A stretch of DNA of 64,000 bases from Camelus dromedarius. Lineage: Eukaryota. This document shows, piece after piece, positions 1-64,000 of this stretch. Within the stretch, counting starts at the first letter, position 1. Each line of letters begins with the position of its first letter. Made by a program: the position numbers and the translations under genes. The DNA lies in assembly GCF_036321535.1 (NCBI RefSeq), contig NC_087436.1, positions 59,336,001-59,400,000 of the forward strand, given 5' to 3'. Under the pieces are notes generated by a model, which was not told the DNA's origin, did no database searches, and saw nothing but the letters and a program-made list of their open reading frames with translations.

Positions 1-3000
1 GATTCTTTCAGATACTCAATTATCTCATGAGCAAAATGCAGGTAAAATTAACCAAATGAGAGTGTCATGAGGCTCAAATGAGAACTTATGTGAAGGCTCC
101 AGCATCTCACAGGAACTCAATAATTAGTTTTCTTTCTTAGAATTGTATATGTCACTTCTTTAGAAGAGAAACACAGTGAGACCAAGGATCTTTGTTGTTC
201 TCCACGGCATAATTTTTTGAACCGTGTTTATGTCCCAAAGTCCAAACACATGAGTGGCATTCTTATGTCATATACTAAGTTCTTTAGCTTTTACTATATT
301 TCAGGCTCTGCTCTAGATTTGAAATCTCTGCCTTCTCAGCCTTCAGATTGTGCATATTGCCCCTGAAGTATTTTATTTTCAATTAAAAAAAGAATCAGAG
401 AAAGATGAGGTGCTGTCCTACATGGTCTTGGCCACAGGGAATATGCCAGGCAGGTGGCAGATGCTTTTCAGAAATTTCAAGACTATCAGGAAGATGACTT
501 TAGGATTCCTCCAGTGTCACATTTTCAATCATCTCTGGAACTTGTTTTTACTATACAATATTACAACAGAAGATATTGGCTTCTGAATAAATTTTTCTGA
601 AGTGGAAAAATAAAATCAGATGATGCATAAAGTTAACATGAAGAATGCTACAGAGAACAGAATACCACCTTGGAGGCAGAATAAGTCAAAACAAAAAAAA
701 TGAAACCTGCCTTTATCATCATTCTCAAATTAGATTGATTCAGCCATACTCAAGAGAATAATGTGCCTATTTTCTAGAAGCAGAATGAACTAGTGAGTTC
801 TATGATTTGAAGACAAATTTATCAAAGGAAACCTCTGTGTTCATCAAGAGTCTATTACTAATTCACATGCGCTATTGTTTCCGAACAAAAGACAACAATG
901 TCTATTATGTGTGAAGGTCTAGCCAGGACTACAGAATTAAGTAACTTTGACATTCCCTCTTGGGACATTTTTATACAGAAGAAATTGGCTAAAATATAAA
1001 GTGTATCATTCCTAACGTGAAAGGAAGTAAAGGAGTGATATCATAAAACAACAGTAAGAGTCACTGATCTGTGAAACCCAATCCTTGATTATCCCTCTCC
1101 CACTTGTTTTCTGGTCCTTTTGTTTGTTCCTCAGGTTTCTCCAGCTCTGGGGGGCAGAAGCTTACCTGATTACCCACCTGTCAGCTACTTCCTTATGCTC
1201 TAATTTCCGACTGGGGATTGCAGGATTAGAACACTGAGATGTATATGGCCCAGGGCCACTGCCTTAATTAGGCATGATTGTGTTTAATTATAGCAAGAAA
1301 ACATAACACAGATAAAGATTTTTTTCCTAATATGAAGACTGTCTTTTTGCGTGTAGCTATTCGTACGAAACCCCACAGCAATTACCCTGTTATTCTCATT
1401 ATTTATGATATCTTCTGTTGTTGGTTCTAAAAGTTGAGTATGCATACCTAACAAGACACATCCATTTGATCTCATACAATAACCATAGCATATACTACAT
1501 TATAATCTTTTTTTTTTTAAGCAATTACTGTATACTTATTAGAAGTTGATATGCTATGTGAAAAAAAAGAAAAAGTAGAGCATGGTAAGAACAACAGATG
1601 TTCAGGAATGGGTTGTATTTTTATTTTCCCTTCAATAAACATGTTTAATGAAAGAATGAAATAAATAAAATGACCTTTTTGTTGATGTTTTTGCTGCTGC
1701 TGTTGTGGAAAATATTGCCCTAATATGGTTCATTGTTAGGGAAAAAAGTAACTGTTTTAAAATATCTTCATTTAGCAACAACAAAAAAATTTCTAGCACT
1801 TCTCTGGTAGGAGAAAAGATATTGTAATTCTGATAGCCCGTTTTAATAGCAGTAGAATACTATTCCAGATAACTTAAAGCTTGATGACTAAGCGTTCAGA
1901 CCACTTTTCTGAATAGCATAGGCATTATGAATGGCTTTCAGAACGGATCTGAAAGCTAGAGACTGGAGAATAACCAAAGTCACATGTGGGTACATATTTA
2001 AGACAAGATTTTAATAAATGTCAGATTGAATCTAACCTTCTTCTATAAGTACCTCATAATTTTGTAAAATTATGTAGTTACGTGAAAGTAAAAGAGTTAC
2101 AGCAAGGGAAGCAATCGCTATATTAAAGTAATGGTTTGTTCAGTGAGAAATTGTTACTCATAAACAGATATGTTTCCTAAGTTTTCCCTCTAAGATGGTA
2201 ATGAATTAGCATTTCATTTCAGGACAGTACTATCACCTTGTGGCAGCTACTTTAAAAAAAAAGGGGGGGTGGTTTATGAGTCCATAGAATCAAAAGAATA
2301 TGCACATTTAGCTAATTGAACTCTATTTTGGTAGAGAACAAAAAAAGCAATGCTCTCTAATACCAGAATTGAGGCTTGGAATTCAGGGAGAGGTGAGCTA
2401 GATCAGAGGGAGAAATAAGAGAATTTGAGATGGTCACGCCCCTCCGAATGGCCATGTTCACCACAGAGAAGACCCTCCCTGCTGGAAGTGATGAGAGAAA
2501 GCAAAGTGGGGCAGGTTAAGCACAGTGGTTAAGGCAATGATAATAAATGGCAGCAGATAAGCCAATGTTGTAGTTAAAAGGACTTAGGTCAGTTTAGCAG
2601 AGTGCAGAACACTAGATGTAGAGTAGGACTAGTTAAAAATGGCAGTTGTTTACTCTTAGACTGTATTATATGATGAAAAATTTGGTTGGTCTTTGTCCTT
2701 GGACCCATAGTGTAAAGATATGGGAGGGTCCCAAATCTGGAGCTTCTGTATCTTCCTTGTGGAATTAGGACATTTCCCCTATGAAATGTCTGATTTTTCA
2801 TCAAGGTTACACCTAGATGAAAGTGTTACCTAACACTCTTAACAAAGTCGATAATTTCTACCTTAGTCAAAAATTTCATTAGGTCTTTACACTTTAATTC
2901 TGCTTTGTACCTTTTCTGATAGTAAAATATCTTTTTTAAGCTGACATTCTCAAGATATGTGTATCTCCCACTATATTATACCCACTGAAAAGTAGCAACT

Positions 3001-3190
3001 AAGTTGATTTTAGTACCCATCAAGCAGTCTAGCACATATTGGACATGCTAAGAACAAACAAAAAAAGAACAAAACAACAAAATACCCTACCTCTGTTGAA
3101 TTATGTTTCAAAGAAGAACCAATTCAATAAAATAAAACAAGAAAGGGATTGACTATCCAAAATGTGTGTTATAAACTAAGGATTACCAAC

Positions 3191-3605
3191 TGTTATGAGT
3201 TGAATTGTTTCCCCCCAATATTCATACTTTGAAGCCCTTATCACCAGTACCTCTGAATGTGGCCTTATTTGGAAATAGGGTTGATGAATATGTAATTAGT
3301 TAAGTTAAAATGAGGTCACAGTGGAGTAGGATGGGTTAGAGCCCCTAATCCGGTATGACTGGTGTCCTTACAAAAAAGGGAAATTTGGAGAGAGCCGAGC
3401 ACACCAGGACACTACCATGTAAAGATTAGACTTATGCTACCACAAGACAAGGAATCATTAGAAGTTAGGACAGAGGCTTGGAATACATCCTTCCCTAGAG
3501 ACTTCAGAGGGAACTTGTCCTGTCTATACCATGGTCTCAAACTGCTGGCCCCAGAATGGTTAAGCCATCCAGTCTGTGGTACTCTGTATGGTGGCCCTAC
3601 AAAGC
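3191..3605 (+). mobile_element. MaLR solo LTR (MLT1B/MLT1C-like)
   Basis: Begins TGTTATGAGTTGAATTG...CCCCCCAATATTCATA...GAATGTGGCCTTATTTGGAAATAGGG, which matches the recalled MLT1 5' consensus. Typical ...TAAGCCATCCAGTCTGTGGTAC 3' part. Confidence 0.8.
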
Positions 3606-4079
3606 TGGTGCACTCATACCTCTCCCTGTTCCAAATTCAAGTTCATACTGACAAGAAACTTAACAGCTCTAACCCATATACCTAAAATAAGTAAAATTTA
3701 AAAAAGAAATCAAGTTCTAAGCTAAACATTAAAAAAGGAAGGAAGAAAGGAGAAAGAAAAAGAAAAAAGGGGCTGGCTCTGGTTTTACATTCCATCGCTG
3801 GCTACGAGCTGCTTTGCTCCTTGTAGAGGACAAGGGCCTTTCGTGCAGGATTGCTCTATTACATGTAACATTGTATTTTAAGCAAACATTCATTTGTGGC
3901 AAGTCAATATCACAAATGAAATATTGTCTGAGGAGAAAGGAAAATCAATATCCACCTTTAGGGTCATTAAATTTTGATAAGGATTTTCTGCAAACATCAA
4001 TATACTACCAAAAAGATATATACCGTATGTTTTTTACTTTCTATTTAATCAAATCTGTCTAAGAACCCACTGGAACACG

Positions 4080-4080
<1 letters not shown>

Positions 4081-4147
<67 letters not shown>
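4081..4147. repeat. (AC)33 perfect microsatellite
   Basis: Uninterrupted AC dinucleotide run read directly. Confidence 0.99.
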
Positions 4148-4148
<1 letters not shown>

Positions 4149-5559
4149 CATTCTACAGAATCACCAGTAGTCTCCTTGAAGATTTTTGATGTTTGTTTTG
4201 TTTTAAACAAATATATATTACCAATATTAGCTTTGCCATGAGAAAGAAAAGAAGTACCAAGCCAACCAGATACCTACATGCACTCCAAAGCCTGGACAGG
4301 TAGTTGTGGAATTAGACTAGAGCAGTCAGCTAAAAAGAATAGAAGAGATTAAAAAATTTTCATTTGTCATATTTGAGAAAGATGTTGCTATTAAAAAAAT
4401 ACAAAACTAAAACTAAAGGAGAAGACACTGTAGAGTAATATCTGGGAAGAACACTAAACAAAGTGTACTAAAAAAACTGGGCTGCCTACCTTTCCATAGG
4501 ATTTGAGCCAGTACTCAGAGAATTTACCATGTTCTAACAGGGCTCAAGTGATCTAAATTGTTATTCATTAATGTTTTTCCATTTTATCAGAAAGTAAGCT
4601 TTAAATAATTAATTTCTAGACAGAAGAAAAAACATTTTGATAAATTTTGTTTTATACATTTATTTACCTGACTGTATCCTAAAGACAACTTTAGGCTTTC
4701 AAAATATTTTTCTTGCATTTTTAATGTCATGAACCTAAGCTATATGTTACTGCTGGCTAATTATCCTTATTCCATTCCACTCAATGTTTGATTAACATTC
4801 CTTGTAAAACAGCCTAATGACAATCTGAATGCCCTAGGCTAGTAATTCTCAAGCTCTTTGTTCATGCACACTTTCAAATAAGTGTGTGCTCATGCAACAG
4901 CAGGGATGCATTGTTTGGAACTTGAGATGACTGAACAAATAAATTTAGCATATACCCACTGTGAAAATGTGTGGCACACCAGACATAGCAAATCAGCAAA
5001 TGCTCTTTCGCTTTCTGCTAATCCCCTGAGTTTACAGTAGACCTCTGCAACATCGTTTACAGATAATATCTAAAGATACTGGCAAATCTCTCCAATCTAG
5101 GATTGTGTCTTTGATGTCTTTTGTAATGGCAAAGTACTTTTACTGACTCCTAATTGTAAGGATCTTTATTTTCTATTTTCTGGAACATTTCCTCCAAAGT
5201 ATTTCCAGGTATCCTACAACATTTAATATCCAGAATGATACTCTCTCCCTTTGTGCCTTTAGGATAGGGTAAGCACAGTTACTTGGAGATATTTTGTCAA
5301 TCATTATGAGATTAAATGGTTCACCAAAATCTAAATGGAGGGGCCACAGTCCAGTAAACAACAAACTGTGCAAGACACATTCAGTGTAGTGTCATAAAGC
5401 CCCTTTGTGTTCGTACACTTTCAAGTGTGTGCCTCCCCATCCAAATAGGTTACATTTTTGGAAATGGGAGTACACTGAGCTCAGATTAGGGCAAAGATAA
5501 TCATCACTCAAGCCCAAGACTTTAGCAGTGAAGGGGGTTAATATCTACGAATGGAGAGT

Positions 5560-6039
5560 GCTGGACAGTCTTGCCAACTACAAATTGGCACTTGCCATCT
5601 ACCTCTGCTTGTATTAAATCATGAGTCACTGCAGCCACTGACCTACAACGTTCCCTGAAAGGAGTTCAGGGTGGAGAACAGGACTGAGGCACTCTGTGCT
5701 CTGGGAAAACTGGCTGAACAGGCCTTCAGATAGTTAGATATTTTCAGGAGAAGATTTTATGGCCCCCAATTCTTGCATCTCCTCATATCTAGAAAAGCAC
5801 TAAAATCATTAATGATGATATCTGCTCCTCGTGACTAGCAGCAGCCTCTGCCTAAACATGTGCTTGACTACATGTACCCCTCTTCACTAATAATTTGTAA
5901 TACTGAGTTTTCCCCCTGCTTCTTTGGAACAGTTTCTCAGAGCTTTCTGGGATGCTGTCTCCCAGGCTATAGACCTCATTTTGCCCAAATAAAACTTAAC
6001 CCATAACTCTCATGTTGTGTGAAAATATTTCAGTCAACA
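5560..6039 (+). mobile_element. ERV1-like solo LTR (ungulate type), 5' boundary approximate
   Basis: LTR-type body (CCTGAAAGGAGTTCAGGGTGGAG...GCACTCTGTGCTCTGGGAAAA), AATAAA near 5988, terminus ...CAGTCAACA. Confidence 0.7.
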
Positions 6040-6824
6040 GTCAGAAGCACTGAATTTTGTTTGCTGAAAGCATTTCAGAGCCCTCAGACCATGAGGAAAA
6101 TGTAGGATCACAGTGTACTCTAAACGGCTGTATAAAAGACAGACTACTAAAACATGTCAGGGATGTTTTTTGGGCTCCATTAAAAGTGGACTAAATGGCC
6201 AATATTTGGGGTTGTAATTTTGATGGATTGAAAGGTTCAAAACAGTATTACACAAAGTTGTGATGATTACAATGCAAATGCTATCAAACAAAACACTTTT
6301 TCATGGTTTTTATTTAAGTATCCAAGCCTTCTCTTAGCTACCCTTCAGCAGGGACTGTTCTTTTCTATGCTCTACAGGCTAAAGCCATCACGTTCCACTA
6401 AACACAATGTTACTTTCACCACATCACAGAACCTACTCAGCGAGCTGTGTACTCTGAGAAAGATCAAAGCAATGGTATATGCATACTCGGTTGCAGCAAA
6501 AATAAATTTAACAACTTGCTTACAATTTAATAGCACAAAACTGATGGGTTAAAAATAACCATTTAATCTTTGGTCTATTGGCTAGAATATTGCCTTTTAG
6601 GGGTCAAACAAAAAGCATTATAAAAAAAGGTGGCTGAAGGGAAAGGAAGTAGCAAAAAGAAATGAGACTAGATAGAGTTACAAAGACTTAGCTATCTACT
6701 AGATTTGTTCAGATTCCCTCCTTGTATTGTTTCCTAATTTTTTCTTCATAAAGAGTACCAACACAGAGAGGTTATATGTGGATATACTCTAAGAAAAACC
6801 CAAAAATATTTTTATTAAGAGTTG

Positions 6825-7045
6825 ATACAACTTGAAATTTGCTAAGAGAGTAATCTTAGATGTTCTCACCAAAAAACAAACAAAAAAGGTAGCTAAGTGA
6901 GATAATAGATGTATTAAATTGATTGTATTTCAAAATGCATGTGTACATTACATCATTGTATCATGTATTTAAAAAAATCACGTATAATCTAAATACATGC
7001 AATTTTATTTGTCAGTCTACCTAAATAAAGCTGGAATGAAATCAA
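6825..7045 (+). mobile_element. Old L1M 3'UTR terminal fragment
   Basis: ACTTGAAATTTGCTAAGAGAGTA...TGTTCTCACC...TTTTATTTGTCA...AATAAAGCTGGA is typical of L1MA/L1MB 3' ends. Confidence 0.75.
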
Positions 7046-9764
7046 AATAAATAGTTGATATATATAATGGATAAAACAGTGTATCCCTTCATAAGTCATT
7101 AAGTTTCTAATATACTCATTTGAAAAGTTATAAATTATCGTTATGCTTATTTAGGGGTGAAATTTGGATAGAACATTATACCTAACAAAAAATCTTTAGT
7201 GCTAAAATATTTCAACCAAGAACAATTATAGTCCCTTCTAATTACTATTACAAATTGATTTGAATATTTTCTAGATAACATGGGCATCTCAGCCAATATT
7301 TACCTTTAATAAGGTGTGACATATTTCCTAGATTACAAAAGAAAAAAAATGAATAAAAAAAAAATAATTTTCCTAACTGAAAGTTCTGTAAGATTTGACT
7401 TAACGGCCAAACTAATTTAACAGTTGCAAGAATATTTTGTCTCTGCTACTTACAAAATGGCAAATGTACCCTTCACTGAGAGAATAAGCAACACTATATT
7501 TTTTCTAACATTTTGAAATATAGTGAAAAAGAGACAAAGATTTTGGTATGGGACAAGCATTTTAGTTTGCTTGTTTTCTTCTTTTTCCCAGGTTTGAATG
7601 AACCAAGTTGTAGGCTTCTTAAACAATAAACTCATGGGTATAGAATGAATGTATTTAGGTGTTAGATTGGCGGGGGGTCCCTATTTTTAAATGGAAGCTT
7701 TTATTAATGGTATCTGCTAGTAAAAGGAAAGCTGACAAATTTGAGGCTTGTAAGAATCACTGAGAAATAAATTTGCTATTTAGTTTCCTTGTGCTTTCAA
7801 AAACAAGTTATATTAAATGAAGGCAAACACTTCAAAACAAGCAGCATACAATAACACTTTTCCATTAAAAAAACCAAAAACCCTATTTTTGAGAAAACCA
7901 AACCAAACCAGAGCAAAGATGTAAAGCTCTTTAACTCTTCAACTATGAGCCAAGCAGTTGAAATAAATAAAAATATGAGAATTTTTGTTTTAATACTTTC
8001 ATCTTTTTCTACCTAATCCAGAAATAACTGGAACTGATAGCTGTCAAAATTTCTCTATCAAAAAAAAAAATCACATTAATCATATACGAAAGGTTAGAAG
8101 AGATGCTTCTATAAAAAATTGTTTATTTTTTGTTTTGTTTTCTGTAAACATTTTTCTACTATTTCCCTGAAAAAAATAATCAATTCGATTGGTCCCTTTC
8201 AAATAACTAATAAGCAGTAGAACAAAAATGTATAAAATTATGAAATTAATCATTACAGATTGGGAAACATTTTACACAGTGCCCCCAATATTGGTCTTTC
8301 CTCTGTAATATTGTTTTCAAATAATTTTTATTTTAATGTTTAGCAATTAACTCCAAGTTGAGACACATAAAAATACATATTTAATTAAAGAAATGTCTCC
8401 ATCTTACAATTGCAGATTGTGCTTTTTGAACTTTTCCACAATTATTTTGCATCTCAAATTGATTTCATTTACTGTTATATTCATTTTACTTTACTTTATT
8501 TAAAGAAATATTTAGGGACTCCAATTGCAAGGCTTTTTTTTTTTTTCTTTGCCTTTAATAACATGAATTGAATGTTTAAATGTGACAGTTTTGGTCTACA
8601 TGTAAAAACAAATAGAGTTAAGGATAAATCATGCATAATACTTCACTGAAACAAAGAAAAATAACCTACTATAGAAGGAAGATAAAGACAGAATTTTGCC
8701 TTGCTTTCTGCAGTTGAGAAATAAGTCCCAAGAAACACATTTCACCATGTAATTGTATTTTCTACTTTTGTATTAGTGTAAGAAGACATTTAAATAACAT
8801 TCTTTTTATATCCTCCTAATAATTTAGAAGGCAGTTGTACTTTTATAAATGAAAACAATAAATAACAAATACTCTTCCAGTAACACTTTGGGCTTCTGTG
8901 GGATTTGTTCATAGTGTTAATGGTGTGTCTAGGTAAACATCTGAAACAATATACGCTACTAATTAAAAGACTATATATCCTGTGGTGTGAACCCTGTGAT
9001 ATAATTAAATTCTGGCTGCCCTCCATTACAGAAAAGGAAAGTATGTGATGTGTGAAAATGTGCAAATTAAATTAGATTACTAAGTCCTTGAACCAATATT
9101 GGGTTGCTAAGATAAGACATTTTTGATGATCTGGGGTGTATGAAATGATGAGTCAAGGGATATGGCTCATGGAGTGCATATACGCACGTTATGCCAGATA
9201 GTTTGTTAGCCTGACAAAGTTACAGTTGGAGAGTGTATCACAAACATGAATTAGAAAGGTTAAGGCAATATCTGGCATTCCTATTCAACAAAATATTAAC
9301 CCAATTGAAATTTTCTTTCCTTTAAATGTACGTGAATATAATATTAAAATTGTAGATCATTTTTGTAGTTATTTCCTCTTTTAAACTAGTTGTATTTTAT
9401 GAATTAATTTGAAATCCCAAGACAAAAAGGGGAAAAACAAAAGAAGGAAAACCAAATTTGCATTTCCTTTCAAGAATATTTTGCAAGAAATAACTTACTT
9501 GAGAAAAATTTTCCACATAAATTAAAATTATGAGAGTATATTCTTATTCTATTCTCACACCATTTGGTGTTTAAATATTTTAAATTTTATTTCACTTTTT
9601 TCTTAACTGATATATTGGACACATTTTCAAAAAAACAATTGAAGCAGTCTAGTGCTGACATGGCTTATGCTGAAAGAAACTTATTCACTAGCTTTGCTAT
9701 AAAGTTCCAGCTTTCAATGAAATTTTGAATTTCACTTTAATTCACAATTTCCAGATAGTCACAA

Positions 9765-10112
9765 CAATGGTTAATTTTATATGTCAACTTGACTGGGCAT
9801 GGGGTGCCAGATATTTGGTTTGACATGATTCTTGTTATGTTAGTGAAGATACTTCCGGTGAGATTAACATTTGAATCCATAAACTGGGTAAAGCAGATTG
9901 TTCTCCCCAGTGTAGGTGGGCCTCATCCAATCTGCTGTAGGTCTGACGAGAGCAAAAGGCTGAGTATGGGAGAATTCACTCTCTCTGACTGCCTGTCTTC
10001 AGACTTGGACTTCAACTGGAACTAAACCAACAGCTCTCCTGGGTCTCCAGCTTGCTGCCTTCAATTCATGGAACATCTAAGCCTCCATAACTACATGTTC
10101 CAATTCTTTAAG
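9765..10112 (+). mobile_element. ERVL solo LTR (MLT2-like)
   Basis: ATGGTTAATTTTATATGTCAACTTGACTGGGC...AGATTAACATTTGAATC...GTAGGTGGGCCTCATCCAATC is the recalled MLT2 signature. Confidence 0.85.
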
Positions 10113-10122
10113 ATATATTTCA

Positions 10123-10177
10123 ATAGATAGGTGGGTAGGTAGATAGGTAGGTAGGTAGGTAGACAAATAGATAGAGA
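10123..10177. repeat. (TAGA/TAGG)n compound tetranucleotide microsatellite
   Basis: Direct reading. Abuts the MLT2 3' region. Confidence 0.9.
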
Positions 10178-11544
10178 TTGAATAGCAACCATATGCTTTT
10201 TAATACCCTTCTGAAAATCTAACCATAAATAAATAATTACCCAAACAAGCAAAGAGAAAAATAAAATTCTAGAATATATCTTAAATAATGGCTAGGGTAT
10301 GGTGTCAACCAGAGAGCCATCATACTAACCTAGCTTACCAAATCTATTATGTATCATTCATGATGTCCAACTGTGAAAGCTCTCTTAGTGATAAACACTT
10401 CTTACAATAATAACCTTTACTGCTTAACACTTACAGCTTTACTCACTCTTCTTTTTCAGTTGTCACTATTACTTATTTAAAATCATTTGGAAATACCCCA
10501 CAAATATTATCATTTTCCATAATAAATAAAATCAATTTTAATAGTACCCTTCTAAATATAGGTTGGAAGAAATCATTATTACAAAAATATGTGAGTAATT
10601 TATTTTGTGTGTTTGAATAATTAACTATATTTTAAGCAATACTGTTAAATTAGTATCTACCTGAGGCATAGATGTCTCAGCGTCTGAAAGCAATGAATGG
10701 TTTTATACATAATTCCTCTAACAGAACTGATGGCAGCTTCATTTTCACTGCCATGAACATACATTACTTTATTTCCTTGGCATTAAAAAATTGTACCTTC
10801 AGGTCCCATTCAGAGTTGCAATTTATCTAAAATAATGAGTAGATACTAAAACTAGACATACAAATAAACCATTTTTATAAAATTTCCATTATCAAAAAGC
10901 TGTTCACACAGCACATAACAGAAAAATAAAACTGAAGTAGTTATAGTTTAGATATGTGATCATATACTGTTTTTAATAATTTTATAAAAGACCCCACTGA
11001 TATCACTGAAATTAGTTACACTGAAAGATCCATTAATTCTATTGAAAGGATTACTGACTTTCTGAGTCTTAAAATCTTATTCCAAAGTTAAGACAACAAA
11101 ACAGCCCATTACTTCAAGTGAAGGTGAAATTTAGGCTAAGGAAAAACCATTAGTTTCTATCAAGTTCCTAACTTGGTTGGTAATAACTTTTGTCTCCTTT
11201 ATGGTTTTTTTTCTTTTAATATCTACTTAGCACTGCATCTTCAACTAGAAATTAGATATCACAATATCAAGTGGTTCATTTAAAGCAAGTGTCATTGAAT
11301 GCAGTATGACGTTAAAGCCAATTTTAACTTAGTAACACCATTTAGCAACATTATAAGGACTAATAACTATTTTTCTTAACTTTCAGGGAGAAAAAGTCCA
11401 TGCTAAAGTTTTTTATTGTTATTTTTATAGAAAGTTATGGTTTAATTTAGCACACGCGTGTAAAAGAAAATCAATTTATTTTAAAAAATGCATAGAGTAT
11501 GAACATATCTCTGTAGTACTGTATTTCTTAGAAGAAATAGAAGG

Positions 11545-11722
11545 CTCTGGAGTCTAACAGCCATGAAACCTCTGCTCTGCACAGGTCTCTATTTTCTTAC
11601 CCATTAAAAAGGTGTTAATACTGACTGCTACCCAACAGATGAGTATTAAATGAGTGTAAGTATGGGGCTCCCAGTAGTGTTTGGCACATACTAAATGCTA
11701 TGTAGTATGAACTGTTACTATT
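11545..11722 (+). mobile_element. Degenerate MIR SINE
   Basis: GGCTCTGGAGTC...GAGTATTAAATGAG...GGCACATACTAAATGCT resembles MIR. Confidence 0.55.
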
Positions 11723-12004
11723 TTGAATACCGAAAGGTATTATAGTTGGGCCCTTCTTAAATGAAGTCAAGAAATATTTTTTCAAGGATATTGTTGATGC
11801 TTCTTAAAACACAACTTAATCAGAAAATCCACAGACATGGCATTTGTATGTACTTATAAAATGCAGTATATGATGAAAAAACCATGTTTTAATTCGGTGT
11901 AATCTCACCAAATCAGGTGCATGCCTCACTTTTAAGGGCAGAACGGAGCTTCAATACTTAAATATAAGCCTATAACTATAGTTTTTTTTTTTTTTTACCT
12001 AAAA

Positions 12005-12193
12005 CGGTGGTTCTCAAACTTCAGCATGTATCAGAATTACCATGAGGGCTTGTTAAAACACAGAATGCTGGGCCCTCCCTTCAAAGTCTCTGATTTAGAA
12101 AGTCTGGCTTAAATTCTGAGAAGTCACCTTTCTAACCAGTTCCCAGGTGCTACTGCTGTTGCTGGTGTAGGCACCACACTTGGGGAACTGCTG
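12005..12193. mobile_element. MER5A-like hAT-Charlie MITE, full length
   Basis: CGGTGGTTCTCAAACTT...CACACTTGGGGAACTGCTG termini form degenerate TIRs. Length about 189 bp. Flanked by 8-bp ACCTAAAA/CGCTAAAA (6/8 match), consistent with a hAT TSD. Confidence 0.88.
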
Positions 12194-12484
12194 CGCTAAA
12201 ATGTGTGATTGAATTTCCCATCTGGGTTTGGAGAATCAGAGTCAGGACTACAAGCTCCAAACTGCACTCTCTCAGCACTTGCCAATGGCCTGGTTGAGGC
12301 AGGTAACATCTGAGAGAACTAAGCTTGTCTGGGATCTTGCATTTATTCGTTCCTGTGTTTTGGAACTACCACAGCTGTCTGGGCCTGGGCACTTCCGTTG
12401 TCAGCAAAAGAGTTACCAAAGTTTTATTTAAGACTGCAATTTCTGGTTTGTTCTATGATCTTTACCTCTGATTTTCATAAATCT

Positions 12485-12912
12485 TGCTTGTCCATCAGCC
12501 TCCATTCCTACCCTTTCTATGTTCCTCCCTTTATCTAAGAGGCCTGCATCCTGGAAACTACATTTTCCATCTCTCTAGAGTTCTGGACTTGTTTTAGGCT
12601 CTGTTGATGAGATGGGTGCATATAAAATTGGGAAGGAACAGGAGAGGCCAAGGGCACCCTTGATCTGACACAGATGGTGGCTGACACAGGCTCCAAGACA
12701 CAAGGTCATGTTCTCCTGGGTGGTTACTTGGTACTCTGGGCAGCTGTGATTACTGGCAGTGTTTTCCTGCAGCTTCCTGATCACTGCTTCTCAGCAGTGG
12801 ACAATGACAGATGACTGCTGATTTCCAGTTCTACTTAGTGGTCTATCCAACAATTTTGTAATTTCCTGTTTTAAGTAGTTTCTGGTATCTGCACTGAAAT
12901 CTGACCGATACA
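12485..12912 (+). mobile_element. Ancient ERVL solo LTR (LTR41/LTR33-like)
   Basis: GGAAACTACATTTTCC motif near the 5' end and the ...CTGAAATCTGACCGATACA terminus typical of this LTR group. Confidence 0.6.
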
Positions 12913-13299
12913 CCCCTCTAATACTTCTTACTACTCCCTCTCCCTTTTCCTTTTATCGCTTATTTATATTTACTCCATATTAGCTGTCATCTGTGCCATT
13001 TTCATTCAAATTCATTTATTTCATAGTTATGCTTTTCCCCTATTGGAATTCTCTCTTCTTAATATCCATTAGGCCTTATGAGATCCTTTAAGTTCCTAAA
13101 TATATCCATACTTATCCAGTTTTTCATATCCATGCAATTCACATGAAGATTTCTCAGTTTCCAGATGAAACGTTACTGTGCCTACAAACTGCTTATTCTA
13201 ATATATTTTTATCACCATCTCTCCAATACCCTATTCTCCTTTAAAGTCTCATGTACAGGTTTCCCCCCACCCCCTATACCTCTGTTGGTCTGCGGCATG

Positions 13300-13620
13300 C
13301 TCAGACACTTGTTTCTGTTAAGAACATTATCACATGATCAAAACTTTTCAGTCCCTTGGCAACCACTGCTTTCATCCCAGGTGATTTTGCCTTCTATTCG
13401 CCATTCTATTCTCCAGTCTAATCTTGAACTCCTTCCTTCAAAGTTTGTTGAGCCTCCTTCAGTCAGTTTTTCAGGCTTATATGTGTAACCTGGACCATGC
13501 CATGGTCTGCAATTGCTTATTCTCCAAAATATTAAATTCAGAAATCCAAATCTCTTACTTCGCATACAACAATCTTACTCACTTTCATAAACATACTGAA
13601 AGATTTGCTCTTCCTCTGCA
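13300..13620 (+). mobile_element. Degenerate LINE-2 fragment
   Basis: C/T-rich L2-like sequence (CTGGACC...TCTCCAAAAT...AAATCCAAATCTCT). Weak match. Confidence 0.4.
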
Positions 13621-14204
13621 CCCACACCTGAAAACTCATCCCCAAACACCACTCACACTGCTCTCTATCTCTCTCACACACACACCATGCACACTACAAC
13701 CTACTCTTTCAATGTGAGCTGAACATTTTTGGCCTTTTTACTTTTGTCTTTGAGGGAAAAAAAAAATGCAACTTCAGTTCTTCCTATCCTGCTCCTGCTG
13801 TCTCCAAATCCCCAGTTTGAAGATGTACTTGTCTTCAACATAAACATCACACATGCTTATTGAAAGAGATGAGAAGAAAAAACGTAAAATAAAAAATTAT
13901 GAAATTTCTCAGATGGTAAGTATACACTTTTTAGCCAGGACTCTCCACAGCCTAAACCAGACTTACTTTCCAAGCCCCATCTTCCTTGAACATTCTATTT
14001 ACATTCTTTGCTTAATTTCACTTTCTGCCTGGATATCCTCATCTTTAGAACAAAGATCTGTCCTCTTTAAGGTTCTCTGGAAATATCCTGTCCTGTGGTC
14101 TTGTCTAACCCCCTGAATCTTAAGAGTAGTTTGATTTTTTTTTTGTAAAAACATAATATTCACTATCACTGGAATAAAAAGTCAGAAAAAAATCCTCGTT
14201 AAAA

Positions 14205-14653
14205 ATTATGCTAAACCACATCAAACTAAAAAGCTACTGCACAGAAAAGAGAACCATCAACAAAATGAAAAAACAGTCTATGGAGTGGCAGAAAATATTT
14301 GCAAGTCATATATCTGATAAGGGACTAATATCTAAAATACATAAAGAACTCATAACTCAATAGCAAAAGAGACAAATTTCTAGTTCAAAAATAAACAAGT
14401 CATGGGGATGTAATGTATAGCATGGTGACTATAGTTAATAACACTGGTTTGCATATTTGAAAGTTGATAAGAGATTAGTATTAAAAGTTTGCATCACAAG
14501 GAGAAAAGCATTCTGTAACTATGTGTGGTGAGAGATGTTAACTAGACTTATTGTGGTGATCATTTTGCAATATATACAAATATGAAATCATTATGTTGTA
14601 CATGAACTGATACAATGTTGTATGTCAACATTATGTTTTATACTTCAAAAAAA
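14205..14653 (+). mobile_element. L1 fragment: ORF2 piece fused directly to an L1MA9-like 3'UTR end
   Basis: CACATCAAACTAAAAAGCTACTGCACAG...GAAAATATTTGCAAGTCATATATCTGATAAGGG (ORF2), then from about 14376 AATAAACAAGTCATGGGGATGTAATGTATAGCATGGTGACTATAG...TACTTCAAAAAAA (3'UTR). Confidence 0.85.
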
Positions 14654-14721
14654 TCTGTACTTTTACCTTTCATATTTTTGACTTATGATTGCCTCATTTT
14701 AGAAGGGTATTATACATTTCC

Positions 14722-14835
14722 CTGGAGACAAACTGCATGAGCTCAAATGCTAACTCCATAAATAGTTGGCTGTGTGGCCTTAGGTAAGTTACTTGACCTC
14801 TCTGTTCCTCAATTTCTTCACATGGAAAAATGGAC
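14722..14835 (+). mobile_element. MIR SINE core
   Basis: GCTGTGTGGCCTTAGGTAAGTTACTTGACCTCTCTGTTCCTCAATTTCTTCA is the MIR core. Confidence 0.85.
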
Positions 14836-14865
14836 AATATACTGGGAATTATACAAACTCAGTAC

Positions 14866-15169
14866 TGTTCTTTATAGAAGTAGAAATAACCACATAAATA
14901 ACCACATCTAGCTCAGTGGCTCTGCTAGAAGAAGGGAAAAAGACCTCTGTTCTTTCCTCACAAGGACTCAGCCAATGAAAAGCTAGACTCCTTGTTTACT
15001 ATCACCCTCCCGACTTCCTTTTCCTTTCTATCAAAGTGTTCTTCCCTTGCTCTGCAGGGAATTACATGTGGCTCATCAAGATTGTAGACCCCAAATTACA
15101 ATTCTCTGCTGATCCCAAATAAACCTGATGTTGCTGGAGAAATAACTGGCCGTCTATTTCAGGTCAACA
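14866..15169 (+). mobile_element. ERV1 LTR 3' portion (MER34-like)
   Basis: CTCAGCCAATGAAAAG...AATTCTCTGCTGATCCCAAATAAAC...GCTGGAGAAATAACTGGC...AGGTCAACA terminus. Confidence 0.75.
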
Positions 15170-15181
15170 TTAGTAATTATA

Positions 15182-15360
15182 CATATCTATCTATCTATCT
15201 ATATATCATTATACACTTTAGTATATAATTATATGTAATTTATAGTTAATAAATATAATGTATATATAATATCTATAATTTATAAAAATATAACACATAT
15301 ATAAAACAAATGTATATAATATACATTTTTATTATATAATTATTTTCAAATATATAATTT
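15182..15360. repeat. (ATCT)n plus AT-rich low-complexity tract
   Basis: Direct reading. Confidence 0.85.
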
Positions 15361-16527
15361 GAAAGAATTAGATTAGTTTTTGCATATTCTGTTGTGTTTT
15401 TTTTTGCTACATCAGAGAAAAAGTAGAATTGAATCAGAGCAACTGAACATGGAGGTTCAGAAGCAAAACTACTTCATTTTACTGTCTATAGTGATATCTG
15501 ACACAACTCAATTTTATTTTGGACTATTTACAGATAGCTTAATGGTCAAAATAACATGCCTCAATTCCAAATTTGGAATAGCAATTTGTTTGTTTATTTA
15601 CTTATTTATTTTTTAAATAGTGATTTCTTTAGTTTCTCTCCTTATTTAGAAATTAAGCATATAGATAGTTATAATAAATAAATTGATTGTTAACCATGTG
15701 GCCACTAATGTCACAAATAAAGTATATATAATTCACTAATAGTTTACTTTTAGTCTCATATTAAAGTCCAGGCACTTTAATTACAGAGTAAATTTATATT
15801 GTAGTGATACAGTATGTTAAAGATTTACTTTGTAGGAAATGTTAAAGCAGAAAACAATACATAGATCTATCATTTCCTACTTTTATATTCCCTTAATGTA
15901 TTTCATTCAAAATTCTGTTAAATTCTTCAACTTATGAAGTCAAAAATCGAATCTTACTCACTTATGTTAAAGTGCTCATTATACTAAGTTATAAAATTTA
16001 AAATACTGAATAAATGAATCAAAGGTAGAAATGTAAACAAAAATTTGCATTCTCTTTTATAAGTTGTATTTGTGAAAAAACTTACAATTTGTAAAAAATA
16101 AAAGAGTCATTTCCATCACTTTTCAAGCACCTCAATTATCCTCTCTTTTTAAAGAGTGCCCAAATGCTCCAGACATATGAGCTGACCCTCTGTTTGACTG
16201 TAATCTCCAGTCCATTTAGGTTTCTAATTTGTAGCTCAACAGGTAGGATAATAATTCTAATTTACTTATCTTCCACACCCTCTAGACCAGGTGATCTCCC
16301 AGGTGCAGTGACAAATATCTCATAACCAAACAAATGAGATAATGACAGTAAATTTGATCAATACAGATTCTAATTGCTTAAAAAAATTGAAATGCAATAG
16401 GAAGGAAATGGCTATTTCTGTATCCCCATCAGATAAGGATTTTCAAAACTGTAATTATTCTTTGTTTTTCATTCTTCTATCTATTCATTCTATATATTAA
16501 CTATGGCCACTTGGATAGACTAATTTG

Positions 16528-16856
16528 TTTATTTTTATCTTTTAAATTGAACTATAGTCAGTTTACAATATTTTGTCAATTTCTGGTGTAAAGCATAATG
16601 TCTGTCATGCATATACATACATCTATTCGTTTCCATATTCTTTTTCATTATAGGTTAGTATATGATATCAAATAGTTTCCTGTGCTATACAGAAGAAACT
16701 TGTTGTATATCTATTTTATATATAGTAGTTAGTATTTGCAAATCTCGAACTCCTAATGTATCCCTTTCTACCCCCTTCCCTCCCAGAAGCCGTAAGTTTA
16801 TTTTCTATGACTGTGAGTCTATTTCTGTTTTGTAAGTAAGTTCATTTGTGTCTTTT
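16528..16856 (-). mobile_element. 5'-truncated artiodactyl-type L1 3'UTR with TSD
   Basis: T-rich tail on the left, then TTGAACTATAGTCAGTTTACAAT...TTTCCTGTGCTATACAG. TSD TAGACTAATTTG (16516-16527) / TAGACTGATTTG (16857-16868). Confidence 0.9.
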
Positions 16857-17409
16857 TAGACTGATTTGGTTTTAATCAATAAAAGAAACCCTGAAAAGCC
16901 CTAAGAATTAATTATAGAAAAGTCTTTGATTGAACGCATACTACCATCCAAATCTAAAGCTAAGAATCACCATGCTATGTGGAGAAAGAAGATGTAGCGG
17001 GCCAGAGAAAGAGGTAAGTAAAAGGGCAGGAGTATGAAGGACAGGAGATGAACAGAAATGTGAAGGAAAATGGAAAGTGGAATTATTTATCTTACATTGG
17101 TAAATATAAGGAAAAGTTAGATTTTGACTCCCAGTTTCCTATATCTGCTTTCTTCCTTATCCTGCCCATTGCTACTCCTACACCTCCTCTTTCTACATAC
17201 AGTCTAGTCTCAGAATCAGTTACCCTTCCAGCTCTGAAGCTGTGTAAGTTCAAACCTCCTGATTTCAAATGAAGGCTTTGAGGAACTACTTCCGTATTTC
17301 ATTTTTTAAAAACCATGTTGTTATGCAAATACTTTGAGTGTGTTGTATTTACAGACATAGATCTTCATTTACTTACTATAAAGTTACTAGGTTAAAGTTT
17401 CTGTTTTGT

Positions 17410-17542
17410 TTTTTAATTATTTTTTTTTCAGTGGGGGGAGATAATTAGGTTTATTTATTTATTGAGGAAATACTGGAGATTGAACCCAGGACCTTGTGTA
17501 TGCTAAGCATGTGTTCTACCACTTGAGCTATACCCTCCCCCC
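17410..17542 (-). mobile_element. vic-1-type camelid tRNA-derived SINE
   Basis: Reverse complement reads GGGGAGGGTATAGCTCAAGTGGTAGAACACATGCTTAGCATACACAAGGTCCTGGGTTCAATCTCCAGTATTTCCTCAATAAATAAATAAACCTAATTATCTCCCCCCAC plus an A-rich tail. Has Pol III A box (TAGCTCAAGTGG) and B box (GGTTCAATCT). Imperfect AAGTTT..GTTTT flanking duplication. Confidence 0.9.
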
Positions 17543-18576
17543 AAGTTTTTTGTTTTAATTTAATTTTTTTTAATATGAAATATTCTAGTATGAAATACAC
17601 TCAAGTAGCTTTTAAAACAAACAATTTTATCCAATTACCATGATGTATGCAAAAACACAGGCAGGCTGATTCTGCTATGAAACTCAGCACAAAAGAACAG
17701 TCAGGATAACTTTGATGCTCTATCACTTTTGAGCTAGTCTCCCCTAAAATGATGAAAAAAACCCATTATCATCATCAAGAACAACAAAAACCTAGTGATT
17801 TCTCACTGTATGTAATAGTTATGAGTATAAATACATTTTTATAACTGTTAGAAAACTATTTTTTAATAAATAAGTGTTGGTGAATTTCATAAAATATAAA
17901 TGGTATTCTAATATTTCAAAATATTTAATTTTCCAGATTTTTATAATTAAATATTAAAATGTTTTCCTTTAGAAGTAAACACCATATAACCTTTTAGATC
18001 ACATAATACTTTCTAATAATTTTTTATACTCAAAATATTTATAGTATTTTTGGAGTGTGTTTAATAATGGCTAATATTGTATTTATCCCTTTAAAAACTT
18101 AATCCTTCTTTAAAAATTAATTTTCTCTAAATTTTGTCTACCTTTCTGATACAAGAAATTTAAAAGTGCTATTTAATTCTTGTAATAATTAACAGCCACT
18201 GTACTAATTTAATTTTATCATTTTGCTGGTTTCTAAATGATAACTGATAAAGAAAATATGCTTAATTAATGAAGTAATATATGGCAATTTATTTCACTAG
18301 GCAGTTTAAATTATATTTTCTCTCTGTAATTATAATGCAATGATGTTACTTTTTTGGAAATTAAAGAAAGAGCCAGCCATGTCTCATGAGTGTATAAGCA
18401 CCTCAAAATCAAGAAATGTATATTAGTCATCTTTTAAGAGTGTCATTTTGTGCCTAATATGGAATCTGAGCCCTATTTACTGAGTTACGGAGTTGGTGCA
18501 GAACAATGAAAAGCATTTGTACTCCAAAGGGAAAAAAACCAAACAGAATTTAAATTCTGACCCTGCCACTGCACAT

Positions 18577-19042
18577 TGTAGTAGGCTAACTAGTCACCCC
18601 CAAAATATATTTTCAAGTTATAACCCTCAGTTCACTATGTGACCTGATTTGGAAACAGGGTCTTTATAGATGTAATTAAGTTAATGCTCTTGAGATGAGA
18701 TGACATCACTTTAGATTCAGAGTGGCCCTAAATTCAATGTCTTTATAAGAGACAGAAAAGGAGAAGACAGGGGCACACGGAGGGAAGGCTTAGTGAAAAT
18801 GGAGGCAGAGATTGGAGTAAAGAATCCCTAAGCCAAGAAATACCAAGAATTACCAGCAGCCACCAGAAGTGAGGCAGTAGGTTTGGCATGGATTCTCCTT
18901 TGAGTCTCAAGAAGGAACAAACGCTCCTGACATCTTGATTTCAGAATTCTGACCTCCAGAAATGAAAGAGAAAATTATTTTCTGGCATTTTAAGCCACAG
19001 AAATTTGTGATAATTTATTAGGGCAGTCTTAGGAAACTAACA
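18577..19042 (+). mobile_element. MaLR solo LTR (MLT1C-like), full length
   Basis: TGTAGTAGGC...TTTGGAAACAGGGTCTTTATAGATGTAATTAAG...GGAGGCAGAGATTGGAGT...AGGAAACTAACA, with TG...CA ends. Confidence 0.88.
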
Positions 19043-19064
19043 CTAACTTATAGTCACTAAGGGA

Positions 19065-19195
19065 GTTAGATATCTCATTTTAAAATGGGGCTAATACCCA
19101 CTTTTCAGATCTGTTAAGAACATTAAATGAGATAAAATAAATACACCACTTAATATGGTGTCTGATATCTAGCAGTGCTCAGAAACATTGCTTAC
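19065..19195 (+). mobile_element. MIR SINE 3' fragment
   Basis: CTCATTTTAAAATGGGGCTAATAC...ATTAAATGAGATAA...GTGCTCAGAAAC. Confidence 0.7.
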
Positions 19196-20819
19196 TTTAC
19201 TGATAGTCACTCAGGAGCAGTCTCTAACTGAACTTCCCAAAAGAACATCTAAAATATGTTTGTCTTAGCAAGAAACATAATTTAAGATTACATAAACTAA
19301 AATCCATTAAAAGGCAGTTTTCATGTATATTTCTTATATTACTCATAGATTTAGAAAATCACCACAATGAGAAAATTTAATTAAATATAATGAATATTAG
19401 TTATTAAGAAATTACATAGTACTTTTGAATGTCTTGTAATACAGGGAGGTTAGACAATTTTCATCTTCTTCCCTGAACATCTGCCTTCTTGACTCTTCCA
19501 TCATATGGAGTAACGAAAAGATAAGAGAAAGGACTCTAAACTCTTAACTCCTGAACGGCCACAGGAAACTTTTTGTAGCTCATAACTTAAAGAATAATTA
19601 TATTCTCACATTTTTAGAGATTGGAAAGAAATCATGTAATTTTTAAAAGCTTTTAATCTTGACAGCCTCATCCCAATATCTTCTAATTACTTTTAATGTT
19701 TTGCCTCGATTGGCTATTCTACATGAGAGCAAAGAAACACACTCTTTTAAACTGTAAGTCAAAGTTTCACAAAAAAGGCTGACTGTAAATAACATTTTCT
19801 AACTTAAATAATATCCAGCAGAGAACAAAATTTTAAAGAAACAGAGGCTATAAAACTTAGGATTATTCCAAAACACAGATTGAATGGATTTTGACCAGCA
19901 AGTTTTCATAAAAAAATCCCCATGTCTAATGCACATTTATTAATAAAGAATGATTTTTGTTCTTTCCCATGTAAATTGAAACAAAAGCAGTGGCCAATAA
20001 ATTAAAATGATATCATTAATTTCTAACACTAATTGACATTTTGTAGATAAAAATGATACTCTAAGAGAAGATTCTTGATCTAATGTAAGAATTTACTACA
20101 ATCTGTTGCAGAGATTGATTATAAAGATTTCTCAGTCAAATGAGTTCTGTGATTATATTATATCTACCAATTTTCCAAATGCCATAAATCCCACAAAAAC
20201 AGATGTTAAGAAAATAAAGGTCAATTTACATAAGTTCACAACATTATTCTTAATGAGACTCAGCAATACAGCCAGGGTTGTGAGGAGGCGGGTGGTGGTT
20301 AAGAAGGGACACTAGCCAATGTTCTGTGGGGTCTCCCAGGAAACCTTCCTGCAGGACATTTTCAGTCTCCCCAAAATGTACCTTTAGTCTCAGATTTAAA
20401 AACAGATCAATAATTAATTTTTTATAAATAGATTTATCTGAACAAGATTCATGCGAAAGTTGTATAAAATTCAATGTTAATTTATTGGTTTCCAGTTTCA
20501 ATTGCCGCTGCTAAGAAAATTAGATGGTTAAGGCCCCCAGACCCCAGCCTCATATTCTCCCCATAGATGTCCTATGGGAAAGCAGATCACAGATCATAAG
20601 GAAAAGAGTGCCTGTGGAACGTGGAATAATACAGACAAGAAAATGCTTGAGCACTGAGCTAAGTTCACTAATAATGTAAATTTTCACAATAAATTATACC
20701 TACCATAGGGATCAATAATTCAAGTGTTTCTTGGATTGCACGTGAAAGGGTACACAAATGCTTAACTTTTAATAAAAATCAGTGTCTTTTGCCAAAACTA
20801 CTGAACTTATTAAAAAGAA

Positions 20820-21867
20820 AACAATTGGACAGCCTCATGTAAGTCTATGAAATTAGAGTACTCCTTCAGACCTTATACAAAAATAAACACAAAATGGTTT
20901 AAAGACCTCAGTATAAAACATGACACCATAAAACTCCTAGAAGAGAACATAGGCAAAACATTCTCAAATATAAATCATAGCAATATTTTCTTAGATTAGT
21001 CTCCCAGGGCAAAATAAGTTAAAGCAAAAATAAATAAATGGGGCCTAATCAAACTTAAAAGCTTTTGCATAGCAAAGAAGATCATCAACAAAACGAAAAG
21101 ATAACGTACGAAATGGGAGAAAATATTTGCAAACAATGTGACCAACAAGGGTTTAATTTCCAAAATACACAAACAGCATCCTTTAAAATCTAAATATAGA
21201 GCTACCATACGATCCAGCAATCCTACTCCTGGGCATATATCTGGAAAAGACAAAAACTCTAATTTGAAAAAATGCATGCACCCCAATGTCCTTAGCAGCA
21301 CTATTTATAATAGCCAAGACATGGAAGCAACCTAAGTGCTTATCAACAGATGACTGGATAAAGAAAATGTGATGTGTATACACACACACATACACACACT
21401 GGAATATTACTCAGACATAAAAAAGAATGAAACAATGCCATTTGCAGCAACATGGATGGACTTAGGGATGATCATACTAAGTGAAGTAAGTTAGAAAAAG
21501 GCAAATATATAATATCACTTATATGCAGAATCTAAAATATAATAGAAATGAATCTATTTACAAAACAGAAACAGACTCAGAGATGTAGAAAACAAATTTA
21601 TGGCTACCCAAGTGGAAAGGAATGAGGGGAGATAAATTAGGAGTATGGGATTAACATACACAAACTACTATATATAAAATAGATAAGTAACAAGAATTTA
21701 CTGCATAACACAGGGAGCAATAGTCACTATCTTGTAATAACCTAAATGAAAATAATTTGAAAAAAATCATATGTATGTGTGTATATATATGTACGTATGT
21801 ATATATATGTGTACACTTGAAAGTAACACAGAATTGTAAATCAACTATACTTCAATTAAAAAAAAAT
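20820..21867 (+). mobile_element. 5'-truncated L1 (late ORF2 plus 3'UTR plus A tail) with an internal deletion near 21180
   Basis: ORF2-like AAAACTCCTAGAAGAGAACATAGGC, GGGAGAAAATATTTGCAAAC and CCATTTGCAGCAACATGGATGG. 3'UTR ends TCAACTATACTTCAATTAAAAAAAAA. Confidence 0.93.
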
Positions 21868-22229
21868 AGCAATACTTGCTGTTGTGAATTTAGTCTGGCT
21901 TGTAGCAGAGAAACTGACCCTTTCCAACGTTGCAAGGGAATACTTCAACTGCACAACTACTCAATTCCTCACCCTGTGAACTGTGCACAGCTGCTCAAAG
22001 AAGCTGTACTCTGGTCCCCAGCCATGCTCTCCACACGCTGCTCCATCTATCTGGACTTGCTCTTGTTCACATTCTTTACCTGATTAATTTCTGTTCATCC
22101 TTTAAGAGTTACTTGGGTATCATCTCCTAGTTCAATAGAAAGAGAAAAAACCTCCAACAGAATGAGGAGAAAAGATGATACCTTGATAACAATTTTAATG
22201 TAAAGAACCTAGAAAGAAGAAATAGGAAA

Positions 22230-22362
22230 GATGGATTAGAAGCCCAGCTTTGTCACTAAATCTTGTACTTTGGTAAATCAGTTCATCTCTCAAAGATTTA
22301 TCTGTGATATGGATATATTGGAAAAGATAATCTCTAAGACCATTTATAGTTTCATATTGTTA
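22230..22362 (+). mobile_element. Degenerate MIR/MIR3
   Basis: CCCAGCTTTGTCACTAA...AAATCAGTTCATCTCT...GATAATCTCTAAG. Confidence 0.5.
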
Positions 22363-23208
22363 GTCTATGACAATTTCTTATATTCTCCCCCTACTGGGAA
22401 ACTTAACCTATTTGCATCTTTAAGAAAAGTCATAAGAATATAAATTAAATTCACCCTCCAACTCTGTGATATCAACAGGCCACAACTACTAAATCTAAAT
22501 TATATTTACTAACATATTCTTTAATATGTTGCCTTAATCTAGATGTTCATTTAATGTCACTAGTGATCTCATCATGTCTATAAACTTTAATAAAGGCAGT
22601 ATCCAGCACCTTGTGAGCGCTGATAGATATGTATTAATATGTAGAAGAATCATAAAGTAACATATAAACATGTACAGGGAAAAATTTACTCCTTTAATAA
22701 TTGGATGCTAGTTTAATCATGGAAAATTTCCAAAGTTCTAAAAGAGTATTCTGATTATTCCTAATTCCTAAAGATAGTAACCTAATTCATTTACTTTTAG
22801 CTCACCATCTATTTAAAAGAAAATGTGAAAGCAAGATCATAATCCTTTCATTCTGTATTATAGTATTAGCCCACAATATTCTTTGCGTATTAAGTTGAGT
22901 ACTTCAATTTCCAATCTTTAAATGTCGTTGTATTAGAATAATTTTGGTAAGAGAGGACTGTAACAACATGACAATACATACAGTCACTGAGGTACAGAAA
23001 TATGGATTAGTAAATGATTACTGGATTGGATTTTAATAGTATTGGTTCCTGTCTCTCTGTTTCATATTGCATGCACAGTTTCTGCTTCATCATTAACTTT
23101 AAATATTTATTATAAAACTATTGACTTAAAAAACACAAAAAGAAATACCTACAAAATGTCAATTATAGAGGTAGGAGGCATAAGCTATAAAAATATTGTG
23201 AATATGAT

Positions 23209-23548
23209 TGCTATAGACTGAATATTTATATTCCCTAAAAATCCATATGTTGAAACCTAATCTTTAATGAGATGATATTTAGAGGGGAAGCCTTAGGGAG
23301 GCAAAGCCCTGATGACTGGGGTTAGTGCCCTTATAAAAGGCATACCAGAGAGCACCCTCAACTCTACTGCCAGATGAGTACACAGTGATAAACCATTGTG
23401 AACCAGGAAGTGGGCTCTCATCAGACACCAAATTTGCTAGCTCCTTAATCTTGGACTTTCCAGTTTCCAGAATTGTAAGAAATAAACGTTTGTTTAAGCC
23501 ACCCAATCTATGGTATTTTTGGTAGAAAAGCTGGAACAGACTAAGGAG
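23209..23548 (+). mobile_element. MaLR solo LTR (MLT1A-like)
   Basis: TGCTATAGACTGAAT...ATATGTTGAAACCTAA...GTGCCCTTATAAAAG...AAATAAACGTTTGTTTAAGCCACCC...GACTAAG. Confidence 0.88.
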
Positions 23549-23669
23549 ATAATCATTTTGGTAATTCCTTAGTAGTAACAAAATTTAATCTAACTTGAGT
23601 TTCACAAATTTAAAACATGTCATAAATCATATAGGAATATAGAGCAGATATTTCTATATGTAATTTTTA

Positions 23670-25725
23670 AAGGAAAGTTTATTTTTAGTTCCAGTTACTC
23701 CATTTCCAATGCTATATATTTCTTCCTTTAACATTTCTTATGGTGGAAGTATACTGGCAATGATTTTTCTCAGCATTTGTTTTTCTGAAGTCTTTATTTC
23801 ACCTTCATTTTTTTGGAAGGTGAAAAAAAAATTTTAAATAAAATAAATAAATAAACTGACTATAGAATTCTGTGTTGCCAGTTTGCTTTTCCCTTTCAAA
23901 ACTTTAAAGATGTCACTTTATTGTCTCCTAGCTTACAGGGTTCTTGGTGAGAATTCCACTGTAATTGTCATTTATTCCTCTGTATGTAATGTATATTATT
24001 TTCCTTCTTTGGCTACCTTCAGACTTTGTCTTTGATTTTTAAACAGTTTGAATAGGCTATGCCTAGTTAACTTTTTTTTTTGTTGCTGTTGTTGTTTTTA
24101 ATTCTCCTTTGTTTGGTGCTCTTTAAGCTCTTGGATCTCTAATTTGGTGTGTGCCATTAATTATAGAACATTGTGGCCATTGTTTCTCAGTTCTTTCTTC
24201 TATACTGTTCTGTTTTTCCCACTGAGATTTCAAATGCACATGAGTTAGACCACTTGATATTTTTCCACAGCTTTGAATTTTTTTTTTTCCTTCTTGCCAC
24301 TTTTTTTCCTACTGTGTTTCAGTTTGGGTAATTTATATTGACCTATCTTCAACTTCATTGATTTTTTTTTTCCCTTGGCTACGTTGAGTCTATACATAAG
24401 ACCATCACAGACATTCTTCACCTGCTATTGAGATTTTAATATCTAGCATTTCTATTGGATTCATTCTTGTAACTCCATCTCTCTGCTGAAATTGCACACA
24501 CATCTGTCCTTCCATATTGTCAAACTTTTCCATTTAACATACTAATTATGGTTATTTTAATTCCCCTTTCTGATATTTCCAACATTTGCATAATATCTGA
24601 ATCTGATTCTGTTGATTCTTTTGTCAGTAGGCAGTGTGTTGTTTTTTCTTGCTTTTCCATGTGCCTTCAAATTTTTGTTGAAAGCCAGATATATTGCATA
24701 GGACATTAGAGACTTGGGTAAATAAATTTTATGTTTGGAAATGGGCATACCTTTCCTTCTGCTAAGGCTTTAGTATGGACAACTGGGTCAACCAAGTACA
24801 GTTAAACTGAGTTCATTACTGTTGCTATGGTTACCCACAGCCTTCAATTTTCTCTAATGATACTGAGTGCTTAGGGTAGGAACTGGTTTGCCAAGAATTT
24901 TTCTAAACATATGCTCCACCTTTAGTCTCTAGTTTGCACTGGGCCTCAGAGAGGGTTTCTTTCCACACTCCTGTAACATTCCCAGCCACATTCTATTATT
25001 TAACAACTCACTGCTTGTTAGTCTGTGTTAAGGAGAGTGGGGCCTTCTCTGCTCCTCTGATTGAAACTAAATCTTAGGAAGGCACTGTGTCCCAGGGTCT
25101 CACAGATGTGGCCCTCTCAGTATTTGTCACCTCCAGCTATAGTTCTGAGCCCTTCATGTATTCTTGTCCCTGTCCCAGAAATAAAAGATGTTTTTCTGTT
25201 CCCTTCTCCCAGCTGCAATGGGTTTTCACCAGTGTGGTTTGCTTTCCCCCTGTATTTGAAGCTTTTGTTCTGTATGGACAATTGGGAAGAAGCATCTGGG
25301 TGGAGTTTTGTGCTTTTCCTGGAGTAGCTGCAGTTCCCTTCTTTAGACCTTTAGTTCAAGAGACACTTTCTCAGGAATCTTGCCAATGTTTTTATGTGAA
25401 CATCTAATGAAGCCTATAGAGAAGAGCCTATAAGTGGGTATAAATTCTTATGTTTATATTCTCTTGCTAGCGTACATTTACCCCTCACCAATTTGTTGAC
25501 CAGAATTTAACAGGATTCTGTTATCTGATGGTGCCTGCTCCATATGGTCTCTCCTTGCAAGGTGCCTGTCTTTACTTCTATCTTAGGTTGACTGCCCTTG
25601 TGACTTTAGTTCTCTGATGATTCAAGGAAAGTTGTGAATTTCTATTTTCTCCAAGTGATTTATTGTTATTGTAAGGATAGGAACAATGCTCTTTTCAGCT
25701 TTCTACATCCCAAGCTGAAACTATA
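23670..25725 (-). mobile_element. Ancient L1M (L1MC/MD/ME-type) 5'UTR-ORF1 region, degraded
   Basis: T-rich antisense ORF1-like text (GTCTTTATTTCACCTTCATTTTT, CTATAGAATTC, CAGTTTGGGTAATTTATATTGACCTATCTTC, GAAAGCCAGA) followed by a more GC-rich 5'UTR-like part. Confidence 0.75.
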
Positions 25726-28700
25726 ACATCTACATACAGTTTTACATTCATCACCTAAATAAATTTAATAGTGTAGAATGATAATTGCAATGATCTATAC
25801 ATCAAAGGAAATGCCTTTTTCTTTCTTTTTATCATAACTGAGCATGGGTTTTTACCTTTCAGCAGTTCAAAATTGTAAGCTCAATTAAATGTAAAACCAC
25901 TATTCTCGTCTTAAAAGAAAGAAGATATTTAGCATTTTCCTTGCAAATCATAGGATTATAACATACATTACATTTTTCTTTTGTACCTTTTCCACCTTTG
26001 AACAATCTATTTTATTAGCTTGTCTTCTATTAGTGGTATACTGATAATTTCATCATGCCATTTAAGGGTTTTCCTTGGTGTTCTCTTTCTGACTGAAACT
26101 TCTTTTCTGAAGAATGGAGCTTCCTCAATTCCCAATATACATGTGTATTTAACTGTGAACTTATAGACGTAATATATTTGTCTTTGTTCCCTAAGAATAC
26201 AGAGCTAGATATGCATTCCTTTACTCGTGTAAGGTTTATAGGAACCCTACCAGACATGTCTTTGAAAGGTGTATTTCAAAAATACTAATAGGAAAAATTC
26301 TGTTAGTTACCACTACTCTTGAGGGTTCTTCCTTTATTGCTTTTAAGCATAGCAACGAAAGAAGAAAACAAGTAAAGCAGAAGTTACATCTAAAATAGGA
26401 TGATAACTGATGCAAAGATACTGTGTGGGAAAACGGAGATAGAAAAGAAAGGGGAATGACAACAAATAAACTGAAAAACCAAGAGGAAAAGGAAATAAAT
26501 CAGAAGGTACAATAAAAACACTACTTTGAAAAGTTTGTTCTTATGAAGCTAGCTCAGTATCTTAAAATCATTCATTTTGACTTTGAGATTAATATTATAA
26601 ATAAATACGTTGCTCTCCTGCCTTTCTTAATTTGTTTTACATCACTTGCTGATTAAATCAGTTTGGAATTTAAAAATTACTCTTTAGCTCTAAAAAGGAA
26701 AAAATAACTTGTATGAAAATTAGGGGAGGTAAATTAAAGCAAATGAGAGGGAGAAATACTTTGGAAAACTGATAGTATACAAATTGATAAATTGAATCAA
26801 AAGTGGTAACTATTTCTTGGATATTTTTATATTTTCAAGGATTGTTTGAAGTACAATGTGTAAAATCCTATGGAAATATTTAATCTTTTAATCACAGGTA
26901 TCAAAAATTATTTTCCTTTACTTTTAGGATAATTCTTCAACTAGTTAGTAAACAACAAAAGCATATGCTTTTATGTTTATGCCCTCCCTTTTAAATATGT
27001 AACTTCAATTCTATTTGTGTTATAAAGGAAAATGCTGTCTGGTTCTGAATAGTAAGGTGGTATTATTATCATGTGTAGTCATTTGAGTTAGATTGACATT
27101 CAACTATCTGGAGAATGACAGCTAAATTAGGTAACTACCATTGAATAGACTACTTATAAATATTTGATGCTCTTTTCTTTCATAAACTGGGAAACAACAG
27201 GCCAATGTTGTGAAATATAAAAACAAAGTATTTAATTATTTTAGCCAAGTCATTTTTGACCTGTTTAATGTATTTTGAAATTTGATATTCACAATTTTTA
27301 TATTTATGGTTTATTAAATCTTAGAATTAGTTTATTACATTTTAGAATATTCTTTTGAAAAAGATAACAAGATGTGTCTATTAAAAATATATGGCTTTGT
27401 AATTTGGAACTCTTAAAGTAGTTACTATAATCACAAAATGGAAAACCTAATAACCATTGTAAAATCAGTTCTTTTATTCTGAATTGTAAGGATAACATTA
27501 TATGGGTCAAATCTTTGCAAAAAATTTATCCAAATATTATAGACCTCAGTGTACACAAATTTAGAATTGGTCTTTACCAGAATATGATACAGCTTCACTC
27601 ACTAAAATTGATTATAACTTTTAAAACATAAATCACTAGGAAATTAAGTCAATATCATTTGAATAGATAATGTTCCTTTTAAGCATTTGATAATAAAAAT
27701 GTACTATAAGCATTGAAAAAACTTTTCAAGACTCTTTCTTCTTCAAGTTAGTTAATCTTACTGCGAGAGCATCTCTCTGAAAGTGAAAAATACTACGACT
27801 ATATTTTTCCAGTTTTACTGTAATCAATTATTAGCAACATATAAAGGCATATTTGAGTGAGTCTGTTAATGAAAAGGCACACTACATTTCATGAGATGGA
27901 GATGTGAATCCTCTCATTGTAAATTTATAGCCTTTCCAATTACCTCATCATCTAAGCAACTCCTCCCTATTGCTGGATTCTACTTTGGGGTATGACCAAA
28001 TAAAATTGTTAAACTGGCTATATCTTCAAAATAGTTACAATGACAGTCATAAAACAAGAAAGTCCTTAATATTGAATACAAAAAACATAAATAAAAGTTT
28101 AGTTAATTGTAACCCCAAGAAAGTACTAGTCACTGGTTCTGACATAGTCAAAAACATAAATACTAGAATCAGGAACCAAATGTAAGATACCTACATAGGT
28201 ACTGATTTTAGGAAACAGGGTAGGAATGAAGACATTTAATATGAATATTCTGATGTTCCTGTGTAGAATAAAACATTTACTCTTTCAACTCTTTTCCAGC
28301 TTTAATAAGCACCACAATTACAAATATGTAAGGAATCTCTACTGATAGGTAATTCAGAGATTCGAAGACTTGTACTTGACCAAAGGGAAATGTGATAATC
28401 AGTATTCCAAGTTCCTGTCTTATAAGCTTACTATTTCAAAGTCCACATGCTTAGTAAGGTAATACCCATTTTATGGTTTTATCCATGGAGGCATAGGAAA
28501 CATTTCAATTTTAGATACTTAGGCTTAGGGAAAGCATCAATCATTTTATTTTATTTTATTTTGGTTTTTGTCAGATTAGCTCTCATTTAACCAGAAATAA
28601 TGATCTGAAATCTCAAATATCTGGTATTATTTTTATATTATACATTTTGATTTTATAAAAGTGAGAAATAAGTTTAGTCCAAATTGAAGACTGTACTTCC

Positions 28701-28937
28701 ATAATCTTTATATTCCCACTCATGATTACAGGGCATGAATAATGAATTTGCATTCCCAAAAGTTTCTAGTAACAATATCTTCTCTATCTCTATAACAATA
28801 GATATTTCTTTATCTTCAAGGCAATATAACTTATAAGCACAACAGTGATTTTTTTACTTTAAAAAGAAGCAAATTAAAAAAAAATTCACATCTCATTGGA
28901 GTTCTTGCTATAGTTGTCAATTTTTATCAATTAATAC

Positions 28938-29606
28938 TATAACTGAGCAGGACCCTATGGGCCTTTTCCAGGACAGAACCCTCCCCCTATGTCCTCTGCC
29001 TGCCTCTTGTCTGTAGAAAAGCTGTAGTCTGCCAGGCCTCTCCTGAGTCACAAAAGCCTGACTCAAGAATTAATGATTGAAAAGGTGTGAACATGTAGTG
29101 ACAAAAACAGCAGTTGGATCAGGAGAACTGGTGAGAATTTAAACAGTAAGTCAGCCATATGGCAGTCACAGAATCTTTAATTCCTCCCTGAAGGACACAG
29201 ATAACAGTGCCTGATGCACATTCCTAAGTTGTTTTACAGATGCTAAGCCCCCCACCAAATGGAAGAAGTTAACTACATGATGACCATGAACATGTACCGC
29301 CTAGACCTCCTGGAGCCTGAGGATTGACACTGTTAACCCCTATGACACCACCCTGCTACCTCACCATCAGCCAATCAGAGAATTGTGCAGGAGGTGATCA
29401 CACACCCTGTGACTACCTCCTTCATCTTGCCTTTAAAAATGCTTCCCTGAAAGCTATCAGGGAGTTCAGGTCTTTTGAAAATTAGCTGCCCCAAACTCCT
29501 TGTCTGATACCTTACAATAAAGTCTGTACTTTTCATCACAACCTGGTGTGAATATATTTGCTTTACTGTGTACAGGGTGAATAAACCCAAGTTTAGTTTG
29601 GTAACA
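28938..29606 (+). mobile_element. ERV1-class solo LTR, about 669 bp
   Basis: T(A)TAACTGAGCAGGACCC...GGTAACA termini, CCAAT box (~29371), TTTAAAA TATA-like motif, AATAAA (~29516). 4-bp TSD ATAC/GTAC with one transition. Confidence 0.88.
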
Positions 29607-30953
29607 GTACTGCATTGATACCTACATAAGAAATCATGCTTTCAGTATATTTTAGAAAGTTAGATGATAAAGAAATAAATAAAAAGAAATAATAGCAAGG
29701 GATAATCAACTGAGACCAGCTGGTGATTATTCACCTTTAGAGAAATATTTAATATATTTAAATCCCATTCTCTATTCACCTTAGCGGTTCTTTCTTCATA
29801 CAACTTCGTAAGAATCCAAACCTTCAACACTCTTTCATGAAAAAGAAAAGTGCATTTTTTTTCTTTGGGTGCTTTATAATGGTACAAAGTGCTGCAGGTT
29901 TTTTGTTTTTTTTTTCTTTGTAATCGATTCATATATCCTTCTCAGTGAATGTCATCAAATCATACATTTCTTTTGCCAATAGTGAAGAAAAATATTATGC
30001 AAACAGGACTGTACCTTTGAATCATCTTTAACACCATATTAAGATGAATCTATCTGGCATTTATTGCTAGGCACAACAATTAGAATCATGTGGTGTATTG
30101 CTATAGCAGTCTATAATGGAGGTAAACAACCATGATTTTCTGATGGATGCTAGCGTTGGAAAAGAGAAAAGATATGGATGGAAATGGGCAATGACAACAG
30201 CTCATTCTCAAAGTCTGATGGCACTTTGGAGATTCTACATATTAAATTTACATCTCTCATTGACAAAAAGTTCATGCTAAATCAGATAAGCTGTTACAGA
30301 AATCTGAGCTGAAAAGCAAATATCTGACTCTCTGCAAGGTGCATATATTTATAATACAGCTGAGCAAGGTTGTAAAATCCAGGATTTTTATCTAAAAATT
30401 TACAGATTATTTTCAAATTTTCTAAATATGATAACCTAGAAATAAACTAAGGTGGCTAAAAAGTCAAGTTTGCTTTAAATTCGCTAGAAGGAGGATTTCT
30501 TTTAATGGATTTTTCCTTTTCAAGGAAAGAGGTCTCATTAGCTGTGACTAAATCAGAGCTGTATATGATACACGAGATCTTTGAACAAATCTATAGAAGA
30601 AGTTAGGGTTTAAGAAAGCTTACTGATTCAGTTAACATGGAAAGTACAAGTACAGTTGCTAAATGACAATGAACTTAAGAGCCACTTCTATCCTTGCCCC
30701 AGACTTTGAGCCATTCTTGAAGCCTTGACACACTTGGCCACATTGCAGTGCAGTTTTCTTAAATGGGCTGGATAATGACAAACAGATAAGGAAGAGGCCA
30801 AGGGAACCGTCTACTACAAACACATTATAGGTAATATACAACACTGGGAATTGCATATTGACCTGAGGGCATTTGGTCCCAATTAGCATGCCATGCTACA
30901 GCACAGAAAACATAGTCATGTTTACAACACAGAGCTGAATTTAAAAGACTCAC

Positions 30954-30999
30954 ATAATTGCCTGCGAGAAGGTACAGGAGCACTTCCATAAGCTGTGCC
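30954..30999 (-). other. Candidate 46-nt internal exon of an unidentified minus-strand gene
   Basis: Minus strand reads tgtgttttgtttacag|GGCACAGCTTATGGAAGTGCTCCTGTACCTTCTCGCAGGCAATTAT|gtgagt. Branch-like TACTGAT upstream, all three frames open, lies in repeat-free sequence, tandem GCATG about 60 nt downstream. Confidence 0.5.
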
Positions 31000-31789
31000 C
31001 TGTAAACAAAACACATTTTTTTTTTTTTTCGGAGCAACTGATCATCAGTAACAGTAGAAAATGGTGGAGAAATGAATAAAGAAAAGAAATACAAAATCAA
31101 GATGGCTTAAGAGGCTTTTATTAAATAAGGAAATAAGGCTTTTAGAGTCATTGCATTTGGCACACATATATTAAAATCATACTGGTAGGAAATTAAGAAA
31201 AAAATATGTAGTACACTAAAATAAGAAAGTAAAATAAAAATTACAGTGAAAGATGGGATCATTAAATTTGACAGGGAGTTTCGTGAAAAGTAGAACATAC
31301 ATGATATTTATTAAGTGTCCTCCTTAAAAAGTAGGTTCCCTTGCACCAATTCCTTGGCTGATGCGAACATTTTTCAGTCTTAAACTAAGCAGTGTACTAG
31401 TATTTGCTCCATTCTTTTCCTACCTCAAACACTATATATAAAAAATGACCTCAATAAAATGGCTCTAATCTGTACATCAATAAAAGTTAATCACTGAAAA
31501 ACGGCTTAGTCAAATGGAGAGAAAAAGTTACTACATAAAAATATTAATTGTGTATGATAGACATCAAAGTTACAACAACCTTGCTACATCCTTCCAGTTG
31601 ACAAGTCTGTACAAACACATATTGCAATTCAAATTGTATAGTTTCATGCCTGGCAATGATTTCTGTCACAAAACCATTATAATATACTCAAAGAGAACTT
31701 TTCAAATATTAGGTAAATATAGGTCTCTGTGAAAATCAATAGTTCATTATAAATATAATAACTTACAAATGACAAGAATATTTGAAAAT

Positions 31790-31960
31790 GATTAATATTT
31801 ATTGAACACTTATTCTGAAGCCCCTATTTTTAGCATTTGAAAAGCATTATCTCATTTAGTTCCTACAACAGTCCCTGAAATAGTTAAATTTTTTTTACCT
31901 TTATTATTATTCCTATGTCTTCTGATGAGGAAACTTTCAGAATTAAGTAACTTAGATTTA
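31790..31960 (-). mobile_element. Degenerate MIR
   Basis: TATTGAACACTTA...CATTATCTCATTTAGTTCCTACAACAGTCCCTG...GATGAGGAAACT...AAGTAACTT. Confidence 0.7.
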
Positions 31961-32484
31961 GTTTAGAATCAGTTAAGAAATTATCCAGGTATTTAAGGCT
32001 AGTTAAGTATTTAAAATGGAGGACCTACAAAATAATCCTTGTTGTGGCATGTAATGAATTTTTCTTCTAATGAGAATAGCAAATGCTAGTATTATGGCCT
32101 TGGTTCCTTTAAAGGTACATCAAAGAGGGGGCTATCTGTCTACATGCTTGCATTGAGGGATGACAAATAAGGCATGCAGGTCCAATACTTCAATTTACTT
32201 CATCTAAGGATATGTTTGTATCTCTGAATTTACCTATTTTCTTACGGTCTGTTGGGATTTTCCTGGGGTAGGTTTAAATAAATTTTGCCCTGGATGGAGA
32301 TTTGTGAGTAAATTTGATCAAAGGACTGCAATCTTCACTTAGCAGAAAGCACAGTACTCCAGAAACTTGCTCTAGAGCTCAATCATAATTACTTACAGCA
32401 AAAATTCATCATTTGTGAGAAATTTATTGTGCTTTTGTCCTTTATCTTTTAGAGTTTTTAATGAGTTGTCAAGTTCATATGTAC

Positions 32485-32980
32485 CTTTCATTATAGTATC
32501 ATACAGACTAGTCTCATTGTCCTAAAAATCCTCTATTCTCTGTTTAATCATCCTTCCCTCCCCCAACCCTTAGCAACCACTGATCTTTTCACTGTCTCAT
32601 AGTTTTACTTTTTCCAGAGTGTCACATGGTTGGAATCACACAGAATTTAGTCTTTTCAAATTTGCTTCTTTCACTTAGTAATATGTACTTAATTTTCCTC
32701 CATGTCTTTTCATAGCTTGATTGCTCATTTCTTTTTAGCACTGAATAATACTCCATTGTCTGGATGTACCAAGGTTCACCTACTGAAGAGTACCTTGGTT
32801 GCATCTACGTTTTGGAAATTATAAATAAAGGTAGTATAAACATCCATGTGCAGGTTTTAATGTGACATAAGTTTTCAACTCAGGTAAATACCAAGGAGGT
32901 CAATGCTGGATTGCACAATACAATTATGTTTTATGTAGTTCTTTAAGAAACTGCCAAAATGCCTTCCAAAGTGGCTGTAT
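32485..32980 (-). mobile_element. L1MC-type 3' fragment
   Basis: ATAGTATCATACAG...CCTAAAAATCCTCT...GCAACCACTGATCTTTTCACTGTC...AAGAAACTGCCAAAATGCCTTCCAAAGTGGCTGTA. The minus ORF includes WYIQTMEYYSVLKRNE, an ORF2 C-terminus motif. Confidence 0.88.
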
Positions 32981-34072
32981 CTCAATAGAATCTTTTACAA
33001 TTAAAAATTCTATCATATATCAGCATAAAGACCAAATATGGACAAATTTATTATTTTTAACAAAATACCAAACCCAATATAGTACATTTCCAAAGTCTTT
33101 ATTTATTAGATCTAGGCTAATATTAGGCTTTATAAAGAAATATAGGTGTATCAGTTAAGAACAAAGGAGAAAAAAATTACAAATTTAAAATTTTATTTTT
33201 CAAGTAATACTTGGGTTGGGGTAACAAATAATCAGATTATTATCATAGGAAAACTAAGCATTATTAGAAAAAGTGCCTGTACATAGGAAAACTGCTTAGA
33301 ATAAACAACTGAGAACTAGTTAAAAGAAAATACTTAGGGAGTCATAATGACTAAGCCTCCATTATCCAGTTTACCCACATCATTTTCTTTCTAACCCATT
33401 TCCTTTCTAAAAGTTGATTAAAAATTCCATCTATAATTTGAAAATATGAATTGAAGCAACACTTACAGATAATTAAATGTAATAATACAGCCAAATCAAA
33501 GTAATGAGTTTATTCATCCAACACTTGGTAAATAAAAAAACCAGTGTTCAATTTAATTGCAGGAGCTTAGAAAATCTCGCAGAGAACTACTTCATCTCTA
33601 ACTTATTTTTCACAGACAGTATAGTTCATGGATATCACTATTTTTTTTTTTTTACAGTGGTTTACAGCACCGTGTATGCTTATTTCGTATTAGAAAAGCC
33701 AGATGATCTGAGCACATATTATCCCTGTATGATAATAATGTGTTTCTCATTCCCACAAACAAGAGAGAGAGAGAGAAATAGTAAAATGAATTTCCATCAT
33801 TACAAAGCAAAATGTAGGGCAGTGACAGGCCTAGAACTGAGTCCTTTGGCTCCCAGAAGTCAGGAGCTTACTTACCCCTAGCTAAGCTCTGATTAAGGTG
33901 AGTATGAGGACGAAGGCTTATACTTAGAGGCTGTTCTGTGAATCATGTGTATATGATTTTCATTATAAACCATCTTAGTTGTAAGTCAAGACTTGAAATA
34001 AGCACAAGATTTGGAACAAGGAAAAAAGCTGAAAACCCGAAATCCATAAAAGGCAATAAATGACTTAAAAAT

Positions 34073-34106
34073 CACACACACACACACACACATACACACA
34101 CACACA
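34073..34106. repeat. (CA)n microsatellite, one interruption
   Basis: Direct reading. Confidence 0.95.
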
Positions 34107-34361
34107 GTGATGAAGCCCCTTAATATCTTCTTATTTTCTGGAAGCATTTAACAAATACAGATTGTAGGTGTAGTCCAGAGATCAAAGGAATACATAATTT
34201 GATTAGGGTGAGATCCAACACCATTTCTACCTGAGAAAAATGTTAAAAATAGTATCTCAACTATGATTCAATAAGAATACAGAACTTACTAGCTCCAGGC
34301 ACACACACCAAACAGCAAAACAGTGCTAGAGATGGAATTGAAATTTGAATATAAGAAAATT

Positions 34362-34665
34362 CTTAAATAACCCTTTATCCAAAAGCCTTGGGCCAAGTGT
34401 TTTTCAGTATTCAGAATTATTCAGAATATGCAAAATAATATCCCTAGCTAAGTCTAAGGCTGGCATAATCAAAGACATTAATATTTCTGTAGTAAAAATA
34501 TGATAACCTCACTGTGACTTTAAAAAAATTATAAACAGCTTCTTGTCAATTTAGATCAGGCCAGATTTGATTACCAAATAAGTCATAGAAAGACTAGATT
34601 TTCAGGGGCTTTTGCTTTTTTTTTTTTTAATTTCAGAACTGCAGATAAGAAATTTAAAGAGCTAT
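34362..34665. mobile_element. MER46C-like TcMar-Tigger non-autonomous DNA transposon
   Basis: CCCTTTATCCAAAAGCCTTGGGCC...ATTCAGAATT...ATTAATATTTCTGTAG...TTTCAGAACTGCAGATAAG matches the recalled MER46C layout with inverted ends. Confidence 0.75.
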
Positions 34666-35506
34666 AAAATTATTTTAAACATAATTAGAATCCAAGGGGG
34701 CATGACATTTTTAGAAAATTATCATTTTAACTGCCTTATCTTAGGTTCTCATACAGTTAAAGTTCCCTTGATAATGAAATCACTTAAGAAACAATTGTTT
34801 AAGAAAATAGACTTAAGACTTGCATATACAGAAGAATGCTCAACTTCTAGAACGATCATGAACAAAAGGAAAATTTGACCTTGGTCCCATAACAGTACAT
34901 ACATGTGGAGAACAGTAGGATTTAGGTAATATAGCCATTTAAGATGTCATGAAATAATGTGATTTTAAATTAAGACAAGATATTTATGATAAATACATCA
35001 ATATTTTTATATTCCTTCATGCTTTTTGGTAGTTTCTATTTTATCTTTTAAGAGTCATGTTTCAACTTTATATATACCACTCAGAACTATCTTTCATGAC
35101 TAATTAACAGACATGAGTTAATAAGTCAGGAAGTATGTAGATTGTAAAATGCTTGGAGATTCTCTGAAATCAGAAACTACTCAGATATGTGAATTTTAGT
35201 TACCTAAATTAAGCAAGAAACAACTTTACTAGTTTTGTGCTTCCTTAGACATTTATTTTAACCTTTCATTAAATCACCCAAGTTGAACATATTAAAATAC
35301 TATCTCTTTTAAAATCCCTCTTGTATCATAGACCCATCCAAGGCATGCCCTTGATCCAAGGGCACACACAACCTTGGATGACCTACTGAGTTATTTGTTC
35401 ATTAATCAACCGAGGCAGTATACAGAACTTGCAAGGCACAAGTGCCTTTAAATAGACTGCACTTTTTGTACCTAGCATGTTACCTTTATGTGACAAAAAT
35501 AGTGAC

Positions 35507-36151
35507 TGTTAGAGCAGGCAGATAGCTAGATATGAGCAGAGAAAGGGGGACACAGGCCAAATGGCAGGAACTGGGCAAAAAAGGAGAGGGGCACGGGGCC
35601 AAATGCAGGAAACCACACATCATGCAAACAACAGGGTTCCCTGGGCAGACAAAGAAAAGCAGAAAACTCTGGACTGATAAGAAATCACACATTTTGGGGG
35701 TGACAACTGCCCTCAAGGCCTACAAAAAAAAGGTGGGAAAAGGCAGGAATCTCTAGTGCCTGAATGTAACCTTTTACTCACTATGCCCTCATTTCAATAA
35801 AATTAGACTTGCAGATGAGAAGTAACCATCATGGACCGACGCCATGACACTTCTAGTCCAGACTAAATAAGGACATAAATCCTTCCTTCCTTTGGGAAGG
35901 TGGAGCTGGGATGAAAATCAGGGAATATGACCCCAAACCCTTCCCTCCACAATGAATATTCCGCCCATTTATTTTTGTACCCTATGTAACCAACTTGCCA
36001 AAGAAACTCAGGGCAGCCACTCATCTGAGCCTGCCCGCTCTCCCCTTGAGAGTGTTGTATCCATCCCTTAATAAATCCCCACTTTCTTAACCTCTGCATC
36101 CTGTCTCTGAATTCTTCCTGCGAGGAGACAAGAACCTAATCACCAGCAACA
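35507..36151 (+). mobile_element. ERV solo LTR, 645 bp (family copy 1)
   Basis: TGTTAGAGCAGGCAGATAGCTAGATAT...CACCAGCAACA, AATAAA at ~36070, collinear with 47843-48488. Possible decayed 5-bp TSD GTGAC/GTAAT. Confidence 0.9.
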
Positions 36152-37437
36152 GTAATCGTAAGACTGAATACCTACTGGTAGCATTTTATACCTTATTTCA
36201 AGAATAATTCTTTTGCCATGTTTTAAATTTGAAGGTAGTGCAGTAGAGCTGAGACAATATAGTAAGTAGAAATTGGTGTTAGATCTCTTAACTACCATAA
36301 AGGGAAAAAAGAAATAATTTTTTAAATAAATAAAAGGAAAAAATAATAGAGACTTGTGAGATACCTTTCCTTTATGTTCTCAACAACCTGGTAGAAACTC
36401 GGAGATAATAACCTATAAGGTAATGATGAATCACATCCTTATAGCTTCCAAATAATGCTGGTAGAGCTAAGGCATTTACAGTTTTATTAAGAAAATAATC
36501 ACAATAAAACTGCACTGAGAAAATTAAACTGGAATAAAATTAAACTGGAATGCCCCTTTTTTTTTTTAATCTATCTCTAACATTGTCTCTTTACCATAGT
36601 TATACACAGTATAATAAATTTAACATATATATTTTAACAAATATTTGCAGTTTAAATTTTGTTATCGTTAATTTTAAACACTACTAGTTTTATGAGACAT
36701 TTAATTGAAGTATGTGAAAAATATGTTTTCTTACATGTGCTTAGCTTTAAATTCTTTTTCTAAATTGATTCTCCTGAGAGTTACTCTTCTGCAGTTTTCA
36801 ATAACACATCTCCTGCTAGTACTTCAGTAAGAAACACAGTAGGTGGGTATGAACTCTAACTACACACTGAGACGATGAAATGCAGTCACCCACAAGGAAA
36901 ACACAAATTCCTCTGCATGCTTTATATCATTTTAACTTATAATAGTAATCACAACTTACTGTATTTCCTGGGGATTTCCCAAGGCACAGCCAAAGGCAAT
37001 CAGTTCCTCCCAGCTAGTCATAAATGTCCTGTGTTTCTTTCATTGCTTAAATATTGCCCTAAGCCCTTTTCTTTTATTATATGCCTTTGAATTGGAGTGA
37101 ACCATTTCCCAAAAGACACATCAAGAAGAAGGTTGACATTTGCAAAAATAAGAAGCAGCATGTACTGTGTGTTAATATGAGGGCCTGAAAGATTTGACAT
37201 GCGTTCCTCTAATTATTTTAGATCCTCTTTCTGGCAGTGTGTTCCTTTATTATCAATACAAATTAAAATCTTTTCAATGTCAGTACTCTACACACTACAG
37301 AAGTAGGGAAATAAGTTAATATTGAGAACACTCCATTAAAGATTTGTTTTTGTCGAGGTAGAGTTAAATGTTCTCTTTAAACTTATTGTTTTCTCATTTA
37401 ACACAGGTGTACCAATTACGATAAACTATAAGTTTTT

Positions 37438-37687
37438 AATTCTTATTTTATTGAAGTGTAGTCGATTTACAATGGTAGTTTCAGGTGTACAGCAAAGCAA
37501 TTCAGTTATACATATACATATATATATATATTTGCTTCAGATTCTTTACCATTGCAGCTCATTACAAGAAATGAAATATAGCTCCCTGTGCTATACAGTA
37601 GGTCCTTGTTGTTTATCAATTTAATATATAATAATGTGTATCTGTTATTCCTAAATTCCTAATCTATCTCTCCCCTTCCTTTCCCCT
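37438..37687 (-). mobile_element. 5'-truncated artiodactyl-type L1 3'UTR with TSD
   Basis: TTGAAGTGTAGTCGATTTACAAT...CCCTGTGCTATACAGTAGGTCC. TSD ATAAACTATAAGTTTTT (37421-37437) / ATAAACTATATGCTTTT (37688-37704). Confidence 0.92.
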
Positions 37688-39048
37688 ATAAACTATATGC
37701 TTTTAACAGGAAAAAAAAAAACACAACAGATTAAAGGATCAAAAAAAACTAATGAAAAACAGATTCATTTAAGAGATTAATCACCTAAGAGATTAATTTA
37801 ATCATTCTAAAACATACACCTGACAAATACAAACACTCATCAAAAACCTTCAGTGCTTATCCAATGATGGCAGAATTCAAAAAAAACCTTTGCTTAACTC
37901 TCAGGTTTGCTACGAGCTTATGTTCACCTCCTCCTTTATAACTACTTATCCTTTTCCCAAATAACATTCAGACTGGTTGTTAAATAAAATAGAAAGTTGA
38001 TTGTGGGCTGCACAGAGGAAGGAGATAAATCTGTAGTTTGTCTTGAATGTCTAAATGCAAACTATACCTAAGTAAGTTTGTAAATTGACAGTATAGTAAC
38101 ATTCCAAGTACGAGCATGCAAAATATTCAGAGACATAAGAGAAATGTGGACCTGAAAGTAAAATGATCCATAAGTAGTATGGAAGATATTGTATCATAGC
38201 ACAATTTTACAGCCAAAGAATATAGCCTTCCTTAGGCTACAACATGTAATAAAATACATTAAATCAATGCCTTCTGATTGGGCAAAATCAAGACCAGTTA
38301 TCAGCTCCTGGAGAAAGTCTATAAACCAAGAATCGTGTTTCTTGAAAAGCAATTTGAATATTGATCTTTTTCCTATGAATTTACTCATTTCTCCCAAATT
38401 TTCCAGTGTTTTCAAGACTTTCGAAAACACTCAACTTGGTTTGCTCATCCTTTTCACTTGCCTATTTTATTGGTTCACCTAATTTTTAACTAGTTCACTT
38501 AATAACAATAATATTTAAAATAACAATTACAACTAAAATAAACAGGTTTAGGGGCAAACAACTCATGGTCAGAAGTAAGCTGACCAAGAGGAGAGATACC
38601 CATCAGCATCAGCATCACAGTTTTCCAGAGGGAATGTGACATTTGAACTAATTCAGTGAGCAGGTAAGTGGTGTTCTCCTATGACTGGAATGATCACCCA
38701 AATGTTGAATTATGTCCAATAATCATTTTAAGGCAGAAAGTCTGATGGGAGCACATGCTAGCAGAACAATTCATTTTCTGCTACTTACATGATAATCTTC
38801 AATTATCTGCAAAATTCTAATTCATAGTACCTCACATCCTTGTGTTAGTAAATTAATGACAATCTTGTATATATCAATATACAGAAGTTAATAATTATCT
38901 ACTAAAGCATAGTTTATTCAATAGTTGAATTTTCCATTCAATTGTTTCTATACTCAATAATATATTCAACAGATAATGGTTTACTTTTAGTGAAAAAGTT
39001 CTGAACTAATCACAATTCCAAAAGAGTTATTTCAAAGACCAATAACAG

Positions 39049-40375
39049 GGAAAAAGCAAGATGGCGGAGTAGGACACTTGTAGCTCACCCTCTCCCACAA
39101 ATACACCAAAACTCACAACTACGGACCCACTCAGCCAACCAGAGCACCTGCTGAACTCCGACAGAACATCACCCTCTTCAAAAGACAAAGATGCCAAAAA
39201 TCTGGTAGAAAAAAGGAAAAAAGAAGGAAGGAAAAGCAAAACAGTGTGGATCGATCCCACGGGGAGGGAGTGGCAAAGGAGGACTGGCACCCGTTCGCTG
39301 GGTCTCCCCTCTCCAACAGAGAGGGCAGTGGGACGGAGGGGGAGCCTCTGAGGCTCAGATCTGCCCCAAGCACCCCTTGACCAACAGAACTGAGTTAAAC
39401 AAGCACAAAGGGTCCCCGCAACACCCAGCCCGAGATGCGAGCCAGCAGCTGGGGCCGGGGCAGGCAGCCGGAGCCAGGCGGAGGACTGGGGCGGCTGCAC
39501 TGAAGCAGCCCCGGGGGACTGCAGGGAGCTGCATGCCGTGGCTGGGAGGGGATACGGAGCAGAACAACCTCAGTCCCCCATAAATTGTGAAAAAAGCAAA
39601 GCAACACGGCTGGTGTGCCCTGGAGGGAGGGGCGTCATAGCCTTTGTCTCCTCAGACCTGCGCCACCATTACTGGCACTTCTCGTGAGAAGAGAGGCAGG
39701 GCTCAGCCACAGCCGCCATATCCTCCTGTGCACAGTGCTGGGACAGGGGTGGGGCCTAGACCTGAATCGGCACCTGGGGGCTCCACAACCTCCCAGGCAG
39801 GACTGAGACTTGTTTACAGCCGGAGGCAGATAGGATCTTTCTACCCTGGCACCTCAGAGAACTCGCGCCACCAAGACAAATAAGGAGCTGAGATTTGGCA
39901 CAGAGCAGAGGCGGGGCCGTTCTGCAGTCATCCCCGAGCCCGCCTTCCGAACGCTGACCTGAGGCGGAGATGGCAGCTGCACAGAGCAGTGGAGCGACCA
40001 ATGCCAGGAAGGAGCAGGCGGCAACCTGCTGGCAGGAACGCAGCACCTGACTACAGTGCTGGGAGAGGGCACGATCTGCCCACTTGCCTCCCCCAGTGCA
40101 GCATCTGACTGCGGCATGGGAGGGGGAGTGACCCGCCCACCCACCGGATAAGAGCTCAGCACCTGACCCATTGTTGGGAGGGGGCGTGATCTGCTAGCTA
40201 ACAGCCACTGGGAGCAGTACAGAAGAGGGCACCAACAGAGGGCCTCTGGAAACAGCAAGCTGAGTTCAGGAAACAGGCTGAAGACACAAAGACCTCTCGA
40301 TAAAATCATTAAGAGCACACCGTCTCCAGGAGAACTAGATAACTGATACGCCTTAAGCCACAGTGCCAGAGAGAT
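39049..40375 (+). promoter_or_regulatory. L1 5'UTR internal promoter (CpG-rich) with YY1 motif
   Basis: CAAGATGGCGG (YY1 consensus) at 39057-39067, right at the element start. It is the only GC/CpG-rich segment in the window. Confidence 0.8.
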
Positions 40376-41271
40376 ATGAGCAATATGAAGAAGCAGAGGA
40401 ACCGCTCCCAATTAAAAGATCAAGAGAAGTCCCCTGAAAGCACGATCAAGGAAATAGACATTGATGACCTACTAGATCAAGATTTCAAAAAAGGAGTGAT
40501 CAAAGTACTGAAGGAACTAAAAGAAATAGTGTTTAGAGATATAAAATATGTCAAAAATGAAATAGAAGCTATAAAAAAGAACCAAGGAGAATTAATAAAC
40601 TCATTTGCTGAGATGAGATCTGACCTAAAGGCTGTACAAAGCAGGCTAGATAATACAGAGGAACGAATAAGTGACCTAGAAGACAGGACAACAGAAAGCA
40701 CCCAATCAGAACAGCTGAAAGAAAAACAAATAAAAAACAATGAAAACAATATAAGGGAGCTATGGGATAATATAAAGCATGCCAATCTACGCATAATAGG
40801 GGTTCCAGAAGGGGAAGAAAGAACAAAGGGGATTGAAAAGGTATTTGAAGAAATCATGACTGAAAACTTCCCAAACCTAAAGGAATCAGATATCCAAGTA
40901 CAGGAGGCTCAGAGGGTCCCAAACAGGAAGAACCCAAATAGACCCACACCAAGACATTATAATCAAGATGGCCAGAGTCAAGGATAAAGAAATGATCCTA
41001 AAGGCAGCAAGAGAAAAACAAAGAGTGAGTTCCAAGGGAACCCCCATAAGGCTCTCAGCTGATTTCTCTACACAAACACTACAGGCCAGAAGGGAGTGGC
41101 AAGATATATTCAAAGTCCTGAATGAAAAAAAGATGCAGCCTAGGATACTCTACCCAGCAAGGCTATCCTTTAGAATAGAAGGAGAGATAAAGAACTTCAC
41201 AGACAAGCAAAAACTAAGAGTTTAGCAACACTAAACCCATGCTAAAAGAAATATTGACAGGTCTACTCTAA
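40376..41271 (+). pseudogene. L1 ORF1p (coiled coil, RRM, CTD), two frameshifts
   Basis: MSNMKKQRN...RLDNTEERISDLEDR...LWDNIKHANLRIIGVPEGEE...AQRVPNRKNPNRPTPRH. Frameshift at ~40958 into ...ILKAAREK...GTPIRLSADFS...PRILYPARLSF. Second shift at ~41217 into FSNTKPMLKEILTGLL* (TAA 41269-41271). Confidence 0.95.
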
Positions 41272-41414
41272 ATAGAAAAGAAGCAGGATGCTACAAAAAT
41301 GAGAAACCCATAACTGGAAAGGAGATAATGGCCATGAATTACAAAAAGAATAAACACAAAATTGTAAAAGAAGACATCTAAATTATTAAGAGTGGGAGAG
41401 GGAAGCAAGGAAAG

Positions 41415-41783
41415 CCATTGTGGAAAACAGTATGGAGATTCCTCAGAAGACTAGGAATAGATTTACCATATGACCCAGGAATCCCACTCCTGGGCATAAA
41501 TCCAGAAGGAACCCTACTTCAAAATGATACCTGCACCCCAATGTTCATAGCAGCACTATTTACAATAGCCAAGACATGGAAACAGCTTAAATGTCCATCA
41601 ACAGATGACTGGATAAAGAAGTGGTGGTATATTTATACGATGGAATACTATCCAGCCATAAAAACTGACAACATAATACCATTTGCAGCAACATGGATGT
41701 TCTTGGAGAATGTCATTCTAAGTGAAGTAAGCCAGAAAGAGAAAGAAAAATACCATATGAGATTGCTCATATGAGGAATCTAA
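41415..41783 (+). pseudogene. L1 ORF2p C-terminal remnant (no EN, RT or CCHC motif)
   Basis: PLWKTVWRFLRRLGIDLPYDPGIPLLGI...[18 protein letters not shown]...YTMEYY...LSEVSQKEKEKYHM, with a premature TGA at 41772-41774. Confidence 0.95.
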
Positions 41784-43764
41784 AAAACAAAACCAAACAA
41801 AGCATAAATACAAAACAGAAACACACTCATAGACATAGAATACAAACTTGTGGTTGCCAAGGGGGTGGGGGGTGGGAAGGGACAGACTGGGGTTTTAAAA
41901 TGCAGAATAGATAAACATGATTATACTGTATAGCACAGGGAAATATAAACAAGATCTTGTGGTAGCTCATAGCAAAAAAAAAAAAAAATGTGACAATGAA
42001 TATATATATGTTCATATATAACTGAAAATTTGTGCTCTACATTAGAATTTGACACATTGTAAAATGACTATTACTCAATAAAAAATGTTTAAAAAAAAAA
42101 AGAAAGACCAATAACAGATTTTAGTATTTGGTAGATAAAATTAATCTGTCATTTCTCTCATGGGTGAAAAGTTGAAGTCAGTAGCTACTGAAAATTCTAC
42201 TGAGATCTCTAAGAAAATGTCATTAATTTACACTGACATTTCTTTCTTATGTGTCCTCAAATATAACATAACTCTCAACTTTTAGATTGTGTTTTTTTTC
42301 AGTCAACATGGTCTAGTAAGATTGAAATCAAGAAATATCAGTACACATGCTATGATAGCTAATTTTGACTTAAGTCATTTTAGCCAAGGAACAGAAAGAA
42401 ATGTAGAAAAAGAATGTTAGAAATATACAGATATCTATATGCATTCAAATATATTATATTCTCTTTATAGTATTTCATTAAAACGTTTCAGGAATAAAAT
42501 AATAAAACTGTGGGTAACATTTAAATTCTCAAAAAAAAAAAAAAGATAGCAGCACTTTTTCCTTATAGCTCTCTGTTAATAAAAAATAACGTGTGCTCTC
42601 CTGGAAGATATTCTATAAATGCAATACAAATGTGCTTTAGGAAAATTACCAGGCACTCTCTTGCTTGCCCTTCATTAGTTTTTCATCCTGGTGGTGTGTT
42701 AAAATCAGTAGGGAGCATATTTATGGTTTGGTACATGGTTATGTAATTGTTTCCCTGTTTCCCCAATTTACTCACTTTTAAAAAAATAGAAACATAGTTT
42801 ATATTGGAGACAGGCAATATTCCTGCGAAATGGATTGAGTTGGGTCCAGCTGTCCTCTTATTTTGACACTCAGCACAGATTTTTAAATAATATATCATCA
42901 TGTCTATATATATCGTACACATATTAAGGTTTTTTTTTTTTAGAAGACTTTCTCTCTCGAAACTCCTAATATGGAATCACAATTTTTCCAGTATTTATTT
43001 GTTCTAAAAACATTATTCAATTTTAATAGTCATTATCATTTTTCTATCCCACTCTGTTTTTCAAACTAAAATACCCCAAGTTTTCTACTTTCCTTCTATA
43101 GATATTAGTTTTCAAATCTTCTAGTGCCTAATATTTAGCACCATTTTGACATATACCAAATGACATCTTGGCTTATAAAGTAGAAAAGTAGAAGAAAAGT
43201 TAGACAGCTAAGGGGCTCTGTCAGAGATGTGCACCAGGATAATAACTATCAAAGTGGGGGTCAGTTATGTTACAGAACTCAGTGCCCCTTGAAATACTTT
43301 GCATTCTGTCGCTCACTATGTAATATAACTTTCAAGTGGTATCTATTTAGGAAAACCAATAATTTTAGATTTTACTGTTGGCAGATAAAGCAAAATGAAT
43401 AAATCTTAATTTTAAAATTTGGCAGTAGGTTATCAAAATTTAAGTGCAGAATATTATAATTAAAATTAACCTCCTCTGGCCTGTTACAAGTAGAAAATGC
43501 AAGTACCTTAATCTAATACAAGTCATATTTCAAGAAAATAAGCATTCTAAAATAGTCACTGTCAGAGTGCTCAAATTATTGAAGCAAATCTCTGAATTTT
43601 GGGCATTTGATTGCCTTTTGTCTAGAATATACTTGAGTAAGCACTAAGTGTCACTCTCTTTCGCTCTCTCTGTCTGAACACACACACATGTAGTTGTCAT
43701 GTATGTGTGTACATTGCATATCCCAGGTATTTTCAAATACGTCACCTCACCTGTTTCTTAAAAT

Positions 43765-43870
43765 ACCTTCATGAGCTAGGTAATATTATCCCCATTTAAC
43801 AGATGACAATGTAAAGGCCCAGAGTGCAGAAATGACTTGCAGAAGGCCTAAGTGTCAATAATTACTAGAG
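43765..43870 (-). mobile_element. MIR fragment
   Basis: TAGGTAATATTATCCCCATTTAACAGATG...GGCCCAGAG...ATGACTTGC. Confidence 0.7.
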
Positions 43871-44336
43871 CAAGTGAGTTTGAAGTTAAGGGATTCAGGT
43901 TGTGCTAAGCTGAGCTAAACTGAGAAATTAAGCACCTCTTTTTTTTTTTTTTTTCATGTAATAAGAGCCTCAAGCTTGAATCACAGGGATTGAAATTTAA
44001 TAATCATATGTTATATAATACTGAGTTAGATTAGAAATGTTTTTGAAAGTTTTCTCTTACAGTACTGTCCAGTTCAGGCAAAGTAAGAAAATCAGAAGTA
44101 TGACTAGAAATTCATAAAAATAATACAAATAAAAATAAGTAAGAATAGATTATTTTCCAATAAAATAAAGAGCTTTCCAATTTTTTAAATTTTAAAAATT
44201 AATTGGAATTTAGGTCATTTGGAGAGAATGAAATACAAATGCATTTTAGGTTATATTAATTAGAACTATGAATTTATACCTACAAGGAGGAAAGTTCTAA
44301 CAGATATAATCCCTTCCTATTTTGTAGTCAGGCCAC

Positions 44337-44395
44337 ATTCATTCATTCACTCAACATATATTCATTGAGTAGCTACAATGTGCAGGCAGTTTCTA
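44337..44395 (-). mobile_element. LINE-2 3' terminus
   Basis: ATTCATTCATTCACTCAACATATATTCATTGAGTAGCTACAATGTGCAGGC. Confidence 0.7.
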
Positions 44396-44514
44396 AATAT
44401 CAGTAATGTGTTCAATTATGGGCCCCTCACTTAAAAAGAAAATTATGCCATCACGCCTTGCATGCCTACCAAGTGCCAGATATTTGCATGCCTAACACAA
44501 ATTACTGTTATTTT

Positions 44515-44925
44515 AGTAATGATAATAGTGAACATTATTGAAACCTTATTTTGTGCTAAACGTATTAAGAGCATCAGTTATTTAAAACTCACAAAAACCT
44601 TACTCAGTGGATGTATTTTTATCCCCATTTTTTAAGAAGTAAACTAAGACACATACATTACATAATTTGCTCAAGGTTTCAGAGCCAGTAAACTCTAAGC
44701 TAAGATTTCAACTCAAGATAGCATCACGGCTGAAGTTTTTACCTTCTACACTGTACCTACTGTTTGTGATCACTTATAAGCACTTTCTATACATCATTTA
44801 TTTTAATCCTCTGAGATTTTCACAATCTTTACAATAATCCCCAAGGCATATCTTATCTTTATTTTACAATGTAGGAAACTGAAGTTTGTGGAAGAGGTTA
44901 AACAACTTGTCTAAAGTCATACATA
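44515..44925 (-). mobile_element. Two adjacent degenerate MIRs
   Basis: ATCCCCATTTTTTAAGAAGTAAACTAAGAC...TAATTTGCTCAAGGT, and TTTTACAATGTAGGAAACTGAAG...AGGTTAAACAACTTGTCTAAAGTCAC. Confidence 0.7.
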
Positions 44926-45319
44926 TCTGCTCAGTTCTCAAATTTACCAAGCAGAACGACATCTGGGCACTTTTTAGCCCTATGTTATTCAGGGTTAGGT
45001 TAAACATATCTTTGGAGTACCAGCAAAATGAAGGTACAAAGAAATGGGCATATGTATTTAATGAATTGTATATTTGCTGTTAATGATTTTAAAAGATCAG
45101 CAATTATTAATGAAGGGAAAAATACCTAGAACTTAATTGGATTCCTTTCTTATTGTCGGTTTATTATTATTTTCATTTGAATTATGTATGTTGGGGAGAT
45201 GAAGTGGACTGTGATAAATCACTAAATTTTCAGTGCTCAGAGCTTCTAAGAATCTTACTCCTACTCTGAAGATCTCATTTTATATTCGTAAAAATTTCAT
45301 GAAGTAGCATTATTTGTGG

Positions 45320-45445
45320 CAGAAGGGAAGCTGAGAAAATTAAATAACTTTTTCAAGTCCACAAGGCTAGTAAGTAGCCAGTATGGAATGTAAACAAAAG
45401 GCATTATGACTCTAAAATCCAAGTTCTTTCCAAGATACCATACTG
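45320..45445 (-). mobile_element. MIR fragment
   Basis: GGAAGCTGAG...AAATAACTTTTCAAGTCCACAAGGCTAGTAAGT...TGACTCTAAAATCCA. Confidence 0.6.
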
Positions 45446-45819
45446 ACAACGAGTCTAGTGAAAAGAAAGTTACTAGGATAATAAGATTTGAAGTCATATC
45501 ATAAGAGAAGCAGTTAAAAGAAATAAATGGATTATCCTGGAGAAGTGAAAACTCAGGGGACTAAAAAAATGACTTCCAATATATTGTCACATGTAAAACA
45601 GATATAAAAATTGCATTATGCCAGTGAGGCAGGATGAACACAAAAGGATGGAAGGAAGAAAGACAGATTTTGAATTAACCTAAGAACTGTTTTGACAGTC
45701 AAAGCTAATACCAGGGACATTTGGACTGGGTGGAGACTGGATAACTATGTTGGTGTGACAGAAAAACTGTACAAGCACTAATGGTAGGGAGCAAGGTAGC
45801 TAGAAGACTGGTATGACTA

Positions 45820-45975
45820 TATTCTGGAATCATCTGGAAAATTACCAAAAAAAAAAAAAAATCTTATGCCTGGGTAGAACTTCCAACAATTGTGATTTAA
45901 TTGGTATGGGGTGTGACCTAGGCATGGGAATTTTTTTTTTTTAACTTCCCAGATAAATGGTTTTAATGTGCAGCA
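45820..45975. mobile_element. MER5B-like hAT-Charlie fragment
   Basis: GAATCATCTGG...ATGCCTGGG...GATTTAATTGGTATGGGGTGTGACCTAGGCAT...TAATGTGCAGC. Confidence 0.7.
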
Positions 45976-46518
45976 AAATTTAACAAAGTGCCTATTACTC
46001 TTGAGAGTCTTTAGGACAATGCCACAAGATGATATAAACCATGAAGTAGGACCATGAACCACAGCAGTTTTGAAAATTGGTTTTTAACAAGGGACCCTCT
46101 TCCACAGCATAATAATTTGAATCCCACAGAGGAGAGTCTTGTCTCTGCCAACTAATCACTTTAAGGCTTGGTTGCTTTATCTCCACAGTGAGACACTAGC
46201 AGGTCTCCCCTTATAGAATGGTTGAGAGGATTAATATAAGATTTAGCACAAAATCTATACAAATAGTAGTTATAACTTGCATGATTAATTCCAGTGAGGT
46301 AAAAAGTACTAGACAGAACTGTATTTTTCTTTCTCTGAGCTCACATGTGGGTGTGTGTGTGTGTGTGCACTGGGGGAGTGATGGGTAGAGAGAACAGCAT
46401 CTTAGGCTGTTGGATGATTATTAACCTCTTTTTCTCTGTAGCTTTCTACTGCATACTTTTCATACCCTTCACTCTTACTCAGAGTGTCATTATTTTTACA
46501 GTGAAAGTGTAAACTTAC

Positions 46519-46634
46519 CAAGGTGATTAAAAGCAACATTGTGTAAGATCTGAGGTCACAGCACTGCTGTATAAACACATCGACTCTAGAAGTTAATCCT
46601 GCTGTGAACTGAATTAATTTTGAAGTTTGTGCCC
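46519..46634 (-). other. Candidate 116-nt exon of an unidentified minus-strand transcript
   Basis: ttgtcagattcacag|GGGCAC...TTTAATCACCTTG|gtaagt. One open frame: (G)AQTSKLIQFTAGLTSRVDVFIQQCCDLRSYTMLLLITL. Product not recognised. Confidence 0.3.
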
Positions 46635-47287
46635 CTGTGAATCTGACAAATAATATACATGAAAGCATAAACATATTTGAACCCTCAACTATCCTTGCTC
46701 TTTGTTTTTAATCTTTTTGCAACTGCTTCTTTTCCCAAATGTTTCTAAGTTGAACAAACTCTCTTTTGTAAGAATACCAAGGTCTTGATCATGTTTGTAT
46801 GGCTCAAACTCTTTGTGAATATCACAGCCTCTTTGAAGACTGTAAGGAAAATGAATGTCAGAAAACTGGCTCACATCAGTGCTTTGAGAACAAATATGCA
46901 TCCCATTTCACTGCAATACAAAATATTTAATTAAAACAAAATCATGAAAGCTATATTTTTGTTTTTAAATAACAGAACAAGTCCCTTGAATATGTATCTT
47001 TAAGATAACATTCATAGAGCATTTCACTTCCATCATGATACTTTAGAATCTTGCCTCCATCTAGACTTTTTTAATGCTGTATAGCTTTCAATTATCCTCA
47101 TATTTTCATTTTTTTAATTTCTTTAATCTTTTTTTAATTTTCCCAAACCTCTTTTTTACTTACAATGTGCAATTAATTTTTGTATCAAGTTTAATTTAGA
47201 TTTCATTTGCACCATCTTTTCAGAATTTAAAATCATTTTCAGCAATAGTTCTTAGGTTCCTGTTTCCTAGACCTATGTAATGGAAGA

Positions 47288-47460
47288 GACATAGTGTTGT
47301 GATTATGGATACATGGTTTCTTATTTTGTCTCTCTCAATATATTGGTGACGCTAGACAATTTAAACTCTCTCTACCTCATTTTCTCATTTGTAAATTGAT
47401 TAAATGAATTATATTTGTAAAGTGCTTGGAATATTATCTGGTGTTTAGTAAGGACTGTAT
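47288..47460 (+). mobile_element. MIR SINE
   Basis: GCATAGTG-like start, CTCTCTCTACCTCATTTTCTCATTTGTAAA...GTAAAGTGCTTGGAATA. Confidence 0.7.
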
Positions 47461-47842
47461 ATATAAGCATGATGGATTTATTTTTGCATATCAGCATAGG
47501 GCCTGTCATATAATAAGTAGTCAATGAATAAATTTGAGGTCAGTTACTTATATGTGCAACTAATTATCTGTATGATTTTAAATAATCACAATCTCTTTGA
47601 GCTTCAATAACTTCACTTTAAATGCAGATTATAATGCCTACTTTGTATCACAGGATTGAAAAAACAATCGAGTGTTGTAATATGAGACATTAATTAAAAC
47701 AAACTAAAGTGCTTTAAAAATGCAAGTTATTATTAAATATTGTTATTAACTCAACTTATCTGTAATATATTTTCATGTGTTAGGCAGAAAGGAGTTTGCT
47801 TAACCCAGGAAGCATATCATTGTGAAAGAGATGAAATCCTTC

Positions 47843-48488
47843 TCTTAGAGCAGGCAAATAGCTAGATATAAGCAGAGAAGGGAATGTAGGCCAAAATGGC
47901 AGGAAATGGGCAGAAAGGAGACGCACGGGGCCCAATGCAGGAAACTCTACGCAATGAAAGCACCAGGGGTCCCTGGGCAGAGAAAGAAAAGCAGCAATCT
48001 CTGGGCTGATAAGTTGTCACACATTTTGAGGTGACAAGTGGCCTGGAGGCCAAAAAAGAAAGGTAGAAAAAGGCAGAAATCTCGTGTCTGAATGTAACTT
48101 TTGCTCATTATGCCCTCATTTCAATAAAATTAGCCTTGCAGATTAGAAGTACTGATCATGCACCAACACCACGACACTTCTAATCCAGACTAAGGACAAA
48201 ACTCCCTCCTCCCTTCAGGAAGGTGGAGTTGGGATGAAAATTAGGGAATAGAATCCCCAACCCCTCCTTCTCCCAATAACTATTCCACCTGTTCATTTTT
48301 ACACTACATGTAATCAACGTACAAAAACAAAAACACTCAGGGAAGCTGCTCACCTGAGCCTGTTTGCTCTCCACTTGAGTGTACTATCCATCCCTTGATA
48401 AATCCCTACTTTACTTTCTTAGCCTCCATGTCTTGTCTCTGAATTCTTTCTGCCACAAGAAGAGTGTTGCGAGTCACCACCAGCAACA
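47843..48488 (+). mobile_element. ERV solo LTR, 646 bp (family copy 2), 4-bp TSD
   Basis: T(C)TTAGAGCAGGCAAATAGCTAGATAT...CACCAGCAACA. TSD CTTC (47839-47842 / 48489-48492). Collinear with 35507-36151. Confidence 0.92.
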
Positions 48489-50514
48489 CTTCCAGGGAGA
48501 GGATGTTATGTCCCAAAAATACTTTCTGAAAATACTGCTGACAAAAATTGTTTTATATTACATTTTATTGCATCTTATTGTGCATAAAATATTAGCTATT
48601 CAAAGTTTTTAAAAGGGTTATCTTAAGTAGATTTTAGTGCATTATAATTCTGTGTATGGTCAACCTTTGTCTCTCACATTGTGAGAGAATTTCTTTCCAC
48701 TCAACTGACTCCAAATGATCACAAATTCTGAATTACCGACAACTGAAGTAGTAAAATTCATTAAACAATTATAGCATTTGTCCAGTATAAAACAGAGTGA
48801 TAATAGACAATTATATAGTTTAATATAGTGGGTATCACGTCTCACTTTTCACTGATAGCCTCACCTGTTTCTTTCTTATTTTTCTTTTGGAAAATGATGC
48901 CTCACTAAAGCAAAATCATTCATTGTGAACAGCTTCCAGTTAAATGCAGAAATATTAAAATAAATCTTTTCTTTCCAGAAATATTTCTCAGAGTAAAGTT
49001 ATAGCTCAATAAGGAAGACATATTTCCACCTTAAAGTTAGCACTAAATATTTTACTTGTGGTCTCTTGGTCCATTTGCAGCTCATATAGAAGAAACATTT
49101 GCATGTCTACAGTGGGCATTTAACACTAAAGGGAACCATTCTATTCAAAACAAGTTGAATGTTTTCTTCACAAATATCCAAATCTAAATTTAAGCACACT
49201 ATGAGGTTACAGAACAAAAAGGTTTTTTTTTTATGTGTCGTTAGTCTTTTTCATTATTCCAAATTTTAATTTATTGTGGGAAAAACACTTAAAACAAGAT
49301 CTATTTAAAAAATGTTTAAGTATACAAGACACTGTTGTTGACCACAGGTACAATGTTTTATAACAGATCTCTAGAGGAAGTTTTTATTTTTTGTATCTTT
49401 ATATTTCAAAATTTTTGGTTTGTTTGTTTGATTTTAAGAGATCATTTAACCATTTTGGAATAAATATGCTCACCTGCCTGCTTTACATTAGGATATGGCT
49501 TTAGATTTGCAGAAATGTGTGTGTGCGCATGTGTGTGCATGTCAGTGTGTATTCAAACCTTTTTGAAATCACATAATACAAACAGAGTAGGCAAGTTGAA
49601 CCATGAATACTAAAATACATATTTCATGTTGAGCTCAGCTTGATGTTCAAAGGGTTTAGGATTAATTACTACATGAATTTTCTCTGAAAAAAATGAAACA
49701 AATACTTGGTTGTGACTTCTGTTACCTACTCTGCGACAGTCAACTACTTTGGGACATGTCAGAATTTATTAGGATAAAATAAAAGCTAAGAAGAAGTTAA
49801 TTGTTTTCTATAACATTACAATATTCTTTTCTGTTGTATTTTTAATAACAATTGTATTCATCACTTTATCCATAGTAAATGGTAACAGTATTTGGGGGCT
49901 ACAGGGATGCTTTTACAAACATAATAATTTACAGTAAAACAAGATTTCTCTCTTAAAATGTATAGATAGCCTGAAATATTGACAAGTCTCCTTAAAGTGA
50001 CAGAAAATATTTCTCAGTTTTTAGTAGTATATCACAATTAATATACCTGACCAAAAAATATGTCATCCAGAACGGAGTTTGTTTAGTCCAGGAAGCATAG
50101 CATGGGGGAAAACATGATCTCCTCCCAGGAAGAGGATGTTCAGTTACAAGAATACTGCCCCACAGGCTTATTTTTAGCATAATGTCACTTAATATCAAAA
50201 TCAAACAACAAATTCCTTCTTTAATTAACATGCTCACTAAGCCATTTTGATTACAATTTGGCTTCCTTTGTGCCACCCACGTGGAAACAAGGTTGAATAA
50301 TTTATCTGCTCCCCTAGTACTGTTAGCATTCTTATTGTGCATGGGTAAATTAGAATCCTGAATTTATACATCAAGTGCAGGGACTCATTTTCATGTGAGT
50401 CTGCCTATGAGTGATGGATCTGCTCTGGGAGTGCTAAAAGCTTTTCATTCTACAGGCTGATCATTGACACCTGAACTTCTGAAAAATCATGATCAACTGT
50501 GACATTCCCCTAAT

Positions 50515-50745
50515 AATGATAATAAAATTAGCTGGCACTTATATAAGTCCACCAGGTAAGACACTGTTTTAAGTTCTTTACATAGACTAACAAATTCTAT
50601 GGTTATAAAAGGGTTTTGAGTTAATTATTTTTATTGTATTTATTTTTTCATATGAAGAAACTGAGTCAGAAAAGTGAATGGGAGAGTAAGGCAACAAATG
50701 CAGACATCTGGTTCCAGAAGGTGTGGGCTTAACTTCTGTGTGCCA
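50515..50745 (-). mobile_element. MIR SINE
   Basis: AATTAGCTGGCACTTA...CACTGTTTTAAG...TATGAAGAAACTGAGTCAGA...TCTGGTTCCAGA. Confidence 0.65.
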
Positions 50746-51422
50746 GGGTACTTCTAAAGTCCTTATTAATATGATTATTAATATTCTAGAAGCCTTATTA
50801 GTATACACATTGATATTCTGCCTATTTTATCTTTCTGTCTTAAAGTTTTTAAAAAAAAAACCCATAAAGGCAAATACAGTTTTATAACAAGGTTAATAGG
50901 AATTAAAATATTATTTTGTACCACTTACGAGGTCCTAAAGATTCTATAATACGCTATTACAATACAATAATGAAGTTATTAGAAAATAGGAATACATTTT
51001 TACGTATTTTTGGAACAACTGACCTGTAACATTTTAAAGGCAATGCAGAAAATTCAAGAAAGTAAACCATGGTATTTTTTAAAAAGTTCTTAAAAAAAGT
51101 ACTCACCTACTCTTATACTTACTAAGGATTCCACAGAAAATTTGGACTTTTTGATACTAAAACCACATTATCTATTTATTAATCACTGTTGTTACATGAG
51201 AGTAGCTCATTAAGGCAACACATATTAAAAATTCTTACTGTCAACCTGTTACATGTAATGTACTAGGATAAGTGTAGAATAAATTATGAAAATCTCCTCT
51301 TTAAAGCTAGTACAAGAATATAAACAAAATTAACAAAATGGCAAAAATGACAATATAGCTAGGATACATTAAGTATTGTAAGAAGGTATAAGAGAGGAGA
51401 TTACTTCTGACTGGACATTTCT

Positions 51423-52190
51423 TAATTGAGCACACACTTTCTGAGGTACTCTATGACAGACACAGTTTGGGAAGACTGGGGATTCAGCAGTGAACAGAAG
51501 AAAGTCTTTGTGCTCCTGGATCTTACCGTGGATTCTAGTGACAGGAGAAAGACAGTAAAAATCATCAAATCTACAATGTGTAAAGAAATGATGTGTTCAC
51601 CTCTTAAGTAGGATAGTTGGGAAAGAGAAGAGAACTCCATGAAATGAAGAAATGGTCCCTGCAGGTATCGTTTAGAGAAAACCTTATTTAAATGAAGGAT
51701 AACAGCAGACTAAGAATGGCTAATTATAGTTGTTCTTATAAAGCAAAGTTCCATTTTTTTAAATTAAATGTAATTTAAGCAAAATCTTGAAGGATAAGTA
51801 GGATTTGTGCAATATATGGTAAGAAAAATAAATCACAAGGAGATGGTTTGGCATAAACAAAGGCAGGATGTTAAGAAACAAGGGGACCATTTGGGGAAGA
51901 GAATGTTATCTGGCTGAAGTGTAATATATGCATAGAAGGAAAGAGAATATGAGGCTGCAGGAAAGTTCAAACAAATTGTATGTTTATTCAGGAGTGGCAG
52001 TAGGAAAGGGAGTATGTATGTAAATTTAGAAGATAGAATTGATAAGATTCTGTGACTGGCTTGATTTGATGGCAAAGAAAAGATGAGGTCAAAGATAATT
52101 TTGAAGTTGGGACCTTGGTGACTTTTGAAAAATTTTGTTGTCATTGATAGGAAAACAAATCATAAGGAAGATGTGAACTGATAGGAAATG
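51423..52190 (-). mobile_element. LINE-2 fragments
   Basis: ATTGAGCAC...CTGGGGATTCAGCAGTGAACAG...GTCTTTGTGCTCCTGGATCTTAC (antisense L2 3' end), followed by a purine-rich L2-like body. Confidence 0.65.
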
Positions 52191-54087
52191 TTGAGAGACA
52201 ATACCCACTATATTAAAAACTTTCATAAATTACAATGGAAATTACGGCCTTCATGTTTGAATATTATATTGTATGTATGAATATATGTATAATGTTCTAT
52301 TATTTTGATTAAATGAAATAAACACAGGTAATTGAGAAACTCTGATGTATAAACATGCTTGAATTAAATAATAGAACAATCTGTAATTTCAAATATTACT
52401 AAACATTTATGTGAGAACAACCCACAAATGTATATGTACAGGACATACTGGGTAATTACTTAATTACTTAACGATATACCACTTCTTCAAGCTTAATTTT
52501 ATTACTTTAGAAGATACATTGAGGACTGAATAAGAAAAAAATATATATCATTTACATATCTAGGATGTGAGCAATGTGTAGACTGCCATATTTTGGAAGT
52601 AACCAAAAATCAAACTACAAAATATCAAGAAAGGTTTTTAAATTTGTATGCATGTCTAAAACACACTTCTGAATTGTGGAGAATTTAAATGAATGAAATA
52701 GTATCACTTGCCTAGTCATTTTTCCACTCACACACATATACACAATTATAATATTTGAAGAATTAAACAGGAAATATTAATGAAATAACATTTTGCCTAC
52801 ATTTTAATTTTATTTCATAACTCTGCTTCAATTCTGCTGAGTATATAGCAATAAACACAGAACACACCACACACACACAAAAACACACACTCACTAATAG
52901 AAGTGCTCCATACAATGAAACAGAGTGGTATCTGTTGAAAACTACCGTTAGGAAACAAAAATCCAACCTACTTAATAAAAAGTGGGAAGAATTTCCTTTC
53001 TTTTTTCCTCAAGTCATCCAAATAAATGATGGGAGGAATCTGAGATCAATTCTCATATATATGTGAAAGCATTTTGGCAACCATTTCATTTTTCTATCAT
53101 AGGGCAAATTCATCTCAAGGGCCTTTGGGAGCAGAAACAGGGCATTGTTAATGACAATGAGTTTAAGGAAAATCATAACCTGAGAGAAATTTATGTGTCA
53201 TGGAGTCATGGAAATGAGTAAACCCATGAAAGAAGTTCTGGTTTTGAAAATCTTGCATCTGAGAGACCTGTTCTTCACACAGAACCATAAACTCCACACC
53301 CTTCTGCTCTCTCACCCTCCCTAAAACACATACTATATGCCAAGAACTTTGCCAAGTCCTGAGGCTTAAGATGAATGGGAGATGTTCTCAGCCCTCAAGT
53401 TGCTGACAGTTCTAGCTAGCTGATGTGCCCAACACATCAAGTATCTGATACCCAGGAGAAGCTCAATACATCCTCGCTTACTTAATGAATGTTGATTATA
53501 GGGAAACTACCAAGACAACAAAAGTAGCCATGATTCAAATCTCAGGACCCAGAAAAGACTTCCTGGCAAAGATGAAAATTGATTTGTGAGGAAAGGAAAG
53601 GAGAGACTTCCAGACTAAAGTCTGAAGAAACAACCTAAGTAAAAGCCTGGAACAAAAAACCTAGAATATTCTGACTGATCTGCTCATTACTACGACCACC
53701 ATGTTAAGTATAAGGTTAAAATAAATCTGAAACACCTTTAGAGACAGAAAGCAAGACAATATTGAAGGGACATGGCCTAAAAAGCCAACCTTCTAGAATT
53801 GCTCACAGAAAATGAATCTTGGAGCTCTGGGGTTCTACCAACTTTTGTGCTTTAACAGTTTCTCTTTGATATCTTCTTTTGTAGACACAACTGCCAAAAC
53901 CTCCATCAACGAGAAAAGTTTTAAATTACTGAGAAAAGAGAAAGAAAGACATTTTCTTTCCCCTGGCTACAAAAACAGGACTGTCAACATTTTTTAAAAC
54001 ATGTGACACCTAAAATCACAGAAATAGCTTAAAAATGTCAACCAACTCAAATCTTCAAATTTTGGGGAAAAAAGTGAAATTACAACC

Positions 54088-56013
54088 ATTAATTTTTTAA
54101 ATATATGTTTTATTTTAGAACAGTTTTGGATTTACAGGAAATTTTCAGCTGGGTTGTTTGTGTCCTTATTATTGAGTTTTAAGAGTGTTTGCTATACTTT
54201 GGATATGAATGTTTTTTCAGGTAGGTACTTGCAAGTATTTTCTTCCAGTTTGCGGCTTGTCTTTTTAGTTTAAAAGTGTTCTTTGCAGAGAAGATGTTTT
54301 AATTTTAAGAAAGTTAACATATCCATTTAGTTCTTTCATGAACCACATGTTACTAAAACTCATCACAAGGAGATGAGTGGAGACTGAAGAAGATGGGAGA
54401 CTGAAGAAGACTCTGAACTCACATTCTCACATGAATACAAGTCTACAGCTACATGTGGATCATGTCCCTCTGAAAAATATCTGAAAACTAGATGAATGCT
54501 CTCCACAACAAAGAGTAAAAGTACACAGTGAGAACTTCAACAAAGAGAAAACATAAGAAAGAACCAAATAGAAGTCACAGAGCTGAAGAATACACTAATA
54601 ATTGGATCTCTGACACCATATTCAAAAATTAACTCAAAATGAATTAAAAGACTAGTATGTAAGACCTGAAGCCATAAAACTCCTCAGAGAAAACATAAGC
54701 AAGTAAGTTCCTTGGCATCAATCTTAGCAATGCTGTTTTAGATCTGACTGCAAAGGCAAGGCAAACAAAAGCAAAAATAAACAAACTAAAACTCTTTTTC
54801 ACAGCATGGAAACTAGCAACAAAACCAAAAGGCCGCCTACTGAATGGGAAAATATATTTGCAAATGACATATCTGATAAGTGGTTAATATCCAAAATATT
54901 CAAAGAACTCTTAAAACACAACATCAAATAAAAAAAAAACTTGATTATAAAATGTGAAGGCCTGAACATTTTTCCAAAGAAGGCGTACAGATGGCCAACA
55001 GACACATGAAAAGATGCTTGACATCATTAAATATCAGGGAAATGCAAATCAAAACCATAATGAGATGTCACCTCACATCAGTCAGAATGGCTATTAACAA
55101 AACAGATAATAATTAACAAGTATTAGCAAGGATATGGAGAAAAGAGAATCTTCATGCATTGTTGGTGGAAATGTAAATTAATATAGTCACTATGAAAAAT
55201 AGTATAAACATTCTTCAAAAGTTAAAAATAGAACTATCATACAATTCAGTATTTCAACTTCTAGGTATTTTTCCAAATTAAAAAAAAAACACTAATTTTG
55301 AAAAGATATATGCACCCCTATGTTCACTGCAGCATTATCTACAATAGCCAAGATATGGAACTATCCTAAGTGTCTACTGATGGATTAATAGATAAAAAAG
55401 ATACACACACAATTGAACACTACTCAGCCACAAAAAAAAAAAAAAAAAAAAAATCTTGCCTTTTTTGAGAACCTGGATGGACCCAGAGGATATTATGCCA
55501 AGTGAAGTAAGTCAGACAGAGAAAGAAATATACCACATGATTTCACTTACAAGTAGAATCTAAAAAGCAAAACAAACAAATCAAAACAAAATCCAGACTA
55601 AAAATAAGAGAACAGATTGGCGGTTGGCAGATAGGGGACAAGGATTAGGGGTGTGTAGAAAATTAGGTGAGGGGATTAAGTACACAATTCTAGTTATAAA
55701 ATAAATAAGTCCTGGGAATGTAACATACAGTATGGGAAATATAGTAAATAATATTAACTTTGTAAGGTGACAGATGGTATCTAGACTTACTGTGGTAACC
55801 ATTTCACAATGTATACAAATGTCAAACCACTATGTTGTACACCTGAAACCAACATAGTATTGTATGTCAATCATACCTCAAGTTAAAAAAACGACATCAC
55901 TAAACCTAAAATCATGTAAATTTTCTTGTTTCCTTCTAGAAGTTTTCAAGTTCCTTATGTCACACTTAGATGTATGATCCATTTCAAGTTAATTTTTGTG
56001 AAAGGTGTAAGAT
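54088..56013 (-). mobile_element. Old L1M fragment (54088-54354 plus 55901-56013) split by a nested plus-strand L1
   Basis: Antisense ORF2-like TTATTGAGTTTTAAGAGT...GCTTGTCTTTT...CTAAAACTCATCAC resumes after the insert as TAAACCTAAAATCATGTAAATTTTCT...TGATCCATTTCAAGTTAATTTTTGTGAAAGGTGTAAG. Confidence 0.8.
54367..55887 (+). mobile_element. L1 (L1MA9-like 3' end) with 5'UTR start, ORF1 sliver, late ORF2 and 3'UTR, two large internal deletions, TSD-flanked
   Basis: TSD AAAACTCATCAC (54355-54366) / AAAACGACATCAC (55888-55900). 5'UTR-like 54380-54525, ORF1-like GAGAACTTCAACAAAGAG...ACAGAGCTGAAGAATACA 54528-54600, ORF2 from ACACCATATTCAAAAATTAACTCAAAATG through to the 3' end. Confidence 0.85.
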
Positions 56014-56194
56014 CTGGTTAGAAGACTATAACCCTGAATTTTTAAAGTAAACCCAGATGAAGGCAAACAATGGCTGGAAGAAGACTAACTTGAACTAATT
56101 TTAGTATTTGTTCTTCCTCAATACTGAAAAGACAATCTCTAAAACTCTAAATTCTCTAACAGGTACAATGAGTTCTCAATGAATGGGATTTGCT

Positions 56195-56675
56195 TACCTC
56201 TCCAATTTCCTGGTATTCTCTGACCTACTTACTAATAACCTTCGAACTGATTAGCCACCATTCTAAATGCCGAATTTCTCACCTCAGCATCTTGATACAT
56301 TCCATTTCTTCAGTTTCAAATTTCCCTGTTTTTCAGATGCCTATTCCATTTTAAATTTTACCTCTGCTTGGAGATCTACATTAATTACCCACTAGTTTAA
56401 CGTACTTTCCCCTCTGTTAATATTCTTCATCAAACTGATTTTTCCCTTTACATCACTTATCAAGATATATAATTGCATGCACACATATACGCATAGTTTG
56501 TGTGCGTGTGTATGTGTATTAAATATACACAGAAACATACAAATTTGCAGGGAGTTTACTTCTAGACTAAAATCTCCATTATACTATGGGTAATGCTTTT
56601 TTTTATTATAATGTATCTACTTCCTAGCACCATACCTAACATGTTCTAGAACTTTGATAAATTTTTGTATAAGAC
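56195..56675 (+). mobile_element. LINE-2 3' region, degraded
   Basis: CTAGACTAAAATCTCC...TGTATCTACTTCCTAGCACCATACCTAACATG...ATAAATTTTTG. Confidence 0.55.
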
Positions 56676-57624
56676 TTGAGTTAATTCCCATTTCATTTTA
56701 AAGTGTAAAAGGAGCATGGATGTATAAATAAAATTTTAAAAGAAAAATGTGGAGGCATATTATGAAGATTAAATTAAAGAGAATGAGGAAATATGTAGTG
56801 TTAAGATAGTAATTATACCAAAAGTATAGAAAAGGTATTCCATTAATAGAGATTTAACAATATATTACCGTTCTAAAATGGGTGTGTTGCAGTAACCATT
56901 ACCCAAGAGAAAAATGAATACCCTCAAAATATTTTCTAATTCAGTGACAAGGCCACACAGCTTTACTATAATCACACTGATATGCTTTCATGAGGATATT
57001 ATTAATAAAAATTATTCTCTATGTGTCTTGACTTCCCTTACAAATAGATTTTTTTTTGTTATGCTCATTAATTTACAGTCAGTGAAATGCTTTAGCACAG
57101 AAAACCATGGGAACAAGACAGATAATAATATCTCATAATGACAGATTAGAAGTTCTCAAATAGAAACTACAATGAATCGTGTTATGTATTAATATTAGAT
57201 TATACTTATGACAAAATTCCCAATATTGAAAATCTTGTAAAATGCCATTACCTGAATGTTTAATAATTTTCTTCTAGTTGGAAGGAAGAATTTCTTTTCA
57301 TATGGCATGTTAGAAAATGGCCATTCAGAATTTAAGCTTTTGTTATTTTAAACACTACTACTCATTTATAAACAAATTTTCAGAAGCAATGCTTTTCACC
57401 TGCATCTCTGAAACTCTTCTGAGAGCTGTCATTTTTGGTGTAGGTACAGCTTCTCAGAATTATTCATCAATATGACACTTATGAAATATTTCATAAGTAG
57501 CAAGAAGATTCCTCACAGGGCAATGTCTGCAACTTACCAGAGAACTTAAGAAGCTTCTGTCTTCACAATATGACACATCTAAATGTGGCTAGAACTTGTT
57601 CAGGTATTCTCTAAAGGTGCATTA

Positions 57625-57862
57625 GGAGAGGCAGTATGGTTAAACTTACACTTTAAAACCAGACTGTCTGGATTTTCAAACCCCAATTTTCCTATTCACG
57701 AGCTGTGTGACCTTGGGCATATTACTTAATTTCTTTGTACCTCAGTTACCTCATCCATAGGGTGGAGCTAATTATAATGTCTGTGATGATTAGATGAGTC
57801 AATCATGGAAGATGCTTAATACAGTATCTAACATGCGTAGTATTCAGGAAATGCTAACTATC
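57625..57862 (+). mobile_element. MIR SINE, near full length
   Basis: GAGGCAGTATGGTTAA...CAGACTGTCTGG...GCTGTGTGACCTTGGGCATATTACTTAA...CCTCAGTTACCTCATC...GCTTAATACAGT. Confidence 0.85.
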
Positions 57863-58034
57863 CACCTCATCAGCCTAACCAGGGCACCAGAATTTGAAAC
57901 AGCATGGCTAGAGGGGCCCACTGATACATATTCAGGACAGTATGATTACTGGATTCTCTCATTTAATGATTATAAATTAAAATTATAATAATAACACAGA
58001 GTAATAGAAAGACAAATAAAAGGAAGCAAGAGCA

Positions 58035-58568
58035 TGCATTAGATTTCTATTTCTGTGTAACAAATCACCACAATTTTAGCAGGTTAAAAAACAAAAAGTT
58101 TTTATCTCACAATTTCCAAGTCAGGAATCTGAACTCTCTGCTCAGTCTCACAAGGCTGAAGGCAAGGTGTCAGCTGGTTGCATCTGCATCTGTAGATTTC
58201 TAAGCTTCCTCTGTTTTTTTTTTGAAAACTGCATTTCCTTGCAGCCATAAAACTGAAGCCCCCATGTATTTGCTATCTGTTTGAGGACAACTCTGCTCCT
58301 AGAAGCCAATCTCAGGTTCTTGCTATGTGGCCCCCTCCATAGACCTTCTCATGCTTTTAATCTCTTAGGAAGGGCCTTAAAAGGGGTTTCTTCTACTGGT
58401 CAGGCCCACTCAGAATAAACTTCCTTGAGATTATCTCGAAGTCGCTGATAAATACCCCCATCATATGAGTGATATCCCCTCATATTCATGGTCCCGTCCA
58501 CACATAAGAGGAGGGGATGGTAGAAGGGCTTGGGTCATTGAGCTCGTCTTTGAATCCTGTCTACCACA
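58035..58568 (-). mobile_element. MaLR solo LTR (MLT1D/E-like)
   Basis: TGCATTAGATTTCTAT...GTAACAAATCACCACAATTTTAGC...TCTCACAAGGCTGAAGGCAAGGTGTCAGC...GAATCCTGTCTACCACA. Confidence 0.85.
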
Positions 58569-59541
58569 CTGTGTGAAAGAAGCATTGTGACCATTTTAAT
58601 TGCCTCTCTCTTCCCAGAGATAGCTTGACACATCATACACATTCAAGAGGTATTTTTGAGTGCATGAATATTAACTCAAATGTTAGTTGGCCCTTCTTTG
58701 AGTGCTTTTAGTGTTTCCAAATAAATTTACTCATATACAAGCACTGATCAGCATGGCAGAATTTACTAAAGGTTCCACAGGAGAGACGAAAGAGATCATT
58801 CATATTGCACACTTCATAGTGAACTAAAGATTCCCTTCCCTCTCAGTCTCCGCCTGCCTCTTCTCTCTCTCTTCCCTCCATGCCTTCTTTCCCTCCTCCT
58901 CTCCCTTCTTTTCAGTTCTGTCAATTTCTTTCATGTAATTCAATGGCAATTCTCTTCCCTTACACTCCAAAACATGACTTGGCATTGCCTTATTGAGTTT
59001 CCCCTGAACCTTCAAGTATCTTCATTAAATAAATCAGTTTGCTCTACCTTAGCCCCTACTTTCCAAAGCCCCAATAAGGACAACAAGAAATGAGTTAAAG
59101 TGAAATTAAAAAAAGTAGGTATCAGTGAGATGCACTATATACCACATAGATTTACAAGGATGAAAGAATTTTGACAGAGAAATTAAAAACATATCAGGCC
59201 TTTTTTGTCTAATATAGGAAATACATTATGAGCAAGTTTCTTACTGGATGACAGGTCTTTCCTTTGAATCTTAACACTTAATTAATTCTTTTTAAGCTGT
59301 CTCTTTTTCTGGGGTTGGGTAAGTAGAGGAATAGAAAGAAAACCAAGTTTATCTGTATGACAAGTTATATCAAGATAAATTTTATATTTGGTAATACCTT
59401 CTCAAGTTTGCTGGTTTTCAGAAATTAAATGCAAAGAAATCAGTAATATTTCTTTCACTCATTACAATAGATGTCAAAATATCTTTTCTTAAAGCATGAA
59501 AAAAAGAATTCTAATTTGTATCAAAATACAGAGTTTACAGG

Positions 59542-59574
59542 TTTTATACCTGTCAATTCTTGACAGGTATAAAA
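59542..59574. repeat. Perfect 15-bp inverted repeat with 3-nt loop
   Basis: TTTTATACCTGTCAA-TTC-TTGACAGGTATAAAA. Confidence 0.97.
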
Positions 59575-62500
59575 ATAATCAGGAAAGAAAGGACACATGA
59601 TATTCATTGATTTTTGTTATGATAAAACAATTAGTTTTATGCTAAATATGATGGACTTGTAACCTACAAAGAAAGTAAAAATCTTCAATTTAAAATGATT
59701 CAGTTATAATTTTACATGACTCAATAGTCTAAGTCCAAATAAAAATATTCAAGAATAAAGTTAAAAATCCTTAACCTAGAATTCCAAGTCCTACAAAACC
59801 TAATGTGTCTGGTCTTGCTTAATTGGTGACATTGCAAAGTTTAAACCAACTAACTGGATTGTTTACTCCTTTATTTAAATAAAACCTGTATGTCAATTTA
59901 GCTTATACTTACTGCTTTCTCAAAATCCTTCAAATTGCTGGCCAACTGGAAGTCTTCTATTACTCTTTGAACTTCTATATCAACTATTATATTTCTTAAG
60001 TAAAAAGTATTATATATTGACTTCTAAATTTACATATCTGTATGTGCTCTCTCTCCTTATAATTTATAGAATAAACTCACAAAAACTAGGGAGTGTGTCC
60101 TACAACTTTACATACATACTGATTAAATAAATATGTATTGAGGAGCCATCACTTGTTAGGTAGGAATAAAATTTAAAATATACTATCTCATTTCTTCAAG
60201 CTCAAAGCATACCTATTTCCAAGGCATACAGTATAATATTTTGCTAACACTCACTAAGTATTTTAATTAATGCACTAAAAATCATAGACACAAGTATGAA
60301 AATGAATTATTTTGGATAAACTTCTCCAGGGTTGCACTGAATACATTTATTTTTATAAAACTCAAATGACTCATTCTAATATGTAACGACGTTTAGTCTC
60401 TGTAAATCATTTTACCATCTGTTTATCTTTATAAACTTCTTCATCTCGAGTGATAATGGATTATAATTGTTTCTATGGACATGTTTACTAAAAATTGGAC
60501 TTATAAATACATCTAGGATTGTCCATGCATGCTGAAATTCTCTTAGAAAATGGGTCAATGCAAAAGTTGTGATGTTGCATCAGTTTAAAACTACAGTCAT
60601 CTTTGGCAGAATTTTGGCATTTTATACATTTTCCTCTCTGGCTCCTTAAAGTACCACAGTTGAACAATGACCAAGTTAAACAGCATAAGATTTGGATTTA
60701 AACTCAGGTCTCTTAACTGTATCACTATGGGTTCATCGTGAACCAGTTTATTCTCCTATAACAGACACATTTTGAACTCAATGGTTTATAAGATTAGTTC
60801 CCAAATTATAAAGCTGATTTAATGATATTAATGCAGTTCCAGGCTGAGGACTAAATACTATCCTATGTTCATAGTAAGAGAAGTGATATTTAATTGACTT
60901 GGGATTTTTACTTCTCTAGAGACAAAAGCAATCATGTAACTTGTTTAAACTCTGAAGTTCTGGTTTCATTTCAGCCAGTATTATCCATGAGTAAATGTCA
61001 TTAAAAAAAAATTACTAGCATGACAGCCTTCAGAGTAATGTTGACAAGTCTCAGACTTCAAGTTGTAAAATCACATACTGTGGATGAGATTAATTATCTA
61101 CAGAATTCCTTAGGGCAGTACTTCTCAGAATGTTGTCTCTAGTTCCCTCATGAGAACAACCAAATCTGGAACAAGTTCCCTAGTGAATTGAATCTGAGAA
61201 GCCAGGCTCTTGGAGAAATGACTGCCTCTTAAACCATGGCCGAAAGAATGATTCACATTATTAATTTCATCAAAACCTAACCTAGGTAAGATAAAAAAGT
61301 AATCAACTACATGCTCATATCTGAATAAGAAGGATTTCAATAACTGTTCAACCGGAATCTAGAAAAAGGGAAACCTCAGGAGAATACAGTTAATAGGGGA
61401 GGGTTCTGAGGTAGTTAACCAGATGATTTTGTAATTATAGTTTATTTTGCAATTATATTCCGCAGTGGAGAGGAGTCATGAGGTTTTCATAGCACAATGC
61501 AGTAGCCTTTAAGTTCACCCAATTTACCCAGTTACTTCTCCTTATTGTGACTCAGTTATCACCTAATACACTTTTAGACTTTTCTACAGAACAGAATTTG
61601 CTACAGAGCCTCTTCATCCTAGCAACAGTATTTTTTATAAGCCAATAAGCTATTGCTCTGGTTTAGATTTCCTGTAAGTTTTGTTATCAGTAATCAATCA
61701 CCAAAAAATTCTCTGAAAATGCTTACAAATTGGAAGATTTGAACAGGGACAATGAAATTCTATTAAGGCAATTTCCCCAAGTAAGGCTTTGCTTTCTCTT
61801 ATAATTTAATCTTTCACTAAGTGCACCTGTTTTAGCTTGACTCAATATCCAGATCTACTCAATGTCCTCAAACATTAGAGAAGAACTTCTATATTCTCTC
61901 TTACCCCAACCCTACTAAGGATAAAAATATCATCACTATTCTTTTATTCTATAAAAACCTGTTTTTATTTCCTTTCATACATAGTAGGGCCCCCAGTCTT
62001 TAAAGTTGGCAAGAAATATAAATAATTTTTGCATAAACTAGATGTCACTAGGTTCACTTCTGTATTATAATTGCTGGCTTTACAAAAGACTATCTGACTT
62101 TTGAGATTCTAGATTTTAATTCACTTTTAGGCCCTTGTTTTGTTATGACATGTTAGTAACTGCCTTGCTTTTAGCCCCAGATAAATAGAGTCCCAGTACC
62201 TTCTTGACTAAGGTCCTCTTATCTTCAGTTTATGAGCCATTTCCTAATTCTCATTCTCAGATGAAAGCATCTTCAGACTGATTCACTTTATGCTGTAACA
62301 AAGAATTCCATGAAAGCACTATATCCTTTTATCTTTTGGTAAGAACATGATTGCAGGCTAAACTACAAATGTTTGAGACTCATTTGTTCACCATCAATGG
62401 TGATTTATGTCACCCTCCTAAAAGGCACATTCTTATATGGTCTATATTGCCCAACTATTTGGGGAAAGTACATCACTTATATGGCTGAAGGGGCATCCAG

Positions 62501-64000
62501 GCTTCTTTCCAGGAAATGCACTAAGACATTCAGCTAATGAAAATGTTTGAGATTTCTCTAAACTCATCAGTTGGAATATGCTCTCAGAAGATTCATTTTT
62601 CTATTGTGTAACAAGCCTATTATGAAGGGGGAAATGTTTTTGTAATACTAAGGCTGAAAAGTTGTATCACTCCAACTGCCTTAGATTAGAAAGAGCTCAG
62701 TACATTCTATGCACAAACAGACTAAGATTCTGTGAAATACGTAGAGCAATGTCCACAACTACAATTACCTCAGTGTTTTAACTTTATGAATCAACTGCTG
62801 AATAATCCTACTCGATAAAGAACCAAGAGTTTAAAGAAGTGTAAAGGCCTTGCTCTAACATAGTTGGTCTCCACACTTTCTTAGTTGTCATTCTGTGTAA
62901 CATTCAGATCATCAAGCCAGAGCTAACTCAGAGCTTGGTTTTCTTACATCACTTTTCTTTAGAAAGGTCCAGAGCTACCTATATAACAATGAATTAGAGA
63001 TTTTGTCTGAAATGAAGATTGACAAATTCTCACTAATTGGTGGGACGAAAGTCACACAGGTTAGGATCCATTGTGTCTGCCTTGCAACCTACTCTCAAAG
63101 TGATTTTTATGCACACCATGATGTTTAAAATAAGTCTAGTACTGAATGCCAGAGACTGACAATTCCAGTTTAGATAATTATATCACTATAGCTTCCTCAC
63201 TGGGAACAATCCATATGTTTAAGCCCTGGTCTTACTCAAGATTTTGACAAAGGAAAAGTTTGTCTCTTGAGCAGATTTTACCTTTGCAAGTTTCCTGAGG
63301 TAGAATTGACTAAACAGGGAATCATAAAATAAAAGAGAAAAGATAATAGTAAAAAAAAAAAAAAAAAGTGATAATGGTAAAAGACAGAAAGAAGGAAATT
63401 ATAGGGAGAGACATCAGCTAACATTTACCCACAAAGTTGCTAGGCTAACGTATGTAGGATGAAGCTGGGATTGATGACAGTAAGAAGACACTTAGGCAAA
63501 ATGGCAATCAGGTGAAATGTGCTAATTCTACATATGGATATTCATGAAAGATTACGTGTTACCTTAAGAGTACCAGCATCAATTCTCATCACCTGTACGT
63601 ATCATTTAGAGAAAATATTCAGCCTACTTTAATAATTTTGATCCTTGGTTGGGTATGACATTCAAAATGTGCCTAACTCACTTAAAGACAATTATTGTCA
63701 TGACAACGGAGGTGATTATCCTATGAATAATAATTATGATTCACCCACCATAAAACACAATTATATTTTGATCCAGCAGCACCTGAAACAATCTCTCTGC
63801 CAATATTTATGATATTGAAAAACAGTTACATTTATTTCCCATAGTCATATATTACTAAATCACAATTGAACAAACACTTACGTGGAATTCAAAAGAATGC
63901 CTTCTACTATTTGACCTGATTACTCCCTAATAACGTCAGTACAGTTTCCACACCTATTCAGCAAAAATGAGGTTGCCCTACTTTGGAAAAATACAGGACA

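What the first reader, a model, noticed from the sequence alone, without database searches (positions are those of the whole stretch)
39034..42117. ORF2-less, TSD-flanked L1: candidate camelid 'half-L1' (HAL1-like) non-autonomous family
Seen: both natural ends are present (YY1-bearing 5' start; AATAAA plus A tail) with a perfect 15-bp TSD, yet the element is only ~3.05 kb. ORF1 is followed by about 140 bp of spacer and then only the last ~120 codons of ORF2. Known: autonomous L1s are about 6-8 kb and need ORF2p endonuclease and reverse transcriptase; ORF1-only HAL1 elements mobilised in trans have arisen independently in several mammalian lineages. Inference: if the deletion predates insertion, this copy belongs to a lineage-specific parasite of L1 that keeps the promoter, ORF1p and 3' end. 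The perfect TSD and retained CpGs suggest it is relatively young. I cannot tell whether such a family is already catalogued.
Basis: partly seen in the sequence, partly recalled or inferred. Interest (0 to 1): 0.72.

Follow-up and report, generated by a model that had tools for sequence, protein, structure and literature searches.

The report
Decayed ORF2-less camel LINE-1 copy
This is a real, now broken copy of a camel jumping gene that has lost the part coding for its copying enzyme; a second camel locus seems to share the same loss, which points to a camel example of an already known kind of hitch-hiking element.

Summary
The anatomy is confirmed. A 3,054-bp camelid L1 (39049-42102) lies between perfect 15-bp duplications. 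It has a 1,327-bp CpG-retaining 5'UTR, ORF1, a 143-bp spacer joined directly to ORF2 codon ~1152, a 3'UTR and an A tail. Endonuclease, reverse transcriptase and zinc knuckle are absent. The family test could not be run on DNA. One indirect witness was found: dromedary gene model KAB1270384.1, from a different locus, joins the same 5'UTR to ORF2 through two residues (RK). The window's junction gives exactly these by a GT-AG join; no codon version of normal ORF2 does (0 of 1,152). So the junction probably exists at two or more loci. Best reading (0.6): a member of a small camelid HAL1-like family mobilised in trans. Rivals: recurrent deletion from autonomous L1, or a one-off deletion. HAL1s are a known, repeatedly evolved kind, and this scan noted HAL1-type elements before on other DNA. 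No camelid HAL1 turned up in the papers searched; Repbase and Dfam could not be checked.

The parts
39034..39048 (+). 5' target-site duplication (15 bp)
   Evidence: identical to 42103-42117
39049..40375 (+). L1 5'UTR, 1,327 bp, GC-rich, CpG o/e 0.40; YY1-like motif at 39057-39066; three loose repeats 57-58 bp apart at 40060-40194
   Evidence: its translations match L1-derived parts of dromedary gene models P0143 (sense) and P0003 (antisense)
40376..41271 (+). L1 ORF1 (trimerisation, RRM and C-terminal domains), broken by frameshifts near 40956 and 41218
   Evidence: Pfam PF17489, PF02994, PF17490 above cut-off; three frames against pig ORF1p P0001
41272..41414 (+). 143-bp spacer, presumed 5' part of the inter-ORF region; holds an ATG at 41328 in frame with the ORF2 remnant, with a TAA at 41379 between them
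   Evidence: no fetched protein matches it; identity as inter-ORF region is inferred from position
41408..41417 (+). deletion junction: spacer joined to the ORF2 proline codon (human P1152), directly after where the zinc knuckle would end
   Evidence: the same bases are implied by gene model P0143; position of the zinc knuckle is recalled
41415..41783 (+). ORF2 C-terminal remnant, 122 codons plus stop, premature TGA at 41772-41774
41784..42102 (+). L1 3'UTR with G-rich tract (about 41860-41881), internal A15 (41974-41988), AATAAA (42077-42082) and A11 tail
   Evidence: 64-73% similar to older L1 3' ends elsewhere in the window
42103..42117 (+). 3' target-site duplication (15 bp)

Best explanation
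The element is a dead copy of a non-autonomous, ORF1-keeping L1 derivative (HAL1-like) of camelids. A camelid L1 once lost about 3.5 kb, from inside the inter-ORF spacer to ORF2 codon ~1151. The shortened master kept its internal promoter, made ORF1p that coated its own RNA, and borrowed ORF2p from full-length L1s; copies were inserted by target-primed reverse transcription. This copy landed with a 15-bp duplication and has since decayed. Shown: the anatomy, the insertion hallmarks, the decay. Inferred: a second locus with the same junction (from a protein model), one common master, trans-mobilisation. From the literature: an RNA with the L1 5'UTR and working ORF1 is mobilised by ORF2p in trans and needs its ORF1p (PMC11260458).
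For: Both ends and a perfect TSD, ORF2 core absent. P0143 (KAB1270384.1) reads the same 5'UTR (70% over 60 residues, 77% over 22) and then RK followed by the remnant's first residue; a GT-AG join of window bases 40263 and 41410 gives the same residues. None of 1,152 codon versions of the normal upstream peptide gives RK by such a join (only IQ or MQ), nor does any direct fusion; the needed 7-base motif occurs at about 0.001 per site. RK stands before the anchor in 1 of 215 anchored proteins; 205 have Q. P0143 is another locus: 50 of 57 residues identical, its non-L1 parts are GC-rich (GARP 0.38 against 0.14) and do not hit the window flanks. Weak support: P0010 lacks upstream ORF2 and shares 4 of the window's 9 departures. 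ORF1mneoI trans-mobilisation; HAL1s arose several times.
Against: The second locus is seen only as five to seven implied bases in an automatic gene model; its DNA, ORF1 and TSD were not seen. 27 of 31 camelid-like ORF2 rows have the normal upstream peptide and only 1 the junction form, though models need an ATG and so favour the normal form. No protein carrying the spacer peptide was among the 240 fetched, and the antisense junction frame found 0 hits in 1.84 billion representatives. The P0010 sharing is matched by 2 other pairs among 465. DNA scans for the junction found nothing (one search gave one chance bacterial hit), though these collections yielded no camelid L1 at all. ORF1 selection was not tested.
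Confidence: 0.6

Rival explanations
1. The same deletion arises repeatedly from autonomous L1 RNA, by splicing or a microhomology hot spot, and each product is inserted once in trans (a SpIRE-like dead end). There is no self-propagating master.
For: The spacer side ends in AAG, which fits the exon end of a splice donor (consensus recalled), and the normal ORF2 glutamine codon before the join could supply an acceptor AG (one search gives Q; the codon is unseen). Spliced L1 RNAs do integrate. Window, P0143 and P0010 share departures in a mosaic, not nested, pattern.
Against: The SpIREs described in the passages read lose 5'UTR or 5'UTR/ORF1 sequence and keep ORF2. An RNA without ORF2 needs trans-complementation each time. 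A form that keeps promoter and ORF1 can be transcribed again, so it would tend to found a family.
Confidence: 0.15
2. A one-off internal deletion, made during reverse transcription or after insertion, unique to this locus. The RK in P0143 is then chance or a gene-model artefact.
For: Only 1 of 31 camelid-like rows shows the junction form. P0143 is a chimeric, diverged model (17% off the majority) with a duplicated stretch. No DNA hit for the junction anywhere searched.
Against: RK needs at least two base changes in normal ORF2 at exactly the window's breakpoint (and my count); a lone Q-to-K change was seen in 1 of 215 rows and would give MK or IK. The model starts its ORF2 part at the window's breakpoint, where 27 of 31 rows run on upstream.
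Confidence: 0.17
3. One ancient deleted copy was duplicated as DNA (segmental duplication or gene conversion), not by retrotransposition.
For: It would give a shared junction at two loci without a mobile family.
Against: P0143's non-L1 parts do not match the window flanks and imply much higher GC.
Confidence: 0.05
4. An assembly collapse of a full-length L1.
For: No reads were laid across the junction; the small deletions in ORF1 lie in A-runs or short repeats, as sequencing errors often do.
Against: A model from an independent record implies the same junction.
Confidence: 0.03

Closest known systems
HAL1 (half-L1) families: HAL1/HAL1B/HAL1M8 (human Repbase list), HAL1-1C_Cja (marmoset), HAL1-1E/1G/1H/3D_Cpo (guinea pig), HAL1-1D_Tbel, HAL1-3_ML
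   Same: Non-autonomous L1 derivative that keeps the 5' part with ORF1 and the 3' end but cannot encode working ORF2p; independent origins in several mammals (passages; names).
   Different: This one derives from a camelid L1 and keeps 122 readable codons of the ORF2 C-terminus. No sequence comparison with any HAL1 entry was possible, and family status rests on one inferred second locus.
Camelid autonomous L1 (Repbase L1-1_Vpa, L1-2_Vpa, L1-3_Vpa)
   Same: The ORF2 remnant is 82-92% identical to camelid L1 ORF2 models. L1-1_Vpa reaches at least 6,207 bp.
   Different: Half the length; EN, RT and zinc knuckle are missing.
SpIREs (spliced integrated retrotransposed elements, PMC5860796)
   Same: Internally deleted L1 with both ends and TSDs; the same junction can recur at many loci.
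   Different: The described SpIREs lose promoter or ORF1 sequence and keep ORF2; here ORF2 is lost and a splice origin is unproven.
ORF1mneoI engineered reporter (PMC11260458)
   Same: L1 5'UTR plus ORF1, mobilised by ORF2p in trans: the mechanism proposed here.
   Different: A laboratory construct from human or mouse L1; this copy's ORF1 is frameshifted.

Membership tests
HAL1 (ORF1-present bipartite non-autonomous L1) | Keeps L1 5'UTR and ORF1 | tested here: met
   ORF1 spans full length but is frameshifted in this copy
HAL1 (ORF1-present bipartite non-autonomous L1) | No ORF2 endonuclease or reverse transcriptase | tested here: met
   only human ORF2p 1151-1269 matched; no ORF2 homology upstream of 41412; only 143 bp lie between ORF1 stop and remnant
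HAL1 (ORF1-present bipartite non-autonomous L1) | L1 3' end, A tail and TSD from target-primed insertion | tested here: met
HAL1 (ORF1-present bipartite non-autonomous L1) | Many independent insertions sharing the deleted structure | tested here: inconclusive
   one second locus inferred from P0143; DNA scans empty; no camelid genome held
HAL1 (ORF1-present bipartite non-autonomous L1) | ORF1 kept under purifying selection in the master lineage | not testable with these tools
   no DNA of sister copies available
HAL1 (ORF1-present bipartite non-autonomous L1) | Sequence match to a catalogued Repbase or Dfam entry | not testable with these tools
   libraries not on hand; the HAL1 names in a camelid Censor table are short 73-85 bp hits to tree-shrew and bat entries
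Autonomous L1 | Intact ORF1 and full ORF2 | tested here: not met
SpIRE | Deletion ends at GT-AG splice sites of the parent L1 | tested here: inconclusive
   spacer side ends in AAG; the parent's deleted sequence was not obtained
SpIRE | ORF2 retained | tested here: not met
   definition from passages

The most novel reading that the evidence does not exclude
An uncatalogued camelid half-L1 family whose master made not only ORF1p but also a short (about 150-residue) protein from the spacer ATG at 41328 read in frame into the ORF2 C-terminal segment, or kept that RNA segment as a cis-element for capturing ORF2p. That would be a natural test of what the ORF2p C-terminus contributes to trans-mobilisation. 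Against it: this copy has a TAA between ATG and remnant, an in-frame join arises by chance one time in three, and no such protein was among the listed hits.
Probability: 0.06. Interest if true: 0.65.

Novelty: new member of a known kind. Interest (0 to 1): 0.34.

Why it matters
If the family is real, it adds camelids to the lineages in which an ORF1-keeping parasite of L1 arose independently. Because the parent L1 is still closely similar (about 90% in ORF2), the birth of a HAL1 could be traced at base level: breakpoint, mechanism and change in ORF1 rate. It would improve camelid repeat libraries and give presence/absence markers, and it explains a spurious chimeric 'ORF2' gene model in the dromedary annotation. 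It would not change the known mechanism. If the junction is unique, it is an ordinary internally deleted L1.

Tried and rejected
No whole genome is held for this window, and no read or contig lay over the element was obtained, so copy number and the empty site remain open. Junction searches without result: exact 41-mer in metagenome contigs, 0; degenerate 24-mer in viral contigs, 0; antisense junction frame in viral contigs, 0 of 100 candidates, metagenome contigs, 0 of 586, bacterial genomes, 1 of 600, a 71%-GC Micromonospora stretch with a 28-base 82% match, rejected as chance; HMMER over 1.84 billion representatives, 0; plasmids, none. A camel ORF2 query found one viral-collection contig at 61% identity, too distant to be camelid and not opened. 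These blanks say little, since no camelid L1 DNA appeared in any of these collections. The protein atlas gave only leads under 0.9. P0010 as a sister copy was downgraded to weak: 3 of 465 pairs share two doubleton residues. P0143 as the orthologue was rejected (50 of 57 identical, different flanks). Host gene context: 0 of 71 flank ORFs of 75 aa or more hit Pfam, no tRNA, no Rfam hit in 42200-64000 (the rest not scanned). Bao and Jurka 2010 is not held. Supplements of PMC8605555 and PMC3183009 could not be read and may list camelid families.
Full report
Observation. The window holds a 3,054-bp L1-derived element at 39049-42102 between identical 15-bp repeats at 39034-39048 and 42103-42117. The 15-mer occurs only twice in 64 kb, and the chance of such a pair is about 3e-6 with generous placement. 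The element starts with a CAAGATGGCG motif (39057-39066; YY1 reading recalled) and ends with AATAAA and an 11-A tail. The parts are a 1,327-bp 5'UTR, ORF1 at 40376-41271, a 143-bp spacer, a 369-bp ORF2 remnant and 319 bp of 3'UTR and tail. ORF1 pieces hit PF17489, PF02994 and PF17490 above cut-off. The remnant matches human ORF2p 1151-1269, and longer ORF2 fragments align only from 41412 on.

State of the copy. ORF1 lies in three frames, with shifts near 40956 and 41218. The remnant has a premature TGA at 41772 and differs from the majority of 31 camelid-like rows at 9 of 118 residues, 7.6%; the other rows differ by 3-17%. The 5'UTR keeps CpG at 0.40 of expectation against 0.12-0.15 in the flanks. 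So it is a dead copy of moderate age, plausibly millions of years old (inference; no DNA consensus was available). A 2011 survey lists no alpaca repeat family under 1% divergence (PMC3183009, passages).

Host. The best protein relatives are Camelus dromedarius L1 models at 85-91% identity, ahead of unnamed hits at 69-79%. Both strands of the 5'UTR turn up in dromedary gene models. Camelid origin is thus supported; the species is not determined. Fourteen runs of one coded organism, from 8 studies, hold 0.74-0.77 of the words of 38300-42900, more than the flanks alone (0.34) could give.

Is the junction shared? No camelid genome was available, and all DNA collection scans were empty or chance. 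Protein databases gave an indirect route. Reading across the junction as protein (253 hits among 266 candidates, 120 listed) returned P0143, dromedary model KAB1270384.1. It translates the same L1 5'UTR (70% over 60 residues, 77% over 22, lower across frameshifted parts), then reads RK, then begins ORF2 at the same proline as the window's remnant. Joining the window's GT donor at 40264 to the AG acceptor before 41410 gives the same residues around the join (one of four in-frame joins found). None of 1,152 codon versions of the normal upstream peptide gives RK by a GT-AG join, no direct fusion does, and the needed motif has a frequency near 0.001 per site. Among 215 of 247 fetched proteins that my pattern could anchor, 205 have Q at that place, one has VK in an otherwise normal ORF2, and only P0143 has RK. 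P0143 is not the window's orthologue: 50 of 57 residues are identical, its other exons are GC-rich and none hits the window flanks. The simplest reading is a second, independent locus with the same deletion junction. Limits: it is an automatic, chimeric model, only five to seven bases are implied, and its ORF1 and TSD are unseen.

Evidence against a large family. Of 31 camelid-like ORF2 rows, 27 have the normal upstream peptide, 3 start inside the remnant and 1 has the junction form. Gene models need an upstream ATG, which biases this count toward the normal form. No fetched protein matches the spacer (240 tested), and the antisense junction frame has no HMMER hit. P0010 (KAB1266627.1) lacks upstream ORF2 and shares 4 of the window's 9 departures, two of them found in no other row, but 3 of 465 pairs share two such residues, so this is weak.

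Mechanism. Shown: insertion hallmarks of target-primed reverse transcription around an RNA that, as it stands, encodes no EN or RT. If the deletion is older than the insertion, as the second locus implies, ORF2p came in trans. An L1 5'UTR-ORF1 RNA is mobilised by ORF2p in trans and loses this when ORF1p cannot bind RNA (PMC11260458, passages). Kojima classes HAL1 among ORF1-present bipartite non-autonomous LINEs (PMC5786205, passages). I give 0.6 to a propagating HAL1-like master, 0.15 to recurrent deletion from autonomous L1, 0.17 to a one-off deletion, 0.05 to DNA duplication and 0.03 to artefact. The origin of the deletion is open: the spacer side ends in AAG and the normal codon before the join encodes Q, so both a splice and a short AG microhomology fit; the parent sequence is needed.

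Comparison with what is known. HAL1 is defined as an L1 derivative encoding only ORF1p, with several independent origins (PMC5753468, passages; PMC13756887 and PMC4859970, passages). Young HAL1 families are listed for marmoset and guinea pig. The element meets the structural criteria; the multi-copy criterion is inconclusive; selection on ORF1 and a library match were not testable. SpIREs differ in keeping ORF2 (PMC5860796, passages). Bao and Jurka 2010 was not held and is known here only through citing passages. No camelid HAL1 appeared in searches (listings seen). The camelid casein-cluster Censor table (PMC6726744, passages and up to 11 rows per term of supplement 4) names L1-1/2/3_Vpa and only short hits to foreign HAL1s, over about 190 kb. 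The Camelus repeat survey (PMC8605555, passages) did not mention ORF1 in its main text; its supplements were not readable. PMC5203782 had no relevant passage. Repbase and Dfam may already hold the family.

Earlier scan notes. Two notes describe HAL1-type elements in other genomes; look-ups by sequence, words and place found nothing for this DNA. They were not tested and do not bear on the junction.

Verdict. A real feature, correctly described; probably a new camelid member of a known kind, on one indirect witness. Interest 0.34.

Noticed in passing
P0143 (KAB1270384.1), P0003 (XP_064339253.1), P0145 (XP_074234302.1), P0162, P0139: Camel gene annotations contain L1 sequence as coding exons: a 'cylicin-1' model ends in antisense L1 5'UTR and ORF1 pieces, a GTF2F2 isoform ends in ORF2 C-terminus, and several 'ORF2 protein' models are chimeras. 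Probably annotation artefacts; L1 exonisation is not excluded.
   Followed up: partly
window 41328-41414: An ATG in the spacer is in frame with the ORF2 remnant, with one TAA at 41379 between them; the frame is otherwise open from 41268 to 41771.
   Followed up: partly
window 35506-36121 and 47842-48453: Two copies of a ~620-bp repeat in opposite orientation, 79% identical; likely an interspersed LTR-type or similar repeat, not identified.
   Followed up: no
window 14220-14628, 16521-16847, 20870-21867, 32634-32980, 37429-37687, 54615-55870: Older, 5'-truncated L1 3' fragments, 64-78% similar to each other or to the element.
   Followed up: partly
window 40060-40194: Three loose GC-rich repeats 57-58 bp apart near the end of the 5'UTR, with a fourth look-alike at 39329.
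   Followed up: no
   Followed up: no
window 1-39000 and 42150-64000: AT-rich (mostly 26-41% GC) flanks with no Pfam hit in 71 ORFs of 75 aa or more and no tRNA; (AC)33 at 4081-4147 and (CA)17 at 34073-34106.
   Followed up: partly
L002 3092-3556: A contig of the viral collection encodes a mammalian-type L1 ORF2 C-terminus (61% to the camel model); probably host DNA.
   Followed up: no
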